Below are positions 1-64,000 of a stretch of DNA of 64,000 bases, in pieces. How positions within the stretch are numbered: position 1 is the first letter of the stretch; every line of letters starts with the position of its first letter. The stretch is from contig CP075496.1 in the NCBI GenBank assembly GCA_021613535.1, forward strand, positions 11,470,001 to 11,534,000, given 5' to 3'. The notes under the pieces were generated by a model. That model saw only the letters and a program-made list of their open reading frames with translations. It had not been told where the DNA came from and searched no databases. This DNA comes from Adineta vaga (taxonomy: Eukaryota > Animalia > Rotifera). Position numbers and translations under genes: made by a program.

Positions 1-61
1 ACAAATAAAAACAGAATACAAATCTTTAAAATGGAGATTCTGATCATAATTTTATTTTCAG

Positions 62-3213
<3,152 letters not shown>

Positions 3214-3955
3214 GTTTATTTATGTTTCTTTTTTAAAATTTGAATGTTTATTTCCTGTATTGGTGATTATTCTCTCCTGTCATTTTGAACAGAAAGAAAA
3301 ATAAAGAGCCGTTGACTTTTTACTTTTTAAATATCATTTATGTGTGTTTATTTCTGTTTTGTTATATCATTGATTGCAATACACATTTTATTTACATCTC
3401 TTTATCACTGTGGGATTAAGATATATATATAATCAATAAATAGATACATGTGCGTTTTAACAATCGAGCTTATTTATATATAATCCTGAACATTATCTGA
3501 AGAATAATTGCATAGAAGAAAGTGAATTTATTATGCAATAGATTTCTATTAGAGAACGATGACTAGATCAAAGATAGTTTTGATTGAATACTTGATAATT
3601 GAATAATTAGCTTTAATTAAATTTGTCAATATCTATCGATGTATTAAGTCGAATTGAATTTATTTTTTTGAAAAGAATTAGTTTTTCTGTCTGTTGAACA
3701 CGTTGCACAAAAGAAAGGAGAGTCAATTTGTCTAAGAGTATTCGAACAATACAACAACAATGTTTATACAAAAGAAAATCAAGGGTGAATAGTATTAGAT
3801 TAATCACCACAATTATGAGTTTCTCTACAGCAAAACAAAAAAGACGATGACAGAAATTCATTCTCTTTGAATTAGAAAGAAAAAAAGGTAAAACTAATTG
3901 ATTAAAAACAAAGAAAACATGAGATTAAGAAAAGAAAAACAAAAAATTATCTTGA

Positions 3956-6900
3956 CTAGTTGTTTGCCGTAACATTAGCTGTTGCACTTGAGACAACTTC
4001 CATCCATCTAAAGAATTTTCATGGTAAATTTCAATGAAAAAGAGAAAATTTATTTACCGATCAAAGGCATATTGACTTTCAGCACGAAAGAAGTAGACAT
4101 GATTTTTAAATTGAAGTTTAAATACAAAATCTTTATTCACACCATCGATTTCTACTGGTAATGAACTACGATAACCCAATAAAGGTAAAGATGCTAATGG
4201 AAAATCATCCTAATAGAAAGAAAATTTCGTTCGATAATCATTTTTTTTCTCAAAATAATGTATCAATTTACTTGATAAGTTTTATAAAAGAATAAACAAA
4301 AATTCGTAAACACCACCCATAATTTTTGCCAACCATTTGAATTTTTAAATTTTCGTAATAAATATCCACTTAATTGATTTTTTATTGATTGTTGATGATT
4401 ATCCATTGATACTGAAAGATTTCGATGCCAACATACATGCATGGTTGTATTTGCACGATGTTGAATACAAGATCGTTCCATTGGATGCAAATTTTCCTCT
4501 TCTAATGTTCCAACAAATGAATGATCAAGATTTTCCGATGATGCTGAACAAAATCACGTATATAATATATATATATCCTTGCAAAAATGCATCATACCAT
4601 TCGATTTTAATGTAGATGTATATTGATTTTTCTGTTCTTCAGAAGTTATCTTGATATTTTCAATAGCTGTATTCAAATCATTTAACCATTTATGTTTTTC
4701 ACTTTCCGAACTAGAAGAACGAAATTACATACAGACTAGTACGAAAATTTATTGAATATACCTTGCAGCTACGAGTAATGATCGTGTACCAGTATGAATA
4801 GTAATTGAATTTGGAATTTTCGTTCGTTCATCACTATCTTCTACCTAGAATCATAAGAATAGAATTTCAACTGATCAAATATAGATTCAATACGAACGTT
4901 CATCAATTTTAATGGAAGTTCACCGTGTAATTTAAACTGTAAAACTGGACTTGAACCCCGAGCACAATAAAGTAAAACATCAGAGAACTAAAAATAGACT
5001 ATGTTAATTTTCAAGAAGACAAATGAAGTAGTTCTTACAAGAAAAAACATTCGTTGTTGATAACCTTTTCGTGATAATTTTTGTAAACAACCTTCACGTA
5101 TAAATAACTAAATAGAAGTAAATTGAGATCACATGTTTTCAATTCAAAATTTCTTACTCGATCGTGTAGGATAGATAGATTATCTACACCAATCAAATCA
5201 CGTTGAAGTTCAATTAATTTCTGTCGATTTTGCTAGAAAAGAAAGACATTATGAAACTTCTATGAACAAAAAGAAAGAGAATCAAAATTATACTAAGAAT
5301 GTTAATGATTCTGTAAAATTTTCAATAAGATCTTGAATTTTAATATAAATTCCATAACAATCTTGATAATCGATATCATGATTATTATGTCTATAATAAA
5401 CAAGTAATTCTAAAATAAGGAAACAATTGATTAATACAAGAAAAGATTGGCAATGTATAAATCGTTACTTTCAAGTAAACTTCCATAATGTAATAATCGT
5501 TGTAATGGTTTAAGTAGAAATGAAATAATTGATAAATAACAAAATTTTTGAGATTCAAATTCTTTATAAATCATATCAAAATGTCGATTATGTTTGAGGA
5601 TATATTCAAGTTCATTTAATAGATGTTCATAATTTTCGATGTAATTTTCATATTTCTAGAAAACAACAAATATTTATATGAAATAAAACTTTAATTATTT
5701 ACTGGAAAAATTTCCATCAAATTCATAATTAAATCACCGATATGTTGATTTGTTTTATCTCCATTTAAACATTCATTACTTGCAACTGAACGAGTTTCCC
5801 TATAAAGAATAAATTTGATGATATGCATCAGAAAATTCATGTCTTCATACCAAACAGATATTCTTTGTTCAAGTTGCCGAAGAAATTGACTATGAAAATT
5901 ATAAATCGGAACTAAATGTGTAAATAATAAATCTGATAAATTCACTAATGAATCATGTTCTGAATGAAACGATTGTTGAATCATATCATCAGTATCATTT
6001 AAATTATATAAATCATTTTGTTGATTGATAATCAACATTAATTCACGACGAAAACTATCCGCAATGACTTCAATATCTTTTTTATAAGTTCGTTCAGTCA
6101 TTAATAATTCTTTGCAGATGAAAAATGCACGATCATGAATAGATGAGATGATCATTGTTGATGAAACAGATGTCGGAAAGATAACTGGTGCAGTAGGTGG
6201 TAGAACGGTACCAATTAATCGCTAAATAAATTATCCTTTAGTGAATCAATGACATTTAATCAAGGAGAAATATCATACCGGAATACCAGCAACTGCTTGT
6301 GTCATTTGATATGATGTGGAAGGGATTATTTTCGATGCTAAATTTCAAACAAAAAGATTGAGAAACTGTTCTTTAATTAATTCATTTCAAACGTAAGAAT
6401 ATCACGAATGTACTCGACATCTGTATATATTTACAGATCAATTTTAATGAGAATCTAAGGAAAAGATGGAAACCATCTGATAATCAATGATAAGATCTAC
6501 ATAGATTATTCAGTCGAATGGAACAAGACATGGGTACATTTTGTAATTCAACTTCTATCTAGTTTGTATTATTTTATGAATACATACGTGATTGATGATG
6601 TGTATTCGTTATTGCTCTTGATTCGATTTTATTTAAATTTATCGTTGTTGAACAATATTCATGAATAATTGGTGCTGTATGAGACTATGATAAACAAAAG
6701 AAGACATTAGATTTCACTGATTCTTTTTTTTGTCCTTGATTTTTCTTTGCTTCTAAGAACTTACTTTATCATTATCATCGATAATTGGATCGTCTTTTTT
6801 ATTCAATGAAAGTAGCGGTATATTTTCAGTAATTGAAGATCTTAAAAGAAGAATTGGTTTTTACTAAGTTCTAATCATTTTACTCTTATTATTCATTACC

Positions 6901-9900
6901 TTTTCGTAGGACTATTCATTTCAATATTCTCATCATATTGTTTATGTAAACTTAATCTTTTTGCAACAGAAATTAATTGTTGTTCAATATTAGAAGATTT
7001 TCGTGGTGGAGTTTGATTTATTTGAGATGGTATAGGTCGATGATTATTAACAAATCCACTAATTTCTCGTCGATGTTGATCATTTGTTACAATTGAATCT
7101 CCTGTAATTAAGAATAAAATTGATTCAAGTTTAAAGATCTCTTTTCATTTATATTCACTGTCTTCAATAAATCTGATCGGATTGATTATTTCTGTAGATT
7201 GTTTTCTTTGCTATTATTCTCTATCGCATTTATTTTCTTTCGTAATACATTATTTTCCAGAACGAGTTTCAACACGATACAAAAAAAGACAGAGAGAGAG
7301 AGAAAGAGAGAAAATCTTCACATATACGCATACAATTGTCAAGTTAAGCGAAACAACAAACAATTTATTATTTAGCATACAAACAAAAATCAGGGATATC
7401 ATCTAAACGTACGGATATATATATATATATATTATTTATTAATATAGAGACAAACAAACAGAAAGCGCGTACTGTTTACAAAGATAATCATAAGTCGCCG
7501 GGTTGAGTTATATGTTTGTTTATTTTTTTTCCAAAGAAAAAAGAAAGAAAGAGTGAACCGAATCATAATATAAGATAATCTATTACTACTATCTAACCCT
7601 CACTCGTTCTCATTCGCAATTCTTTTGTTTTGACTAACTAAATAAAGGCAAACACACCCACACACACACACATATATCTATATATATCCCTGATGATGTC
7701 AAAAAAAAAATAGAATTCCATGATCAACAGAAGAAAAAAGAACTACTACTCATATTCTTACTTACTTAAAATAGAAAGCGAAAATTAGTTTTTTTCATTA
7801 ATGATAAGACTAGAAGGAAAAAGAAAGAAAATCTGTACAAATTCAATAGAATAGATATGCCTAAAAGAGTAACAATATAATGACTAGGGAAAAACTGAAT
7901 GAAGAAGAAGAAAAATTTTAGTAGAACATGAAAAGAGAAAACCAAGAAGAGATCTATTCACTTGTTATGATGATGACGGTGAACAAAAACGGAACGAAAA
8001 CCCGCAGCTTTATTTAAATGATTTGAAAGTGAATCATCGCTTGAAGAATTGAGATTTTCATTTGAACGATGTTTTTGTTGTTGTTGATGGCGTCGTTGAG
8101 TACGCAATGGTGGGGGTGGAGGTTGAGATAGAGGAGATATAGGAGATGAAGCAGTCAGTTTTGGACTCGATGCAGTTGCTGGAATAATACAAGTTTTCAA
8201 ACTCGTACTTATCGATATTGTTGGATTTGAATCGGAATCATCACTAAAATCGAGTAGACGTGCGGATAATGGACGTTGATAGCGTTTCGATTGATTATCA
8301 AGAATAGGTGGACATGGAACATGCATAGATGATGCGTAAGATGATACAGATGAAGCACGAGAAGAACGCGTTGATGATGAAGATGAAATAACATTAGGAA
8401 CAGTAGAAGAATGAATAAAAAGAGGTGGAAGAGAAACAGAAGATTGTGATGGAGCTATATCATTCGAGACAATATTAAAAAATTTCAATTTAGCTTCAGA
8501 AAATGTCGAAAAATCGGAGCGTTGCAAGTCATGTAGATTATTTCCACTTGGATATGCTGCAAAACATGTTTGAGCAGCTAATTTACGACTGACATCAGTC
8601 CAATCTGTTGTTGTAGTAAATGCTGGACTTGATTTCGTGCGTAAACGTGAAACAAGATTGTTAGCATCATGTTCATTATCATTATTCGTATCAGTTTTTC
8701 CAGTTCGTAGAATACATGATTTATGATGAGGTATATGACAAGATCCAGCAAACATTTGCGCTCGACGTTCTAACATATATTGAGTCAATGCGCGTGAACA
8801 TGCTTGTTCGACAAGACGATCGACAGTAGCTAATAGTTGTCTTTCTTCTTCGACGATTTGTCTGAGAATTGATTCAATTATTTGTCGAGCTAATTCAATT
8901 ACATCTTCGGGAGTTTCTTTGTCAGACAATGGAATAGTTTGATCATTTGCGATTGTATCATCTTGCCATGAGAGACTATTGACTGATGGTAATGTACGTC
9001 GATCAATATATTCAACGTAATCTGTCATACGTGGTAATGAATGTGGTTTTGAACGAATTTCTAGAACTATTGGTGGTGATACATTTCGTAATGAGATATC
9101 TTCATGAGTATCGTTGATTTTCGAACCAAGTAAACGTTCGATTAATGGTGGTTCTAAGATAGATGATGAGGAAGATGAGGGTGAATTTGATGGTGAATGA
9201 GTTAAATCTAACGATAATGCCCGTTGACTTTGCAATGAATGTGAACGTTGTTGTTGTTGTTGTTGTTGTTCTTGATTTTGATTTGGTAAATCATTAGATA
9301 TCGGAGTAATACATATAGAATGAGATCCACCGGATGAATTTCGCGTATTTAAATACATTTTTAACGATGCTGAATAGCGTTTTACTAGTTCATTCTCATT
9401 TGATTTCTCTGATTCATCTTCTTTCCTCTGATTATTATTATTGTTATTATTATGATAAATTTCTAAGCATACTCGATTTTCTTTTTTATGATTCGATTCA
9501 CTGTAATCTTCTTCTTCCTCTTCATCATCATGAAAGTTTTTACGAAGAATATTTTCTACACCCGGCGACTTACCTTTATCTAATTCATTCGATTCACTAG
9601 CATATTTGGAATTTATCGATTGTTCAATGTCAATATTATCTTGGGAAGGAACAGTTATTTCCGGTTGTGATTGTGACAGTGGTGGTGGTGGAAGCGGTGG
9701 AGATGAGGCGGAGAACGATCCATTTGTTCGTTTTTCTGTCGATTCATCCTCTGGATTTTGGACATTTTCTTTGTCTTTATTATCTTCATCATCAGTATTT
9801 TCGTCATCTGATAAATCGTATTTATCTCGACTAAATCTTGAATCTAATGTTCGACTACCATGTGTTGATGAATCATCATGATAGACTTGCTGATAAACAT

Positions 9901-12043
9901 CATTTGGTGTTGTAGAAATTATTGCATCCGTATTTGCACTTTCTCCTATTGTAGTTGTTGTTGTCATGATTAATGTTTGATTTGTTATTGGAATTCCAAT
10001 TGGACGTGTTTGATAACGAGAAGAATCTGCTGATGATACGTTTGTATCTTGACTTCGCATTGTATCAGATGTTCGAAGTGCTGCACCAGGTGAACGATGT
10101 GAACGAGTACTTGGTGGTGCTACTGTTCGAGTATTGGAATACGATCTAAGAGAACAAAATAATATTATGATAAAAAAAAGAATGATTGAATGTCATTTTT
10201 CGAATGTTTTACCGATCAAATGTTCGACTTTTAACATAATGTTCACGTGCATATTCCGTCATTTCCTTTTGTGTTCGACCATTATATCGAAATGATGAAC
10301 CACGTGTTAATAGTCGAGTTCTTGAACGTGATGTTCGTTTAATAGTTACACAGCGAAAGAAAGCATGATATTCAATACATTTTTTCCAAAAATTTTTACA
10401 TTCATCACGTGTATGGAAATAAAATTCTACTGTATCTTTATAATAGCCCTTTGAATAGAAGAAGAAAAGGAAGGATTGTTTTGCTTTCCTTCAAATCAAT
10501 CAAACTTACATATCCTTCAGGTTGTAATTTGATAAGAAATTTTTTTCGTTTAAAACTTAATTTACGAATTTTTGCCCATGAAAACGTATTAATTTTCGTT
10601 ATATTTTGAAAGACAAGGATTCCCATATGCGCAACAGATAAATTAAGATTGACTTGTTCATGATCTTTAGCCGGATGCATTTTTATGCCATATAATTCAA
10701 CTTTCCGAGCGATATCAAGTAGATTAAGATCGGCATCAGCAGGAAATTGACCGCTTTAATTAACGAAAAAAAAACAGGATATATTTCGTTTATTCAAACG
10801 ATTTCTCTTGACATGAAAACTTACATATGATTCTTATGAAAATTCATTATACGAATTTCATTTTCAGCAGTTTGATGAAGAAAAAATTTTCTCCCACCAA
10901 GATAACTTGGATTATTATTATATGATTCCAGATAATCACCAATTTCCGCTAGAATAAAATTCAATTATACAAAAAAATGTCAAATTATCTTCTTTATCTC
11001 GATCTTCCCGTTTACCTTGAACGATATAAGAGGCAAGTAAAGCAGCAGTATTGTCACTACATAGTAGTGTACCAATATGAAGATCACGTTTAATTTGTAG
11101 CGCAAAGAGATACCTAAAAAGGAAAGTATTCAATAAGAAACAAGAGACTAAGATATTTTCGTGATTAAGAAAATTGAATTAGGATTTCGTCTTAGTCAAG
11201 GTTTTACTTGTTGATAAAGAGAGCAAATTGCATACTTGCCTCAGGGTGAATAAAGATTGAATGACGAAATAAATAAATAAGTAGGATACTTAAGAAAAGA
11301 TTTTTTACCTGGTAAATTCTTCTTCCAATTGTCCAGGATCTGGTGTATAAAATTTAACACAAAACGAAAATTTCGTGTCTGTAACTTGTTTAAGTACAGG
11401 TTTATCCATTTCCAACCAACACTAAATAAAAATAAATAATCAATATTATTTATCTTCTCTTTCCTTTCCATGTAATACATACAGCATTTCGATGGCTATC
11501 AAGGTATTCAAGCGCAAAATAATCAGTTTCCAGTAAATCAATAAAGTTACAAACAATTGTAAACAATTCTTGTCCAGTTGCTTTTGGCTAGAAAGAAAAA
11601 CGCAAACAATGTTTATAATGAAGCTCTTGAATCACTCAAGCAAATGTATAGATCGAGAGTAAATACAGATGAGACTTGTTTCTTCTGATAATAACTTCCA
11701 ATGTCATCATCATCATCTGAATCATAATGATGATGATAGACGTGTGGATCTGTATTTGTATGCAATAAGCAATTAACCTCGACCATCGTTGGAAAAGGCC
11801 ATTGCAAACACATACACAAATACGAGACTCCTATCTAGTGTTTCTGTTTTGACAAACTCATCATACAGTTGTTGACTATGATTGATAGCGCTTGATGTTA
11901 AATCGGGTACAAAATGACAAAAACTTCTGTGACATTTATTGGATACTTACATCAATATGAAATGGTAATTCTCGATCGTCGAGCATACGAACTTTACATG
12001 ATATTTGTTTGGCAGTTTTGGCTTTTGTCATTGTTGAACTCAT
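3956..12043 (-). CDS. FARP2: FERM, RhoGEF and PH domain protein (FARP1/2, Cdep-like), long isoform
   Basis: ATG 12043 ([23 protein letters not shown]). FERM exons ([32 protein letters not shown]), DH domain ([18 protein letters not shown]), PH1 ([20 protein letters not shown]) and PH2 ([33 protein letters not shown]). Phase-1 donor at 9574/9573 joins the phase-1 acceptor near 7102. TAG at 3956-3958. Confidence 0.9.
7491..7503 (-). promoter_or_regulatory. Element perfectly complementary to the FARP alternative 5' splice site (candidate long-range RNA pairing)
   Basis: Plus 7491-7503 taagtcgccgggt is the exact reverse complement of plus 9560-9572 acccggcgactta, which covers intron positions +2 to +14 of the donor. 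Confidence 0.55.
7958..9573 (-). CDS. Alternative terminal exon extension of FARP (FERM-only isoform with long disordered tail)
   Basis: The frame stays open for about 540 codons past the AAG|GTAAGT donor at 9574/9573, to TGA at 7958. Ser/Pro/Gln-rich, with a helical [17 protein letters not shown] segment. Confidence 0.7.
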
Positions 12044-12368
12044 TGAAGAGAAAATCCGTTGTTTATATATGTATATGTTTGTTAGTGTTATTGCGTGTTT
12101 ATTGTTATTCTAATTATTAATATTAGGAAAGTTTGCTTTGTCTTTGTCGATTGTTTATTTTCAATCGTTAATAATGTTGAAATCCGAATTTATCGTGGAC
12201 GGATAACATATGGACAAGAAGAAAGACAACAGCTGAATTCCATCGTTGTCATCGTTCAAAGTCAATGATTTGTTTGTCCTAGTCGCGCGATGGTAGTAGC
12301 TCTCGATGCATCATCGTCGTCGTCATCACCATCATCTTTATGATCATCTTATCTAGAAGAAACATTCC

Positions 12369-12396
12369 ATATATTTATATATATATATATATATAT
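12369..12396. repeat. (TA)n microsatellite
   Basis: atatatttatatatatatatatatatat seen directly, upstream of FARP. Confidence 0.8.
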
Positions 12397-13243
12397 GTAA
12401 ACTAAAACCATCTATCTGTTTGTCGTCATCATCATTGTCGATGTTCATGACTTGTATGAGGAGTCATGGTCGACGCATATATACAAGAATCCCTCGCGTT
12501 TGTTTTAATAACGCATCACTTTTTCTCTGCTCTTTCTATATACAAATCACATGTTGAACAGGCTAACCCTCTACTGTGTCTATTGAAACTTGTTATCAGT
12601 AAGAATAATAATGATGACGAAAGTATAGAATACATATGAAGCAAAACCATAGAAATGTTGAAAAAATTCCTTACCACTTCAGATACACATATATTCGAGG
12701 GAATAAAGATATGAATAAGCAGGCCTGTCGGAAAGGCAAGAAGATAAAAAAAGACAAGACAATTAATCGATTAAATAAATGATTAATAACAGAAGAAGAA
12801 AAAAAAAAGAAGCATCGAATACAGATTTTTTTTCGCTTCACATATGCGTACTCTATCTCATTTTTTCTTTGATACTGACCGATTTTTTTTGTCACTCACT
12901 ATCGTTCTTGCCATTTTCCATTAAATTGTCTATGGCTTTTTTTTGCTTCACGACAATGATGACGACTGACAATCCATCATCTCCTTTCTGGCGGCAATGT
13001 CGTTTGGCTATCGTTTCTTTCTTTCTCTCTTGTTTCTTGTCGTTCTCTCTTTCTCAGTCTCTTTCTTCTTTATCCTCTGTTACTCAAGTAGAAGAGACTA
13101 GGAATAGCAAAGCCAGTCATCGTAATGCATCTCATAGAAAGACAATTGCTCAACATACTAGTTCTTCTTTTCTTTTCTTGATGCATCTTCCTCGATTCCT
13201 CTCTTTTTTTTCTCTTTTTTTGCTTCTTATTTAGCTCTATCGT

Positions 13244-13290
13244 TGATGATAATGATGATGATGATGATCTCTCTCTCTCACTCTCTCACT
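13244..13290. repeat. Compound (GAT)n/(CT)n microsatellite
   Basis: tgatgataatgatgatgatgatgat followed by ctctctctctcactctctc. Confidence 0.7.
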
Positions 13291-14996
13291 GTATAGGCTG
13301 GATGCCTAAACGCATTCTCATCATCATCATCAACCAGCTTCCCTCTCTCCGCTACACGCACATATTAACAGTTGGTTGTACCAAAAGAAATGATGACGAA
13401 GATATGCGCATGTTTCTCTAATCGGCTTCTTTTCATTCTGTCTCTTGCATATTTTGGTCAGACACACATAGAAATAAGAACACTTCGAATGAGATACTGA
13501 TGATGTCGGTTGTAATATATCCTATCAAGTTTTAGGAAAAAAGAAGAAAAAAAAAGCGACATACTACCAAATAATAGACTGTCTAACGCTTCATTCTTTG
13601 TCTATTTTCTGAATCATTGATAATAAATAGATCGACTGAATAGAACAGACTCGCTCGTTCACACATTTTTTTAATGTTTGGCATTTTATTAGAAATAAAT
13701 CGAAGAATCGTTTGACTTTGTAGACAGGCGATAGAGACAGGAAACGAAGCACATTAATGAACCGGATGTCTACTTGGGATCGTTCATCTATTGTTGTATA
13801 CACACCTTTTCGATTTTTTTTGCTACTCATCATCTACATCATCATGTTCTATTTGTCATTAATTTCAACATAAACTTATGCGTATAAAATTCTGTATGCA
13901 AATACGATGTGCACTATGATAATTGAAAAAGAAAACAGAAATATACAATGTTTGATGCTAGCTGATCAAGTATTTCAATAGAAAAATATATAACGTATCT
14001 TGCTATCTTTATTTCTCTTGTTTTATTCCCAAGATAGAAACGAGTCTCTCTATTTCTATTATGAAAAAAAAATCATGCACAAATATTGTAATATTTCACA
14101 ATTTGTTGGTTTCTTCCGGCTCTTTTCACCAAAGAATATGAAGCTCAAGAAATGTCAACAGACATTAAAGATGTCAGCTTTTAATTGAAACTAGTTCATC
14201 TTCTGTTCAAATATGTTGTTTTTTTTCTGTCTCTCTTCACATTCCATATACATGCATGTTCATATGCTGGATGATTTTACTGATTGATGTTAACTGTTAA
14301 TAAGCATTTACGCGCAAAACAAAAGTATGAGAATACTAGAATAGATAGAATACTTCGTCTTATTAATCGACAACATACAACGCCGCAACATATTCACTCA
14401 ACATGCTAGATGTGTTGCTCTAATTCAATTAATTATTCAATCCAAATACATTTTCACTCTTTCTTCCTTTCTTTCTTTCTATGTTTCTTTCCACATTCAT
14501 TGCTACATTTCATTTCGTTCGATTTTTCTCTCTCTTTTGATTTAATAAAAAAAGACATTCGATCGAGAAATTGACTTCTTTCAAAGAATTAAGACGAAAA
14601 ACAACATTGATGTTCGCTTACCAATTGAAAAATATTTGTCTTAATAAACATCTTCACCAAAAGAAAAATCGTACTCAACTTATTCAATTTCCTTCTATAT
14701 TGTCAAAATGTATATAATACTTAAGATGACAGTTACTGAGCAATTAAAGGAGAGAAGAGAAAAGCAGGAAGAATGCAACAATGACAAATCTTCGAAAAAA
14801 AAGGAACAACTATGTAAATAAACAGTATCATGCTATGATACAAAAACAATAAAAATCTCTTAATGGTTCCAGTTTCGACCAATGATAGAAGCGATATGAA
14901 AAATATCTCTGATTGGTTGAAGGAAAAGAAAACCGAGTAAACAACAGATTTATAGTGTGTTGAGATTTGGTTTTATTTTTCAATTAAATAAAGATT

Positions 14997-15612
14997 ATGT
15001 CGAATTTACCGACAACATTTTTAACACATTCACAACGTGTTTGTCGATTATATAAATCCTTATTTGTTCTCGCTCGTCGAGAACATTGGCCTGACAGGTT
15101 AAATTTTCCAAAATCAAAAACAAAACTTTCAAACTAACACATTTTTCTGTAGGTTAGCCTATCGTCAACGTATGGTAGAATATCGTGCACGTCTTGATGC
15201 TAATAAAAATGTTCAAGATTTAATGAGAGCAAAACGATTATTAATTGCAGGAGAAGAAGAATTAAAGAAAGCAATGTATTGGCATACAGAAAATTTTAAC
15301 TGTAAGAATTTTCATTGAAATCTAAAATTCAACTGATGTCAAAATTTGATTTTCTTTAAGTTCCTGAATCACCCTCTGGCATTGCAGAAGGTCGATACCC
15401 TACACCTGACGATTCTGTAAGTATTGATCTGTTTCCTAAATTCTTGTATTATAACTTCTACTTTTTGTGATAAAAAAAAGGCACTTGATTCATGGCATCC
15501 ATTGGAAAAAGCTCAATATCCAACATATTTTGCTACACGTGAAAAACGAAAGAAAGCTTATATGGAATGGTATCTTAAACGATATGGTGTTCCAGATCCA
15601 CCAATGATGTAA
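14997..15612 (+). CDS. NDUFB9: NADH dehydrogenase 1 beta subcomplex subunit 9 (LYR family), 4 exons
   Basis: Spliced product MSNLPTTFLTHSQRVCRLYKSL...RARLDANKN...LLIAGEEEL...FPESPSG...LDSWHPLEKAQYPTYFATREKRK matches NDUFB9 motifs. Confidence 0.92.
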
Positions 15613-17993
15613 TCAAAAACTGCTTATCTATTGATTTCCTTCTCTTCCTCGGACTGTAAAGTAGACTGTTTTTTTTTCTCTTTTATCAGTTATTATCATA
15701 ACATATTTCAACATATCAAATATTATTGGTTTTCTTTTGCCATAATATGTCTTATCTTTTGGAGTATTGGATTCATGAATTTTGTCTGGCAATGAAAGTT
15801 ATGTCATACTAGGTTTTCCTTTCAATCGGAAGGACACCAAGGAAGCGACGATCTTATCCTCCTGAGAAAGGACAAAAAATACAAAGGAAGTTGTTTTGTT
15901 CGAATTCCGATATCAACTTTCTTTTGTCTTGTGATGTTGAAGGAAAATTTCAGCTGTTCAATATATCATCAATAGGTCGAACTGAATGCTCAGTGTACTC
16001 ATTTTTAACTGACAACGCATGTCGCACATATATCAATAGAAATATTTTAATATAAGTGTAAAAATATGAGAGCACATTTTATATTCATCGTGAATTCGAG
16101 GACTTTATTCACTGGAAACGAATACTTACTAATCGTTTAACTCTTTTAATTGCATACTTCGGAGAATGATCTATTCACTCATCCTGTATTGTGGTTCTAT
16201 GGAGATTTTCACTGGAAACACAACACAAACATTTATGTTCGAATAGTAAAAAAAAATACAGGTTTCTTTGATCTCACCTTGTGGCAGTGCTTTGCATTAT
16301 ATGATAAAAGCCCTCAAAACATCGGTTCCTTTTTTATCTTTTCAAAAAAAAAATCTAGAAAATACGTTTCTATTAATTTCTCAAACTTCGCTGACTTAAG
16401 TGCTTACTTATTATACTTCACTCGACTCGTTCTAATCTATGAAGAAAATATTGCGAGCAGTCAAATCAACCTGCAGTAAAGCAATCAAGATGCGGAAAAA
16501 CAGTTCAGATTGTCATGTGATTGATAGATGTAACTTAAAAAGAACTTTTCCGCTTATTTTCATCAAGCATTTTTTCTCAAATATTCACGGAGAACAAAAG
16601 TGGTTTTCTAATTTCTTTTTTTCTTATTCTAATTGAACTGAAGGAGAAAAACTAAGTTTGTCTTCTATCAGCTCGTTTATTTCTAGCGAATTGAGAGCTC
16701 TACTCATTAATGGAGTGTATTTTTGTCCTTGCAATGATTTACGATCATTTCTTTTCCCATCGATTCACGAAGAAGAACTCGATTTAGATATTTTTTGTAT
16801 ATTGACGTCAGTAAATATCTATGTAACAAAAGATAAGACTAAATCATTTACTTACTCGTATTTTGATCTTTCCAAAAAGAAATCCGTTCAAGATGATGTT
16901 TCATATAAATCCTATTAATACAAAAGCAGGATATGTTAAGAAAAAAACACGTTTTATATGACAATTTTTATACTAAAGAAAGAAAAAAGAAAAACTGTGT
17001 GGCACACATCTACACTTCATTGGCTATGAAACGTTCGAGCGTAATGAATAGAATGGCGAAGATTTTTCTCTGATTGAAAACGTTATAAATTGATTTGACA
17101 ATCACCGGAGATGAGCTATAATAAGGACGGCATGCATTGCTTTCGGCAAAGAATTTTTCTTCTAAATATGACATGAAATAATCAATGAACTCTCAAACCA
17201 ATAGATCATCTCATGCAGCATTATTCATAGAATCGTTTAAGAAGAAAAAGAAAAGCGCAAGATTTACTCGTTACATATCGATATAATTTATATTATTTTA
17301 CCGAGAAATACAAAGAGAATTTCCATTGAAATTACAAGGTTCTTTTATGTGTTATTTAGAAACAGAATGACCTTGGATATTAATATATTATACTAAGTTC
17401 ATATAATCATTGAAACTTGAATAGAATGCACGTGTTAAGATAACAAAAAAAATGTGTCTGACAAGAATAAGTCTTTCATACTACTAATAATAGTAATAAT
17501 AAATTCAAGTCATCCGAAGATAAAACTTCTTTTTTTCTCTAGGAAGTATTTATCTTCAATTAGTGTATTAAAACGAAAATCTACAACGAACAGACTTTCT
17601 TTTCCTAACTTATAAAAATTTAAATCACATATATGTATAATATGGTTTTGGAATAGACAGACATGAAAGAGAACTCAATCGTCATTTATTGTTCGAAAAA
17701 ATGTACACAATCTATCTCGCATCTATAGACAGACACACTATGATTAAAATAGTTTGTTATCAAGTGGCGACCTCTTCCTATGAGTAGATTTTCATTCAAA
17801 AGACTATAACAGTTACGATGCATAATAGGATTGGTGTCTTGAGTTTACGTTAGTTTAATATAAATAAAATATGGATCGATCTGGTCAAAGTTTGTTTCTT
17901 ATTCGTCAGATGATTATTAAAATGAAACAAAGAATAAAAAGAATCAATAATTGAAATTTAATTTTGGGTATTGTTTTTAGATTTTCACATGGC

Positions 17994-20886
17994 ATGGATG
18001 AGTCTCATCAAATTTCTCTAATAAAACATTCGGAAAATATCATTACTTTCAATGAAAATATTCTTTCAAATATTAATGGACATGATGATGAATGTGTTTC
18101 CGAAGAATTCGCAAAATATTTTTCAATTGATAACGATGATATTGTTCTTTTGGATCAATCACAAATTATTCTCTATGAGGTGAAAACAGTTATCGATCGA
18201 CTTATTAATCAAATTCTTAATCGAGAAAATCATGAACGTCAGATTAATAGAAATCATTGTGAAGATTCTTCCTTGCATCAATCAGTCAGATCTACTCAAT
18301 CCGATGACAAACAACAAGCACTATTAACTTCTATATTCGTTTCTGAAACTATTCAATCATCCAATCAATCGACTTCACCTTACACTCAATTTTTATATCA
18401 TCTTGGTTTTGATCTTTGTCTAGAACAGAACCTTAATGAACAGAATTCTTTAACAGAAATTCAAAAACAAACATTGCTTCAACGCAATCAAGTATTTCAT
18501 CAGCATCGAATTTATACATGTAAGCATTGTTCATTTAAAACAGATACAATCCATGCTCTAAAATATCATTATCTGACACCACATATTCTTCCAAATTTTG
18601 ATTCATCTCATCATAAATATCATTGTATATATTGTTCATTTCAAACATTTCGAATACCTGCTCTACGTCGTCATTATGGAAGGAAACATGGTTATCAATT
18701 GATACCGGAACATTCACTTCGACGATATACATGTACTTATTGTTATTATGAAAGTGATGATAAGAATAATTTTCGTAAACATAATAAACGTTGTGAAATT
18801 GAACAAACACGAACACGTATTGCAAATAATTTATTGGCACCATCTGATCAATTGAATAAAACAAATACTATTAATCAAAATCAATCAGTAACAGTAAGAA
18901 ATGAAGATGTTTGTTTTTTATTCAATTTCTATAGAATCTTATTCATATTTCAGAAAAAAATACCACAAGAATCAATTGCAAATATCTTACAATGTTTAAA
19001 TAATGATCATATTAATGAACCAATTCTGATCGAATCTGATCATGATCCATCATCAATATCATCATCTGATGAAGATTTTATTGTTTCATCAGATGAAGAA
19101 AGTTTCTCAAGTATAGAAGAGCAAAGAATAAATAATCGAGATTTAGAAATTGTATCTGAATCTCGTCCTAAACAAATGAATTCAAAATCAACATCTTCCT
19201 TATCTTCATCTGTGCCATCATCAACTTCAGCTTCATCTACTCTTTCTTCTCTATCAAAACTATTACTTTTAAATGCAACTTCAATATCTTCATTCACACC
19301 TTCAGCATTAAATTTAACAAAATCTTCATTAATATCCATTCAACCCAAACCTACAACTCTAGCTGATACATATCAAGTAACATTAAATCGAAGATTTACA
19401 ATTTTTATTTTCTAATAATTACTTCTTTTCATCATAGATGTGTAATCTCTGTCAATGCTATATTTATACAAAAGATTATCTTAAACATATGAACGAAAAA
19501 CATCAAAATTCATTGCCATCAACTTCACAAACAGTTTCTACACCTATCCCTATTTTAAATAATACTACAAATAGTATGAATCCAACTATAACTAATCTAA
19601 CACCAACGTTAATTATTACAAAAACAACGCCACAATTATCATCAGCAATTTTTCTTCTTTCAACAACAGCAATGAATTCACAATCGATTATTCTAAACAT
19701 GATTAAATGTCCATGGTGTGATACAAATTATGAACATATTGATATTATAACTGGACATTTAATGAGGTAAGAAACATCTATTTTCTCATATATATATATA
19801 TATATTAACTCAACGGTAATTTGATTACATTATATTTTGCTGGAAACGATGCAGTTATTATTATTATTGATTTATAGTTATGAAAATAAACAATTGAAAG
19901 ATGATATGTTTTGTGATAAATTTAGATATCATCGAATGACATTAGCTGCTGCTAAAGTTGTCGTTGCTGAACAAATGAAAATTCAAGGTACATCATCTGG
20001 TCAATTGGCATCATTTTTCAAAAAAGAAATCGAACAAATTCAAAAGGAATTTATCGATAAAATCTATTGGAAAATATCTCAACCAAAAGTTTATTTACAT
20101 CAAATTGAGACTAGTAAATATTAATTCATAAAAACAAAATCTTCATCTAATATATCGTTTTTTCATCAAGTATCTTGTTATATGTGTCAAATAATGGTTG
20201 ATGATCTTGAAAATCATTTTTTAACTTTACATCAAATTCAACTAGCGACAATGAATACAACAAAACAATGTTGTTTATGTGGATTTAAATGTGATCAAAA
20301 TAAATATCGAAGTTTATTTGAACATCAATTACGAACACATACTGGTGTCTGTTATTCGAATGTACTCAAACAATTTATTCGATTTGAACCACCACCCTCA
20401 CCAGTTCAATCAACGATTTCAAAAGATAATGATCGATTAATTTTACCAACTTCATCTTCTACTCCACATGGACGAGCACTAGTCACACACACAGAAAAAG
20501 TAAAGATTTATTTTTTTTATATTTAAGTTTCAATTCGAAGAATCTTGTCCCTCCCACTTCTTACAGACAATGTCCCATGACTCACAAGTTCCCATCTCAA
20601 ATAGAATTCCACATATGAGTCTCAAAGAATCTGTACGGACAAGTTTTTTTCCGTTTATTTATAGAAATTCGGTTGTCGAAAATGTGATACAAGTAGTCGA
20701 TTATTCACTTTTGAAGAATTGGTTGAACATCTATGTGCAAATCATGATTTAAATGTGAAACTACATCGTCGTTGTATAATATGTCATGAAACCTATATGA
20801 AAGGAAAAGAATATAATCAACATTGTTTAGAACATTTAAAAGATGAAAATCCTTCGATAAAAATTAAACGTCAACGTATAATTTAA
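17994..20886 (+). CDS. Multi-C2H2 zinc finger protein, MEP-1-like (Mi-2/NuRD partner family)
   Basis: FLYHLGFDLCLE precedes three fingers (CKHCSFKTD..HYLTPH, CIYCSFQT..HYGRKH, CTYCYYESDD..H..C..NLLAP), followed by further fingers. The pattern resembles Drosophila/C. elegans MEP-1 as recalled. The ZnF call is firm; orthology is moderate. Confidence 0.7.
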
Positions 20887-21890
20887 AGAAAAGCATGAGA
20901 GAAGTTTATCACAAATGCATTTCCATTTTACTACCGATGAATTGTTGTTATATAAAAGAGAAGAATATGATGTTTGTCAAAATATTGAAATAACAAATAA
21001 TTGTTTGTTTGTTTTTTCTTGTAACGTTGGTTGTTATAGTCAATTAGTAAACTTTTGTTTCTGTGTTAAAAGAAGAGAAAACAAATACTAAGAATATTCA
21101 TTTGGCTATGATTAATATTTTTCTTTCTCTTCTTCTTCTTTTGTCTTTGTTAAATAAAAAAAACAATTAACAATAACAATTTTACGGTTTCACTTCTGAA
21201 ATATTAAAGAACTTCTTTTCCTACGACGTTTTTTTCTATTTCCGTTCGTTTATACGAACAAAAACTAACAATTTTCAAAAGAAGTCGTTGTCGAGGAAAC
21301 CTATTTTATTGATAGAAAAAAATTCGAGTGTTTTGACATTGTTTTCAGGGTCTAAAATTGATGAAAAAATTTTCCTCAATGCTTTTTTTTATCATCTTTA
21401 GATCATATATTTCATTAATTTATCAATGTATTTTTTTTCTAGATTATATAAATTCAAGTGTTTTTATATGAAGTAAAATGAAGACGATCACGCCATATTG
21501 ACAAAGCGTAAAGTATACAGAAGACAACGTTAGAAAAATATAGAAATGATTCATCTTCTTCCCCCTTTCCTTTTGAATATATGTTTTCTATATTTTGGTT
21601 ATCAGATACTCGATCATCTTTTTTCACTCGAGTGCATATAGAAGAATTATCGTATTCTTAACGTGGAAAGCTATTGTTTTTTTATATGAATAAGATAGTA
21701 TTTTGATAATAATGAACAGAAAAGCATGAAGAGAAGACATAGAAGAAAAAAAACAAGAAAAAAGTTTTAGTTTCGAGTTGAATATAAAAACGCATCACAG
21801 ATGGTATACACTAACCTAGTAGAGTTGATAAAAATAAGCTTTAATTCATCTTTAGAATCACCGGTTAAATATTTGTTTTTTTTTATTTTT

Positions 21891-22664
21891 CTAATTTTTA
21901 AATGTGGAATCATCTCGATATCTTTCTGTTACTCTATTCGCCATTAATTTCAAATTATCGAGTGATCCGATTAATCCAAAAAAATGAGTTTTAAGTTCAT
22001 CTTTAATTGTATCAAATGAGGTTATATTTGAGGATGTTGTACTGTGTTGATATTCATCTGATGAGACAGTAGATGAGGCTGATGAATTTGGATTATGATC
22101 ATAACTAGCGATTAAGATTCCTTCATCATCATTCGAGTCTCTGTTTTCAATTTTAGTTGAATCAATATCATTGTCAATAAATGGATGTGATCGAGTTAAT
22201 TGATTTCGAACATCACAAACGAAAGTATATATTTCATGCCAATTGTTTGGTTGAACTGTACTATCGAGAACCATTTCTAAAGAAAATCGAGACAAACTTT
22301 TAGTTAAGTAATAGAAAAAAAAAGAGCTTTTTTTTCTCTCTTTACCATCAACAGGCATATCTTTCAATCTTGATGGTAACATGATTTCATCTTCCATAAC
22401 TTTCGTTGCTTGAAAAAATTCATTCATCGCACCAGAAAGAAGTGGAACAGCAGATGTAGACGGAGTACGTTGATTAAGAAAATCATTACTAGTTGCTGCT
22501 ATGTTTTGACGACATTGATACGCCATATATTGATTTCGTCGTTGGACTGTACTAGCTGTTGATGATTGTCGATTCAGTTTAGTATTGAATTGCTGTTTGT
22601 GCATTAAATTTGGCGAACTGTTTCTTGGTGTCATAACTGACGCAGTAGAATCTTCTAGTTTCAT
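21891..22664 (-). CDS. MID1IP1: Spot14/MID1-interacting protein family; one 69-nt intron (22277-22345)
   Basis: LSGAMNEFFQATKVMEDEIMLPSRLKD and the C-terminal HFFGLIGSLDNLKLMANRVTERY are Spot14 signatures. Confidence 0.8.
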   Translation of the reverse strand: MKLEDSTASVMTPRNSSPNLMHKQQFNTKLNRQSSTASTVQRRNQYMAYQCRQNIAATSNDFLNQRTPSTSAVPLLSGAMNEFFQATKVMEDEIMLPSRLKDMPVDGKERKKSSFFFYYLTKSLSRFSLEMVLDSTVQPNNWHEIYTFVCDVRNQLTRSHPFIDNDIDSTKIENRDSNDDEGILIASYDHNPNSSASSTVSSDEYQHSTTSSNITSFDTIKDELKTHFFGLIGSLDNLKLMANRVTERYRDDSTFKN

Positions 22665-23866
22665 GATTGTTCAAATCGAGTCGAACTGGTAACAACAATC
22701 TATTTATAAGCAGGACGAAACGAGAGAAAAAGAGAAAAAAAAATGAAGGTCTCTTGTTTTTTCTTCGTTATTGTGCACGCAAGAACGAAGCAGTCTTACC
22801 ACTTCACCACCCATGCAGTGAGAGAAAGAAAAAACAAAGATGAAAAGAGAAAAGAAAGAGAGTTAAAGGAAGAAAAAGTATATATATTTCTTTTTCTCTA
22901 TGTTTCGACATACATTACGACGCATGTCATACATCGAGCGAATGTCTTCTGAATGATGCTAGTTCTTTTCTTTACAGCACGATTAGCTAAAATAGAAAGA
23001 AAGTACACACATATATATATACTTTATTTCCCTGGAAAGAATATCTAAAGAAAAAGAAGATGACAGATAATATTCCAAGCACATTTCAAAGTATAAACTG
23101 AAAACAAATAGAAAGGTTATCGGAACAGATGTTTTCTCCTCTCTTCGAAACTGAAACATTCTGGGTCGTCATGTTTTAAGTAAATAATCTGATTCGGTTT
23201 GTTTGTATTCTATTAATGATTCACGAATTTTCAGTTTTCTTCCTATTTTTTAAAACTCGAGCGTTAAATTTGTTCCACGTACATTTTCTTTTCAAATGTT
23301 GTTTTTATAGATAAGTCAACAAACGTCATAAAATATTTGTCTTTAGTTTATAACCTGACATGCTGATATGAAACAGCTGTCTTATGCCACACCTCTTGAT
23401 ACAGGGACGAAGAGAAAAATAAGAATCCATCTCTCCTCTTGCGCACGGTCTTACGAGATGTATATGGTGTGATTGATGCGTGATATGTAATGATACGTTT
23501 TTTCAACATCTGTTTTTATCATTCTTTTAGCAAAAAAAAAAGAACAACAAAAAATGGTTTCCTTTTCTAATAGCTATTCATATGCGTTGTTAAAACAAAT
23601 TTCCTTTCCTTTGTAGTCATGCCTATGACTCAAAATTAGACACACCCTCATTTCTACTCAAAACGTTTTTGATCGAGAAAAAAGAAAGAACAAAAAAATA
23701 CATAATAATAAGAAACAGATTGATGAAATCGTCGATTATCAATGAAGATATTATATTCTTCTAACCTTGATCTTCAACAACATAAAGAAACAAAATATCA
23801 TTAGAATGATAACAGACATGAAAATATTGTTTTTTTTGTATGTATTTCAGATAGAAAGATTGAAAA

Positions 23867-25673
23867 ATGGGATCATCAATGACTCGAGGAGATATTGAAA
23901 ATTTAGCAACAGATTTTTATGATCTTTTGGAATCATTCAAACATGCACCTTTTTATCATATATTATTTGAAATTTTTCTTGTTTTGGCTGTTGTTTGGCT
24001 GGTTTTCTTTCGCAAACCACGTCCAATTGAAAAAAAATTAACTGAAAGAGAAAAACAAGAATTAATTGATGAATGGCAACCTGAACCATTAGTTCCGCCT
24101 GTTGATCCTAATCATCCAGCATTAAATGTTCGAGTATTAGATGGTATTGTTGGCAAAACCGTGGAAATTGATGGAAGAACAAGTCTCAATTTTGCAACAT
24201 TTAATTTTCTAAATTTTGTTGGTAATTCACGTATTACTGAAAAAGCAATACAAGCTGTTCAAAAATATGGTGTTGGATCTTGTGGACCACGAGGGTAGGT
24301 TCATGAGAATAAAGCACGATGTATGTTGTGACTCTTATTCTATTCTAATAATACAATTTAATTAGAAAAATTATAACTATTTTAAGAATTCAGAATATTG
24401 AATGATACAATTAAAAATATACAGAACTCCAGTATACGAATCATGTCTTGATAGAATGATTTTGATGAATTTGTTTTGATTGATAAAGGTATTTCATTAA
24501 AAATTTGACAGTTACATTATTCTTATCTTATTACATCAATCAAATGTGCTCGAATGATTAATAATATATAATTTTTAGATTTTATGGTACAATTGATATT
24601 CACCTTGAACTCGAAGAGCGTTTAGCAAAATTTTTCAATTGTGAAGAAGGCATTATTTATTCATATGGATTTTCTACAATTGCTAGTATTATTCCTGGTA
24701 AGATTCGACAAATCTTCTTCTTTTTTTGTTGTTGTTGTTGTTGAAAGAAACATATGGTAAATTTCTGTTTTCTTTATGCATTGATTATTTAGCATATTCA
24801 AAACGCAATGATATTTTATTTGTTGATGAAGGTGTTCATTATGCTATTCAAAAGGGAGTTGAAGCATCACGTAGTCATGTGAAATGGTTTAAACATAATG
24901 ATGTCAATGATCTTGAACGTTTATTAGCTGAACAAGATGTTCTCGATAAAAAAAATCCGAAAAAAGCTCGAGCAATTCGACGATTTTTAATCATTGAAGG
25001 TTTATATGTAAATTATGGTGACATATGTCCATTACCACGAATGGTTGAATTGAAATATAAATATAAATATCGAATATTTATTGATGAAAGTGTTTCATTT
25101 GGTACAATAGGACAAACAGGTCGTGGTATAACGGAATATTATGATATTGATCGACAAAAAATCGATTTAATTTCGTCAACATTAGAATATTCGATTGGTT
25201 CAATTGGTGGTTTTGCTGTTGGCAGTTCATTTGTTGTTGATCATCAACGTTTATCTGCTCAAGGATATTGTTTTTCAGCATCATTACCACCTTTACTTGC
25301 TGCAGCAGCTATTGAAGCTTTAAATATCATGGAAGAAGATAATACATTATTATTCGAAACAATTATGTCGAAAAGTAAACGTTTACATAAGAAATTATTA
25401 TCAATTAAAGGTTATAATGTTAAAGGAGATGAAATATCTCCTCTAAAACATCTATGTCTAGCAAATGCATTGAATACAACTGGACGTTTAGAGGAAATTG
25501 TACAATTTGCACAGACACGTGATATTACTATTACTGTTGCAAGATATTTAAGTGATGAACATCATTTACCTGAACCATCGATTCGTCTGATATTAAATGT
25601 TGAGATGACCGATGAAGAATTAGAATTTTTATGTGCTGTTCTACAAGAAGCACTTGTTAAAGTAACAACTTAG
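23867..25673 (+). CDS. SPTLC1: Serine palmitoyltransferase long chain base subunit 1, 3 exons
   Basis: N-terminal TM segment, [63 protein letters not shown]. Confidence 0.95.
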
Positions 25674-26046
25674 ATTTCGAATTTAATATTTATTGATCAA
25701 ATCGAAACTTTCATACATTCGACAAGACTTTCTTATTTGTTATAGAACATTTTTTTTGTCTAAATGAATAAACTAAACAGCAACATTCTTTTACAAAAGA
25801 TGAAAGACATTAGTCTGGACCGATGTATATATTTTTTTCTTCTGTTTAGAAAATTCATGGCAAAGACAGATTTTCAAAGGGTATTTGGTTTGAGAGTGAA
25901 TGAGAATGAGAGAAAAGAAAAGCTGATTGCATGGATCTGGCGCGTTGTTGAAGTTTGAATGATTGTTTTGTTTGTCTCTTTTTTTTTGTTTGAAACAGAA
26001 TGTTTATTGGATTGTTTTCTTCAATTTATTATTATTGATTTCAACA

Positions 26047-27473
26047 ATGGCGAATAAATCTTCAACGATGAAAATTTTGGTTTTTGGAGGAAATGGATTT
26101 ATTGGAGGAGAAACAGTAGTGGAACTTTTGGCGCATGCATTTGATATTACAGTTGTAAATAGAGGCAATTGGAAAGATTATGATTCAAATATTCGTATTC
26201 GACCATTTGTAAAAACCATTACTATTGATAGGTATTTAGATCTTTTAATTAGTCCTCATTGACATCGTGTTTTAAATGAAATATCCATTGTTATATATAG
26301 ATACTCATTAAATGCAGCGGAACAACTTCGTACTGCAATTGGTGATCAACATTTTGATGCAGTTGTTGACTTTAGTGCATACGATAGCGACGTTGTTAAA
26401 GATGCTTTAAAAATCCTCGACGATCAAATCAAACTTTATATTTATATTAGTACAGATTCTGTCTATGAAGTATGACATTTTTATTATTAAAATAATATAT
26501 TTCATATCTTTCTATTTATTGATTTACAGGTTTGTTTACCAATTTCAAATGATCTTTCAAGTGAACTTGATAGTATTCGACCGACAGATAAGAATGAATA
26601 TGAACGATTACGAAGAAAAGATTCTTATGGTCACAAAAAATTGAAGTAAGATACGTTTGAAAGTTTCTAATCGAATGAAAAGTATCGTTGAACATTAGAG
26701 TGGAAGAACAATTAATTGAATGGCAATCAAAAACAAAAACAAATAACTGGTCTTATGTTATTCTTCGTCTACCTGATGTTCTCGGTCCACGTGATTCAAC
26801 AGATCGATGGTGGTTTTATCAAATGTGGATACAATTCTATTCTTCAATTCAAAAACAATTAGAAATCTCTACACATCTTCGTTCATCCTATGTTTATGTT
26901 AATGATATTGCACGATATATCACTTACATACTATCGAAAACATTTCTCGATTCATCAACAATCTTTTACAATCAGATACTTAATATTGCTTGTACAGAAA
27001 CTGTTGCAATCCATGATTTGTTATCATTAATCATTGATGAACTCGATCTAACTAATGTTCATATACCAATAAAATACAATCCAAATACAGAAATAGATTT
27101 CTTTCCAAGTGTCACACGGGGTGGATTAGATATTTCAAAAGCATTATCCAATCAATATAATTGGAAACCAACACCATTAAAGCAAGTCGTTCGAGAAACA
27201 ATTCAATGGTATAATGATGCTTACGGACATTATCCAAATGAACGTTCACATATGATTAAAAAAATTCGACGAAGTTTATTAAAAAATGATGAAACAACTT
27301 ATGGGAAATTTTTGTTTGATGTGAATCAATATTCGACACGAAGTATACTTAAACGTAAAAGAAACGAAGAAGAAGAAGAAGAGAAGAAAGTTGTTATTGT
27401 TGATCATGTTGATGTTCGATCAGATGTTGGTGATAATCGAGAACAAAAATTTTTTAGACATAATGAAATGTAA
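26047..27473 (+). CDS. NAD-dependent epimerase/dehydratase (extended SDR, CSP41-like), 4 exons
   Basis: KILVFGGNGFIGG Rossmann motif, VVNRG, FDAVVDFSAY, YIYISTDSVYEV, YGHKK (YxxxK), ILRLPDVLGPRD. Confidence 0.82.
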
Positions 27474-27625
27474 ACGAACTATGTATTTGTTAATCTTGTT
27501 TGTTTGTTTGTTTTTTATTTCGTTTACAAAATGAATGATGAGAGAACAATAACAGATGAACAAATCAAAAAACAACAACAACGTAATGTATAATAAAAGA
27601 AAACACAGAGAAATTTTCACGGAAA

Positions 27626-28493
27626 TTACATTCCTGGTGGACCTGAAAAGTAAAAGAAAAACAAAATATTAGAAGATTTGTGAATGAAATGGTCTATAAA
27701 AGTACATACGTGTTCCCATTTGAGGTGGAATAGGTGGCATTCGCATTCCTGGTGGCATACCACGTCCAGTCGGTGCCATTTGATTGAAAGCGGGTCCGCC
27801 AATACCACGTACTGGTCCTTGAAGACTAGGAGCAGCAAAACTAGGTACACCAGGTACTGGTGGCATAACACCTATAAACAGAAGCAAGATTATCCATACT
27901 TTCTTTTTCACTCTTAGGAAATAAAAATAACTTACCACGTCCCGCTGCACGTCCAGCACCTTGTGCAGTTGCTGCACAGTCGGTACTCGCGCAATGCCAA
28001 CTTCCTAAAAGAATTTTTAAAAGAAAATATTTTTTGAGTTCTTTTTTTTCTCGAAATATTTCTAACAAGAATATCAGTTTGCAACAAACAGTACAGATAC
28101 AAACCTCTTTTGGTGGTGGTCCTTCCACTGTCATTGAAACGAGATGTTCACCACGTAATAAAATTAAACCTAATGGTCGTTGTTCTTCACGTTCGGTTTT
28201 ATCAGTTTTACTTCGTACTTTACGAAATTCTTCACAATCAGCTAGAATTAAATTCATATGTTTATCGAACGCTTTAAATGTTCCGACAAGTTGACGACCA
28301 TCTTGTAATGTACATCGCATGCCTAAAAATTAAAACAAATTCTTTAACATACGAATACACTAAAAATCAATAGTTACATACGATAGTTAATATGTTGCAG
28401 CATTTTGCTGCTTTTTCCCTGTGTAGGCTTGAGAAAAAAGAAGAAAAAAAGTTATTTAAATTTAAAATTTTTCTAATAGCTTTACATTACCAT
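27626..28493 (-). CDS. SNRPB: Small nuclear ribonucleoprotein SmB/B'
   Basis: Exon 1 contributes only ATG (28493-28491). Then [47 protein letters not shown]...[20 protein letters not shown], and an RG/Pro-rich tail ending GPPGM*. Confidence 0.95.
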
Positions 28494-28852
28494 TCTCGTC
28501 CAATATTCAATTGATTATTATCTCAATTGCAAGAACAATCTTTTCGTAACTATTCTTGCTGAAACTAAATTTTCCTTGTCTTTCTCTTCGATGTTTCCTT
28601 CATAATGAAAAGTTTATCCAATGAAAATTTCGATCTCTAACGACATCTTTTGTTACTTTTTTTCTGAAAGTTATTTACGCAGGAGGTGATTTGTTACACT
28701 AAAATATGGAAGACTGAAACGACAAACAAAAAATAATAACAATCCATTAGATTAGTTTTTTTTCTCTATTGGAGTTCTTTCGAAATCGTTGTAAATCTTT
28801 TTTAGATCCATCTCGACTCTTTGATTAATTTCATCATCACTATCATCAAAAC
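28494..28852. promoter_or_regulatory. Divergent (bidirectional) promoter region SNRPB/RPS29
   Basis: Head-to-head housekeeping genes whose ATGs are about 360 bp apart. Confidence 0.55.
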
Positions 28853-29098
28853 ATGGGTCATTCATCAATCTTTCGATCACACCCGCATAAATACGGCCCC
28901 GGTAGTCGTAAATGCCGTGTATGCTCTAATGGTCATGGTATCATTCGCAAGGTAAATTCATTGAAAGAATATTTGAAAAAAATTGAATCTTCACTATCTA
29001 TGATTATATATTTCTTTGTTTTATAGTATGGTTTGATGATTTGTCGTCAATGCTTTCGCGAATATTCAAGTGATATTGGTTTCAAGAAACTCGATTAA
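28853..29098 (+). CDS. RPS29: 40S ribosomal protein S29 (uS14), 2 exons; missed by the ORF track
   Basis: [33 protein letters not shown]|[23 protein letters not shown]; intron about 28952-29026. Confidence 0.96.
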
Positions 29099-29801
29099 AT
29101 ATCACCAATGAACAAACTAAAAGAAAAATAAAACAAACTCCATCAACACAAACGTTTTGCTAATCATTTGTGTTCTCTTTTTCGCTTTGTTACTTGTCGT
29201 TTATGATTACTGTTTTCGTGCGAAATGATGGAATAAAAAAATCATACAATCAGAGAAAAAAAATATTTATTTTTTATCATTTGAATATTCTGTTAGCAAA
29301 AAAGATATGAAATATTAATGGAGGAATTATAATCTTGATAAGTCTGCTTAATTATATCGTAGTTTATTAAAACATTTCAAAATCATGCAAAAAAGTTTAA
29401 TTTATAAATATACATTTGTTTAACATTTTTCAAAATGAATTAAAAACACATAATTTAGAGTATATATTATCCTAGATTATGAAAGATTTTTTACTCTATT
29501 CGTGAGCATATAAAACCCCATTAAAATTTCAAATTAGACACAAATGAATTGAGCGTGATAGAAACATAAGGAAAACGTCATTGTAAATATCAGACTCTGG
29601 AATCTTAATCTTTGTCTTTTAGCATACTCTCAGCGTCCGCTGTGCACAGAACATGTCGATGATAAGAAGCTGTCATATTTACCGGATATTTTGGAAAAAA
29701 AAATGATAACTAACATTATTAGAGTATGACTCAACTGAGGGCAAACATATATATATTAGTGAAAAAATGAAGACTTCTTTTAAATTCAGTTCAGAAGTGC
29801 A

Positions 29802-30847
29802 ATGAGTTCTGATTCAATGATTTCCACATTATTGACAATTTCACGTGAAATATTGGTCTATGGAGGTATACTCCTTCTTATCATTGGTACTATTGGCAAT
29901 AGTTTAAATATTATTTTATTTCTTAGTTTAAAAACATTTCGACAAACTTCATCTGTTGTCTATTTAACTGTATCGTCATTTGTTCATATTGGTTTATTAT
30001 TAACAGGTCTTCTCTCACGAATTGTATTCAATGTATTCGACGTTGATTGGACATCAACATCTCCATTTTATTGCAAATTTCGAATGTATTTATTACATTT
30101 TTGTGGATTAAGTTCCTTAATAAGCATATTGTTAGCAATTGTTGATCAATTTTTTGCCACTTCAACTCATGTTCGTTGGCAACAATGGAGTAATATTAAA
30201 GTTAGTAGATATTTGTCGACTATAATGCTTCTTTTCTGGTCTGTTTATTTATGTCCTCATTTGATTTATTTCAATGTAATCGAAACAACTCGTTCAACTT
30301 GTACAATCACTAATCCTATTTATTCGAGATATTATAATGATTTTTTTATACCAGTACTTTGGTTTTTATTACCTTATTTTCTCATTATTTTATTTTGTTT
30401 ATTAACATATCGTAATATTAGACATATTTCTTATCGAACTGTACCATTACTTCGACGTCGAATCGATGAACAATTGACAGTAATGATATTCGTACAAGCA
30501 GTATTTAGTGTTATTATTGCTCTACCTTATATGATTCTCTTAACTGTTGTATCACATATGACATTTACCGCTGATCAATTGACTATAGCTCAATTGCAAT
30601 TGACTCAAAATATAACAATTTGTTTGTATTACATATATCCAGCAGTGAGTAGAGTATTGTTTGTTATTTAAATCAAATAATCAACAACTTCATTTGCATT
30701 TAGTGTCCATTTTATATATACATTTGTGTATCGGAACGATTTCGTCGACAATTACAACATGTATTTATTGGTTTTTGTCGAAATCAATGGAATAAACGAC
30801 GAATTCATACCATAAATCAATTGGAAGCACAACTACAAGAACCTTGA
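29802..30847 (+). CDS. Rhodopsin-like 7TM GPCR (lineage-expanded orphan type), 2 exons
   Basis: IGTIGNSLN (TM1), FYCKFR, AIVDQFFAT (DRY equivalent), seven hydrophobic helices. Exon 2 encodes CPFYIYICVSERFRRQL; stop at 30845-30847. Confidence 0.88.
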
Positions 30848-31184
30848 TCATCGAGAATATAACTATGACTAGTTTTGTTTACTTTTTGGTATTGTTGTAA
30901 TCGCTGTATTGAATAAAAAGAAAGAAGAAGCAAAGTTCGTTATGAAATATATGACTGCATTAGTTCTCTATCTTGTATAAACCATCCTGATGTTCTTCTT
31001 ATTGTTGTTATCGATACTTTTCTTCCTATGACATCCTTAGATATATAATATGGATTCGACCAGAATATGCAATTGTTTATTTATATCACGTACACATTAA
31101 TTCTACGATAGAAATAGTTTTTAGAAGTATTTTTCTTCTATTTTTGAACGTCGAGTAAGTATTTATTATTATAAATTGTATACA

Positions 31185-32794
31185 ATGCCAATTCGTCCAC
31201 CCAATATTCTCATACTTATGGCCGATCAATTAACGGCAGGAATACTACGTGTATACGGAAATCGTGTATCTAAAACACCTCACATTGATACTTTAGCTAA
31301 CAACGGTGTCGTTTTCAATTCAGCTTATTGTAATAGTCCATTGTGTGCTCCATCGCGTACAGTTTTTATGACTGGTCGACTTCCATCAAATACAGGTGTA
31401 TACGATAATGCAGCAGAATTTCCTAGTCAATCACCAACATTTGCTCATTATTTACGAAATGCTGGTTATCGTACGATTCTCGCTGGTAAAATGCATTTCT
31501 GTGGTCCTGATCAATTGCATGGTTTTGAAGAACGTTTAACAACTGATATTTATCCAGCTGATTACGGTTGGACACCCGATTGGACTCGTTTTGAATATCG
31601 TCCCGAATGGTATCATAATATGGATAGTGTCTCACAAGCAGGTCCATGTACACGAACAAATCAACTAGATTTCGATGAAGAAGTTGCTGTAGCTGCTCGA
31701 CAACGTTTATTTGATTTAGCACGTCTACGTAAACATCAACAACGACCCTTTTGTCTAGTTGTTTCATTTACACATCCACATGATCCATTTACTATTCATG
31801 AAACTTATTGGAATCGTTATAAAGACGATGAAATCGATATGCCACAAGTTTCTCAACCTGCTATGGATGCACATTCTCGACGTTTACGACATGTTATTGG
31901 CATGAATTCTCAGCGGATAACAGCAACACAAATACATGCAGCTCGACGAGCATATTATGGTGCTGTATCGTATATTGATGATCAACTTGGTGCATTACAA
32001 CAAACATTATATGATACAAAATTTGCTGATAATACTATCATTATACTTCTTTCTGATCATGGTGAAATGCTTGGTGAACATGGTCTTTGGTATAAAATGA
32101 GTTTTTTTGAAGTACAATAATTTATTTGATTGATCTTCTCATTCGAAATCTATCTGCAATGTTGAATTCATTTTAGGGAGCATCCCGTATACCAATGATT
32201 ATTCATTGTCCACAACATTTCCGTTCGCGACATATTCAACAACCGGTATCAATAGCAGATATTCTTCCGACACTGGTAGAATTAGCAGGTGATGGACAAC
32301 AAGTATCTCAATATATTACACCAATTGATGGTCATAGTTTATTATCACATTTAACAGGAACAAACAATGATTTAAATAATGAAACAAGTGTAAAAGGTGA
32401 ATACTTAGCCGAAGGTGCTATCGCACCCATTGTTATGCTTCGACGTAATCGTTTTAAATTTATTCATTCACCTGTTGATCCTGATCAGCTATTTGATCTT
32501 CAAAATGATCCTCATGAACTACATAATATTGCTGGTGAACACAATGATCTCGTATCTACTTTTCGTTCTGAAACTTATCATCATTGGGGCGATTTACAAT
32601 TATTACATGAACAAGTTCTAGATAGCCAACGTCGACGAAGATTTGTAGCTAAAGCACTTACAACAGGTACTCATACAGCATGGGATTGGCAACCAGTGCG
32701 TGATGCGCGTAGTATGTATGTTCGTAGTCATATTCCACTTGATGATATAGAAGCTATGGCACGTTTTCCTTCTGTACCAAAATCAATCATTTAA
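31185..32794 (+). CDS. betC: Choline-sulfatase, bacterial BetC type, with one 65-nt intron (32112-32176)
   Basis: PNILILMADQL, CNSPLCAPSR (CxPxR formylglycine motif), GKMHFCGPDQLHGFEERLTTDIYPADYGWTPDW, SFTHPHDP, SDHGEMLGEHGLWYKMSFFE|GASRIP, and C-terminal WDWQP...YVRSH..LDDIEAMARFP. Confidence 0.93.
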
Positions 32795-33064
32795 TTAAAT
32801 AATAGTTTATTCAGAAACAGTCGACATTCATTATTGCACGAACCATTTTTTCTTAAGAATATTAACTAGCTCTTCTTACTTGTATGAAACATATAGATTG
32901 GTTTTAGAATTTATATTATATGTCTATTAATCGATAAAGATTTTGATCATAGTCATTTTATTTCTTTTATACTTTGTCTTTTAGAGAAAAAAAAGTAATG
33001 ATTTATCAAAAATAAAAAGTTTCGAAAATATATAGTCGTTTATCAAAAATAATTAAATAATAAC

Positions 33065-34534
33065 TCATTCTTCTTCTTCTTCTTCTTCCTCTTCAGTTTC
33101 ATCGAAGAGTCCAAGTGTTTGAGTATTTGATGCTACTTGTTCTTTGTGTTTGGCATCACGTCGTTCAGTTGATTGACATATTATATCAATCATTAATTCT
33201 TTATCAAGTTCAGTAAATTCTTTTCGTTTACAAATTTCATTGAGATTTTCAGCACATATATTATAAATACACTTCAATAGTATATCGAACGCCGGTGACA
33301 TTTTCTTTACAAAACAATAAACCGTTAAAACTAAATCATGATTTACACGTAAATGATCACCAATATGTTCCATAGCTGCAGTTTTGCTGATAAAAGATTG
33401 ATTTTATTAGTATACACCATTGCTTCCATTGAAATTTCATAAGATATTTTCGATGGATATTTACCTGTATAGATAAAATATAAAACTGCACGGAATATGT
33501 CATGTTTAATATCAGTTAATTCAATTGGTTTAATTTGAGATTTTTCACTGAAATCATTTAATAATAATGAACGAAAATATTGACTACGAAAACAGAGAAT
33601 GTTGCGATGAGCATGAACGATTTTATCATCAATAAGAAATTGAATGTCAGTATGAATTTTTTTATGAGCTTGTTCGTATAATTCGATCATTGAGGTTGAT
33701 AATGATTTTTGATGTAGATTAACATCGAATACCTTTGAACCGAGTAGTTCTATCAAATGAGAAAATAGCAGATTGTAAGATGAATGAAATTTTGCTAGTT
33801 ACTAATAGCTTGAATGCCTATTTGATCAGTATATGTTGGGTCAATTGTAAGACGAATGGTATTCGATTGAAGACGATATCGTCGTAACAATGGTATAAAA
33901 ATATTATGTTCTGCTAATGATTTTACTGCAGAAGTTTTTCTTTGCCACATCGTCCACCAAATATCTGAATAATCAAGAAAATTGTCAACAAGACGTTGAT
34001 TTCTTCGAAAAAAATGAATATATGTGTGTTTGTAAGCTTCGACAAAATCTTTTTCTCATTTTGCTGTGAAAGGCAAAATTTGTCTAGGAATATGTCTTAC
34101 TTCGTGAAACTTCTAACATTTCTAATTTTATAATACTGCCTGGATGGAGACTTTCATAAATTTGAATTTGATCAATAAATATCGATGTTTCAAATGAAAC
34201 AATTAATGATTCTTGTCGATTATTATTTGGTAATATCCATCCATATTTTGTTTTATTTTGATCACCAAAATCAGCGTCTGTTGCTTGACATAATTTTTCA
34301 ATACCGGTATTCTTCGTCACGGCTTGATCACATTTCGAATTCACTGAACAAAATTCAATGAATTTAACCCATTGTTCAATATTAGCTGAACTGTTAGTAA
34401 CCGTAACCTAAAAAGTTGATAATAAATTTCAATTAGTTTCATGATTTCAATACCACTTCTTCAATTTCTTCAATTACTTCATCTTCTATATCTTCGAAAT
34501 TTGAAGATGACGATGTTTCATCTGATGTCGACAT
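33065..34534 (-). CDS. BTB/POZ protein with an N-terminal FBXL4-like beta-sandwich domain; apparent 1-bp frameshift at about 33382-33385
   Basis: BTB: TDIQFLIDDKIVHAHRNILCFRSQYFRSLL. N-domain: IEQWVKF...IQIYESLHPGSII...WWTMWQ...SNTIRLTID. The frame changes at an A4 run with no intron available there. Confidence 0.75.
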
Positions 34535-35409
34535 TGATATTGTTTTATATTTCAATTTTTAAATTGTAATTTCAATGAACAAGCAAATTAAATTAACATG
34601 ATAATTGTGCAATAGTATTGCAATGCAATTGCAAAGAAACGAATGGTTCATTTTACTACAACTGATCTACCAATCAATATCGTTTACTCGATAGTTGTCA
34701 CTAATAAAAAACCTTGGTACAACGTTTTTTTTTCGTTCTGTTCGTCGTTGCAAAATGTGTCTGTTTACTTTTCTTATCATCACTGAAATATTTCATTACG
34801 ATAGTGAAGTTTAGATACATGATGACAAGCAAGACAACAGAAAATAAATAAATAAATAATAAGGTTGCGATGGTAATCTGTTAAGAATCGTGAGGAAAAG
34901 ACAAACACAAAGATCAATTATTGACCTCAACTTTAATTTGTGAATACATATATTTGTATGGTCATTTTTAAAAATCTTAATATTAGTAATTTAATTCAAT
35001 TATTTATATTAAAAAGAAATGATTTAAACTAATTATTATTTAAGGTAAACTTTTACTTTTTTGTTGTGTTCTTTTTCTAGTAAATATTTCTTTTTCACAT
35101 GTGATTTAGATTCTTTTAAAACATGTAGAGAGTAGTTTCTATAACGAATGAAATTCGAATTCAAAAATATGAACAGAACGACAAGATCGTATGAACACTT
35201 ATTATATATTCATTTATTCTTTTTACTTTCATACAACAGTTAATTTGTAGGAAAAAAAAGGAAATTTTCTCGGAGGAAAAATATACATTGAGTCGTACAA
35301 TTGTTTACTTTTAAATTCTTTCTCTTTTTCTTTCATTTCTATATTTATCCAGCTAGATTCGAAATCTTTTTCAAAATAATCTTATATGTTTGATTTAATA
35401 TTTTTAGAA

Positions 35410-38400
35410 ATGGAAGAACGTGATGGTAAAAAACCATTTATCATACCTAAAACTCATACATCGAATAAAGGTAAATACGAAATAATTAACGATATAGAAA
35501 ATGATTTATTTCTTTTTCTTTTTTTTTATAGATGTTGTTATTTCTGAGAAACCTGATAGTCGAAATGTTATAGAATTATTTGAAGATATAAAATCCTATG
35601 CATTGGAAGCTCATTTCGATTTTCGACAGAATAGTTGCAAATCTTGTGATACAATTCGTAATCAAAAACTACAGAAATTATACAAGTAGAAAAGACAAAC
35701 TGAAACTATTTAATCATGATACTATATCTTTGATTTTCTAGTGAAAAACGATTGAAAATGAAAAAAGAACAGGATCCTGTTGAACGATTAGCTTTTCATC
35801 TAGTGACTTATCGTGATGTTGCATCAAGTGTTGCCAATGATGGTCTACGTTGTGAACAATTATCATTTCCAATTGACAAACTTCTTGGTATAATTTAATG
35901 ACATCATATTAAATGAAAATTGACCGTTTCTTTCCTACTATTTATTTATATTGTATAGGTAATCCAAAAGATGGTGTACATTTATCGAAACGTCCAGATG
36001 TACTTCTAACATCATCAGGTGCTCAAGGATTGTATAGATTTGGATTAGTTGTTTGTAAAGTACGATGATTTCATAGAATTTCTCGATCTATAATGTATAC
36101 ATATTTCTTTAGGTTCTCTTGGGCAAAGGCTATCCAACTATACCGTCAACAACTAATAATCAATTAGTAGCACAAGTCAATTATGATCATCATTTCTGTA
36201 AAATTCAATCCATCAATAAAGAACAACATCATATTGATGATCTATTAGCGAATTCTTTAGTAAGTTAATTAGTCTCATACTGATGACAAGCCATTTCATT
36301 TTGTTTTATTTAAGATTTTCTGTTATGACCATGAAAATTTCGAACCTGTTTCTCATCCACCTCAAATCTTACCAATTGCAATTCTCTGGTATGATCTTAC
36401 CGAAAAATTTCTACCAGAATTGATATCTACAAACATATCAAAATCAATATTAAATCAAGAATCTAAAAAATGTAACAGAAAGATTCTCAATGGACGAGCG
36501 ACAATCAATACTAAAATATCTAAATCAACTTCTTCAGTTTCAACTAAATCTATTACATCTAATTCGGGTGCTTGGGGAGAACCTATTCAAAACACAACAA
36601 TTTCCGAACCAGTACCGACTTCAAATGTAACAGAATGTTCAGTAATTCCAACAACAAAATATCCTAGCCATTTAATGGTACCATATAATCGAGTTTATTC
36701 TGCTCCAGCTCTTTCTGTATCTACAAATATTGAAGAGGCATCAATGAATCCTCCTCCAACAAGACAGACTTCTCGAGATCCTCGTCTATCACGTACCAAA
36801 CGTGAAACAACATCTCTTTCTTCAGAAACAATTCCATTATCTCCACAGAATTTACTTTCCGAACGATCATTGTCTGATAGTTCATCAACAACAACGAAAT
36901 CATTGCAATCTTTATCAGATGAACCTATCTTAATCACGAAAAGTTCTTCATTAATCTACATTCCTTTAAATTCTTCGTTATTATTAATTGATCCTCGTTT
37001 GAAGATTTTAAAACAAACACGAAATATTTTCTATTTGGAATTACAAGCCGTGAAACATGCTTTACAACAACAAAAACGTTTGAATCATTATCATAATTTT
37101 AAAAGTGGCTTACCACCTAAAACAAACTATACACTCATACCATATCAAATGCGTGAAGTATCCAATGACGAATATGAACATCTATTAAATGATTCTAGTA
37201 ATACATATAAACTTAATAAACATTCAAATGGTATTGATTATTCAGCAATACGCATCTCTGTTGTTGATTGTTTCAATTTTGGATTAATGAAATCATCATC
37301 ATCAGCTAATTCGATGTATATCGATTTAGAACAGAATGAAAATAAAGTAGCTTTTGAACAAATTGAAATGTCAAATGAATTAATTCAACGCGAAAAACAA
37401 TTGAATTCTCAACAAATACGTTTACGTTTACGTGAAAAACGACAACGACGAATTCAACAACAATTTAATGAAAAAACCAATCTGGATAAACATAATTTGA
37501 AAACATCACTTCTTAGTCCATCATCATTATTAGCAAATTCAAAATCATATATTGCAACAGGCAAAAAATTATTAAAAGAACATAAAATTTCAGCGGTGCC
37601 ATCAAATGCACTTGTACCAACAGACTTATTAGATTTTTTTTCACACGAATATAAAACTGAAACACGTTCACATGTGAAACAATTACTTGCTGAACTTGTC
37701 GGTATTTTTATTGAAAAATATCAAATTAATTCAAATCTAATTGAAGGTATATTTTCAAAAAAAAAAGAAACAATTTTCTCTATTTTTCTTTCGAAGAACC
37801 TCATGTTGACAATCAAACGATTGTTTCTGTTATCGATATGGATCTTGATTCACCGTCATCTCAAGGATTATGTGATCATGATGAACGTTTTCGTATACCT
37901 TCGCCACCTCCACACCCACCATTGCCACAACCTATAACATTACCACCATTACCATCTACGATTGAATCCATTGTGAATCAATCAATGTTTTCTGTAGCTC
38001 TGATACCTACTCTCCCGAGTGAACCAAATAAAACATTTGATGATCCAAGTTACAATGATCGTTGTCATAAATTATTAGAACAATTAAAACAACATACGAA
38101 AAACGAAACGAAAGCGTCACATTTACATATACCAGCAAAATCAGTAACAAATATTTCTTCAGAAGAAGCTATTTTCAGTGCATGTCTTGGACAGTTAGAA
38201 GTATCATCAAGTGAGAATAGTTCGTTGGATGATAATCAATCACCACATGAAAATGAAGATATTCAAGATGAAGAAAATATTCTTATACCTACATTACAAG
38301 ATCCTACGATGAATATCTATGATGATACCATTCGATCACGCGATGAATTTGTAAAATTATTAACTAAAGAAGCTTATATATCGAAATCATCGAGTCCTGC

Positions 38401-40368
38401 TAAAGATGAAAATAAACAAAAAGATTCTCATGATTATTCAAATCAACGTAGACGATCACATGATGATCATGATAATGAAGGCAAACATATAACTTCTTCT
38501 GACCGTGCATCACATTCATTGAATAAGAAAACTCAGTAAGATATTTTTCAGAATATTATTATGCATTCTTTTTTGTTTTATATAATAGACATGCAAATCA
38601 CCAGAGAAAAAGCTTTCTTCAACTCGAACAGTAACTCTCATTTCCAATCAAACAACAATATCAACAGAAAATCATACTGTAAAAAAGGAAATTGATGAAT
38701 CAATCGATACACTTAATGATGTACTAGATGAACCAACGCATAAACGTATGAAAATGGATTCAATTTCTTTACCATCACCACCGATCGATGAAGTGAATAA
38801 ACAAACAGTAACAGATTCAAATGATTTAGGTGTAAATTCAAGTATTACAGTTTCGATTGTTAATACTGTTCATGATTATCGACATGATCTCAATGGAAAA
38901 CTACGAACTTCATCTAGAACAAATTCTATTGTACATTTAACGGATAATTCCAAAGCTAAATCATCAGGTTCTCGTTCTCGTTCTCGTTCGCGTTCATCAT
39001 CAAAAGATCAGCATCGTCAGCAGCGATATCGATCACCATCATACAATTCTTCAAATAAACCTAGTAGAATTTCATCAGATTCCAATAAAAGATCAAGAAA
39101 TTATTCACCATTATCATCTTCATCTTCATCATCACGATCATCCTTACATGATAATCATCGTCGTTCACAACAAAGAGCAAATCGAACTGATTATTCATCA
39201 GAACGAAAACGATCCTTTGAATTATCCAATCGTCACCATTACCAATCTTCGAAACACTTATCCAATCGACATGAATTATTCAATGATAAATCTTATCATA
39301 ATCCTCTATCAAACATATATCCCCAACGAAGTGTAAATGATTTAATTCCACCAAATAATGTACATCATCTGTCACAACAACAACCAGTACGTCATAAAAG
39401 GTTTAATTATAATCATCAATCCGTTGCCGATCATCCACGTTTTGCTAATACAAATCCATTATCATCTCCAGCATCAATAATAGATAATAATTATCCAAAA
39501 TCACCACCACATTGTCGTCAACGACACAGTCCTTCACCCGTTGCCATGGTTGATCGAAAGTAAGAATAGGAAATAACGTTAATTTTTACGAGTAGAAAAT
39601 ATATTACTCAATAAGATCTCGTTCTTTTTTATTCGAAAACTTTATCATATTGCTTAGTCTATAGAATAGTTCATCTACTATAATAATATTTAGACAAATC
39701 TCATATCCAATACGATACAAAAAACAAACTTATATAAAACTTTTTTTCATGTGATTTCTTTTTCTAATCTTTTAATTTAGAATATATCATTATACCATTT
39801 TACATTCCGCTCGAACTCATAAATAGAAAACCAAAGGCGATGAACGTAAATGTATGTATTGCATTTGTATTCATATACAAATCTTGTTTTGTAATTTCGA
39901 TTCGTAAAACAAAAATGATTTAAATCAGTAAGAATAATTATTACAGTATAGTAGTTTCTTTTTTGCGTAGATAAAGCTTTACAAGATTTCTATGATTAAT
40001 AGAAAGCATGTTTATTAATAAACTTCTTTTGTTTTTTTTGTAGTGTAAATTCATCGTATAATAAAACTAATTATGTTGATCAAAATGAATCAAAAAAAGT
40101 ATTGTTTTCCAATTGTTTTGATTCGAAACCATCATATACAATTGAATGTTTACAAATGCTTCTACACAATAAAATCAATAGTTCATCTGAGCATTCAACA
40201 GAAACTTCTTCAATAAATGAAACAGTCAAATATTCTTCAACATCATTACAAAATCCTGATCTTTCTCTAAAAGTTAAATCGGATACAATTGTATCAAAAG
40301 CTAACCAAACGTTTTCGAGTAATGATAGTGAAAAATTGATAAATTTGATACAACAATCTAGAAAGTAA
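35410..40368 (+). CDS. DUF3715 (pseudo-PARP) domain protein, TASOR/TEX15 family, with long disordered and RS-rich C-terminus
   Basis: The spliced N-terminus IRNQKLQKLY|NEKRLKMK..ERLAFHLV..VANDGLRC..LL|GNPKDGVHLSKRPDVL..LVVCK|VLLGKG..NYDHHF..|IFCYD..HPPQILPIAILWY matches the recalled TASOR DUF3715 motif order. The 3' end (39563 versus 40368) is uncertain. Confidence 0.75.
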
Positions 40369-41191
40369 TTGATAATTGTATTAATTACTTATTCTCTTTC
40401 ATTTTCTTTTTCTTGACTGTGTTATCGGATTAATCATTTATATTAAATTGATCGATTGGACGAATCCAACGACAGTGAACATAGTCAAAAAAGAATTTTT
40501 TTTTCTTTTGTTTTTCTTTCATTTTGTTCGTTGTGGTAGTTTAGACAAGTATTTGCTTTCCTTGTACGTGTATTGTATCTATTAATGTACAGAAGCGAAA
40601 TATGTATATGCTTGAATATTCATGTAACCGAGTGTTTCAAAAAAAAACCAAACTTGTTATAATAAAATAGTTGATAAAATACCTTCAATTTTGTATTTGA
40701 TGCATCGAGAATTATTCTATTGACCGACATATTTCATAACATTGACATTTCAACTTCACTTGATTAAACAAAGTATCTAGAAGTTCTTTCTTTTTTCTGT
40801 TTCGATTACGTCTCTAAGAACTATCTTGAACATACAAAAAAACATGTGTATCTCAATTAAAAACTTGAGAGGTAAATCACGTAATTTCTTTCAATCCATT
40901 ATTTGTCTTGAGAACGAATCTGTTCAAGTGTTATATTCACAATCATTGAACAAGTGTCAATCTTTTGCATATGTATAGTTCACATCAAGTGATTTTTCTT
41001 CTTTCTTTTCTTGTTCTCTTACTCGATCGACTCAAAGAAAACAAATGGCAGTCAATCAAATTTCATAGATGTATTATGTGTAGGGTGTACATATACGTCG
41101 TAAAATTTACACTATTCTGAAAAGGTTTCTTTATTTTCAAGGTTATTGTAAAAAAAAGTCGAAAAGGTATCTTGAAATACAAGTTCGATTT

Positions 41192-42956
41192 TCATAAGTC
41201 ATTTTGTATAAGTTCAATACATTGAAGTTGATGTGTACCATTAGCAATCAATATTTGATGAGTTCCATGTACTGTTAAAGCTCGTCCAGTATGAGATAAT
41301 TGAACAAATTCTTTTCTTCCATGACGATCAATAATCCATAATTTTTTTCTTCCATTTGTTAAAAAGAATTTTCCTTCATTATTAGCACGAATTTCATGAT
41401 CAATATCACATTCACCTAAATGTATTGTACATAATTCACGTAGATCGGATGTATCACAGAGTGTTAAATGAAAATGTTTTTTATATGTTGAAGAATTAAT
41501 TATTTGTTTAAATTGAAATACTGTTCCAATAAGATTTTCATGTATACAAAATGATGTACTATTATCCGAAAAACGTGAATAATCACTTAGATTAAATACT
41601 TTTATACAATGAAATGTTTTCGGTGAATAAACATGTAATTGACTTAAACGTGGTGTATCCGTCCAAAGCCAAAGAAAATTTCTATCAGCAGATAAACGAA
41701 CATATGACCAATGTTGTGTTAATTGCATTTGTATATCAATTGTTGAACTATCATTATTTGAATCGATTGTACATGTATAAAGACCTCTACGAGTTGCACA
41801 AACAAATTGTGATGAGCCAGGAGAATAGATTAAATCAAGTATAGGATAATGTGGCCATCGGCATGTAATTTCTTTAATTTTTTTATCATATGAAATATCT
41901 CGAACGTAACAAAGTAATTTTAATGTATCACAAAAATAAAGTACATGTTCACCATCACTTGCAATACGATCTACTTCATTTTGTGTTTTGATTGTACCCT
42001 GAGATATATAATGTGTACTTGAATATTGTTCGCTACTAAGACGATTACTTAATTCACTTGTTTCATCCAGTACAGAATAATATTCATCGTCATCAACATT
42101 AGAATTTAATTCAATTAACGAATCTGTTTGTATTTGTTTTGTTGAATAAATATTTTGATTAAGTTCTTCTATTTCAGTATCAACAACAATTTTTTCACTT
42201 TCATTTTCATTCGATTGACTGTAGGAACATTGTGCTGTGATTAATTTACCTGGTATTGATGAAGAAAAGTCTTTGGATGTTGAAGATGAATTTAATAATA
42301 ATTGACAATGTAAATCAAGTCGATTTCGTGGATATGTAAACATCTTTAATTTCATATTCGGTGAAGAAAATATATTGAGTCGATCTTCAAGTTCATTGAT
42401 TTGTTGACGTTGTTTTTCAAATTCAAATAGAATATTTGTTTTTACATTATCATATGTTCGAATATGTCGAGATTTCGTTGTTAATGGTTTGATATTTGTA
42501 ATGATATTTGTTATTGTAATCTACAAATGATTTTTCTTTTTTCTATGTAATAAATTTGAAAAGAGCAAAAAAAGATCTCACTTCAGCATCGAGAAATTGT
42601 TGTTTAACATAATCAATACTTTCATTTCGAAGATTTTGTAGATCAGTGAAAACTTCATCAAAAGCTGAATTAATATTTCTTATACAATGTTGTTCAAATG
42701 TTGCAAGTAATTCACGTTTATTTGAAAATAAATTTGATAATTGTAGAAAACGTTTTTGTACGTCTGAATATTCTTCAATTAATTGACTTGTATGTTTTTC
42801 AAAGCAATCATAACACATAGAGACATGACAATGATCACAAGTGAATGATGATAAACGTTTCTTTCCATTGATTGATGATGTTATTGAACATGTTTGACAA
42901 TACTGATCGGCAGATAGAAATAATTCCGAATGTGTATTTATCATTGTTTGTAACAT
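41192..42956 (-). CDS. B-box-like Zn finger + coiled coil + beta-propeller protein (TRIM/NHL-like architecture), 2 exons
   Basis: CQTC...TCDHCHVSMCYDCFEKH, heptad region, then beta-rich repeats starting IASDGEHVLYF...WPHYPILDLIYS. Confidence 0.7.
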
Positions 42957-43317
42957 TCTTTTTTGAAGTAAATTTACCGTTGAAATTGTTCAAAAAGAAG
43001 AAGAAAAGTAAAGTGTTGCTGTCGTATGAATTTCTTGTTCTCTTACTTGTTTGATTAGTGGGTGGTGGAAGAAAAGAAGAAGAAGAAGAAGAAGTAATAA
43101 AAGAGAAGTGAATAACAACAAAAGTTGGTATAGTCGTAATAATCAACAATTTACATTTGAGTAAAAGAATTTCTTTTCTCATATCCTTTCTGTTCTCTCT
43201 TTTGAAATTAGAATGCAGAAAATTGAATTTTTTACTATTCTATTCGAAGTACAATACAAGAAGAAGAAAAAAAACATTTTATCATATTAAAAAGAATATT
43301 TTAACACGATATGAAAA

Positions 43318-44662
43318 CTATTGTGTATTAAGTTTGGGAGAAAAACTTGTTTGTCGTGTTTTTGAATGAATTTTTGGACTTAACATATGTCCAAGAAATA
43401 AATACGAATCATCATATGTTATTAAAAATATAAATGGATGATTAGCAAAGAATACCCATGGTGTTATGGGTGATAGATCGATGGAATGTAAGCATTGTCT
43501 TGATGATTGTTTGGATCTATCGAGAGTCATATCAAGAACAAAATGTACGAGAGAATATGCTGCAGCTATCGAAAATAGAAAATTCAGAAACAAACGTTCG
43601 AGTATGATAACATACATAAATGATTAGTTTCATTTTGTTTAGTTAGATTGTTTAGATTATATATATCATGAAACATTTTTAATGATTCAGTAAGATTCAT
43701 ATCGATATCCATGGAAATATTAGGTATACAAACACTAATAAAGGCTAGAGAAAATGGTAGTTGAAGATATTCATTTAGATTAGCATAGAGATGAACAAGA
43801 TCGGATGAACATCTAAGATGAAGAAAAGATTTGGAATTTTGTTTTTGAATTAGTAAGAAAAATCACCGTGGAAGCAAAAGAATTAATTTCATTTGAATAC
43901 CATTGTAAGTTTGACCCGGTATTTCAATCTTTTGAAATGTTTGATGAAAAGCAATACGAAAAAAACCTTTCGTAAAGTAGAATTCTGTTTCAGTTGATAA
44001 ATGAAGATTTGAATGAAATTTTAATGACCTGAATATTTATAAAAGAACTTTCGTTTACTACTCATCTGTTTTGTTTTTCATTACCCAAGTTGTTCCCAAT
44101 ATTCACTTTTCAATGGTCGAAATATCAATGAACTACATGAAATTAACGTAATAGATTCGATGATTATTTGATTAAGAAATTTTTGTGATGATTGAAATGT
44201 TTGATCAGAAAAATGATTTAATAGTTGATTTAAAATCTTCTTTCTCTCTTCGAAATCAGTTAGATTATATCGATGAAATTCTGTATTAAAATCTTTGCTC
44301 GTGTCTTCCTACAAAACACATTTATTTGTATATAGTTTGTAGTTAATTTTAATCTTACATACATTGAAGTCATTGTCAAATGATTCAATTGAATTTTGAT
44401 TAAGAAGAAAATAATTATAGAATTGAAATGAAATGTTTTTCTTCAATTTATTGATCAAGGTTTTATCAGAAAATGTTATTGATTGAAATGCTATTTCAAT
44501 AGCTATTGGACATAGCAATGCATTGTCATCTCGAAGAGTTAATAAACATTGTTTACTCAATCGTGTTGGTATATCATTCTAAATGTTCATGATAGCAAGG
44601 GAATATTTCGTATAAAATTCTATTCAAAAATATTTACTAACGAGTGTATCTTGATCTGACAT
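43318..44662 (-). CDS. Divergent serpin, probably non-inhibitory
   Basis: Exon 1 MSDQDTL (ATG 44662, donor GTTAGT). NALLCPIAIEIAF (s6B/hB-like), LILLLP, and C-terminal VFFANHPFIFLI..LFLG serpin signature. Confidence 0.75.
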
Positions 44663-44733
44663 AGATATTAAAACGAAAAGAAACAAAACGCGCTTTTCCT
44701 AAAAGAAAAAAGAACGATATATATATTTGTTCA

Positions 44734-45057
44734 ATGCCGTATCGCGTTGATTCATCTGCTACATGGAAACGTCAAGAAAGTCAGTCTTCTATGTCTACAC
44801 AAAGTAATGGTGAAATTTCGAAAGTTACAATTGGTGTTTGGATACGTCGTTTTGTTCTTTTCATTTTTCTACTGTTATTTATCATGCCTTTGGCATTACT
44901 ATTAACACCCTGGTGGATATGGTTACAACCATTTGAAAGACTATGTCCTAATCTAATGTATGGTTATTATCGTATTGTTACATGGCCATTAACTTTAAGT
45001 CAAAAGATTCGATCTTACCAACAGTCTGATCATTTTATTGAAAGATTAAAATATTAA
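44734..45057 (+). CDS. Small intronless membrane protein (107 aa), unknown function
   Basis: ATG-initiated ORF with a long hydrophobic segment FVLFIFLLLFIMPLALLLTPWWIWLQPF followed by an amphipathic tail. Confidence 0.6.
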   Translation: MPYRVDSSATWKRQESQSSMSTQSNGEISKVTIGVWIRRFVLFIFLLLFIMPLALLLTPWWIWLQPFERLCPNLMYGYYRIVTWPLTLSQKIRSYQQSDHFIERLKY

Positions 45058-45080
45058 ATGGTCTACTTGAAGAGAAGATA

Positions 45081-46428
45081 TTATGAAGAGAAAAAATATA
45101 ATTGTTGAAAATGTGATTCATCTAAACCCATGAATTCAGGTGTATATTGATAGATAAGATATTTTAATTCATCTGCTAATGAATCGAAATGATTGGGATT
45201 TTGACGTGCTTGTGCAGAAAAGAAATTCGCTGTATATTGCATGACTTCGATAGCATCTTTTGAATGAGGAATAGTTGTATTCATTCGCCATTCAAATGCA
45301 TTTTTTTCCGGATGCCATTGAACACCAAAAATTGGATAACGACGACCTGTATATATAAAAATAAGATATGAATAAGGAGTTAAAACTTTAAATGATATGT
45401 ACTTTCGATAGTAGAAACAAATGTTCGATTTTCCAAATCATAACTTATTGTTAACATTTTATAGAAGTTTGACAAGACAGGATCAGCTGTAAAATTCTTG
45501 ATTAATAAAAATGAAAATGAAAATTTTCGATAGAAATTCGAGAACGTCGAATACTTACTTCTGGTCGCATACAAAAATCATGATAATTAGATGTAGTTGG
45601 CTTATTTAATAACGAATCTTTTACATTCGATGGTAAGGATGATCCTAACAATCGACTTTGGTTGGCTTCTATTCGTGATGAAAAATACAGATAAAAACTA
45701 GATTGTAATTTCATAGAATTAAAACCTTTCATGAAGATTAGTTCTGTAGCAAAATCATTTCCTTTACATGTATCTAATATATCTGTAGAATGTCTAGTTA
45801 ACATAAGTAATACTTCAAAACCGAGACATGTTCCCCAGATCGGAAAACTTTTTTGTGTTTGATCAAATGCCTAAAAAGAAAATTTATCATTTAGTTCAAA
45901 ATTCATATTTCAATTTACTTTCAATGACCAAGTATAAAACAGATTTGCCACGTAAAAATATTCATCAGTAAATTCACCACCAGGAAGTAATACTCTAAAC
46001 AACATAGAAATGAAATTTCTGTTGATTTTTAACTTTTTATTAATGAATAAACCCATTGAGTGAATTGAATAAATGTGAATAATATTCTATCGATTGATTC
46101 ATTCTTTAAGATTAAAAGAAAATTACTATTAGATTGTAATAAAAGATCATTTATCATCTCATACAAAACAGGTACAACTTGTGCGCCAGTAGCTTCAATA
46201 TATTTGACGTATGAAGCTGCGATATAAGCTGTACGATTGGGTTTTTGCCATGTCGATGGAACTGCTTGACTTAAAATACCTAAATTATATACATAATTAC
46301 ATCTGATTACTTGATTAATCTGATTGTTTACCAATAATTGGTCGAGTATTTTCATTCAATGAATAGGACAATACGTTGTCAATACCGGTTTGTGAGATAA
46401 GTAAAATTGCCAATACCAAATTGATCAT
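45081..46428 (-). CDS. GGH: Gamma-glutamyl hydrolase (peptidase C26), multi-exon
   Basis: Signal peptide, RPII|GILSQ, YIAASYVKYIEATGAQVVP, LLPGG, PIWGTCLGFE (catalytic Cys), GVQWHPEKNAFEW (catalytic His). Confidence 0.94.
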
Positions 46429-46626
46429 TGTTATTCAATCTAAAATCAAATTCAATCGTTTTTCTTGTTTTCTATTACAAATTTCCAATGAAAGCACTGA
46501 TTTTTCTGACAAGAGGATTGCAATTCTTTTCTTTTCTACTACTTATAAAAAACAAGATTAGAAATGACTACTGTTGTATCTTTCGATATTTAATCATTTG
46601 AATAGCAGAACCAGCATTAACATTGA

Positions 46627-48406
46627 TCAATAATAGATCTTGATTATTAATAATACACATCTGAAAGAGATTGAAAGATCTGTTCTAGCATCATGAGATA
46701 TATCCAATATTTTCTCCTTTACTTCTGTTTGATTTGTATAGAATGTTTTTTTTGCTATGTGTGTAGTTTCGTTTTGATCAATTGCAATAATCCAAAGAAT
46801 CTTTTCATCACTAAGAGCAAAGAAGATATTCGAATGTGAAAGACATTTCATTGAATAAATATTTAAACAATCATTTAAATCAATCGTATAACGTAATTCT
46901 AATGTATCAATATCGAATAGAAGTAATGATGTTTTCTTTGGAGTAATATATGGAAAACAGGAGATAAGTACATTATATTTGTCTGTAAATGCAATTAAAG
47001 TATTTGTACAACAAAATATCGGACTATTGATCTAAATATAAAAAAAGAACATTATGATATACTGAATTTCAATCTACGGGAAAAAAAACTCGTATCAAAT
47101 AGTTAACAAAAGTTAACGGATAACAAGTGATGATATTTCACTGTTGATTTAATATCTAAAGAATGACTAGGAAAGAAACAAATGTGTCTGATATCTTGTG
47201 ACTATCTAGATAACATTCTTTGTCTTATTGTAAATAGAAATTAGTTTTTTGTTTTGTATTATTTACTATACCGGTAATTGTTTGTTAGTTAAATTATCAA
47301 ATGTTTTTTCTCGATTGAATTGATAATCATAAATTTCAATTGAACTTGATTGTTGTTCAGTTATGTAAAGTAAAATATTACAATCATTACATGCAATTCG
47401 AGTCAGCTGAAGTTTTTTCAAAACAAGGACTTGATTGACAAGTATTGGATTCGTTCGTGAGGAACGATTATATTGAATAGTATATATCGAATGATGAGAT
47501 AGAGCAACATATCGATCAATAGATGAACACCTTAGAATAATATTGATAGTAATCTAATTTATTTGAAGAAAAAGATTTTACCATAGAATATCAATAATTG
47601 GTTCATATTTCCATTTTATATCTCCTTGAAATTGTCCAGTAACAAGAATAAAATGTAGAAAATGATTATGATTGTTATAGCAGAGAATTACATGTGAATT
47701 CGATGCAATTAAAGATATTTGAAAACGAGTATGAATTATATTGGCAAATTTCCAATATTTACCTATATCAATATTATTATTCAGATCATCTGTTGAACAG
47801 ACTGATAATGATGATGATGATGATATGCGTATTTCTGGTATGTGTGATGAAGTACTCATTTTGGATGAATGTCGATCAGAGATGATTGAGGATGGTGGAT
47901 CGAGTATATTTGATCTTGAGGGTTCTGGACACATTTCTTTCATTGATAGATTAAATGATTTGAAGCGAAAGCTAATTTGAACGAATTTGGAAAGATAGTT
48001 TTGTAATTTAACAAATAACAATTGTTCATTTGGTGGATCATCAGATGAAGATATACTTGATAATGTTTCATAGAAATCATTTTGTAATACTTGGATTTCT
48101 GTTAAAAGATAGTTTAAATGAATCTAAATAATTTCACATAAATCAGAGTTGCTACTACATATAGATACTTATTATTCCAGAAGAATCACTTACTTGTTGA
48201 TTTTGATAGTTAGTATGAAGTGTTGATAATTTTTGTTTATTACCAACTAAATGTGTAAAATGTAAACATTGATCAATACCAAATCGAGCTAATTTAGTCA
48301 AAAATTCACTGAGATAATCATGACTTATTGTATCATCACGTGAATATGATGTTAATATATCTGACATTTTCGAATAAATATAAAAATAATCTAAAAAATC
48401 TTTCAT
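46627..48406 (-). CDS. Helical N-terminus + beta-propeller-like protein, paralog family of 41192-42956; start uncertain (48406 or 48367)
   Basis: Exons join in frame. LIASNSHVILCY...IKWKYEPIIDILW|CSSIDRYVAL motif is shared with the two neighbouring family members. Confidence 0.6.
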
Positions 48407-48723
48407 AGAAAATTTCTAAAGAAGTAATATCCTGCCATATATCTATAGCTCATCAATATGTCTCTTCATTTCATTCATAGACATTATCACAATGCTCAAA
48501 GTTTGAAGACAACACAAAGCTATGCTAAACTTTATAGTTGATTAGATGTTGAACATGTCCTTGGTTTTACAGCGATGAAATAAAGAAAAATCTATATTTA
48601 ATTTCGCTTTGGTTTACTAACAAACTGTTCAAAACAAAAAAACAGAACAAAAAAAAGATCCTTCAAAAATTGTTCAAAACAAATAACAAAAAATATATAA
48701 GTTTATATATCTGCTATTATCTT

Positions 48724-50595
48724 CTATCTAATATTTCGGTATTGAAGTGTTTGAATCGAACATTCCGAACGTAAAATAAACACTTCATGATCATTAATCA
48801 TACATAAATGTTTGCCTTCATCTAATAATTTCTTTCGTATTAATTCATTTGTATCTATATTCACAAGAATTAATTGCATTGGTTCAGCAAGAATCATAAA
48901 GATATTTTTTCCATAACAACATTTAATATCATAAACATTTGAACAATGACGTAATGACATTTGTTGAATGCATATCATGGATTGTAAATCAAAAAAATAG
49001 ACTTGAACATTTTGTTCATTTTCCGTTTGATGAGGATTATTAATTGTTGAAAGAACTTCCGTTTTTTTCACAATAGCAAATAAAGTTTCATTCAAACAGA
49101 AACCATGAAAACCAAGAGGAAAAAAGTCATGTGAAGTATGATTATCATAATGACGTAAACGTTGACCAGATCGACGATCATATAAATCAATCGAAACATT
49201 TTGATGTTCAATCATATAAATATACCAACCAGTTGAATGACAAGATACTCGAACATGTTGAAATGTTAAACCGCGAAAACTAATTAATTTAGTTACTTGT
49301 GGTGAATGATCAGTTGTATATGGATTTGTATCATATGGATAACAGACAGAATAAAGACCTAAATTACCAACACTAAAATACAAAAAAACTAACATAGATA
49401 GACGAATAAAATAAATTCTGTATTTTACATCAGATAAAATTTACTCCATGAACACCATGTCATATCCCAAATTCGTGCATTATTTGCTGTTATTGGTGCT
49501 AGTAATCGATAAACTTTAATACTTGATAAATTCACACCTGAAACAGTTGAATAATTAAGAAAATTTCTTTCAATCACATAAGAAAGTATTGTACGTCCAT
49601 TTGAAGCAATCATATCACATGGATAAGTTAAAACAATACTTTGACCAAACTTAAAATGACTTAAATCTTGAACATTTAATACAGGATTACAAGTTTCATT
49701 CGTTGTTATAGTTGGTGATAGAACATCTGTATTTGTTGGCAAATTTTGTTCTGACATAGGTTGAGATGGTGATGATGGTGTTTGTGGTAAATTATAGGAT
49801 GCGATTGATGAAAATGATGCTGTTAAATAAGATGATAGATTATCTAGATCACGTGCAGGTGAAAGAACAAGTCGAGATAAACGTTCCATACATCGTTGTA
49901 ATTCAATTGAAAATGAATGAGATGTTTCCGATATGTTATTATTATTATACATATTACATTTTGTTCGTATGTATTGTACAGTATCGAGCATTTGTTGTAA
50001 TTCAATCTAAATTTCAAAATATCTATAAATCTAACTTTCTGTACATGGAAATCAATTGGAATGATCCATTTCTTCTGTCATTTTCATTATTGAATAATTC
50101 ATTGAATTACCATTACCTATTGCTCAATGATCTTATTCAATAGGTCAATTTATAATGGAGTTCTATCATAATAGTAATCTTGAACTGAGCCATATTCACT
50201 CAGATCAGTACTGCCATATCTTTCTTCTTTCCTTTCTTCGTTATACCAAATTTTAGGAGAAGATAACCAATATCTCTCTTTGTCTCTCTCTCTCTCAATT
50301 GTTTCTATTAAATAGATCTTTAACATACTTGAGCATTTAATGTTTGTTGTTCAATATCATTTCGACAAAATCGTCGAATCTCAATCAATTGTTCAAATAT
50401 TTTATTAAATGTTCGATTGATTGAATGATGTACATCATCTCGTTGAATTTCAAATAGTTTCTGTTTTTCAATGATATTTCGTTCCGACTGTTCAAGCAAA
50501 TCTTTTAAATCATTCATCGTTTCTTTTGGTGATGATAAACATAAACGACGTCTTGAAAAACTTGATAAAATCAATGAATTTTGATCTATTGACAT
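48724..50595 (-). CDS. Coiled coil + beta-propeller-like protein, same family, 3 exons
   Basis: Coiled-coil exon (DDVHHSINRTFNKIFEQLIEIRR), then MIASNGRTILSY...RIWDMTWCSWSKFYL and further beta-rich repeats. Confidence 0.65.
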
Positions 50596-50723
50596 TGATC
50601 TCAAATAGAGAGACAAAGAAGGAAAATGTAAGAAAAAGAAAATATTCTCAGTGTTTATTAAACAATTTACAAGCAAAGAAAAAAACCTAGACAAAGGTTG
50701 ACTCTACACATAGATTTTGATTT

Positions 50724-52689
50724 TTAGTTCAATGTTGAACGTGTTTTTTCTGAGAAACTTCTTTGTTCTTTTTCAACATAACATTTCATTAACAAGTCAA
50801 CATCAACAACTTGAACATGAATCATTTGAATATAATTAAATTTTGTTTCACGAGGTAAATCATCCATATTGGAAGTTTTCTCTTTTTTTATAGTCACACC
50901 TTTTTCACCTTTGACTCGTTTATGTCGAATCATTAAACGTCGACTTAGATAATCACCAATTAATGAAACACTTCCAATACATACATAAGCATTTGCACTT
51001 GGAAGAAATAATTCATAATCGAGTCTCATTGATTCATATGAACGTAATTTATCTGACGAACAATTTTGTATGCGAAATGGTAAACGAAATTTTTCATATA
51101 AATTATGCATTAAACGTGTTAATTCAACGAAAAGATCATCTAAACTTGATGTTTCTTTAAATCGATATGGTTTATTATCTTGTAAACTATTTTTTAATTG
51201 AAAATTATATTCATGTTCACGTTCAGTAGATACATTCGTTGGTGGAGGCTGTAAATCATTAATTGGTTCTTCAGTGAGAGGATCATCGAAATTTTTCAAA
51301 TGTACATCTCGTACAGTTGTCATTGCTAATAATTGAATTTTATGTGTTTGTTCTTGATTGACATCATAGGTTGCACCTTGTGTAAAGACATAATAAGGTA
51401 AATCAGAATCTAAAATTGTTCGACGAATAAAAGGAACAAGTATTGAAGCTAGAGAACCTAAACCAGATGTAATTAATGAACGTGAACGTGGCTCATCTGC
51501 ATTTTCAAATGTTGTTAAAACATGACGACTTTCATTAATATTTGCACCTAATGCTTCATATATAAATGGTTTGGTTATACTAACAGATGACATTTCTTGA
51601 AAACCTAATTTTGTTAATTCAGAACAAATGAAACGAACAAATTCATGTTTACGAGTGGGCACTGCGCCAAGCCAATACGATCCAAAAATGGATACATCAT
51701 TTTTTTCGACATGACATAATTCATTCCATGTTTTCGAATTAAATGCATGTTTAACAAATGGAATTGATGATTCATAGATAGTTATACCAGATGAGGGTTT
51801 AGCTGGTACAGCAATATGTTGAGCAGCTGGTAGATGTAAACAAGCAACGATAAAACGTTGATCAAATATACGAAAACGTTCACGAAATTGTTCGAAATGA
51901 TTTTTTAATGAATTAAATTCATTGTCATTCATAATCGCTTCACCACGAGCATAAGGAGAATCATTCGATAGTTTCGATGGATGTGCTATTGAATCGATCC
52001 AAGCATTATCAACACTAGATATTACTTCAGAAGCATGTTGAATTTCTCTATTAAATAAAAAAATACAGCGAAAATAAGAATATGTACACAAAAGATTCAT
52101 GTGGTAAACTTCAGAACTCAATATCAAAAGTTTCTTACTCGGTTTTCTCTGTTGTTAGGGTTGTTGTTTCTTCAGATGTTTCATTTGATTTCTTAGATTT
52201 TTTTCGTTTTTTCGTTTTATTTATAGCTATTTCATTGACATCTGTCATAGTTAAATCATTTGTCTGTTGTTGTTCACGTAATTTTTCTTGAATATGATGA
52301 AGATCACGTAAACGTCGATATTCTTTCTTTTCTCGTGACCATCGTTGATAATCGGATGCTAATTGATTGATATCGACCATAAGATTTCTTTGTTCACAAT
52401 TTTCTTTCAATAATTCAATATCACGAAACATTTTAATAAAATGTAAATCAGGTAAAACTTGTTTAGGATAATCAGTAGTATTTAATGGATAAAGAGCTAA
52501 ACGACAAGTAAATGAATCATATCAATCTCATGAAACAGAAATCATCTAACCTGAACGAATATGATCATTCGTTGATTTGACAGTAAATAGAAGAGTTTGA
52601 TTGGGAAATATATGTGAAGACGACGAAGATACACGAGAAGATATATGATATATCGTTCGTCGAAGAACGAAAATTTTTGATGAATACAT
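50724..52689 (-). CDS. SLIMP: Mitochondrial seryl-tRNA synthetase-like protein (SLIMP-type pseudo-synthetase)
   Basis: Arg/Ser-rich mitochondrial presequence, then SALY..LPDL, a coiled-coil arm and SerRS core remnants (DLPY, YESMRLDYELFLPS, GDYLSRRLMI). Class II motif 2 (FRxE) and motif 3 (GxxxxxxR) are lost. Confidence 0.75.
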
Positions 52690-52705
52690 CTGAAAGAGTA
52701 ACAAG
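52690..52705 (-). promoter_or_regulatory. Unpaired 3' splice acceptor directly before the SLIMP ATG (candidate SL trans-splice site)
   Basis: Minus strand reads cttgttactctttcag|ATG; only 70 bp separate it from the GTF3C2 stop. Confidence 0.55.
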
Positions 52706-52759
52706 ACAATCATTATGTATATATTTATATAACAATGAGAGAAATTGGAAGTGAAAATT

Positions 52760-55141
52760 CTATTTTATGGATTTATTTTCCTTTTCATAGATGTTCATAG
52801 CATGTGATGACCAGGATTGATTCAATGGAAGAATGAAAAGTAAACCAGATTCGCCACCAAATGCATACCAACCATATGAACCAAGATTAGGATTAAAACG
52901 TATCTAATTTACAAAAATAGATGTATGTTTCTTGTTCTTTTGTTTTTTTTCAAAAATATGATAGACACAATTACCTTATGTAAAGCATTTAAAGCATAAC
53001 TTCCAGCTTTAGTAAAATCATCTTGTTTACTGACAAATTTTTGCTAAAATTATTCAAAGATATTTAATTCGTCTGACATATACATATAATTACATCACAA
53101 GATAAATTGGTATCCAGATAATATTTATCAACTAGATTAGAATATGATGATTGTTCAAAAATTGGTTCACCAGTTTCATTATTATCTAAACAATTATGAA
53201 GAATACAATGTGGTCATCATCAAAACTTATCATTTTCAATTTGTTCTTACTTTTTGATATATCTTCTTGTTTATCTGACTTGAGAATTGCATTCATATTG
53301 AATAGTTTCTAAAAATTAAATATTGCTTTTCAAATCCAACATATTATCACTACTTACCAATCGATATTTCAATGAACATTCATTCTTTCTTGTCCATCGT
53401 ACAAAATTTGTTAGACGAAAGAAATAAACACAACCTGAACACAAAATTACATCACTACTTCAAAAGAACCATCTCGATCTTTACCATTCGTATCACAAAG
53501 TAAACTAGCGTCAAGCCATGGTGAATAATCTACACTTAGAACATGATCTGGTGTTGATTGAAAGTAAATATGTTTTGGCAGATTACTATTCTCTGGATCA
53601 TATGCAAGATAAGCGCTCATTCGAGCATATGATCTAAATCAACATAATTATTATTCATTCTTATAAGTTCTTGTTTTTTTCCATTGAACACTTACGGTGT
53701 GAATTCTTTTGCACATAAAAGATCGCCTGTTAATGTTCTTATGACTGATTCTGTACCACTATTTTCAATATCGATTAAATGCTGTTGACTATCATCAAAA
53801 TCCCATACACTGGAAAAAAGGAAAACGATACAAATCAGTCCGAAAACGAGAAACATTTAATGATGAATTTCCTACGAAAATCGTTTAGCAATGTTTGCAA
53901 TTGTTAAAACAAGATTGGATGAATTACTTAGGAATTTTATATCACGAATAGGTGTATAAGAAATTCGAATGAATCGAATGGGATAGATTATTTTTTCTTC
54001 ATTGGATTTCTATGAATAGAAGAAAAAGAAGAAGAAATTCGACATACGATTAACTAACAGAAGATATTTACCATTTCTATCAGATGTTTTACTTGTGTAT
54101 TAACATGAAAAAGAGCAATAAAACCATTACTATAACAAGAAACAAGACGATTTGGATCGTGAATAGACCAATCAATTGCTAAACATTGTGTTTGATTATT
54201 TGGTTCATTCAAAAGTAATCGAATTGATTTGGATGCTTTATAAAATGGATAAATTTTCTTGGATAACTGAGCTGATGATGATGCTGTTGTAATATGTTGA
54301 GAAAAGATTTTATATACATAAATTGCACCTGAACTTGTTCCAGCAGCTAAATATGCTGCTGGTGATGACATGTTGGTGACCATTTTAAACTCCATATAGC
54401 ACCACTATCATCAATCGGTATAAAACCGATTAATTCATGATTATTTGGTGATAAACTTGTTTTAATATTTGATAAATCGAACGTCCAGATTTGTATATAA
54501 TTTTTATATGAATAAGTTTCATCATAGAAATGTTTTGATATTAATGATGAACGTGAACAACCTATGGCAAGATATTGATGATTTATTGGACAATTTGTTG
54601 TTGGCATCGAAAGCCAATCGAGAGATTGTATTGGACCAATACCCATATTTAATGTAAATACATTCGTTTTATGTACAATTGATTCAAATGGTGAAAGAAT
54701 CAGAGGCGTATCCGAAGTCTATAGTATAAAATGAAAATAATTCTTATGAAATGAAATCTTTCACTTACATCCTGAGAGAGTTGAATGTGATAAGTATCAA
54801 GTAAAACTTGTTCGGACAATTTTTTATCATTAGTAAATTCAATTTTATTATCATGATCTAAATAATCGATTGTTAATTGTCGTTCTTGATTTCGATGTTG
54901 TAATTTCAAAGCAACACCAAATGCAATTTCATTCAATGTTAATGCATGTTCTAAAGAAATCAGTTTAAATTTTTATAACAATCAGAAGAATATTTACGTG
55001 GTACAGGTCCATTATCAATTGTATTTCGATAATTTCCCCAACTTTCTGTTTGATCTTTCGATAAAATAGCGATTGATTTTCGTTTTGCTGCTGATGATCG
55101 TCGATTTCGAGGTTCGATTTCTTCATCTGATTCATCACCTC

Positions 55142-55175
<34 letters not shown>

Positions 55176-55564
55176 ATCATTCTCATATTCATCTCCACTA
55201 CTAATCTCTTTATCTAGAATAACAAAAAGTAGCTCATCACTCTCTAACTTTCCAGTGTAACTTACATTTTTGCTTTACTTTCGCAGCTTTTCTTTGTTCA
55301 ACAACATTGCTATTCATTGTTAATAAATTTTCAATTTTTGGTTCAATTACTAACATTAGGAAAATCATTTGTAAGCAATTTTCTTGATCAAAGAAATCTT
55401 ACATTCATCTTTTGTTTCATTTGTCTGAATATTATCATTAGTTACAATTGGTGTTCTTGAAAAATGAAATATTAAAGAACAAAAAAAGAAAGATTTTCAT
55501 TTGGATTCTCTTTTCACACATACTTTCTCGGTCGACCTCTTCTTTTTGCTGCCGGTGGATTCAT
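52760..55564 (-). CDS. GTF3C2: General transcription factor IIIC subunit 2 (TFIIIC110, WD40)
   Basis: N-terminal AT-hook KRRGRPRK, acidic tract, GPIQSLDW, QYLAIG, IQIW, GAIWSLKW, and C-terminal LHK|IRFNPNLGSYGWYAFGGESG. Confidence 0.85.
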
Positions 55565-55683
55565 TTCCTTTCTTTTTTCAGTATAAAAATCTGAAAAGAC
55601 AACGTACGGACGGATTTTATTTTTATTTTGTTCAAAGCAAAACAAAAAAAGAATGAGAGGACGAGACTGAGATCATTTATATA

Positions 55684-58665
55684 TTAGCCGATTGTTAATA
55701 CAACACCTCGATGTATCAAATTTTCTTTAACATATTTTGTTAATGGAGAAGTTAAAACTTCAGCAAGAGTTGTATCAACAAATAATCGAGGTAAAACATC
55801 AATACATCCATCTTCTAATGGATTGATTAATATAGCAGCAATAATATCTTCTTGAGCACATTGAAGATCATCTGTAAGAAATTTAACACGCGATCTGGAG
55901 ACATAATATTTCGCAACGGATGGATTCACACTTATAGCTCTGGTTAACTCAGTAGCAGATTCCTTCGAAAGAAAAATAAACCATAATTCGACACGAAAGA
56001 AAAGAGAATATCAACAAACCAGATATCGTTTTTCTTTATATAATTGTTCAGCTTTATTAAAAAATACATTTGAAATACGTAATTTAATTTCATTATTATC
56101 TGGTGATAATTCCAATGCTTGTTCGTAATCTTGTAAAGCAAATGTTATTTGTCCTCTTGAAATGAAACAATCTATTGTAAGAGAAAGATTGATTATTTCT
56201 CCATTGATATGTTTGAATAGAGAATACAAACCTCCTCGATTAATATATAATCCAGCAGAGTTTTTTTCACTATTAATTGCTCGATTTAATAGATTAATTG
56301 CATCATCATAGAATCCTGTCTGTAAACATTTCAATGAACATTCATTATAAATAAAAACAAATTGTTTTTGTGCTTGTTGATAGAGTGAATTCTCTTCATT
56401 ATGTCCTGTTTTATCGAATAATAATAAACATTCGTCTGTTGCTAATTCGAATTTTCCCATTTTTCGATAGATAACACTTCTATACAGATGAAAATATTCA
56501 TTTAGCAATGAAGAGAAAATAAATGATCTATGAAATATGCACCTTTGTAAATGAAATTCAGCTTCGATAGGATATAAATCAAGGGCAAGATTTATCGCTG
56601 AAAGTGCATTAGTTAAATGCTCATTAATTGACATACGTATGGAATTATCTCGAGCATTTTTTGCAGCTTCTTCAAGTGCAGTCATCATACGAATAGCCAT
56701 TGGATGATGTTCGTCGATCGTAAGAGCATCACGCACATCATAAAAGCAAAGTGGGAGCTAAAATGATAAAAAAACTGAGGTGATATCGTGAGAATAAAAC
56801 CATCTGTTCATTAAAGTTTAAAAAGGTACTGATTCCGAATCAAAAAACACATTCCCGAAAATCGAAAACATGAAACTTCTTCTTATCGTTTTGATTACTG
56901 CTCAAATCTATGGGGCACTTTGCACTAGTGCTCCTCTTACAGAACAACGTGGTCTCATGGATATTTGGGATTTTCTTAGTCCAGCAGTTATGCCCGTTGC
57001 TCTAGGTATTGATAATGCTATGGCTACAGTTTCAAATATTCATAATTCTGTTTCAAATGCTATTTCTGGGGCTGTTCATGGTGTTACATCATGGATTGGT
57101 GGTATACTTCCTCCACTTGGTAAACGTGATGTAGAAGTTGATATTCGTGTGAATCTTTTATCTGAACTTAAATCATTTCAATTCGGTCTTCAACAAACAT
57201 TCTTGGAACTTGTTCAAGCTATCTTAAATGGAAAACTTGCTATTCAATTTCGACAAATCATTGCTAAATTTAGCGCTTTCCTCAAAACACATTTAAATAC
57301 CATCAATAATATGATTACTAATTTAATTCCTACAATTGAAAATGTAGTAGGAACTCAAGCTATTAGCAGTTGTTTAAATGCTGTTCAAGTTATTGAAGAA
57401 GCTATCAAGAAAATTCAAGCTCTTTTTTCTTTGTAAAACTTTACAAATGAAATAAATATCAAACCTTTGCTTTATCTTTGTAATATAATCGAGCACGAAT
57501 AATCAACAAATCAGCATTATCACTATAGTCTTCAATCATTTGATTGATTAATGCAATTGCTTCATCTATTTTATCCAAAGCCGTCAAACATAGAACACTA
57601 AAAAGAATTTCTTTTATACAAAGATGATTCTATAGAAAGATACCTATAAACTTGAAATGGAAATGTACTAAATACATCAGCACCAGTTGCAATGATACTT
57701 AATGCATCGATATAAAGTTTTTGATCAAATAATGATATACCAGACATATAACGAAGAAAAGCGATTTTATCATTGGTTAATTTTTCTTCATTTGAAAGTG
57801 GTACAGGACGTGCAGGGATTATTAATTGTTGTGATTGTTGTTTTTGACTGGTAACTTGTTTATATGAAATACCTTTTTGTAAACTTAAAATTGAACTTTG
57901 AAAATCACATAGATTCAAATAGATTTCTGAACGCATTTCATAAAGTGGAATATGATATGGTTTTAATAGAAGACATTTATTAATATATACTAATGCTAAT
58001 TCATAATTTGTACGTTTTTCTAAGAGTTCCACTGCTTTTTCGTAACTGTAATATATCGAAAAGAAAATGACATGAAGTTCTTTGGAAATCTATTAACTTA
58101 CAATTCACCACAATGACTATCAGTTACACCTTTCAATGCATCTCGTAAACCTGCTCCTAAATTACATAGAAAAACAACCTTTAAAAGTAAGACATTCAAA
58201 TAAAATATACCTTTTGACCAACCACCTGGTAAAAACGTTTCGATAGCATATCGTTCGTAAACTTCAGCATCAATTTCAGTTGAAAATACATCTTCCTAAA
58301 CAAGTCATTAACGTCATCAAGCAATGTTACTTAATACAAAAGAGATATTGTGTCAAACACTCGAACACACTTAGTGAAGAAGAAGATCTAAGAATCACTC
58401 ACAATTTCTTTTTCTTTTTTATTTTCTTCACTACAAATGATTTGAAATAAACTTCGAATAAATTCTACTTTATTCTTCTTAACTATTACCTAGTTGGTTG
58501 TTGCCAAACATATGCAGTTAATTGTCGATGAGCACTCTCCTGTTGTGTACGTGCATCATCAAAGCTAAGAAAATGTTGACGTGAAGCACCAGCACGAACA
58601 CTAACAATGCCAAGGGATCTTGGTAAATCACTTGGATTTCGTGAAATATCATATTTATCAACCAT
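55684..58665 (-). CDS. TTC16: Tetratricopeptide repeat protein 16-like
   Basis: Multiple TPRs; LYEMRSEIYLNLCDFQSSI, GLYINRG|DCF, FALQDYEQALELSP, NPSVAKYYVSRSR. Exons joined in frame from ATG 58665. Confidence 0.8.
56870..57436 (+). CDS. Nested intronless secreted prepro-protein (188 aa) inside TTC16 intron 56758-57464
   Basis: Signal peptide MKLLLIVLITAQIYGALC, EQR|GL and GKR processing sites, amphipathic helices, host-like codon usage, AATAAA at 57451. Confidence 0.82.
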   Translation: MKLLLIVLITAQIYGALCTSAPLTEQRGLMDIWDFLSPAVMPVALGIDNAMATVSNIHNSVSNAISGAVHGVTSWIGGILPPLGKRDVEVDIRVNLLSELKSFQFGLQQTFLELVQAILNGKLAIQFRQIIAKFSAFLKTHLNTINNMITNLIPTIENVVGTQAISSCLNAVQVIEEAIKKIQALFSL

Positions 58666-59097
58666 AATTGCTTATTATTTATATTCTACAATAAAGATTA
58701 TTGCTTAAGAATGGGATGTTTTTTTTTTAAATAAAGATTTTCTTTAACAAATAAATAAATAATTTTATTAAATAAGATTTTCATTGAAATACAACAATCA
58801 AAACGAACAAAACAACATATGAATTAATTCATAAAATAATTTCCATGATCACAACAAAGAAAATCGAATATATTTACAAAACAACAATTGATAACGAAAG
58901 CGAAAAACAAAAATAAAATAGATAAATAGAATGATTTGTTTAACTTTGAAGATATTGTTTTGTTTTGTTTTGACTTGACGAGAAAATATCAAATAAATAC
59001 GTAGATTTTGTTATCTTTATTTTACTAGATGAAGATCTTGTATATATTTCATAAATGGAATTCAATTTAACATCTGACAAACAGCCATGGTTTGTTT

Positions 59098-60872
59098 TTA
59101 TTGAGATTTAATTATATTTTGTTCTTCTAAACGTTTTAATTCTTGTAAAACTGGAATATTTATCATCATATCTGGTTCTAATATATTCCAATAAATACGT
59201 GTTGGTCGTTGAAATAAACGTTTTGTATAAATATATCGTTTTGGTGTAACAATAATATCAACAGGTAAATCATGTTGTTCCATAATATGATTTGGTATAT
59301 CATTAACTAATTGACTTTCATGACATGTAGTAATAACAATAGTTTTATTTGATACACAACCCATTTGAGACATAATTGCGTATTCTAAATCAGCATAACC
59401 TTTACCTTTACCAATCCGAGCACCGGTTATAGGATTGACAACTACGGATGAGATGACAACCATGTCAACATGAATTTGTTTTAATGCTTGTAATTGTATA
59501 ACAGTACCTAATTCAGCTACACCAGTCTTTGTTGCTGCCCATTCAATTTGATTTCGACGTAGAAATTTCGGTTCTAATTTATAAAATAAAGCTGAATCTA
59601 AATTAGAAGTATTGAAGTAAGATTTTTATTTCATCAGAATTGAATTGTACGAACCAAGTGATGGTGTTGGAGTTAGAAGAACTTTATTATACGCTAATGC
59701 TAAATAGCGAAGAGGTTCCTGAGCAAGTGATGGATTAATTTTAATAACTCGTGCTCGTTTGAAACATTCTAAACTCGTGACATTTTCTGCAGCGATTTCA
59801 CAATAACGAAAATTTGGTATACGACCATGTGCTGGACGTGGAAAACGTACTTCATTTCTATGCAAAAACAAAATCATAATAATGTTGATGATTTGTTTCT
59901 TAGTTTTCTCTCGAATACTCACTTCATTTCCATTAAATCCCAAACAAGTTGTCGAGCACGTGCTTTGAATAATTTGATATTTGTACTTGCCATTAGAATT
60001 GATTCTGATTTTGTTGGTTTTAATTCTATTGTTTTTGGTTCATTTCGTTGTTTTATCCAAAGATTCATTTTTACAAGAACTTCCGAAATATTTTTACTTT
60101 TCAATGTATTATTGCAAGTTATTAAACCATCGACTATATCTCCAATACAAATCCATTCATGAATATATTGTCGATGTTGATGACGCATTTTATGAGCATA
60201 TTTTGTTGGTGTACATTTAATATCATTGTTTGTTTCAGTATCATTCACGGAAGTTTTTACTGTTGATTCTTCGTATGTTAATAAATTGGAATAACCAATT
60301 GCATTACAAACAACAGAAGAATTGTAATCAACGTCAAGAGCGCAAACTGAAGAGGAAATTGATCAAATCATTTGTTGTCGAATAGTTTAGTAGGACTTAC
60401 CACATAGATCAGATGCTGCACCAGTTGAATAAAACATACAACGATGTTTAAAATCTAATCGTTGTTCGATCATTGTCAAAAGTGGATCATTCGAAATTGT
60501 ATTTCCTGATGTTGATGAACAAGAGAATGCACGTCGACAAGAACCTTCTTCTGGAATTGGTGATAAACTAATCTCTGTTGTTGTTGAACCAGTTGATGTT
60601 GAAGTTACAGCTGTTTGTTTTATCATGGTTGGTCGATCAATATCAAGTAAACCGCAAAGAAAATCAGATGAATAAATTATATCACATACAGTTCTTTGGG
60701 AACCATGTTTAGATATTTCAACTTCATATGGAGATAAAAAATACCGATCTTTTTTACGAATAAAATTATAATAGAGTAAAAAATGTGGAAATTCTTCAAT
60801 CATTGTCACCGGAAAAAACATTAGCTTCATCTTCAGTTGATCTTCAGATCTTTTTGACTTGTATTTTTTCAC
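59098..60872 (-). CDS. MTHFSD: Methenyltetrahydrofolate synthetase domain-containing protein with long N-terminal extension; true start uncertain
   Basis: KARARQLVWDLME, FPRPAHGRIPNF, IKINPSLAQ, GARIGKGKGYADLEYA, TTCHESQ, HDLPVDIIVTP. The upstream exon 60395-60875 splices in frame. Confidence 0.85.
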
Positions 60873-61915
60873 ATCTAAAAATCGACAAAAGATATTCTAC
60901 TATCTTTTCTTCGCATAAAAATAAAATGTAGAAACAAAAACATACAAAACAGGAAGATAAAGAGAAAGAATCAATGATAAAATGTTTCTAATCGACAAAC
61001 GAATTCCGTGTCATCCATGTATCGAACAATTCAAATCTAAAATAAAACATTTAAAAACTAAATTTTTTCTTCGAAATTTCATTCAATATCTGATGATTTT
61101 CAGATGTGAACAAAAAAATCAAATTGACTAGGATCACGAATGTGTTTTTATTAAATATATGTATGTATATAATGATAGAAGACGGAAAAAATTCTGATCA
61201 TGGAAAGTACAGGGTTTACAAATAAAATTAATCATAAAATAAAATCAAACTAAATACATGACATGACGAATGTTTAATTACGGAAAATATAGAGAATATC
61301 TGTGCGTCAAAATGGAAAAAAAGAAAAGAAAAGAAAAGAAGTTGAAAGCAAAATATTTAAGGAATTATTTTCTCTTGAAAAAGTAACATCAGTGATTATA
61401 TACCACAGATGTTTGTATGTTTCTATGTCAATATAGAAATAAAGATAAAGATTTCTAGAAAAACAACATAAATTATTGTAGAGATGAAATGCAAAAAAAA
61501 GAAACAAATGACAATTGCTATGCACATACAATGACTGTTTTCGAGAGGGAAGAAGAGCAGTAAGAGGAAGAAAACTGGCACATACACAATCTACACAATT
61601 CTTTTAATGAAATATCTAGAATAAATGAAATATCGGGAGGAAAGCAAACTACGAATTTTTTTCTCGCATTTCTTTTCTTTTTGTTTGATTTGTAGAAATA
61701 ATCACTATTGATTATGATGCTCATTACCGGAATAGAAACAGACAGTAGTTAGACATGAAAGAAAGAAGCTGTGCAATAGTCAATATTGAATAAACATAGG
61801 TGTAATGAATTGCATGAAAATGAAACAAATAGTAAAGAAAAAAATCGAGCTTTTAAATACACGGAAAGAAAAGACAATATCAAAGACGACAAAATATAAT
61901 ATGCTAAATAAAATA

Positions 61916-64000
61916 TTAATTTCGTTGTGGAACTGGTGGCCGTTCGAGTGGTCGTGGAGGAACCGGTATTGGCCGTCTAAAATAGAGAAATAGATATGAA
62001 AATTTATATGAAAGAATACGAAATATGTCGTTTGCAATGCAACAACGAAATGAATATCGAAAAAGCATAAGTTAAGAAGGACGCACAAAGTTAGAGAATA
62101 GAGAAGAAAAAGTTTATAGCAACATTTGTTGTTGTTCTTCTCTTCGAAAAGAACTTACAGTGGTGTTAAAGGTGGTGGTAAGCCTCCTGGTTGAGGACTT
62201 ACTCTACCGTATTGATTCATTGATGATCTGGAAAGAAATTGAAAGAAGCGTTGGAAAAGAAAGTCATGCATTTTTAGCGAAGAAATCAATTCATGTCCTA
62301 AGATATTATTTAATTTGTCAGTGTTATTCATTCATCTAAACCTACGACGATATTGCTAAACCATTCTGATATGTAAATGTATGAAAAGGATCTAATTCAT
62401 CAAATAAATTAGATGCTGATTGCACTACGAACTGAGTTTGCCTACAAGAATATATATATATATATATATTAATACAGAATAGTACTTTCATGTCAAATGA
62501 AGCATTAACAAGAACTTTCCTTGTCACATGAATTAGCGTCAATATTCTTCACTCACATAACTTTACTCGACACTTTTTCATTTACTTTCGAAAACATATG
62601 TGATTGAGATTTACGTGTTGATATAAATCTACTAGCAAGATTTGATAGATATTCAATCAAATGTTTACATACTGAGGCATCATAGGTGTAGGTAAAGCTT
62701 GATTGCCACCCATAGCATTTGGTCGGATTGGTGGTTGAGGTGGTTCCCGTGCAGAAAATGACATTGGAGTTGGATTCATTGGTGCCGGCTGTTTCCGTTG
62801 TGGATTTGGACTAACCGGACGATTTCTAATTAGAAAAAGTAATCAATTAAAAATAAAAGTAAAAGATTTTTCACATGTTCTTTACCCTCCAAATGGTTGT
62901 TGTTGTTGAAAATATGATGTTGAGTCAAAAGAATTATTTGGTATATTTGATGCTGGTGCAAAATTATTATTCATTGAATTGTTCATTGATGCACTCGACA
63001 CTCCAGCAGCTAGGACTGATGCAGGCATGACTGATCCAGCAACTTTTCGTGCATTAATATGGAAATTTTCAATAATAGTCAAAGCCTAGAAAAGGAATTT
63101 TATATAAGAACTAAGCAATGCTACTTATACAGATAAAACATACACTTTTAACAGCTTCATATTCTGCAATTTTCGTTTCCCGACGTTGTCGTTCTTCTTC
63201 TGATTCTTGTAGTAAAGCTTTCTAAAAATTTAAATCATCATCAATATCATTTTTCTGCATAAAAGAATGTTCTTACTGGATCAGGAAGAGCATAGAGATG
63301 CGCCAATAATTCTTTTGATACAAATTTTTGCACCTAAATCAAATAAAATTCAATAAAAAAATCTTTCAATCAGATAAACAGTTTCCATTCACATTTTGAA
63401 CAATATTGAACATAATTGCTTTTGGAATGTAATCACGTGTCATTTTAGCTACAATTTGCATATATGATGATACTAATTTGTTAATTGTTTCAACTTGTCG
63501 TTCCATATGTGGATCAATTGGACCAACTTCAGCTGTAATCTATGAATTGACAACGTAATAAAGGTATACAAATGTTTTTTTTTATTCCCTTACTGTTGTA
63601 TCTTCCGTATGTAGCTCACGTTCAAGATAAATGCCAGCACGTAAGAAAGATGCTTTCCATGTATCTAATTCTTCAGTATTATCAACTGATAATTCAAGTA
63701 CTTTATGTTCTTTATAAACATTTCTAAAAATTAATGATTTTTATTTTTGTAAGTCAATATCATAATGATAAATATCAATGATTACTTACTTTCCTTCAGT
63801 ATGAAAGATTGCAAATTGAGGTCGTTTAGCCATGAAACCACCTTCAACATCTCGAATTTTAAGATTTTCTAATGGTAACATATATTTCTTATCTTTTTCC
63901 TTAAAAAACAAACATTATTCATTTATCAATGTATTTTGGAAATATTTGCAACATACATCTGAATCAGTGAACCATGATAAATTATCTGTTGATAAAACGA
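61916..64000 (-). CDS. DNM1: Classical dynamin, 3' part (PH, GED, proline-rich domain); 5' end lies outside the window
   Basis: [66 protein letters not shown]; PRD ends [19 protein letters not shown]. Confidence 0.93.

Follow-up and report, generated by a model that had tools for sequence, protein, structure and literature searches.

Among the closest described systems is a stem in the Drosophila gene CG33298, for which mutation and rescue show that it silences a donor and changes the C-terminus of the protein (Raker et al. 2009, PMC2724269). In Drosophila Nmnat, a long-range stem governs the choice between splicing and a polyadenylated internal last exon, so that two C-termini arise; its boxes flank an alternative acceptor, promote the distal outcome and cover no donor (PMC2724269). 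The ISTL1 pairing of human SMN2 is intronic, acts over a long distance near a donor and inhibits its use, which leads to exon skipping (PMC3783185). Among human genes, conserved long-range complementary regions are over-represented around 3′ ends and at splice sites that are seldom used (PMC8052449), and a conserved contest between a donor with its U1 and an intronic poly(A) site takes place in a large intron of CstF-77 (PMC3708835). At the protein level, the C. elegans FARP orthologue is made as frm-3a, FERM-FA with a domain-less tail, or frm-3b, FERM-FA-GEF-PH-PH, through alternative splicing within the last frm-3a exon (PMC7260190).

In this work, we analyse a predicted long-range RNA duplex at an internal donor of a FARP gene of the bdelloid rotifer Adineta vaga. 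The window is the whole stretch of DNA that was analysed, 64,000 nucleotides long. As in CG33298, a conserved box overlaps the proximal donor and pairs downstream. The distance is, however, 2.0–3.5 kb rather than 185 nt, there are two nested stems (H1 and H2, both with coding 5′ arms) instead of one, and the alternative is read-through with polyadenylation and not a distal donor. The outcome resembles that of Nmnat, although here the donor itself is covered. Like ISTL1, the pairing is a long-distance one near a donor that it may inhibit, whereas SMN2 has neither a composite last exon nor a coding 5′ arm. The human catalogue (PMC8052449) contains pairs of the same kind but excludes exons beyond 10 nt, so that H2 would escape it. 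Compared to CstF-77, where the donor is weak, the donor here is a strong consensus site, apparently weakened by pairing. The isoform pair is that of frm-3a/frm-3b, for which the accessible part of the report shows no RNA structure (PMC7260190), and our protein search with the tail returned no worm protein among its matches. Our literature search found no report of a structure at a FARP donor. By analogy, the FARP duplex may work like the CG33298 stem and decide the same kind of outcome as that of Nmnat. New with respect to the known stems are the range of 2.0–3.5 kb, the two nested helices with coding 5′ arms, and the setting of a consensus donor against polyadenylation.

FARP is a synaptic scaffold, the C. 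elegans counterpart of the isoform pair organises synapses, and the pairing probably helps to determine if the signalling half is included in the protein. As a compact element with deep conservation, the locus lends itself to asking if long-range pairing can link splicing with intronic polyadenylation, and in what direction, and also how a strong donor can be acted on by a partner that is transcribed kilobases later. It includes a natural control, a second gene copy without tail and duplex, and an RNA-level constraint hidden within coding sequence.

Results

The window lies on contig C4, and the FARP gene is on its minus strand. A domain search of the window exons matched a FERM_C exon and a RhoGEF exon, and the exons are contained in the public protein P0038 (Adineta vaga I4U23_020828), for which, as for its orthologues, FERM, FA, RhoGEF and PH are listed, in the domain order of the FARP family. 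The relevant parts of the gene are the following.

9574–10145, minus strand: part of the composite exon common to both forms; follows FERM-FA and runs up to the internal donor; homologous to the donor-ending exon of the second copy
7958–9573, minus strand: read-through tail, 538 codons and a stop; predicted to be mostly disordered, with one confident helix (residues 413–465, about 8908–8750) and no Pfam match
6899–7101, minus strand: first exon of the RhoGEF-PH half, with acceptor AG at 7103–7102; its phase matches the internal donor
3964–6898, minus strand: further exons with the RhoGEF and PH domains, from the P0038 model and the domain search

An open frame of 728 codons, 10144–7958, crosses the donor and runs to the stop at 7958. 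For this read-through frame, over 20 relatives were found, with identities of 52–72%, and splicing from 9574 to 7101 is in phase both here and in all eight of the loci that reach the acceptor. With an internal donor, a conserved read-through frame with a stop, and an in-phase acceptor downstream, the exon has the make-up of a composite terminal exon. The 2.5-kb intron is far longer than the other introns of the gene. We infer that splicing at the composite last exon would give FERM-FA-RhoGEF-PH-PH, and that ignoring the donor would give FERM-FA with a tail of 538 residues. A protein of this second kind, P0021 (1061 aa), comes from an intron-free contig of 3519 nt from another species, which we read as that species' spliced short-form mRNA. 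The intron-free contigs of this FERM-tail form, L025 and L038 (1061 aa, from another species), end 112–123 nt past the stop, before the 3′ arms of the duplex.

The original prediction saw here an alternative 5′ splice site that switches between FERM-only and FERM-RhoGEF forms. Its two outcomes fit the anatomy and the intron-free short-form contig found elsewhere, but the short form is more than FERM, since it has the conserved 538-residue tail. The notion of an alternative 5′ splice site has to be replaced by a choice between splicing and read-through with polyadenylation in a composite last exon; there is no second conserved donor.

No match to the tail was found in Pfam or the Atlas, and its structure prediction (mean pLDDT 40) contains no folded domain and one long helix. 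This 53-residue helix, at about 8750–8908 on the minus strand, is conserved, has conserved short blocks around it and belongs to no known family.

The internal donor, AAG/GUAAGU with +1 at 9573, is the best U1 match of the whole tail in nine of nine loci, and its GU is retained even where the codon switches from Gly to Ser. The public gene models do not use it. Seven of them, of about 1750 aa, read through; the models P0033–P0040 (1570–1780 aa; P0038 for A. vaga) run past this donor as well and are spliced from weak sites close to the tail's end, which differ among them. We tried these sites as a conserved end-of-tail donor and rejected them, as they differ between species and each lacks GT in some loci; their U1 pairing is weak. 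The public models of about 1750 aa are probably fusions of two isoforms, which suggests that the predictions for FARP are misjoined in this way in seven bdelloid genomes. The consensus, the phase and the homology to the donor of the second copy support a putative use of the internal donor. In a separate pair of entries, P0041 and P0020, one frame ends five codons past the donor motif and the other begins after it; these are either broken tails or assembly errors.

We now turn to the duplex, whose elements are given here together with those found around its 3′ arms.

9560–9581, minus strand: H1 5′ arm, donor and GC-rich positions +7 to +14, coding for G-K-S-P-G in the read-through frame; from sequence and conservation
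7482–7503, minus strand: H1 3′ arm, noncoding, conserved across loci
9486–9502, minus strand: H2 5′ arm, coding for S-E-S-N-H-K; from synonymous constraint and conservation
7552–7568, minus strand: H2 3′ arm, noncoding, nearly invariant across loci
9506–9519, minus strand: purine-rich extension of H2 (poly-Glu codons), with a U/C tract at about 7549–7537 as partner predicted by cofolding; low complexity, weak evidence
7684–7694, minus strand: 5′ arm of H3, a weaker helix enclosing both 3′ arms; from a partner search
7389–7399, minus strand: H3 3′ arm; from a partner search
7454–7479, minus strand: conserved small hairpin (loop GCGCUUU) that immediately follows the H1 3′ arm; may be bound by a protein
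7229–7234, minus strand: AAUAAA, conserved in the loci, candidate poly(A) signal of the short mRNA

H1 pairs 9573–9560 with 7503–7490 on the minus strand and covers donor positions +1 to +14. The geometry is as originally claimed for the arms 9560–9581 and 7482–7503: 13 perfect pairs at intron positions +2 to +14 (with 7503–7491), a G-U pair at +1, a 2×2 internal loop and six exonic pairs. The 5′ arm, on the other hand, had been placed in noncoding DNA and is coding, within the 728-codon frame. The calculated duplex energy of H1 is −34 kcal/mol, versus −10.6 kcal/mol for U1 pairing. The claim that a chance match on a donor is unlikely holds up in two ways. Within 5 kb, no other exact 13-mer inverted repeat of the whole 64-kb window has more than five G/C, and when each of the 109 GT(A/G)AG sites of the window is scanned against its own next 3 kb, H1 ranks first with −33.4, the others giving −17.2 ± 3.1 and the best of them −24.6.

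The duplex is larger than had been predicted, as there is a second helix of similar strength. H2, 17 bp with one G-U, pairs 9502–9486 with 7568–7552, about 70 nt after the donor, and is nested in H1. The six codons of its 5′ arm are synonymously invariant, and nowhere else in the exon do four or more such codons follow one another; against a background invariance of 5.5% at 4/6-fold and 39% at 2/3-fold codons, the synonymous sites of the arms are frozen. H3 pairs 7694–7684 with 7399–7389 and is weaker than both.

For the comparison across bdelloids, orthologous loci were fetched by protein and not by arm sequence; all counts are over related, non-independent loci. Both helices are kept in all ten distinct orthologous loci that reach the 3′ arms, with joint interaction energies of −31 to −64 kcal/mol, versus means of −8 to −18 for shuffled sequences. 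This includes Didymodactylos carnosus, which is sister to the other sequenced bdelloids (PMC7943196). Its tail is only 41% identical and its intron about 4 kb long, and both helices are retained; H1 is 19 bp there, with an extension of its own and a change from U-A to C-G at +14. The downstream arm, the conservation of which had been proposed as a check, accompanies the read-through exon in every locus that has retained it and is missing from the copy without this exon. Boxes that pair beyond chance over a long distance and are both conserved across species, as expected of a long-range splice-regulating structure, are found at this locus. As far as sequences can tell, the helices can form and both arms are under selection.

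In the H1 core (+1 to +13), 130 of 130 cells are paired in the ten loci. Five changes have occurred there, all pair-keeping and all one-sided: C-G to U-G at +9 (in two lineages) and at +10, U-A to U-G at +2, and G-U to G-C at +1. Three changes on the 5′ side alter the peptide yet preserve the pairing. That five of five keep their pairs has a chance of 0.0002–0.006 under simple models, with core limits that were set after the data had been seen and loci that are related. The covariation in H1 is for these reasons supportive and not conclusive: position +14 is unpaired in five of the ten loci, the sole two-sided change of H1 sits at this edge position, and neither the H1 nor the H2 core has a two-sided change. 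It is the conservation of the noncoding arms, more than covariation, that carries most weight for the duplex.

The AAUAAA at 7234–7229 is present in eight of nine loci (the ninth has AAGAAA), lies downstream of both 3′ arms and, in loci that include the acceptor, stands 111–134 nt before it. Starting from the donor, the order is the H2 3′ arm at 2005 nt, the H1 3′ arm at 2070 nt, the poly(A) signal 256 nt further and the acceptor another 127 nt on. Two other AAUAAA motifs, at 7524 and 7440, had originally been named as poly(A) signals; they are present at these places, but they are not conserved and were ruled out.

Other elements lie near the 3′ arms. The GCGCUUU hairpin also occurs in the second FARP copy of A. 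steineri (L039, about 3927–3958) with a change from C-G to U-A, its energy being weak (−2 to −7 kcal/mol), and was not found in the A. vaga second copy. Between 7260 and 7400 of the window, several other conserved UG-rich and YGCY blocks precede the poly(A) signal and are possible protein-binding or 3′-end elements. Apart from H3, the conserved UTR blocks showed no consistent long-range pairing partner, and an Rfam search gave no match to a curated model at E ≤ 1.

The second FARP copy, on contig C1, we take to be a homoeologue that stems from bdelloid tetraploidy. It has a donor at the same place and in the same phase, without tail or duplex. The intron at the equivalent place is 1.1–1.9 kb long and its bases +7 to +13 vary freely. 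No duplex is common to the second copies of A. vaga and A. steineri; a weak one (−15 kcal/mol) at the A. vaga second-copy donor was rejected, as it is absent in A. steineri. The A. steineri second-copy intron can still be matched, in unchanged order, to the 3′ part of the orthologous intron, and in the distant proteins P0051, P0069, P0070 and their kin (900–1250 aa), perhaps of monogonont rotifers, the pre-donor motif and a tail motif are joined in one open frame. From these two observations, loss of tail and duplex in the second copy would be the simpler history. Separately, the second-copy intron has a conserved 45-nt element of its own, 87% identical between two Adineta species (L021, about 5060–5100; L039, about 3860–3900), despite having no tail.

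Discussion

The reading that we favour, and consider rather probable on the sequence evidence, is that the duplex displaces U1 and thereby promotes, or first permits, the polyadenylated FERM-tail mRNA at the expense of FERM-RhoGEF-PH. The H2 3′ arm would be made first, pair outside the U1 footprint and tether the ends. The H1 3′ arm would follow, with the GC-rich positions +9 to +13 beyond U1 serving as a toehold to displace it. When both 3′ arms have been transcribed, the poly(A) signal would still be about 260 nt away and the acceptor 390 nt, so that the donor could be hidden while there is no acceptor yet. The departure of U1 would block splicing and lift U1's block on cleavage, and polyadenylation would take place near 7234. 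As both arms remain in the short mRNA, its perfect donor would stay hidden there as well, and the transcript would escape nuclear retention. The isoform ratio may, speculatively, be set by proteins that bind the conserved UG/YGCY blocks next to the 3′ arms. Nuclear retention has been described for mRNAs whose donor motifs are intact (PMC9074902).

Several points count against masking, among them public gene models that leave the donor unused and helix cores that have no two-sided change. A human survey proposes the opposite role, in which structure suppresses intronic cleavage (PMC8052449). A further point is one of timing. U1 is normally bound long before the 3′ arm is transcribed. The more specific picture is a two-step, late-acting switch, in which a coding docking helix tethers a 3′ UTR element 2–3.5 kb away; this element would remove U1 from a consensus donor shortly before transcription reaches the poly(A) signal and the acceptor, and would afterwards hide the donor in the mature mRNA. 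We put this forward tentatively, as a possibility that may well not hold. If true, intronic polyadenylation would here be turned on by structure, opposite to what has been proposed for human genes.

The main rival to masking is an RNA bridge. With the 2-kb tail looped out by the helices, no more than about 400 nt would separate donor and acceptor, and the long isoform would be promoted or rescued from cleavage; H1 would be opened by U1 or a helicase. The location of H2, 72 nt after the donor and near the 60-nt mean of Drosophila intronic boxes (PMC2724269), would suit a bridge, as would an intron far exceeding the others of the gene; the Nmnat stem promotes the distal, non-polyadenylated outcome (PMC2724269), and a similar model exists for human genes (PMC8052449). 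Nevertheless, we judge it unlikely, as H1 covers +1 to +13 and far exceeds U1 pairing in strength, the loop does not contain the poly(A) signal, and the second copy manages an intron of 1.1–1.9 kb at the same place without a duplex. Another option is that the duplex acts only in the finished short mRNA, between coding region and 3′ UTR, on translation, localisation or stability, with splicing unchanged. In its favour, the conserved AAUAAA comes after both 3′ arms, the 5′ arms are each coding, and numerous further conserved UTR blocks are found around them, but such a role does not need H1 to be centred exactly on the exon's one strong donor, which makes it decidedly improbable.

Masking also has to be weighed against readings in which the donor is edited or never used. 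An exon-intron duplex is the layout of known editing sites, and the 3′ arms, in a duplex of about 60 imperfect pairs, could be editing-complementary sequences that let ADAR edit the donor adenosines or recode SESNHK. However, the helices are short and separated by a large loop, and the intron-free contigs have no A-to-G change in the H1 arm, and we regard editing as very unlikely. The duplex could instead shut a cryptic site, with the long form spliced from a tail-end donor as in the seven read-through public models. This proposal is highly improbable: the models choose different end donors with weak U1 pairing, each without GT in some loci, the internal donor equals that of the second copy in place and phase, and a useless donor could vanish by a silent change. 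That the 5′ arms are coding might finally point to protein constraint, or else the complementarity to chance. This explanation is refuted by conservation and has next to no probability left, given the null scans, the frozen synonymous sites and noncoding arms whose conservation reaches back to the deepest bdelloid split sampled.

Two minor observations concern the surroundings of the gene. The 15-mer GGTAAGTCGTCGAGT has at least nine copies in the genome, is probably a repeat and is, as far as seen, unrelated to the FARP locus. At 62–3213 on the plus strand, a TBC1D23-like gene, recognised by eye in the window, stands tail to tail with FARP, and it does so also in the orthologous loci L022 and L030.

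Follow-up and report, generated by a model that had tools for sequence, protein, structure and literature searches.

A candidate spliced-leader-resolved operon of Adineta vaga, a bdelloid rotifer

A row of closely spaced genes in the chromosome-level assembly of Adineta vaga is, on balance, best read as an operon resolved by spliced-leader (SL) trans-splicing, which comprises at least TTC16, a GTF3C2-like gene and a SLIMP-like gene, and probably also the coiled-coil gene CC1. A single promoter would then serve several genes. The first-pass annotation had proposed polycistronic transcription of the row, most strongly for TTC16-GTF3C2-SLIMP. Support has come from the SL on SLIMP RNA, the 14-nt spacing behind TTC16, RNA contigs that hold two genes and conservation among bdelloids; polycistronic transcription itself is what we infer from these. 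The window is the whole 64,000-nt stretch of DNA that was analysed; the locus occupies positions 45081-60872, and all coordinates are those of the window.

Gene row and its conservation

The genes, in order of transcription with the nested gene last, are:
59098..60830, minus strand: MTHFSD-like gene, candidate first cistron (start ATG 60830, stop TAA 59100-59098; Pfam 5-FTHF_cyc-lig)
55684..58665, minus strand: TTC16-like TPR gene (TPR Pfam matches; introns backed by RNA joints)
52760..55564, minus strand: GTF3C2-like gene (PDB match to human GTF3C2; 12 introns backed by RNA joints)
50724..52689, minus strand: SLIMP-like gene, 606 aa, a divergent seryl-tRNA synthetase paralogue (introns backed by RNA joints)
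48724..50595, minus strand: CC1, coiled-coil and propeller-like gene (sequence; A. ricciae locus)
46568..48367, minus strand: CC2, a paralogue of CC1
45081..46428, minus strand: gamma-glutamyl hydrolase (GGH) gene (Peptidase_C26/GATase on the orthologous A. ricciae gene)
56870..57436, plus strand: nested gene of 188 aa (ORF) inside a TTC16 intron, outside the operon

Homology searches were run exon by exon or with the database protein P0001. The identities of the MTHFSD, TTC16, GTF3C2, SLIMP, GGH and dynamin genes are plausible assignments from sequence. Human GTF3C2 was the sole PDB match for one exon of the GTF3C2-like gene (E 0.034), dynamin and GGH (Peptidase_C26) were both identified in the orthologous A. 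ricciae locus, and the beta-propeller-like appearance of the 'CC-propeller' exon serves as a lead. In the GTF3C2-like gene the reference has a 1-nt frameshift at 54369 that RNA does not show (+G after 54369 in three runs). A second, ohnologous copy of the cluster was sought in the A. vaga genome with SLIMP, GTF3C2 and TTC16 exons, and none was found.

ORFs and sequence bear out the earlier statement that the named genes all lie on the minus strand, except that it omitted the conserved plus-strand gene at 56870-57436, which has a called counterpart in the corresponding position of A. ricciae and R. socialis. The stop-to-ATG gaps of 432, 119, 70 and 128 nt were reproduced exactly on recomputation, and the acceptor AGs at 58686, 55591, 52690, 48416 and 46440 and the tttgag at 50600 are located where the first-pass annotation had put them. 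Two of its six junction descriptions were wrong in detail. CC2 had been assigned an acceptor at 48416 and a gap of ~320 nt; the start conserved among bdelloids is ATG 48367 (MSD...), with its conserved acceptor AG at 48392-48391 in place of 48416/48406, so that the CC1-CC2 gap is 356 nt. Likewise, since CC2 ends at TAG 46570-46568 after its last short exon, the CC2-GGH gap is 139 nt and not 198.

A. ricciae, R. socialis and five or six environmental bdelloid contigs all have the genes in this order. The tiny gaps and the acceptors have been preserved along with the order in 7-9 bdelloid genomes (from Adineta, Rotaria and environmental samples), which answers the earlier call for a synteny check as far as the bdelloid genomes compared. 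Conserved order does not by itself point to an operon, because the synteny covers the whole neighbourhood, including opposite-strand genes. Insertions or rearrangements were absent from the TTC16-GTF3C2 junction in six genomes and the GTF3C2-SLIMP junction in seven; other junctions have them, such as the 1492 nt between CC2 and GGH in A. ricciae and the absence of CC2 from the environmental bdelloid L015, and the neighbour upstream of MTHFSD differs in L018 and L019. In one R. socialis assembly an insertion of 776 nt, upstream of the AATAAA, does not disturb the AATAAA-acceptor unit.

RNA evidence at the junctions

The RNA evidence consists of assembled contigs from four studies (runs X1, X6, X12 and X15) aligned to part of the locus. 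All four are RNA assemblies, since 15 GT..AG introns are spliced out; the contigs are short-read assemblies and not single molecules, and their tips were possibly clipped by the assembler. The 23-nt rotifer SL sequence was taken from PMC3795323. Its exon has 59 matches in the A. vaga genome against 0 for the reversed control and occurs on RNA contigs, in agreement with the annotation's premise that bdelloids trans-splice. Genomic copies read TGCTTATT... and end GAG, the donor being GAG/GTAAAT (here and below a slash marks the splice site); sequence variants are present among them.

The features of the three tight junctions are:
55616..55627, minus strand: two AATAAA signals of TTC16, overlapping in series (sequence)
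55605, minus strand: 3′ end of a TTC16 RNA contig, followed by 4 unaligned letters (X6 record 17)
55591..55592, minus strand: acceptor AG, cttttcag/ATT, 26 nt before the GTF3C2 ATG (YYYYAG/ATT in six genomes)
52690..52691, minus strand: SL trans-splice acceptor AG, tttcag/ATG, abutting the SLIMP ATG (SL on RNA contigs)
50654..50659, minus strand: AATAAA of SLIMP (sequence; kept 30-69 nt before the acceptor across genomes)
50600..50601, minus strand: acceptor AG, tttgag/AT, 4 nt before the CC1 ATG (conserved sequence)

The genes share one orientation and are closely spaced, with gaps of 119, 70 and 128 nt and distances from RNA 3′ end to acceptor of 14, ~0 and 16 nt, the upstream contigs ending at 55605 for TTC16 (X6), 52689 for GTF3C2 (X12, one contig) and 50618 for SLIMP (X12). 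Polyadenylation is presumed at these contig ends.

Trans-splicing is directly visible at SLIMP. Contigs from X12 (1938 nt) and X15 (1842 nt) reach 52691 and carry on for 9-10 extra letters, CTTGGTAAG(T), which are the reverse complement of the 3′ part of the SL, ...ACTTACCAAG; the SL is thus joined directly to ATG 52689. The 12 SL letters visible on SLIMP, ACTTACCAAGAG, are of the common SL form, and the X1 contig stops exactly at 52691. The SL was accordingly found in two studies at the tttcag/ATG where SL-bearing RNA had been predicted. On the upstream side, the 3′ end of GTF3C2 in X12 record 6 lies at 52689 plus 3 letters, that is, at the SLIMP acceptor (...cagA; one contig, one run), where our guess is that a poly(A) tail begins; GTF3C2 contigs of other runs end earlier (X15 at ~52748, X1 at ~52854). 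The distance from the GTF3C2 stop to the AG is 39-80 nt, YAG/ATGTAT is present in 7/7 genomes, and AATAAA is absent between stop and acceptor in all seven.

At the TTC16-GTF3C2 junction, the TTC16 contig ends 11-17 nt past AATAAA, which leaves 14 nt to the GTF3C2 acceptor. X1 record 3 (3445 nt) and X12 record 7 (3503 nt), from two studies, run unbroken from TTC16 into GTF3C2 over 55524-55961, are spliced on both sides of the junction and cross the acceptor at 55591 unspliced. Genomic DNA contamination was rejected as their source because X1 and X12 lack coverage over other stretches of the locus, depth bins giving zero over 50603-50714 (X1), 50603-50617 (X12) and 52692-52853 (X1). The contigs, as short-read assemblies, demonstrate that RNA crosses the junction and not that one molecule holds both genes. 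No contig among the four assemblies crosses GTF3C2-SLIMP or SLIMP-CC1. In six of the six genomes compared, the TTC16 stop lies 78-112 nt before the AG, with AATAAA 22-46 nt before AG/ATT.

In X12 the SLIMP contig stops short of the gag of the CC1 acceptor by 16 nt. The CC1 contigs, in X1 as in X12, have their end exactly at 50602, the point at which SL and genome would be expected to diverge. TTTGAG/AT is kept in A. ricciae, L019, L020, L026 and L027, and the stop-to-AG distance is mostly 56-134 nt. On the operon reading the acceptors of CC1 and GTF3C2 would also receive the SL, to which the end at 50602 points indirectly for CC1; SL letters were found at neither among the loose ends listed, the tips of which may be assembler-clipped.

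At the wider junctions, MTHFSD-TTC16 (432 nt), CC1-CC2 (356 nt) and CC2-GGH (139 nt), the sequence has putative, conserved acceptors. These, and the acceptor before MTHFSD, are:
60875..60876, minus strand: acceptor AG before MTHFSD, followed by an ATG-stop mini-uORF (sequence conservation)
58686..58687, minus strand: acceptor AG, ttgtag/A, 20 nt before the TTC16 ATG (sequence conservation)
48391..48392, minus strand: acceptor AG, ttttag/ATT, 23 nt before the CC2 ATG 48367 (sequence conservation)
46440..46441, minus strand: acceptor AG, ttttag/ATT, 11 nt before the GGH ATG 46428 (sequence)

Before MTHFSD, ttttag/ATGTGA or ATGTAA is found in A. vaga, A. ricciae, L018, L019 and L020; ATG 60874 is directly followed by TGA, and the true start is ATG 60830, which is kept in five bdelloid genomes. 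The TTC16 acceptor is kept as TGTAG/A or TTCTAG/A in A. ricciae, R. socialis, L018 and L019.

Several candidates were discarded. A plus-strand, SL-bearing loose end at 53290 (three runs), considered as antisense trans-spliced RNA inside GTF3C2, came from a mis-placed contig: its string is not genomic and is the 5′ end, after SL splicing, of a gene on contig C6 (L023: ctctttag/ATTCATTC...) that has 21 identical bases in common with the window. Loose ends of 255 letters at 56079 and 55450, considered as paralogues or alternative 5′ exons, belong to unrelated C6 contigs with 18 bases in common with the window. RNA contigs of other bdelloids were also sought; a metagenome scan returned genomic contigs only, protein-cluster members were all genome-derived, and the uninterrupted 609-aa SLIMP of L015 proved to come from genomic DNA that has lost one intron.

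Operon or independent units

In the proposed mechanism, RNA polymerase II would start upstream of either TTC16 or MTHFSD and read through the row, and the 23-nt SL would be trans-spliced onto each conserved AG to form the 5′ end of the downstream message. Essentially no intercistronic DNA would remain, as in Ciona, Oikopleura and C. elegans SL1-type operons, in which case the trans-splicing branch point must lie in the 3′ UTR of the upstream message and one precursor may give the upstream or the downstream mRNA, not both. The genes could instead be overlapping independent units, each with its own promoter inside the upstream gene and an outron removed by monocistronic SL trans-splicing, the spacing being due to genome compaction; we consider this possible but rather doubtful. 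Monocistronic genes of Ciona and Oikopleura receive the same SL too (PMC7986045), so that an operon cannot be deduced from an SL acceptor alone. As the genome is compact and, to judge from the nested plus-strand gene, ~110 nt can hold a promoter, promoters inside upstream genes are conceivable; contigs that are not single molecules leave room for them, and the RNA crossing TTC16 and GTF3C2 could be an outron-bearing GTF3C2 precursor begun inside TTC16. Contig depth in X6 is 48.5 for TTC16 versus 2-22 for the downstream genes, a measure that cannot rank genes. Against independent units, 0-16 nt separate the end of the upstream message from the acceptor, so that upstream transcription necessarily delivers the downstream acceptor, and polymerase usually continues far beyond a poly(A) site, as argued for Ciona (PMC1488885). 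The GTF3C2-SLIMP spacing of 39-80 nt has moreover been held in seven genomes while looser junctions drift, and no alternative 5′ exon occurs at these acceptors among the joints listed.

The refuting case named in the first-pass annotation, that the acceptors belong to cis-spliced 5′-UTR introns with first exons further upstream, is highly improbable: nothing in its favour was found, in two studies it is the SL that joins the SLIMP acceptor, and among the joints listed no cis joint ends at 55591, 52690 or 50600. Chance or artefact has been largely refuted and retains a negligible probability. Pyrimidine-AG strings are common in DNA of 29% GC (a pyrimidine-rich AG occurs in 5-30% of random 45-nt windows, by threshold), and SL letters might stem from mis-placed contigs, as the loose end at 53290, from another chromosome, did. 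The SL letters of SLIMP, however, are on contigs of 1.8-1.9 kb aligned along the whole gene, and the acceptors are kept in place in 6-9 genomes in which the intergenic DNA has otherwise diverged. The acceptors at 55591, 52690 and 50600 match 14 RNA-verified cis acceptors of the region by pyrimidine count, and an acceptor as good as any one of them would turn up in only ~5-6% of random 45-nt windows.

Comparison with known operons

Rotifers have been known since 2005 to use SL trans-splicing. That bdelloid work (Pouchkina-Stantcheva and Tunnacliffe 2005), as cited in PMC3795323, concerned the same 23-nt SL and established trans-splicing, not operons. A 2008 review table enters rotifer operons as 'ND' (PMC2481426); in the searchable literature operon resolution by the rotifer SL is listed as undetermined, and we found no description of rotifer operons there. 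If the operon reading is true, another phylum joins the short list of animals with operons, which bears on whether operons arise wherever SL trans-splicing and genome compaction meet. Rotifers would also become a second animal group in which to study how the same few bases can serve both an mRNA 3′ end and a trans-splice site. The operon matters for annotation too, as SLIMP and its neighbours are already merged in Rotaria gene models.

Nematode SL2-type operons have a spacer of ~100 nt and a U-rich element; the tight A. vaga spacers are far shorter (0-16 nt), and SLIMP, unlike C. elegans SL2-type cistrons, carries the common SL form, with no sign of a dedicated operon SL. Oikopleura dioica, with intercistronic stretches of 23-30 nt (PMC1488885, PMC7986045), is closer to the spacers of 14-16 nt at TTC16-GTF3C2 and SLIMP-CC1, and likewise combines a single SL for every gene with short introns and a compact genome; its upstream cistrons reportedly lack AATAAA, a signal that two of the three tight A. 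vaga junctions conserve.

The operons of Ciona intestinalis without intercistronic DNA (Satou et al. 2006, PMC1488885) and the C. elegans SL1-type operons share with A. vaga a single visible SL type, a trans-spliced downstream cistron and unrelated housekeeping genes. Ciona boundaries read '...AG + poly(A)', often without AATAAA (PMC1488885; PMC7986045); similarly, one GTF3C2 contig ends at the acceptor AG (...cagA plus 3 letters), at a boundary without canonical AATAAA in seven genomes. A. vaga differs in belonging to another phylum with an unrelated SL, in that poly(A) at the AG is presumed here, and in the AATAAA and 14-16-nt spacer of its other two tight junctions. A stronger reading, which we regard as unlikely, is that bdelloids have intercistron-less operons conserved across Bdelloidea, in which one cut serves two messages and trans-splicing makes the polyadenylated end without a canonical AAUAAA. 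Were this so, it would represent a third independent animal origin of the coupling between 3′-end formation and trans-splicing, after tunicates and nematode SL1-type operons.

Gene row, candidate acceptors and the spliced leader

The minus-strand row proposed by the first-pass annotation, MTHFSD > TTC16 > GTF3C2-like > SLIMP-like > CC1 > CC2 > GGH, was borne out on reading that strand, with dynamin ~1.1 kb upstream of the row; GC content is ~29% and introns are 47–91 nt long. The features referred to here are as follows.

60869–60876, minus strand: ATG-TGA at the start of the predicted MTHFSD RNA
60830, minus strand: main ATG of MTHFSD
56870–57436, plus strand: nested gene (188 aa) inside a TTC16 intron
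55591, minus strand: acceptor of the GTF3C2-like gene
52690, minus strand: acceptor of the SLIMP-like gene
52689–50724, minus strand: SLIMP-like gene (606 aa)
50600, minus strand: acceptor of CC1
50595–46568, minus strand: CC1 and CC2

Family and homology searches, run exon by exon or with the database protein P0001, agree with the names proposed. MTHFSD and TTC16 fit as a 5-FTHF cyclo-ligase and a TPR-repeat protein, the sole PDB match of one GTF3C2-like exon is human GTF3C2, P0001 matches seryl-tRNA synthetases, and the A. ricciae orthologues of GGH and dynamin carry Peptidase_C26 and dynamin domains. The SLIMP-like protein is a 100% match to the NCBI entry 'hypothetical protein I4U23_020843 [Adineta vaga]'. 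TTC16, GTF3C2 and SLIMP each occur once in the A. vaga genome searched. CC1 and its tandem paralogue CC2 have a coiled-coil-like N-terminal part; the three exons scanned gave no Pfam match. The propeller name for CC1 stands as a lead, one exon looking beta-propeller-like (DCAF17-like lead at 0.90 only).

The stop-to-ATG gaps of 432, 119, 70 and 128 nt reported previously are exact. The CC2>GGH gap, given as 198, is corrected to 139 nt because the CC2 stop is TAG 46570–46568. Two starts had been misplaced: the cross-species conserved start of CC2 is ATG 48367, with its acceptor AG at 48392–48391, and MTHFSD starts at ATG 60830, since TGA comes immediately after ATG 60874. This ATG-TGA directly follows the conserved MTHFSD acceptor, and each of the five bdelloid genomes compared has ATG-TGA or ATG-TAA there. 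The pair would form a conserved minimal start-stop uORF, 45–65 nt upstream of the main ATG, which may be a translational control element.

In the bdelloid comparison a conserved predicted AG|A acceptor lies upstream of the start in all seven genes, including MTHFSD. Scored by number of pyrimidines, those at 55591, 52690 and 50600 are on par with 14 nearby RNA-verified cis acceptors, and each is of a quality expected in ~5–6% of random 45-nt windows. The 23-nt rotifer spliced leader (SL; PMC3795323, Table 1) has 59 matches in the A. vaga genome (100.8 Mb, 6 pieces) and its reversed control none; the SL exon ends GAG|GTAAAT. The SL RNA genes are clustered on contigs C5 and C6, frequently as head-to-head pairs with SL exon starts 154 bp apart (e.g. 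L001:1497-1680), and several variants differ at SL position 10 or 13.

RNA across the junctions

RNA was examined over 50400–56399 in four A. vaga runs from four studies (X1, X6, X12 and X15), the records being assembled contigs. The removal of 15 GT..AG introns on the minus strand identifies all four as RNA assemblies. For SLIMP, contigs from X12 (1938 nt) and X15 (1842 nt) align along the whole gene and end at 52691; the letters that follow (9 and 10, respectively) match the reverse complement of (A)CTTACCAAG, and with the shared AG the contig end reads ...ACTTACCAAGAG|ATG. At the predicted tttcag|ATG of SLIMP, both contigs carry the SL immediately before the start codon. The X1 SLIMP contig ends exactly at 52691, the point at which SL and genome diverge. 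The feature is real and conserved, and SL trans-splicing at one predicted site is directly proven by RNA.

The 3′ end of TTC16 is seen in X6 record 17, which stops at 55605 with 4 unaligned letters, 11–17 nt past an AATAAA pair and 14 nt short of the GTF3C2 acceptor. Two assembled contigs, X1 record 3 (3445 nt) and X12 record 7 (3503 nt), are unbroken over 55524–55961, where they connect TTC16 with GTF3C2 across the 119-nt gap, with introns removed on both sides. Depth bins recomputed from the listed contig pieces contain no contig over 50603–50714 and 52692–52853 in X1 or 50603–50617 in X12, and these uncovered stretches rule out DNA contamination as the source of the two-gene contigs. For GTF3C2, X12 record 6 spans the full 70-nt gap and stops at 52689 with 3 letters, at the SLIMP acceptor; the corresponding contigs in X15 and X1 stop earlier. 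The X12 SLIMP contig has its 3′ end at 50618, 36 nt past AATAAA and 16 nt before 'gag', and for CC1 the X1 and X12 contigs halt at the same base, 50602, with which this 'gag' begins. The SL likewise ends in gag, and the halt is indirectly indicative of the assembly-graph branch expected between SL-joined and unspliced forms.

RNA contigs from three studies carry one extra base at 54369 (+G, plus strand). In this GTF3C2-like exon the reading frame of the reference is shifted by 1 nt, with ORFs 54347–54646 and 54054–54395 overlapping out of frame; a misassembly or a defective allele is the probable cause.

Some signals in the RNA output were rejected. An SL-bearing loose end at 53290 (plus strand) comes from another gene on contig C6 (L023:61, ~7.335 Mb), which has 21 bases in common with the window (53290–53310); SL addition there is RNA-verified at ctctttag|ATTCATTC, an independent case of SL at an acceptor of the AG|AT form. 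Unrelated C6 contigs with 18 bases in common likewise account for the loose ends of 255 letters at 56079 and 55450, so short pieces among the aligned RNA contigs need caution.

Conservation among bdelloids

Gene order, including the nested antisense gene, a downstream antisense gene and a serpin, is common to several bdelloid genomes. It is kept in A. ricciae, Rotaria socialis, a JGI environmental contig and three ENA metagenome contigs, and the SLIMP>CC1 order in two further JGI contigs. Junctions in these genomes were located by exon-wise tblastn, and the layout of the three tight ones does not vary in kind.

Table. Junctions compared among bdelloid genomes.
Junction; stop–AG distance; poly(A) signal; acceptor; AG–ATG distance
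TTC16>GTF3C2; 78–112 nt; AATAAA ends 22–46 nt before AG; AG|ATT; 14–31 nt
GTF3C2>SLIMP; 39–80 nt; no AATAAA/ATTAAA in any genome compared; YAG|ATGTAT; 0 nt
SLIMP>CC1; mostly 56–134 nt; AATAAA 30–69 nt before AG; TTTGAG|AT (unusual, yet kept); mostly 4–24 nt

The looser junctions of the row vary: CC1>CC2 ranges from 95 to 825 nt among genomes, CC2>GGH reaches 1492 nt in A. ricciae, CC2 is absent from the environmental bdelloid L015, and the MTHFSD upstream neighbour is a different gene in the environmental contigs L018 and L019. At MTHFSD>TTC16 a conserved AATAAA block lies ~75 nt upstream of the acceptor, and the sequence hints at a short true spacer. One R. socialis assembly carries a 776-nt insertion (L012:12815-13590) that three others lack; it lies in the SLIMP 3′ UTR upstream of AATAAA and leaves the AATAAA-acceptor unit whole. 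As synteny extends over the whole neighbourhood, gene order alone is not operon-specific; in the genomes compared, the specific signal is the invariance of the two tightest junctions.

Rotaria NCBI models P0036, P0037, P0039, P0052, P0053 and P0056 (950–1478 aa) fuse SLIMP with its neighbours (e.g. 1070 aa, approximately SLIMP plus CC1), the kind of annotation error that operons, or RNA evidence with read-through, typically produce. TTC16 is annotated as two genes, split around the nested gene, in A. ricciae and R. socialis. The nested gene itself has the same position in A. ricciae, R. socialis and environmental bdelloids, and probably has its own promoter within ~110 nt, because no acceptor-like site precedes its ATG.

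A candidate operon and its tunicate counterparts

Upstream RNA ends 0–16 nt before the downstream acceptor, so upstream transcription must deliver that acceptor, and an intergenic promoter has no room. The circumstantial evidence for an operon core of the tunicate style is good, and we favour, with moderate confidence, a polycistronic unit that includes TTC16>GTF3C2>SLIMP as a minimum and probably CC1 as well. In the main rival reading, promoters would lie within the upstream genes and short outrons would be removed by ordinary SL trans-splicing; this is compatible with contig evidence, and we consider it less likely. With spacers of ≤14–16 nt the trans-splicing branch point falls within the upstream 3′ UTR, and if the upstream 3′ end were made first, the downstream trans-splicing substrate would be destroyed. 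Processing of the upstream versus the downstream message is therefore likely to be mutually exclusive.

A description of rotifer operons was not found in the literature searched: in a 2008 table their entry is 'ND' (PMC2481426), and a 2025 paper merely names rotifers, without data, among lineages with 'trans-splicing and operonic transcription' (PMC12460157). The same acceptor-delivery argument has been used for Ciona, where, at the boundary, the upstream poly(A) tail comes after '...AG' and AATAAA is usually absent (PMC1488885). Median intercistronic distance is 1 bp in Ciona versus ~30 bp in Oikopleura (PMC7986045). GTF3C2>SLIMP of A. vaga fits the Ciona type, whereas TTC16>GTF3C2 and SLIMP>CC1 are nearer to Oikopleura, yet carry AATAAA. 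Mutually exclusive processing has been proposed for Ciona, a scheme that these A. vaga genes would probably share.
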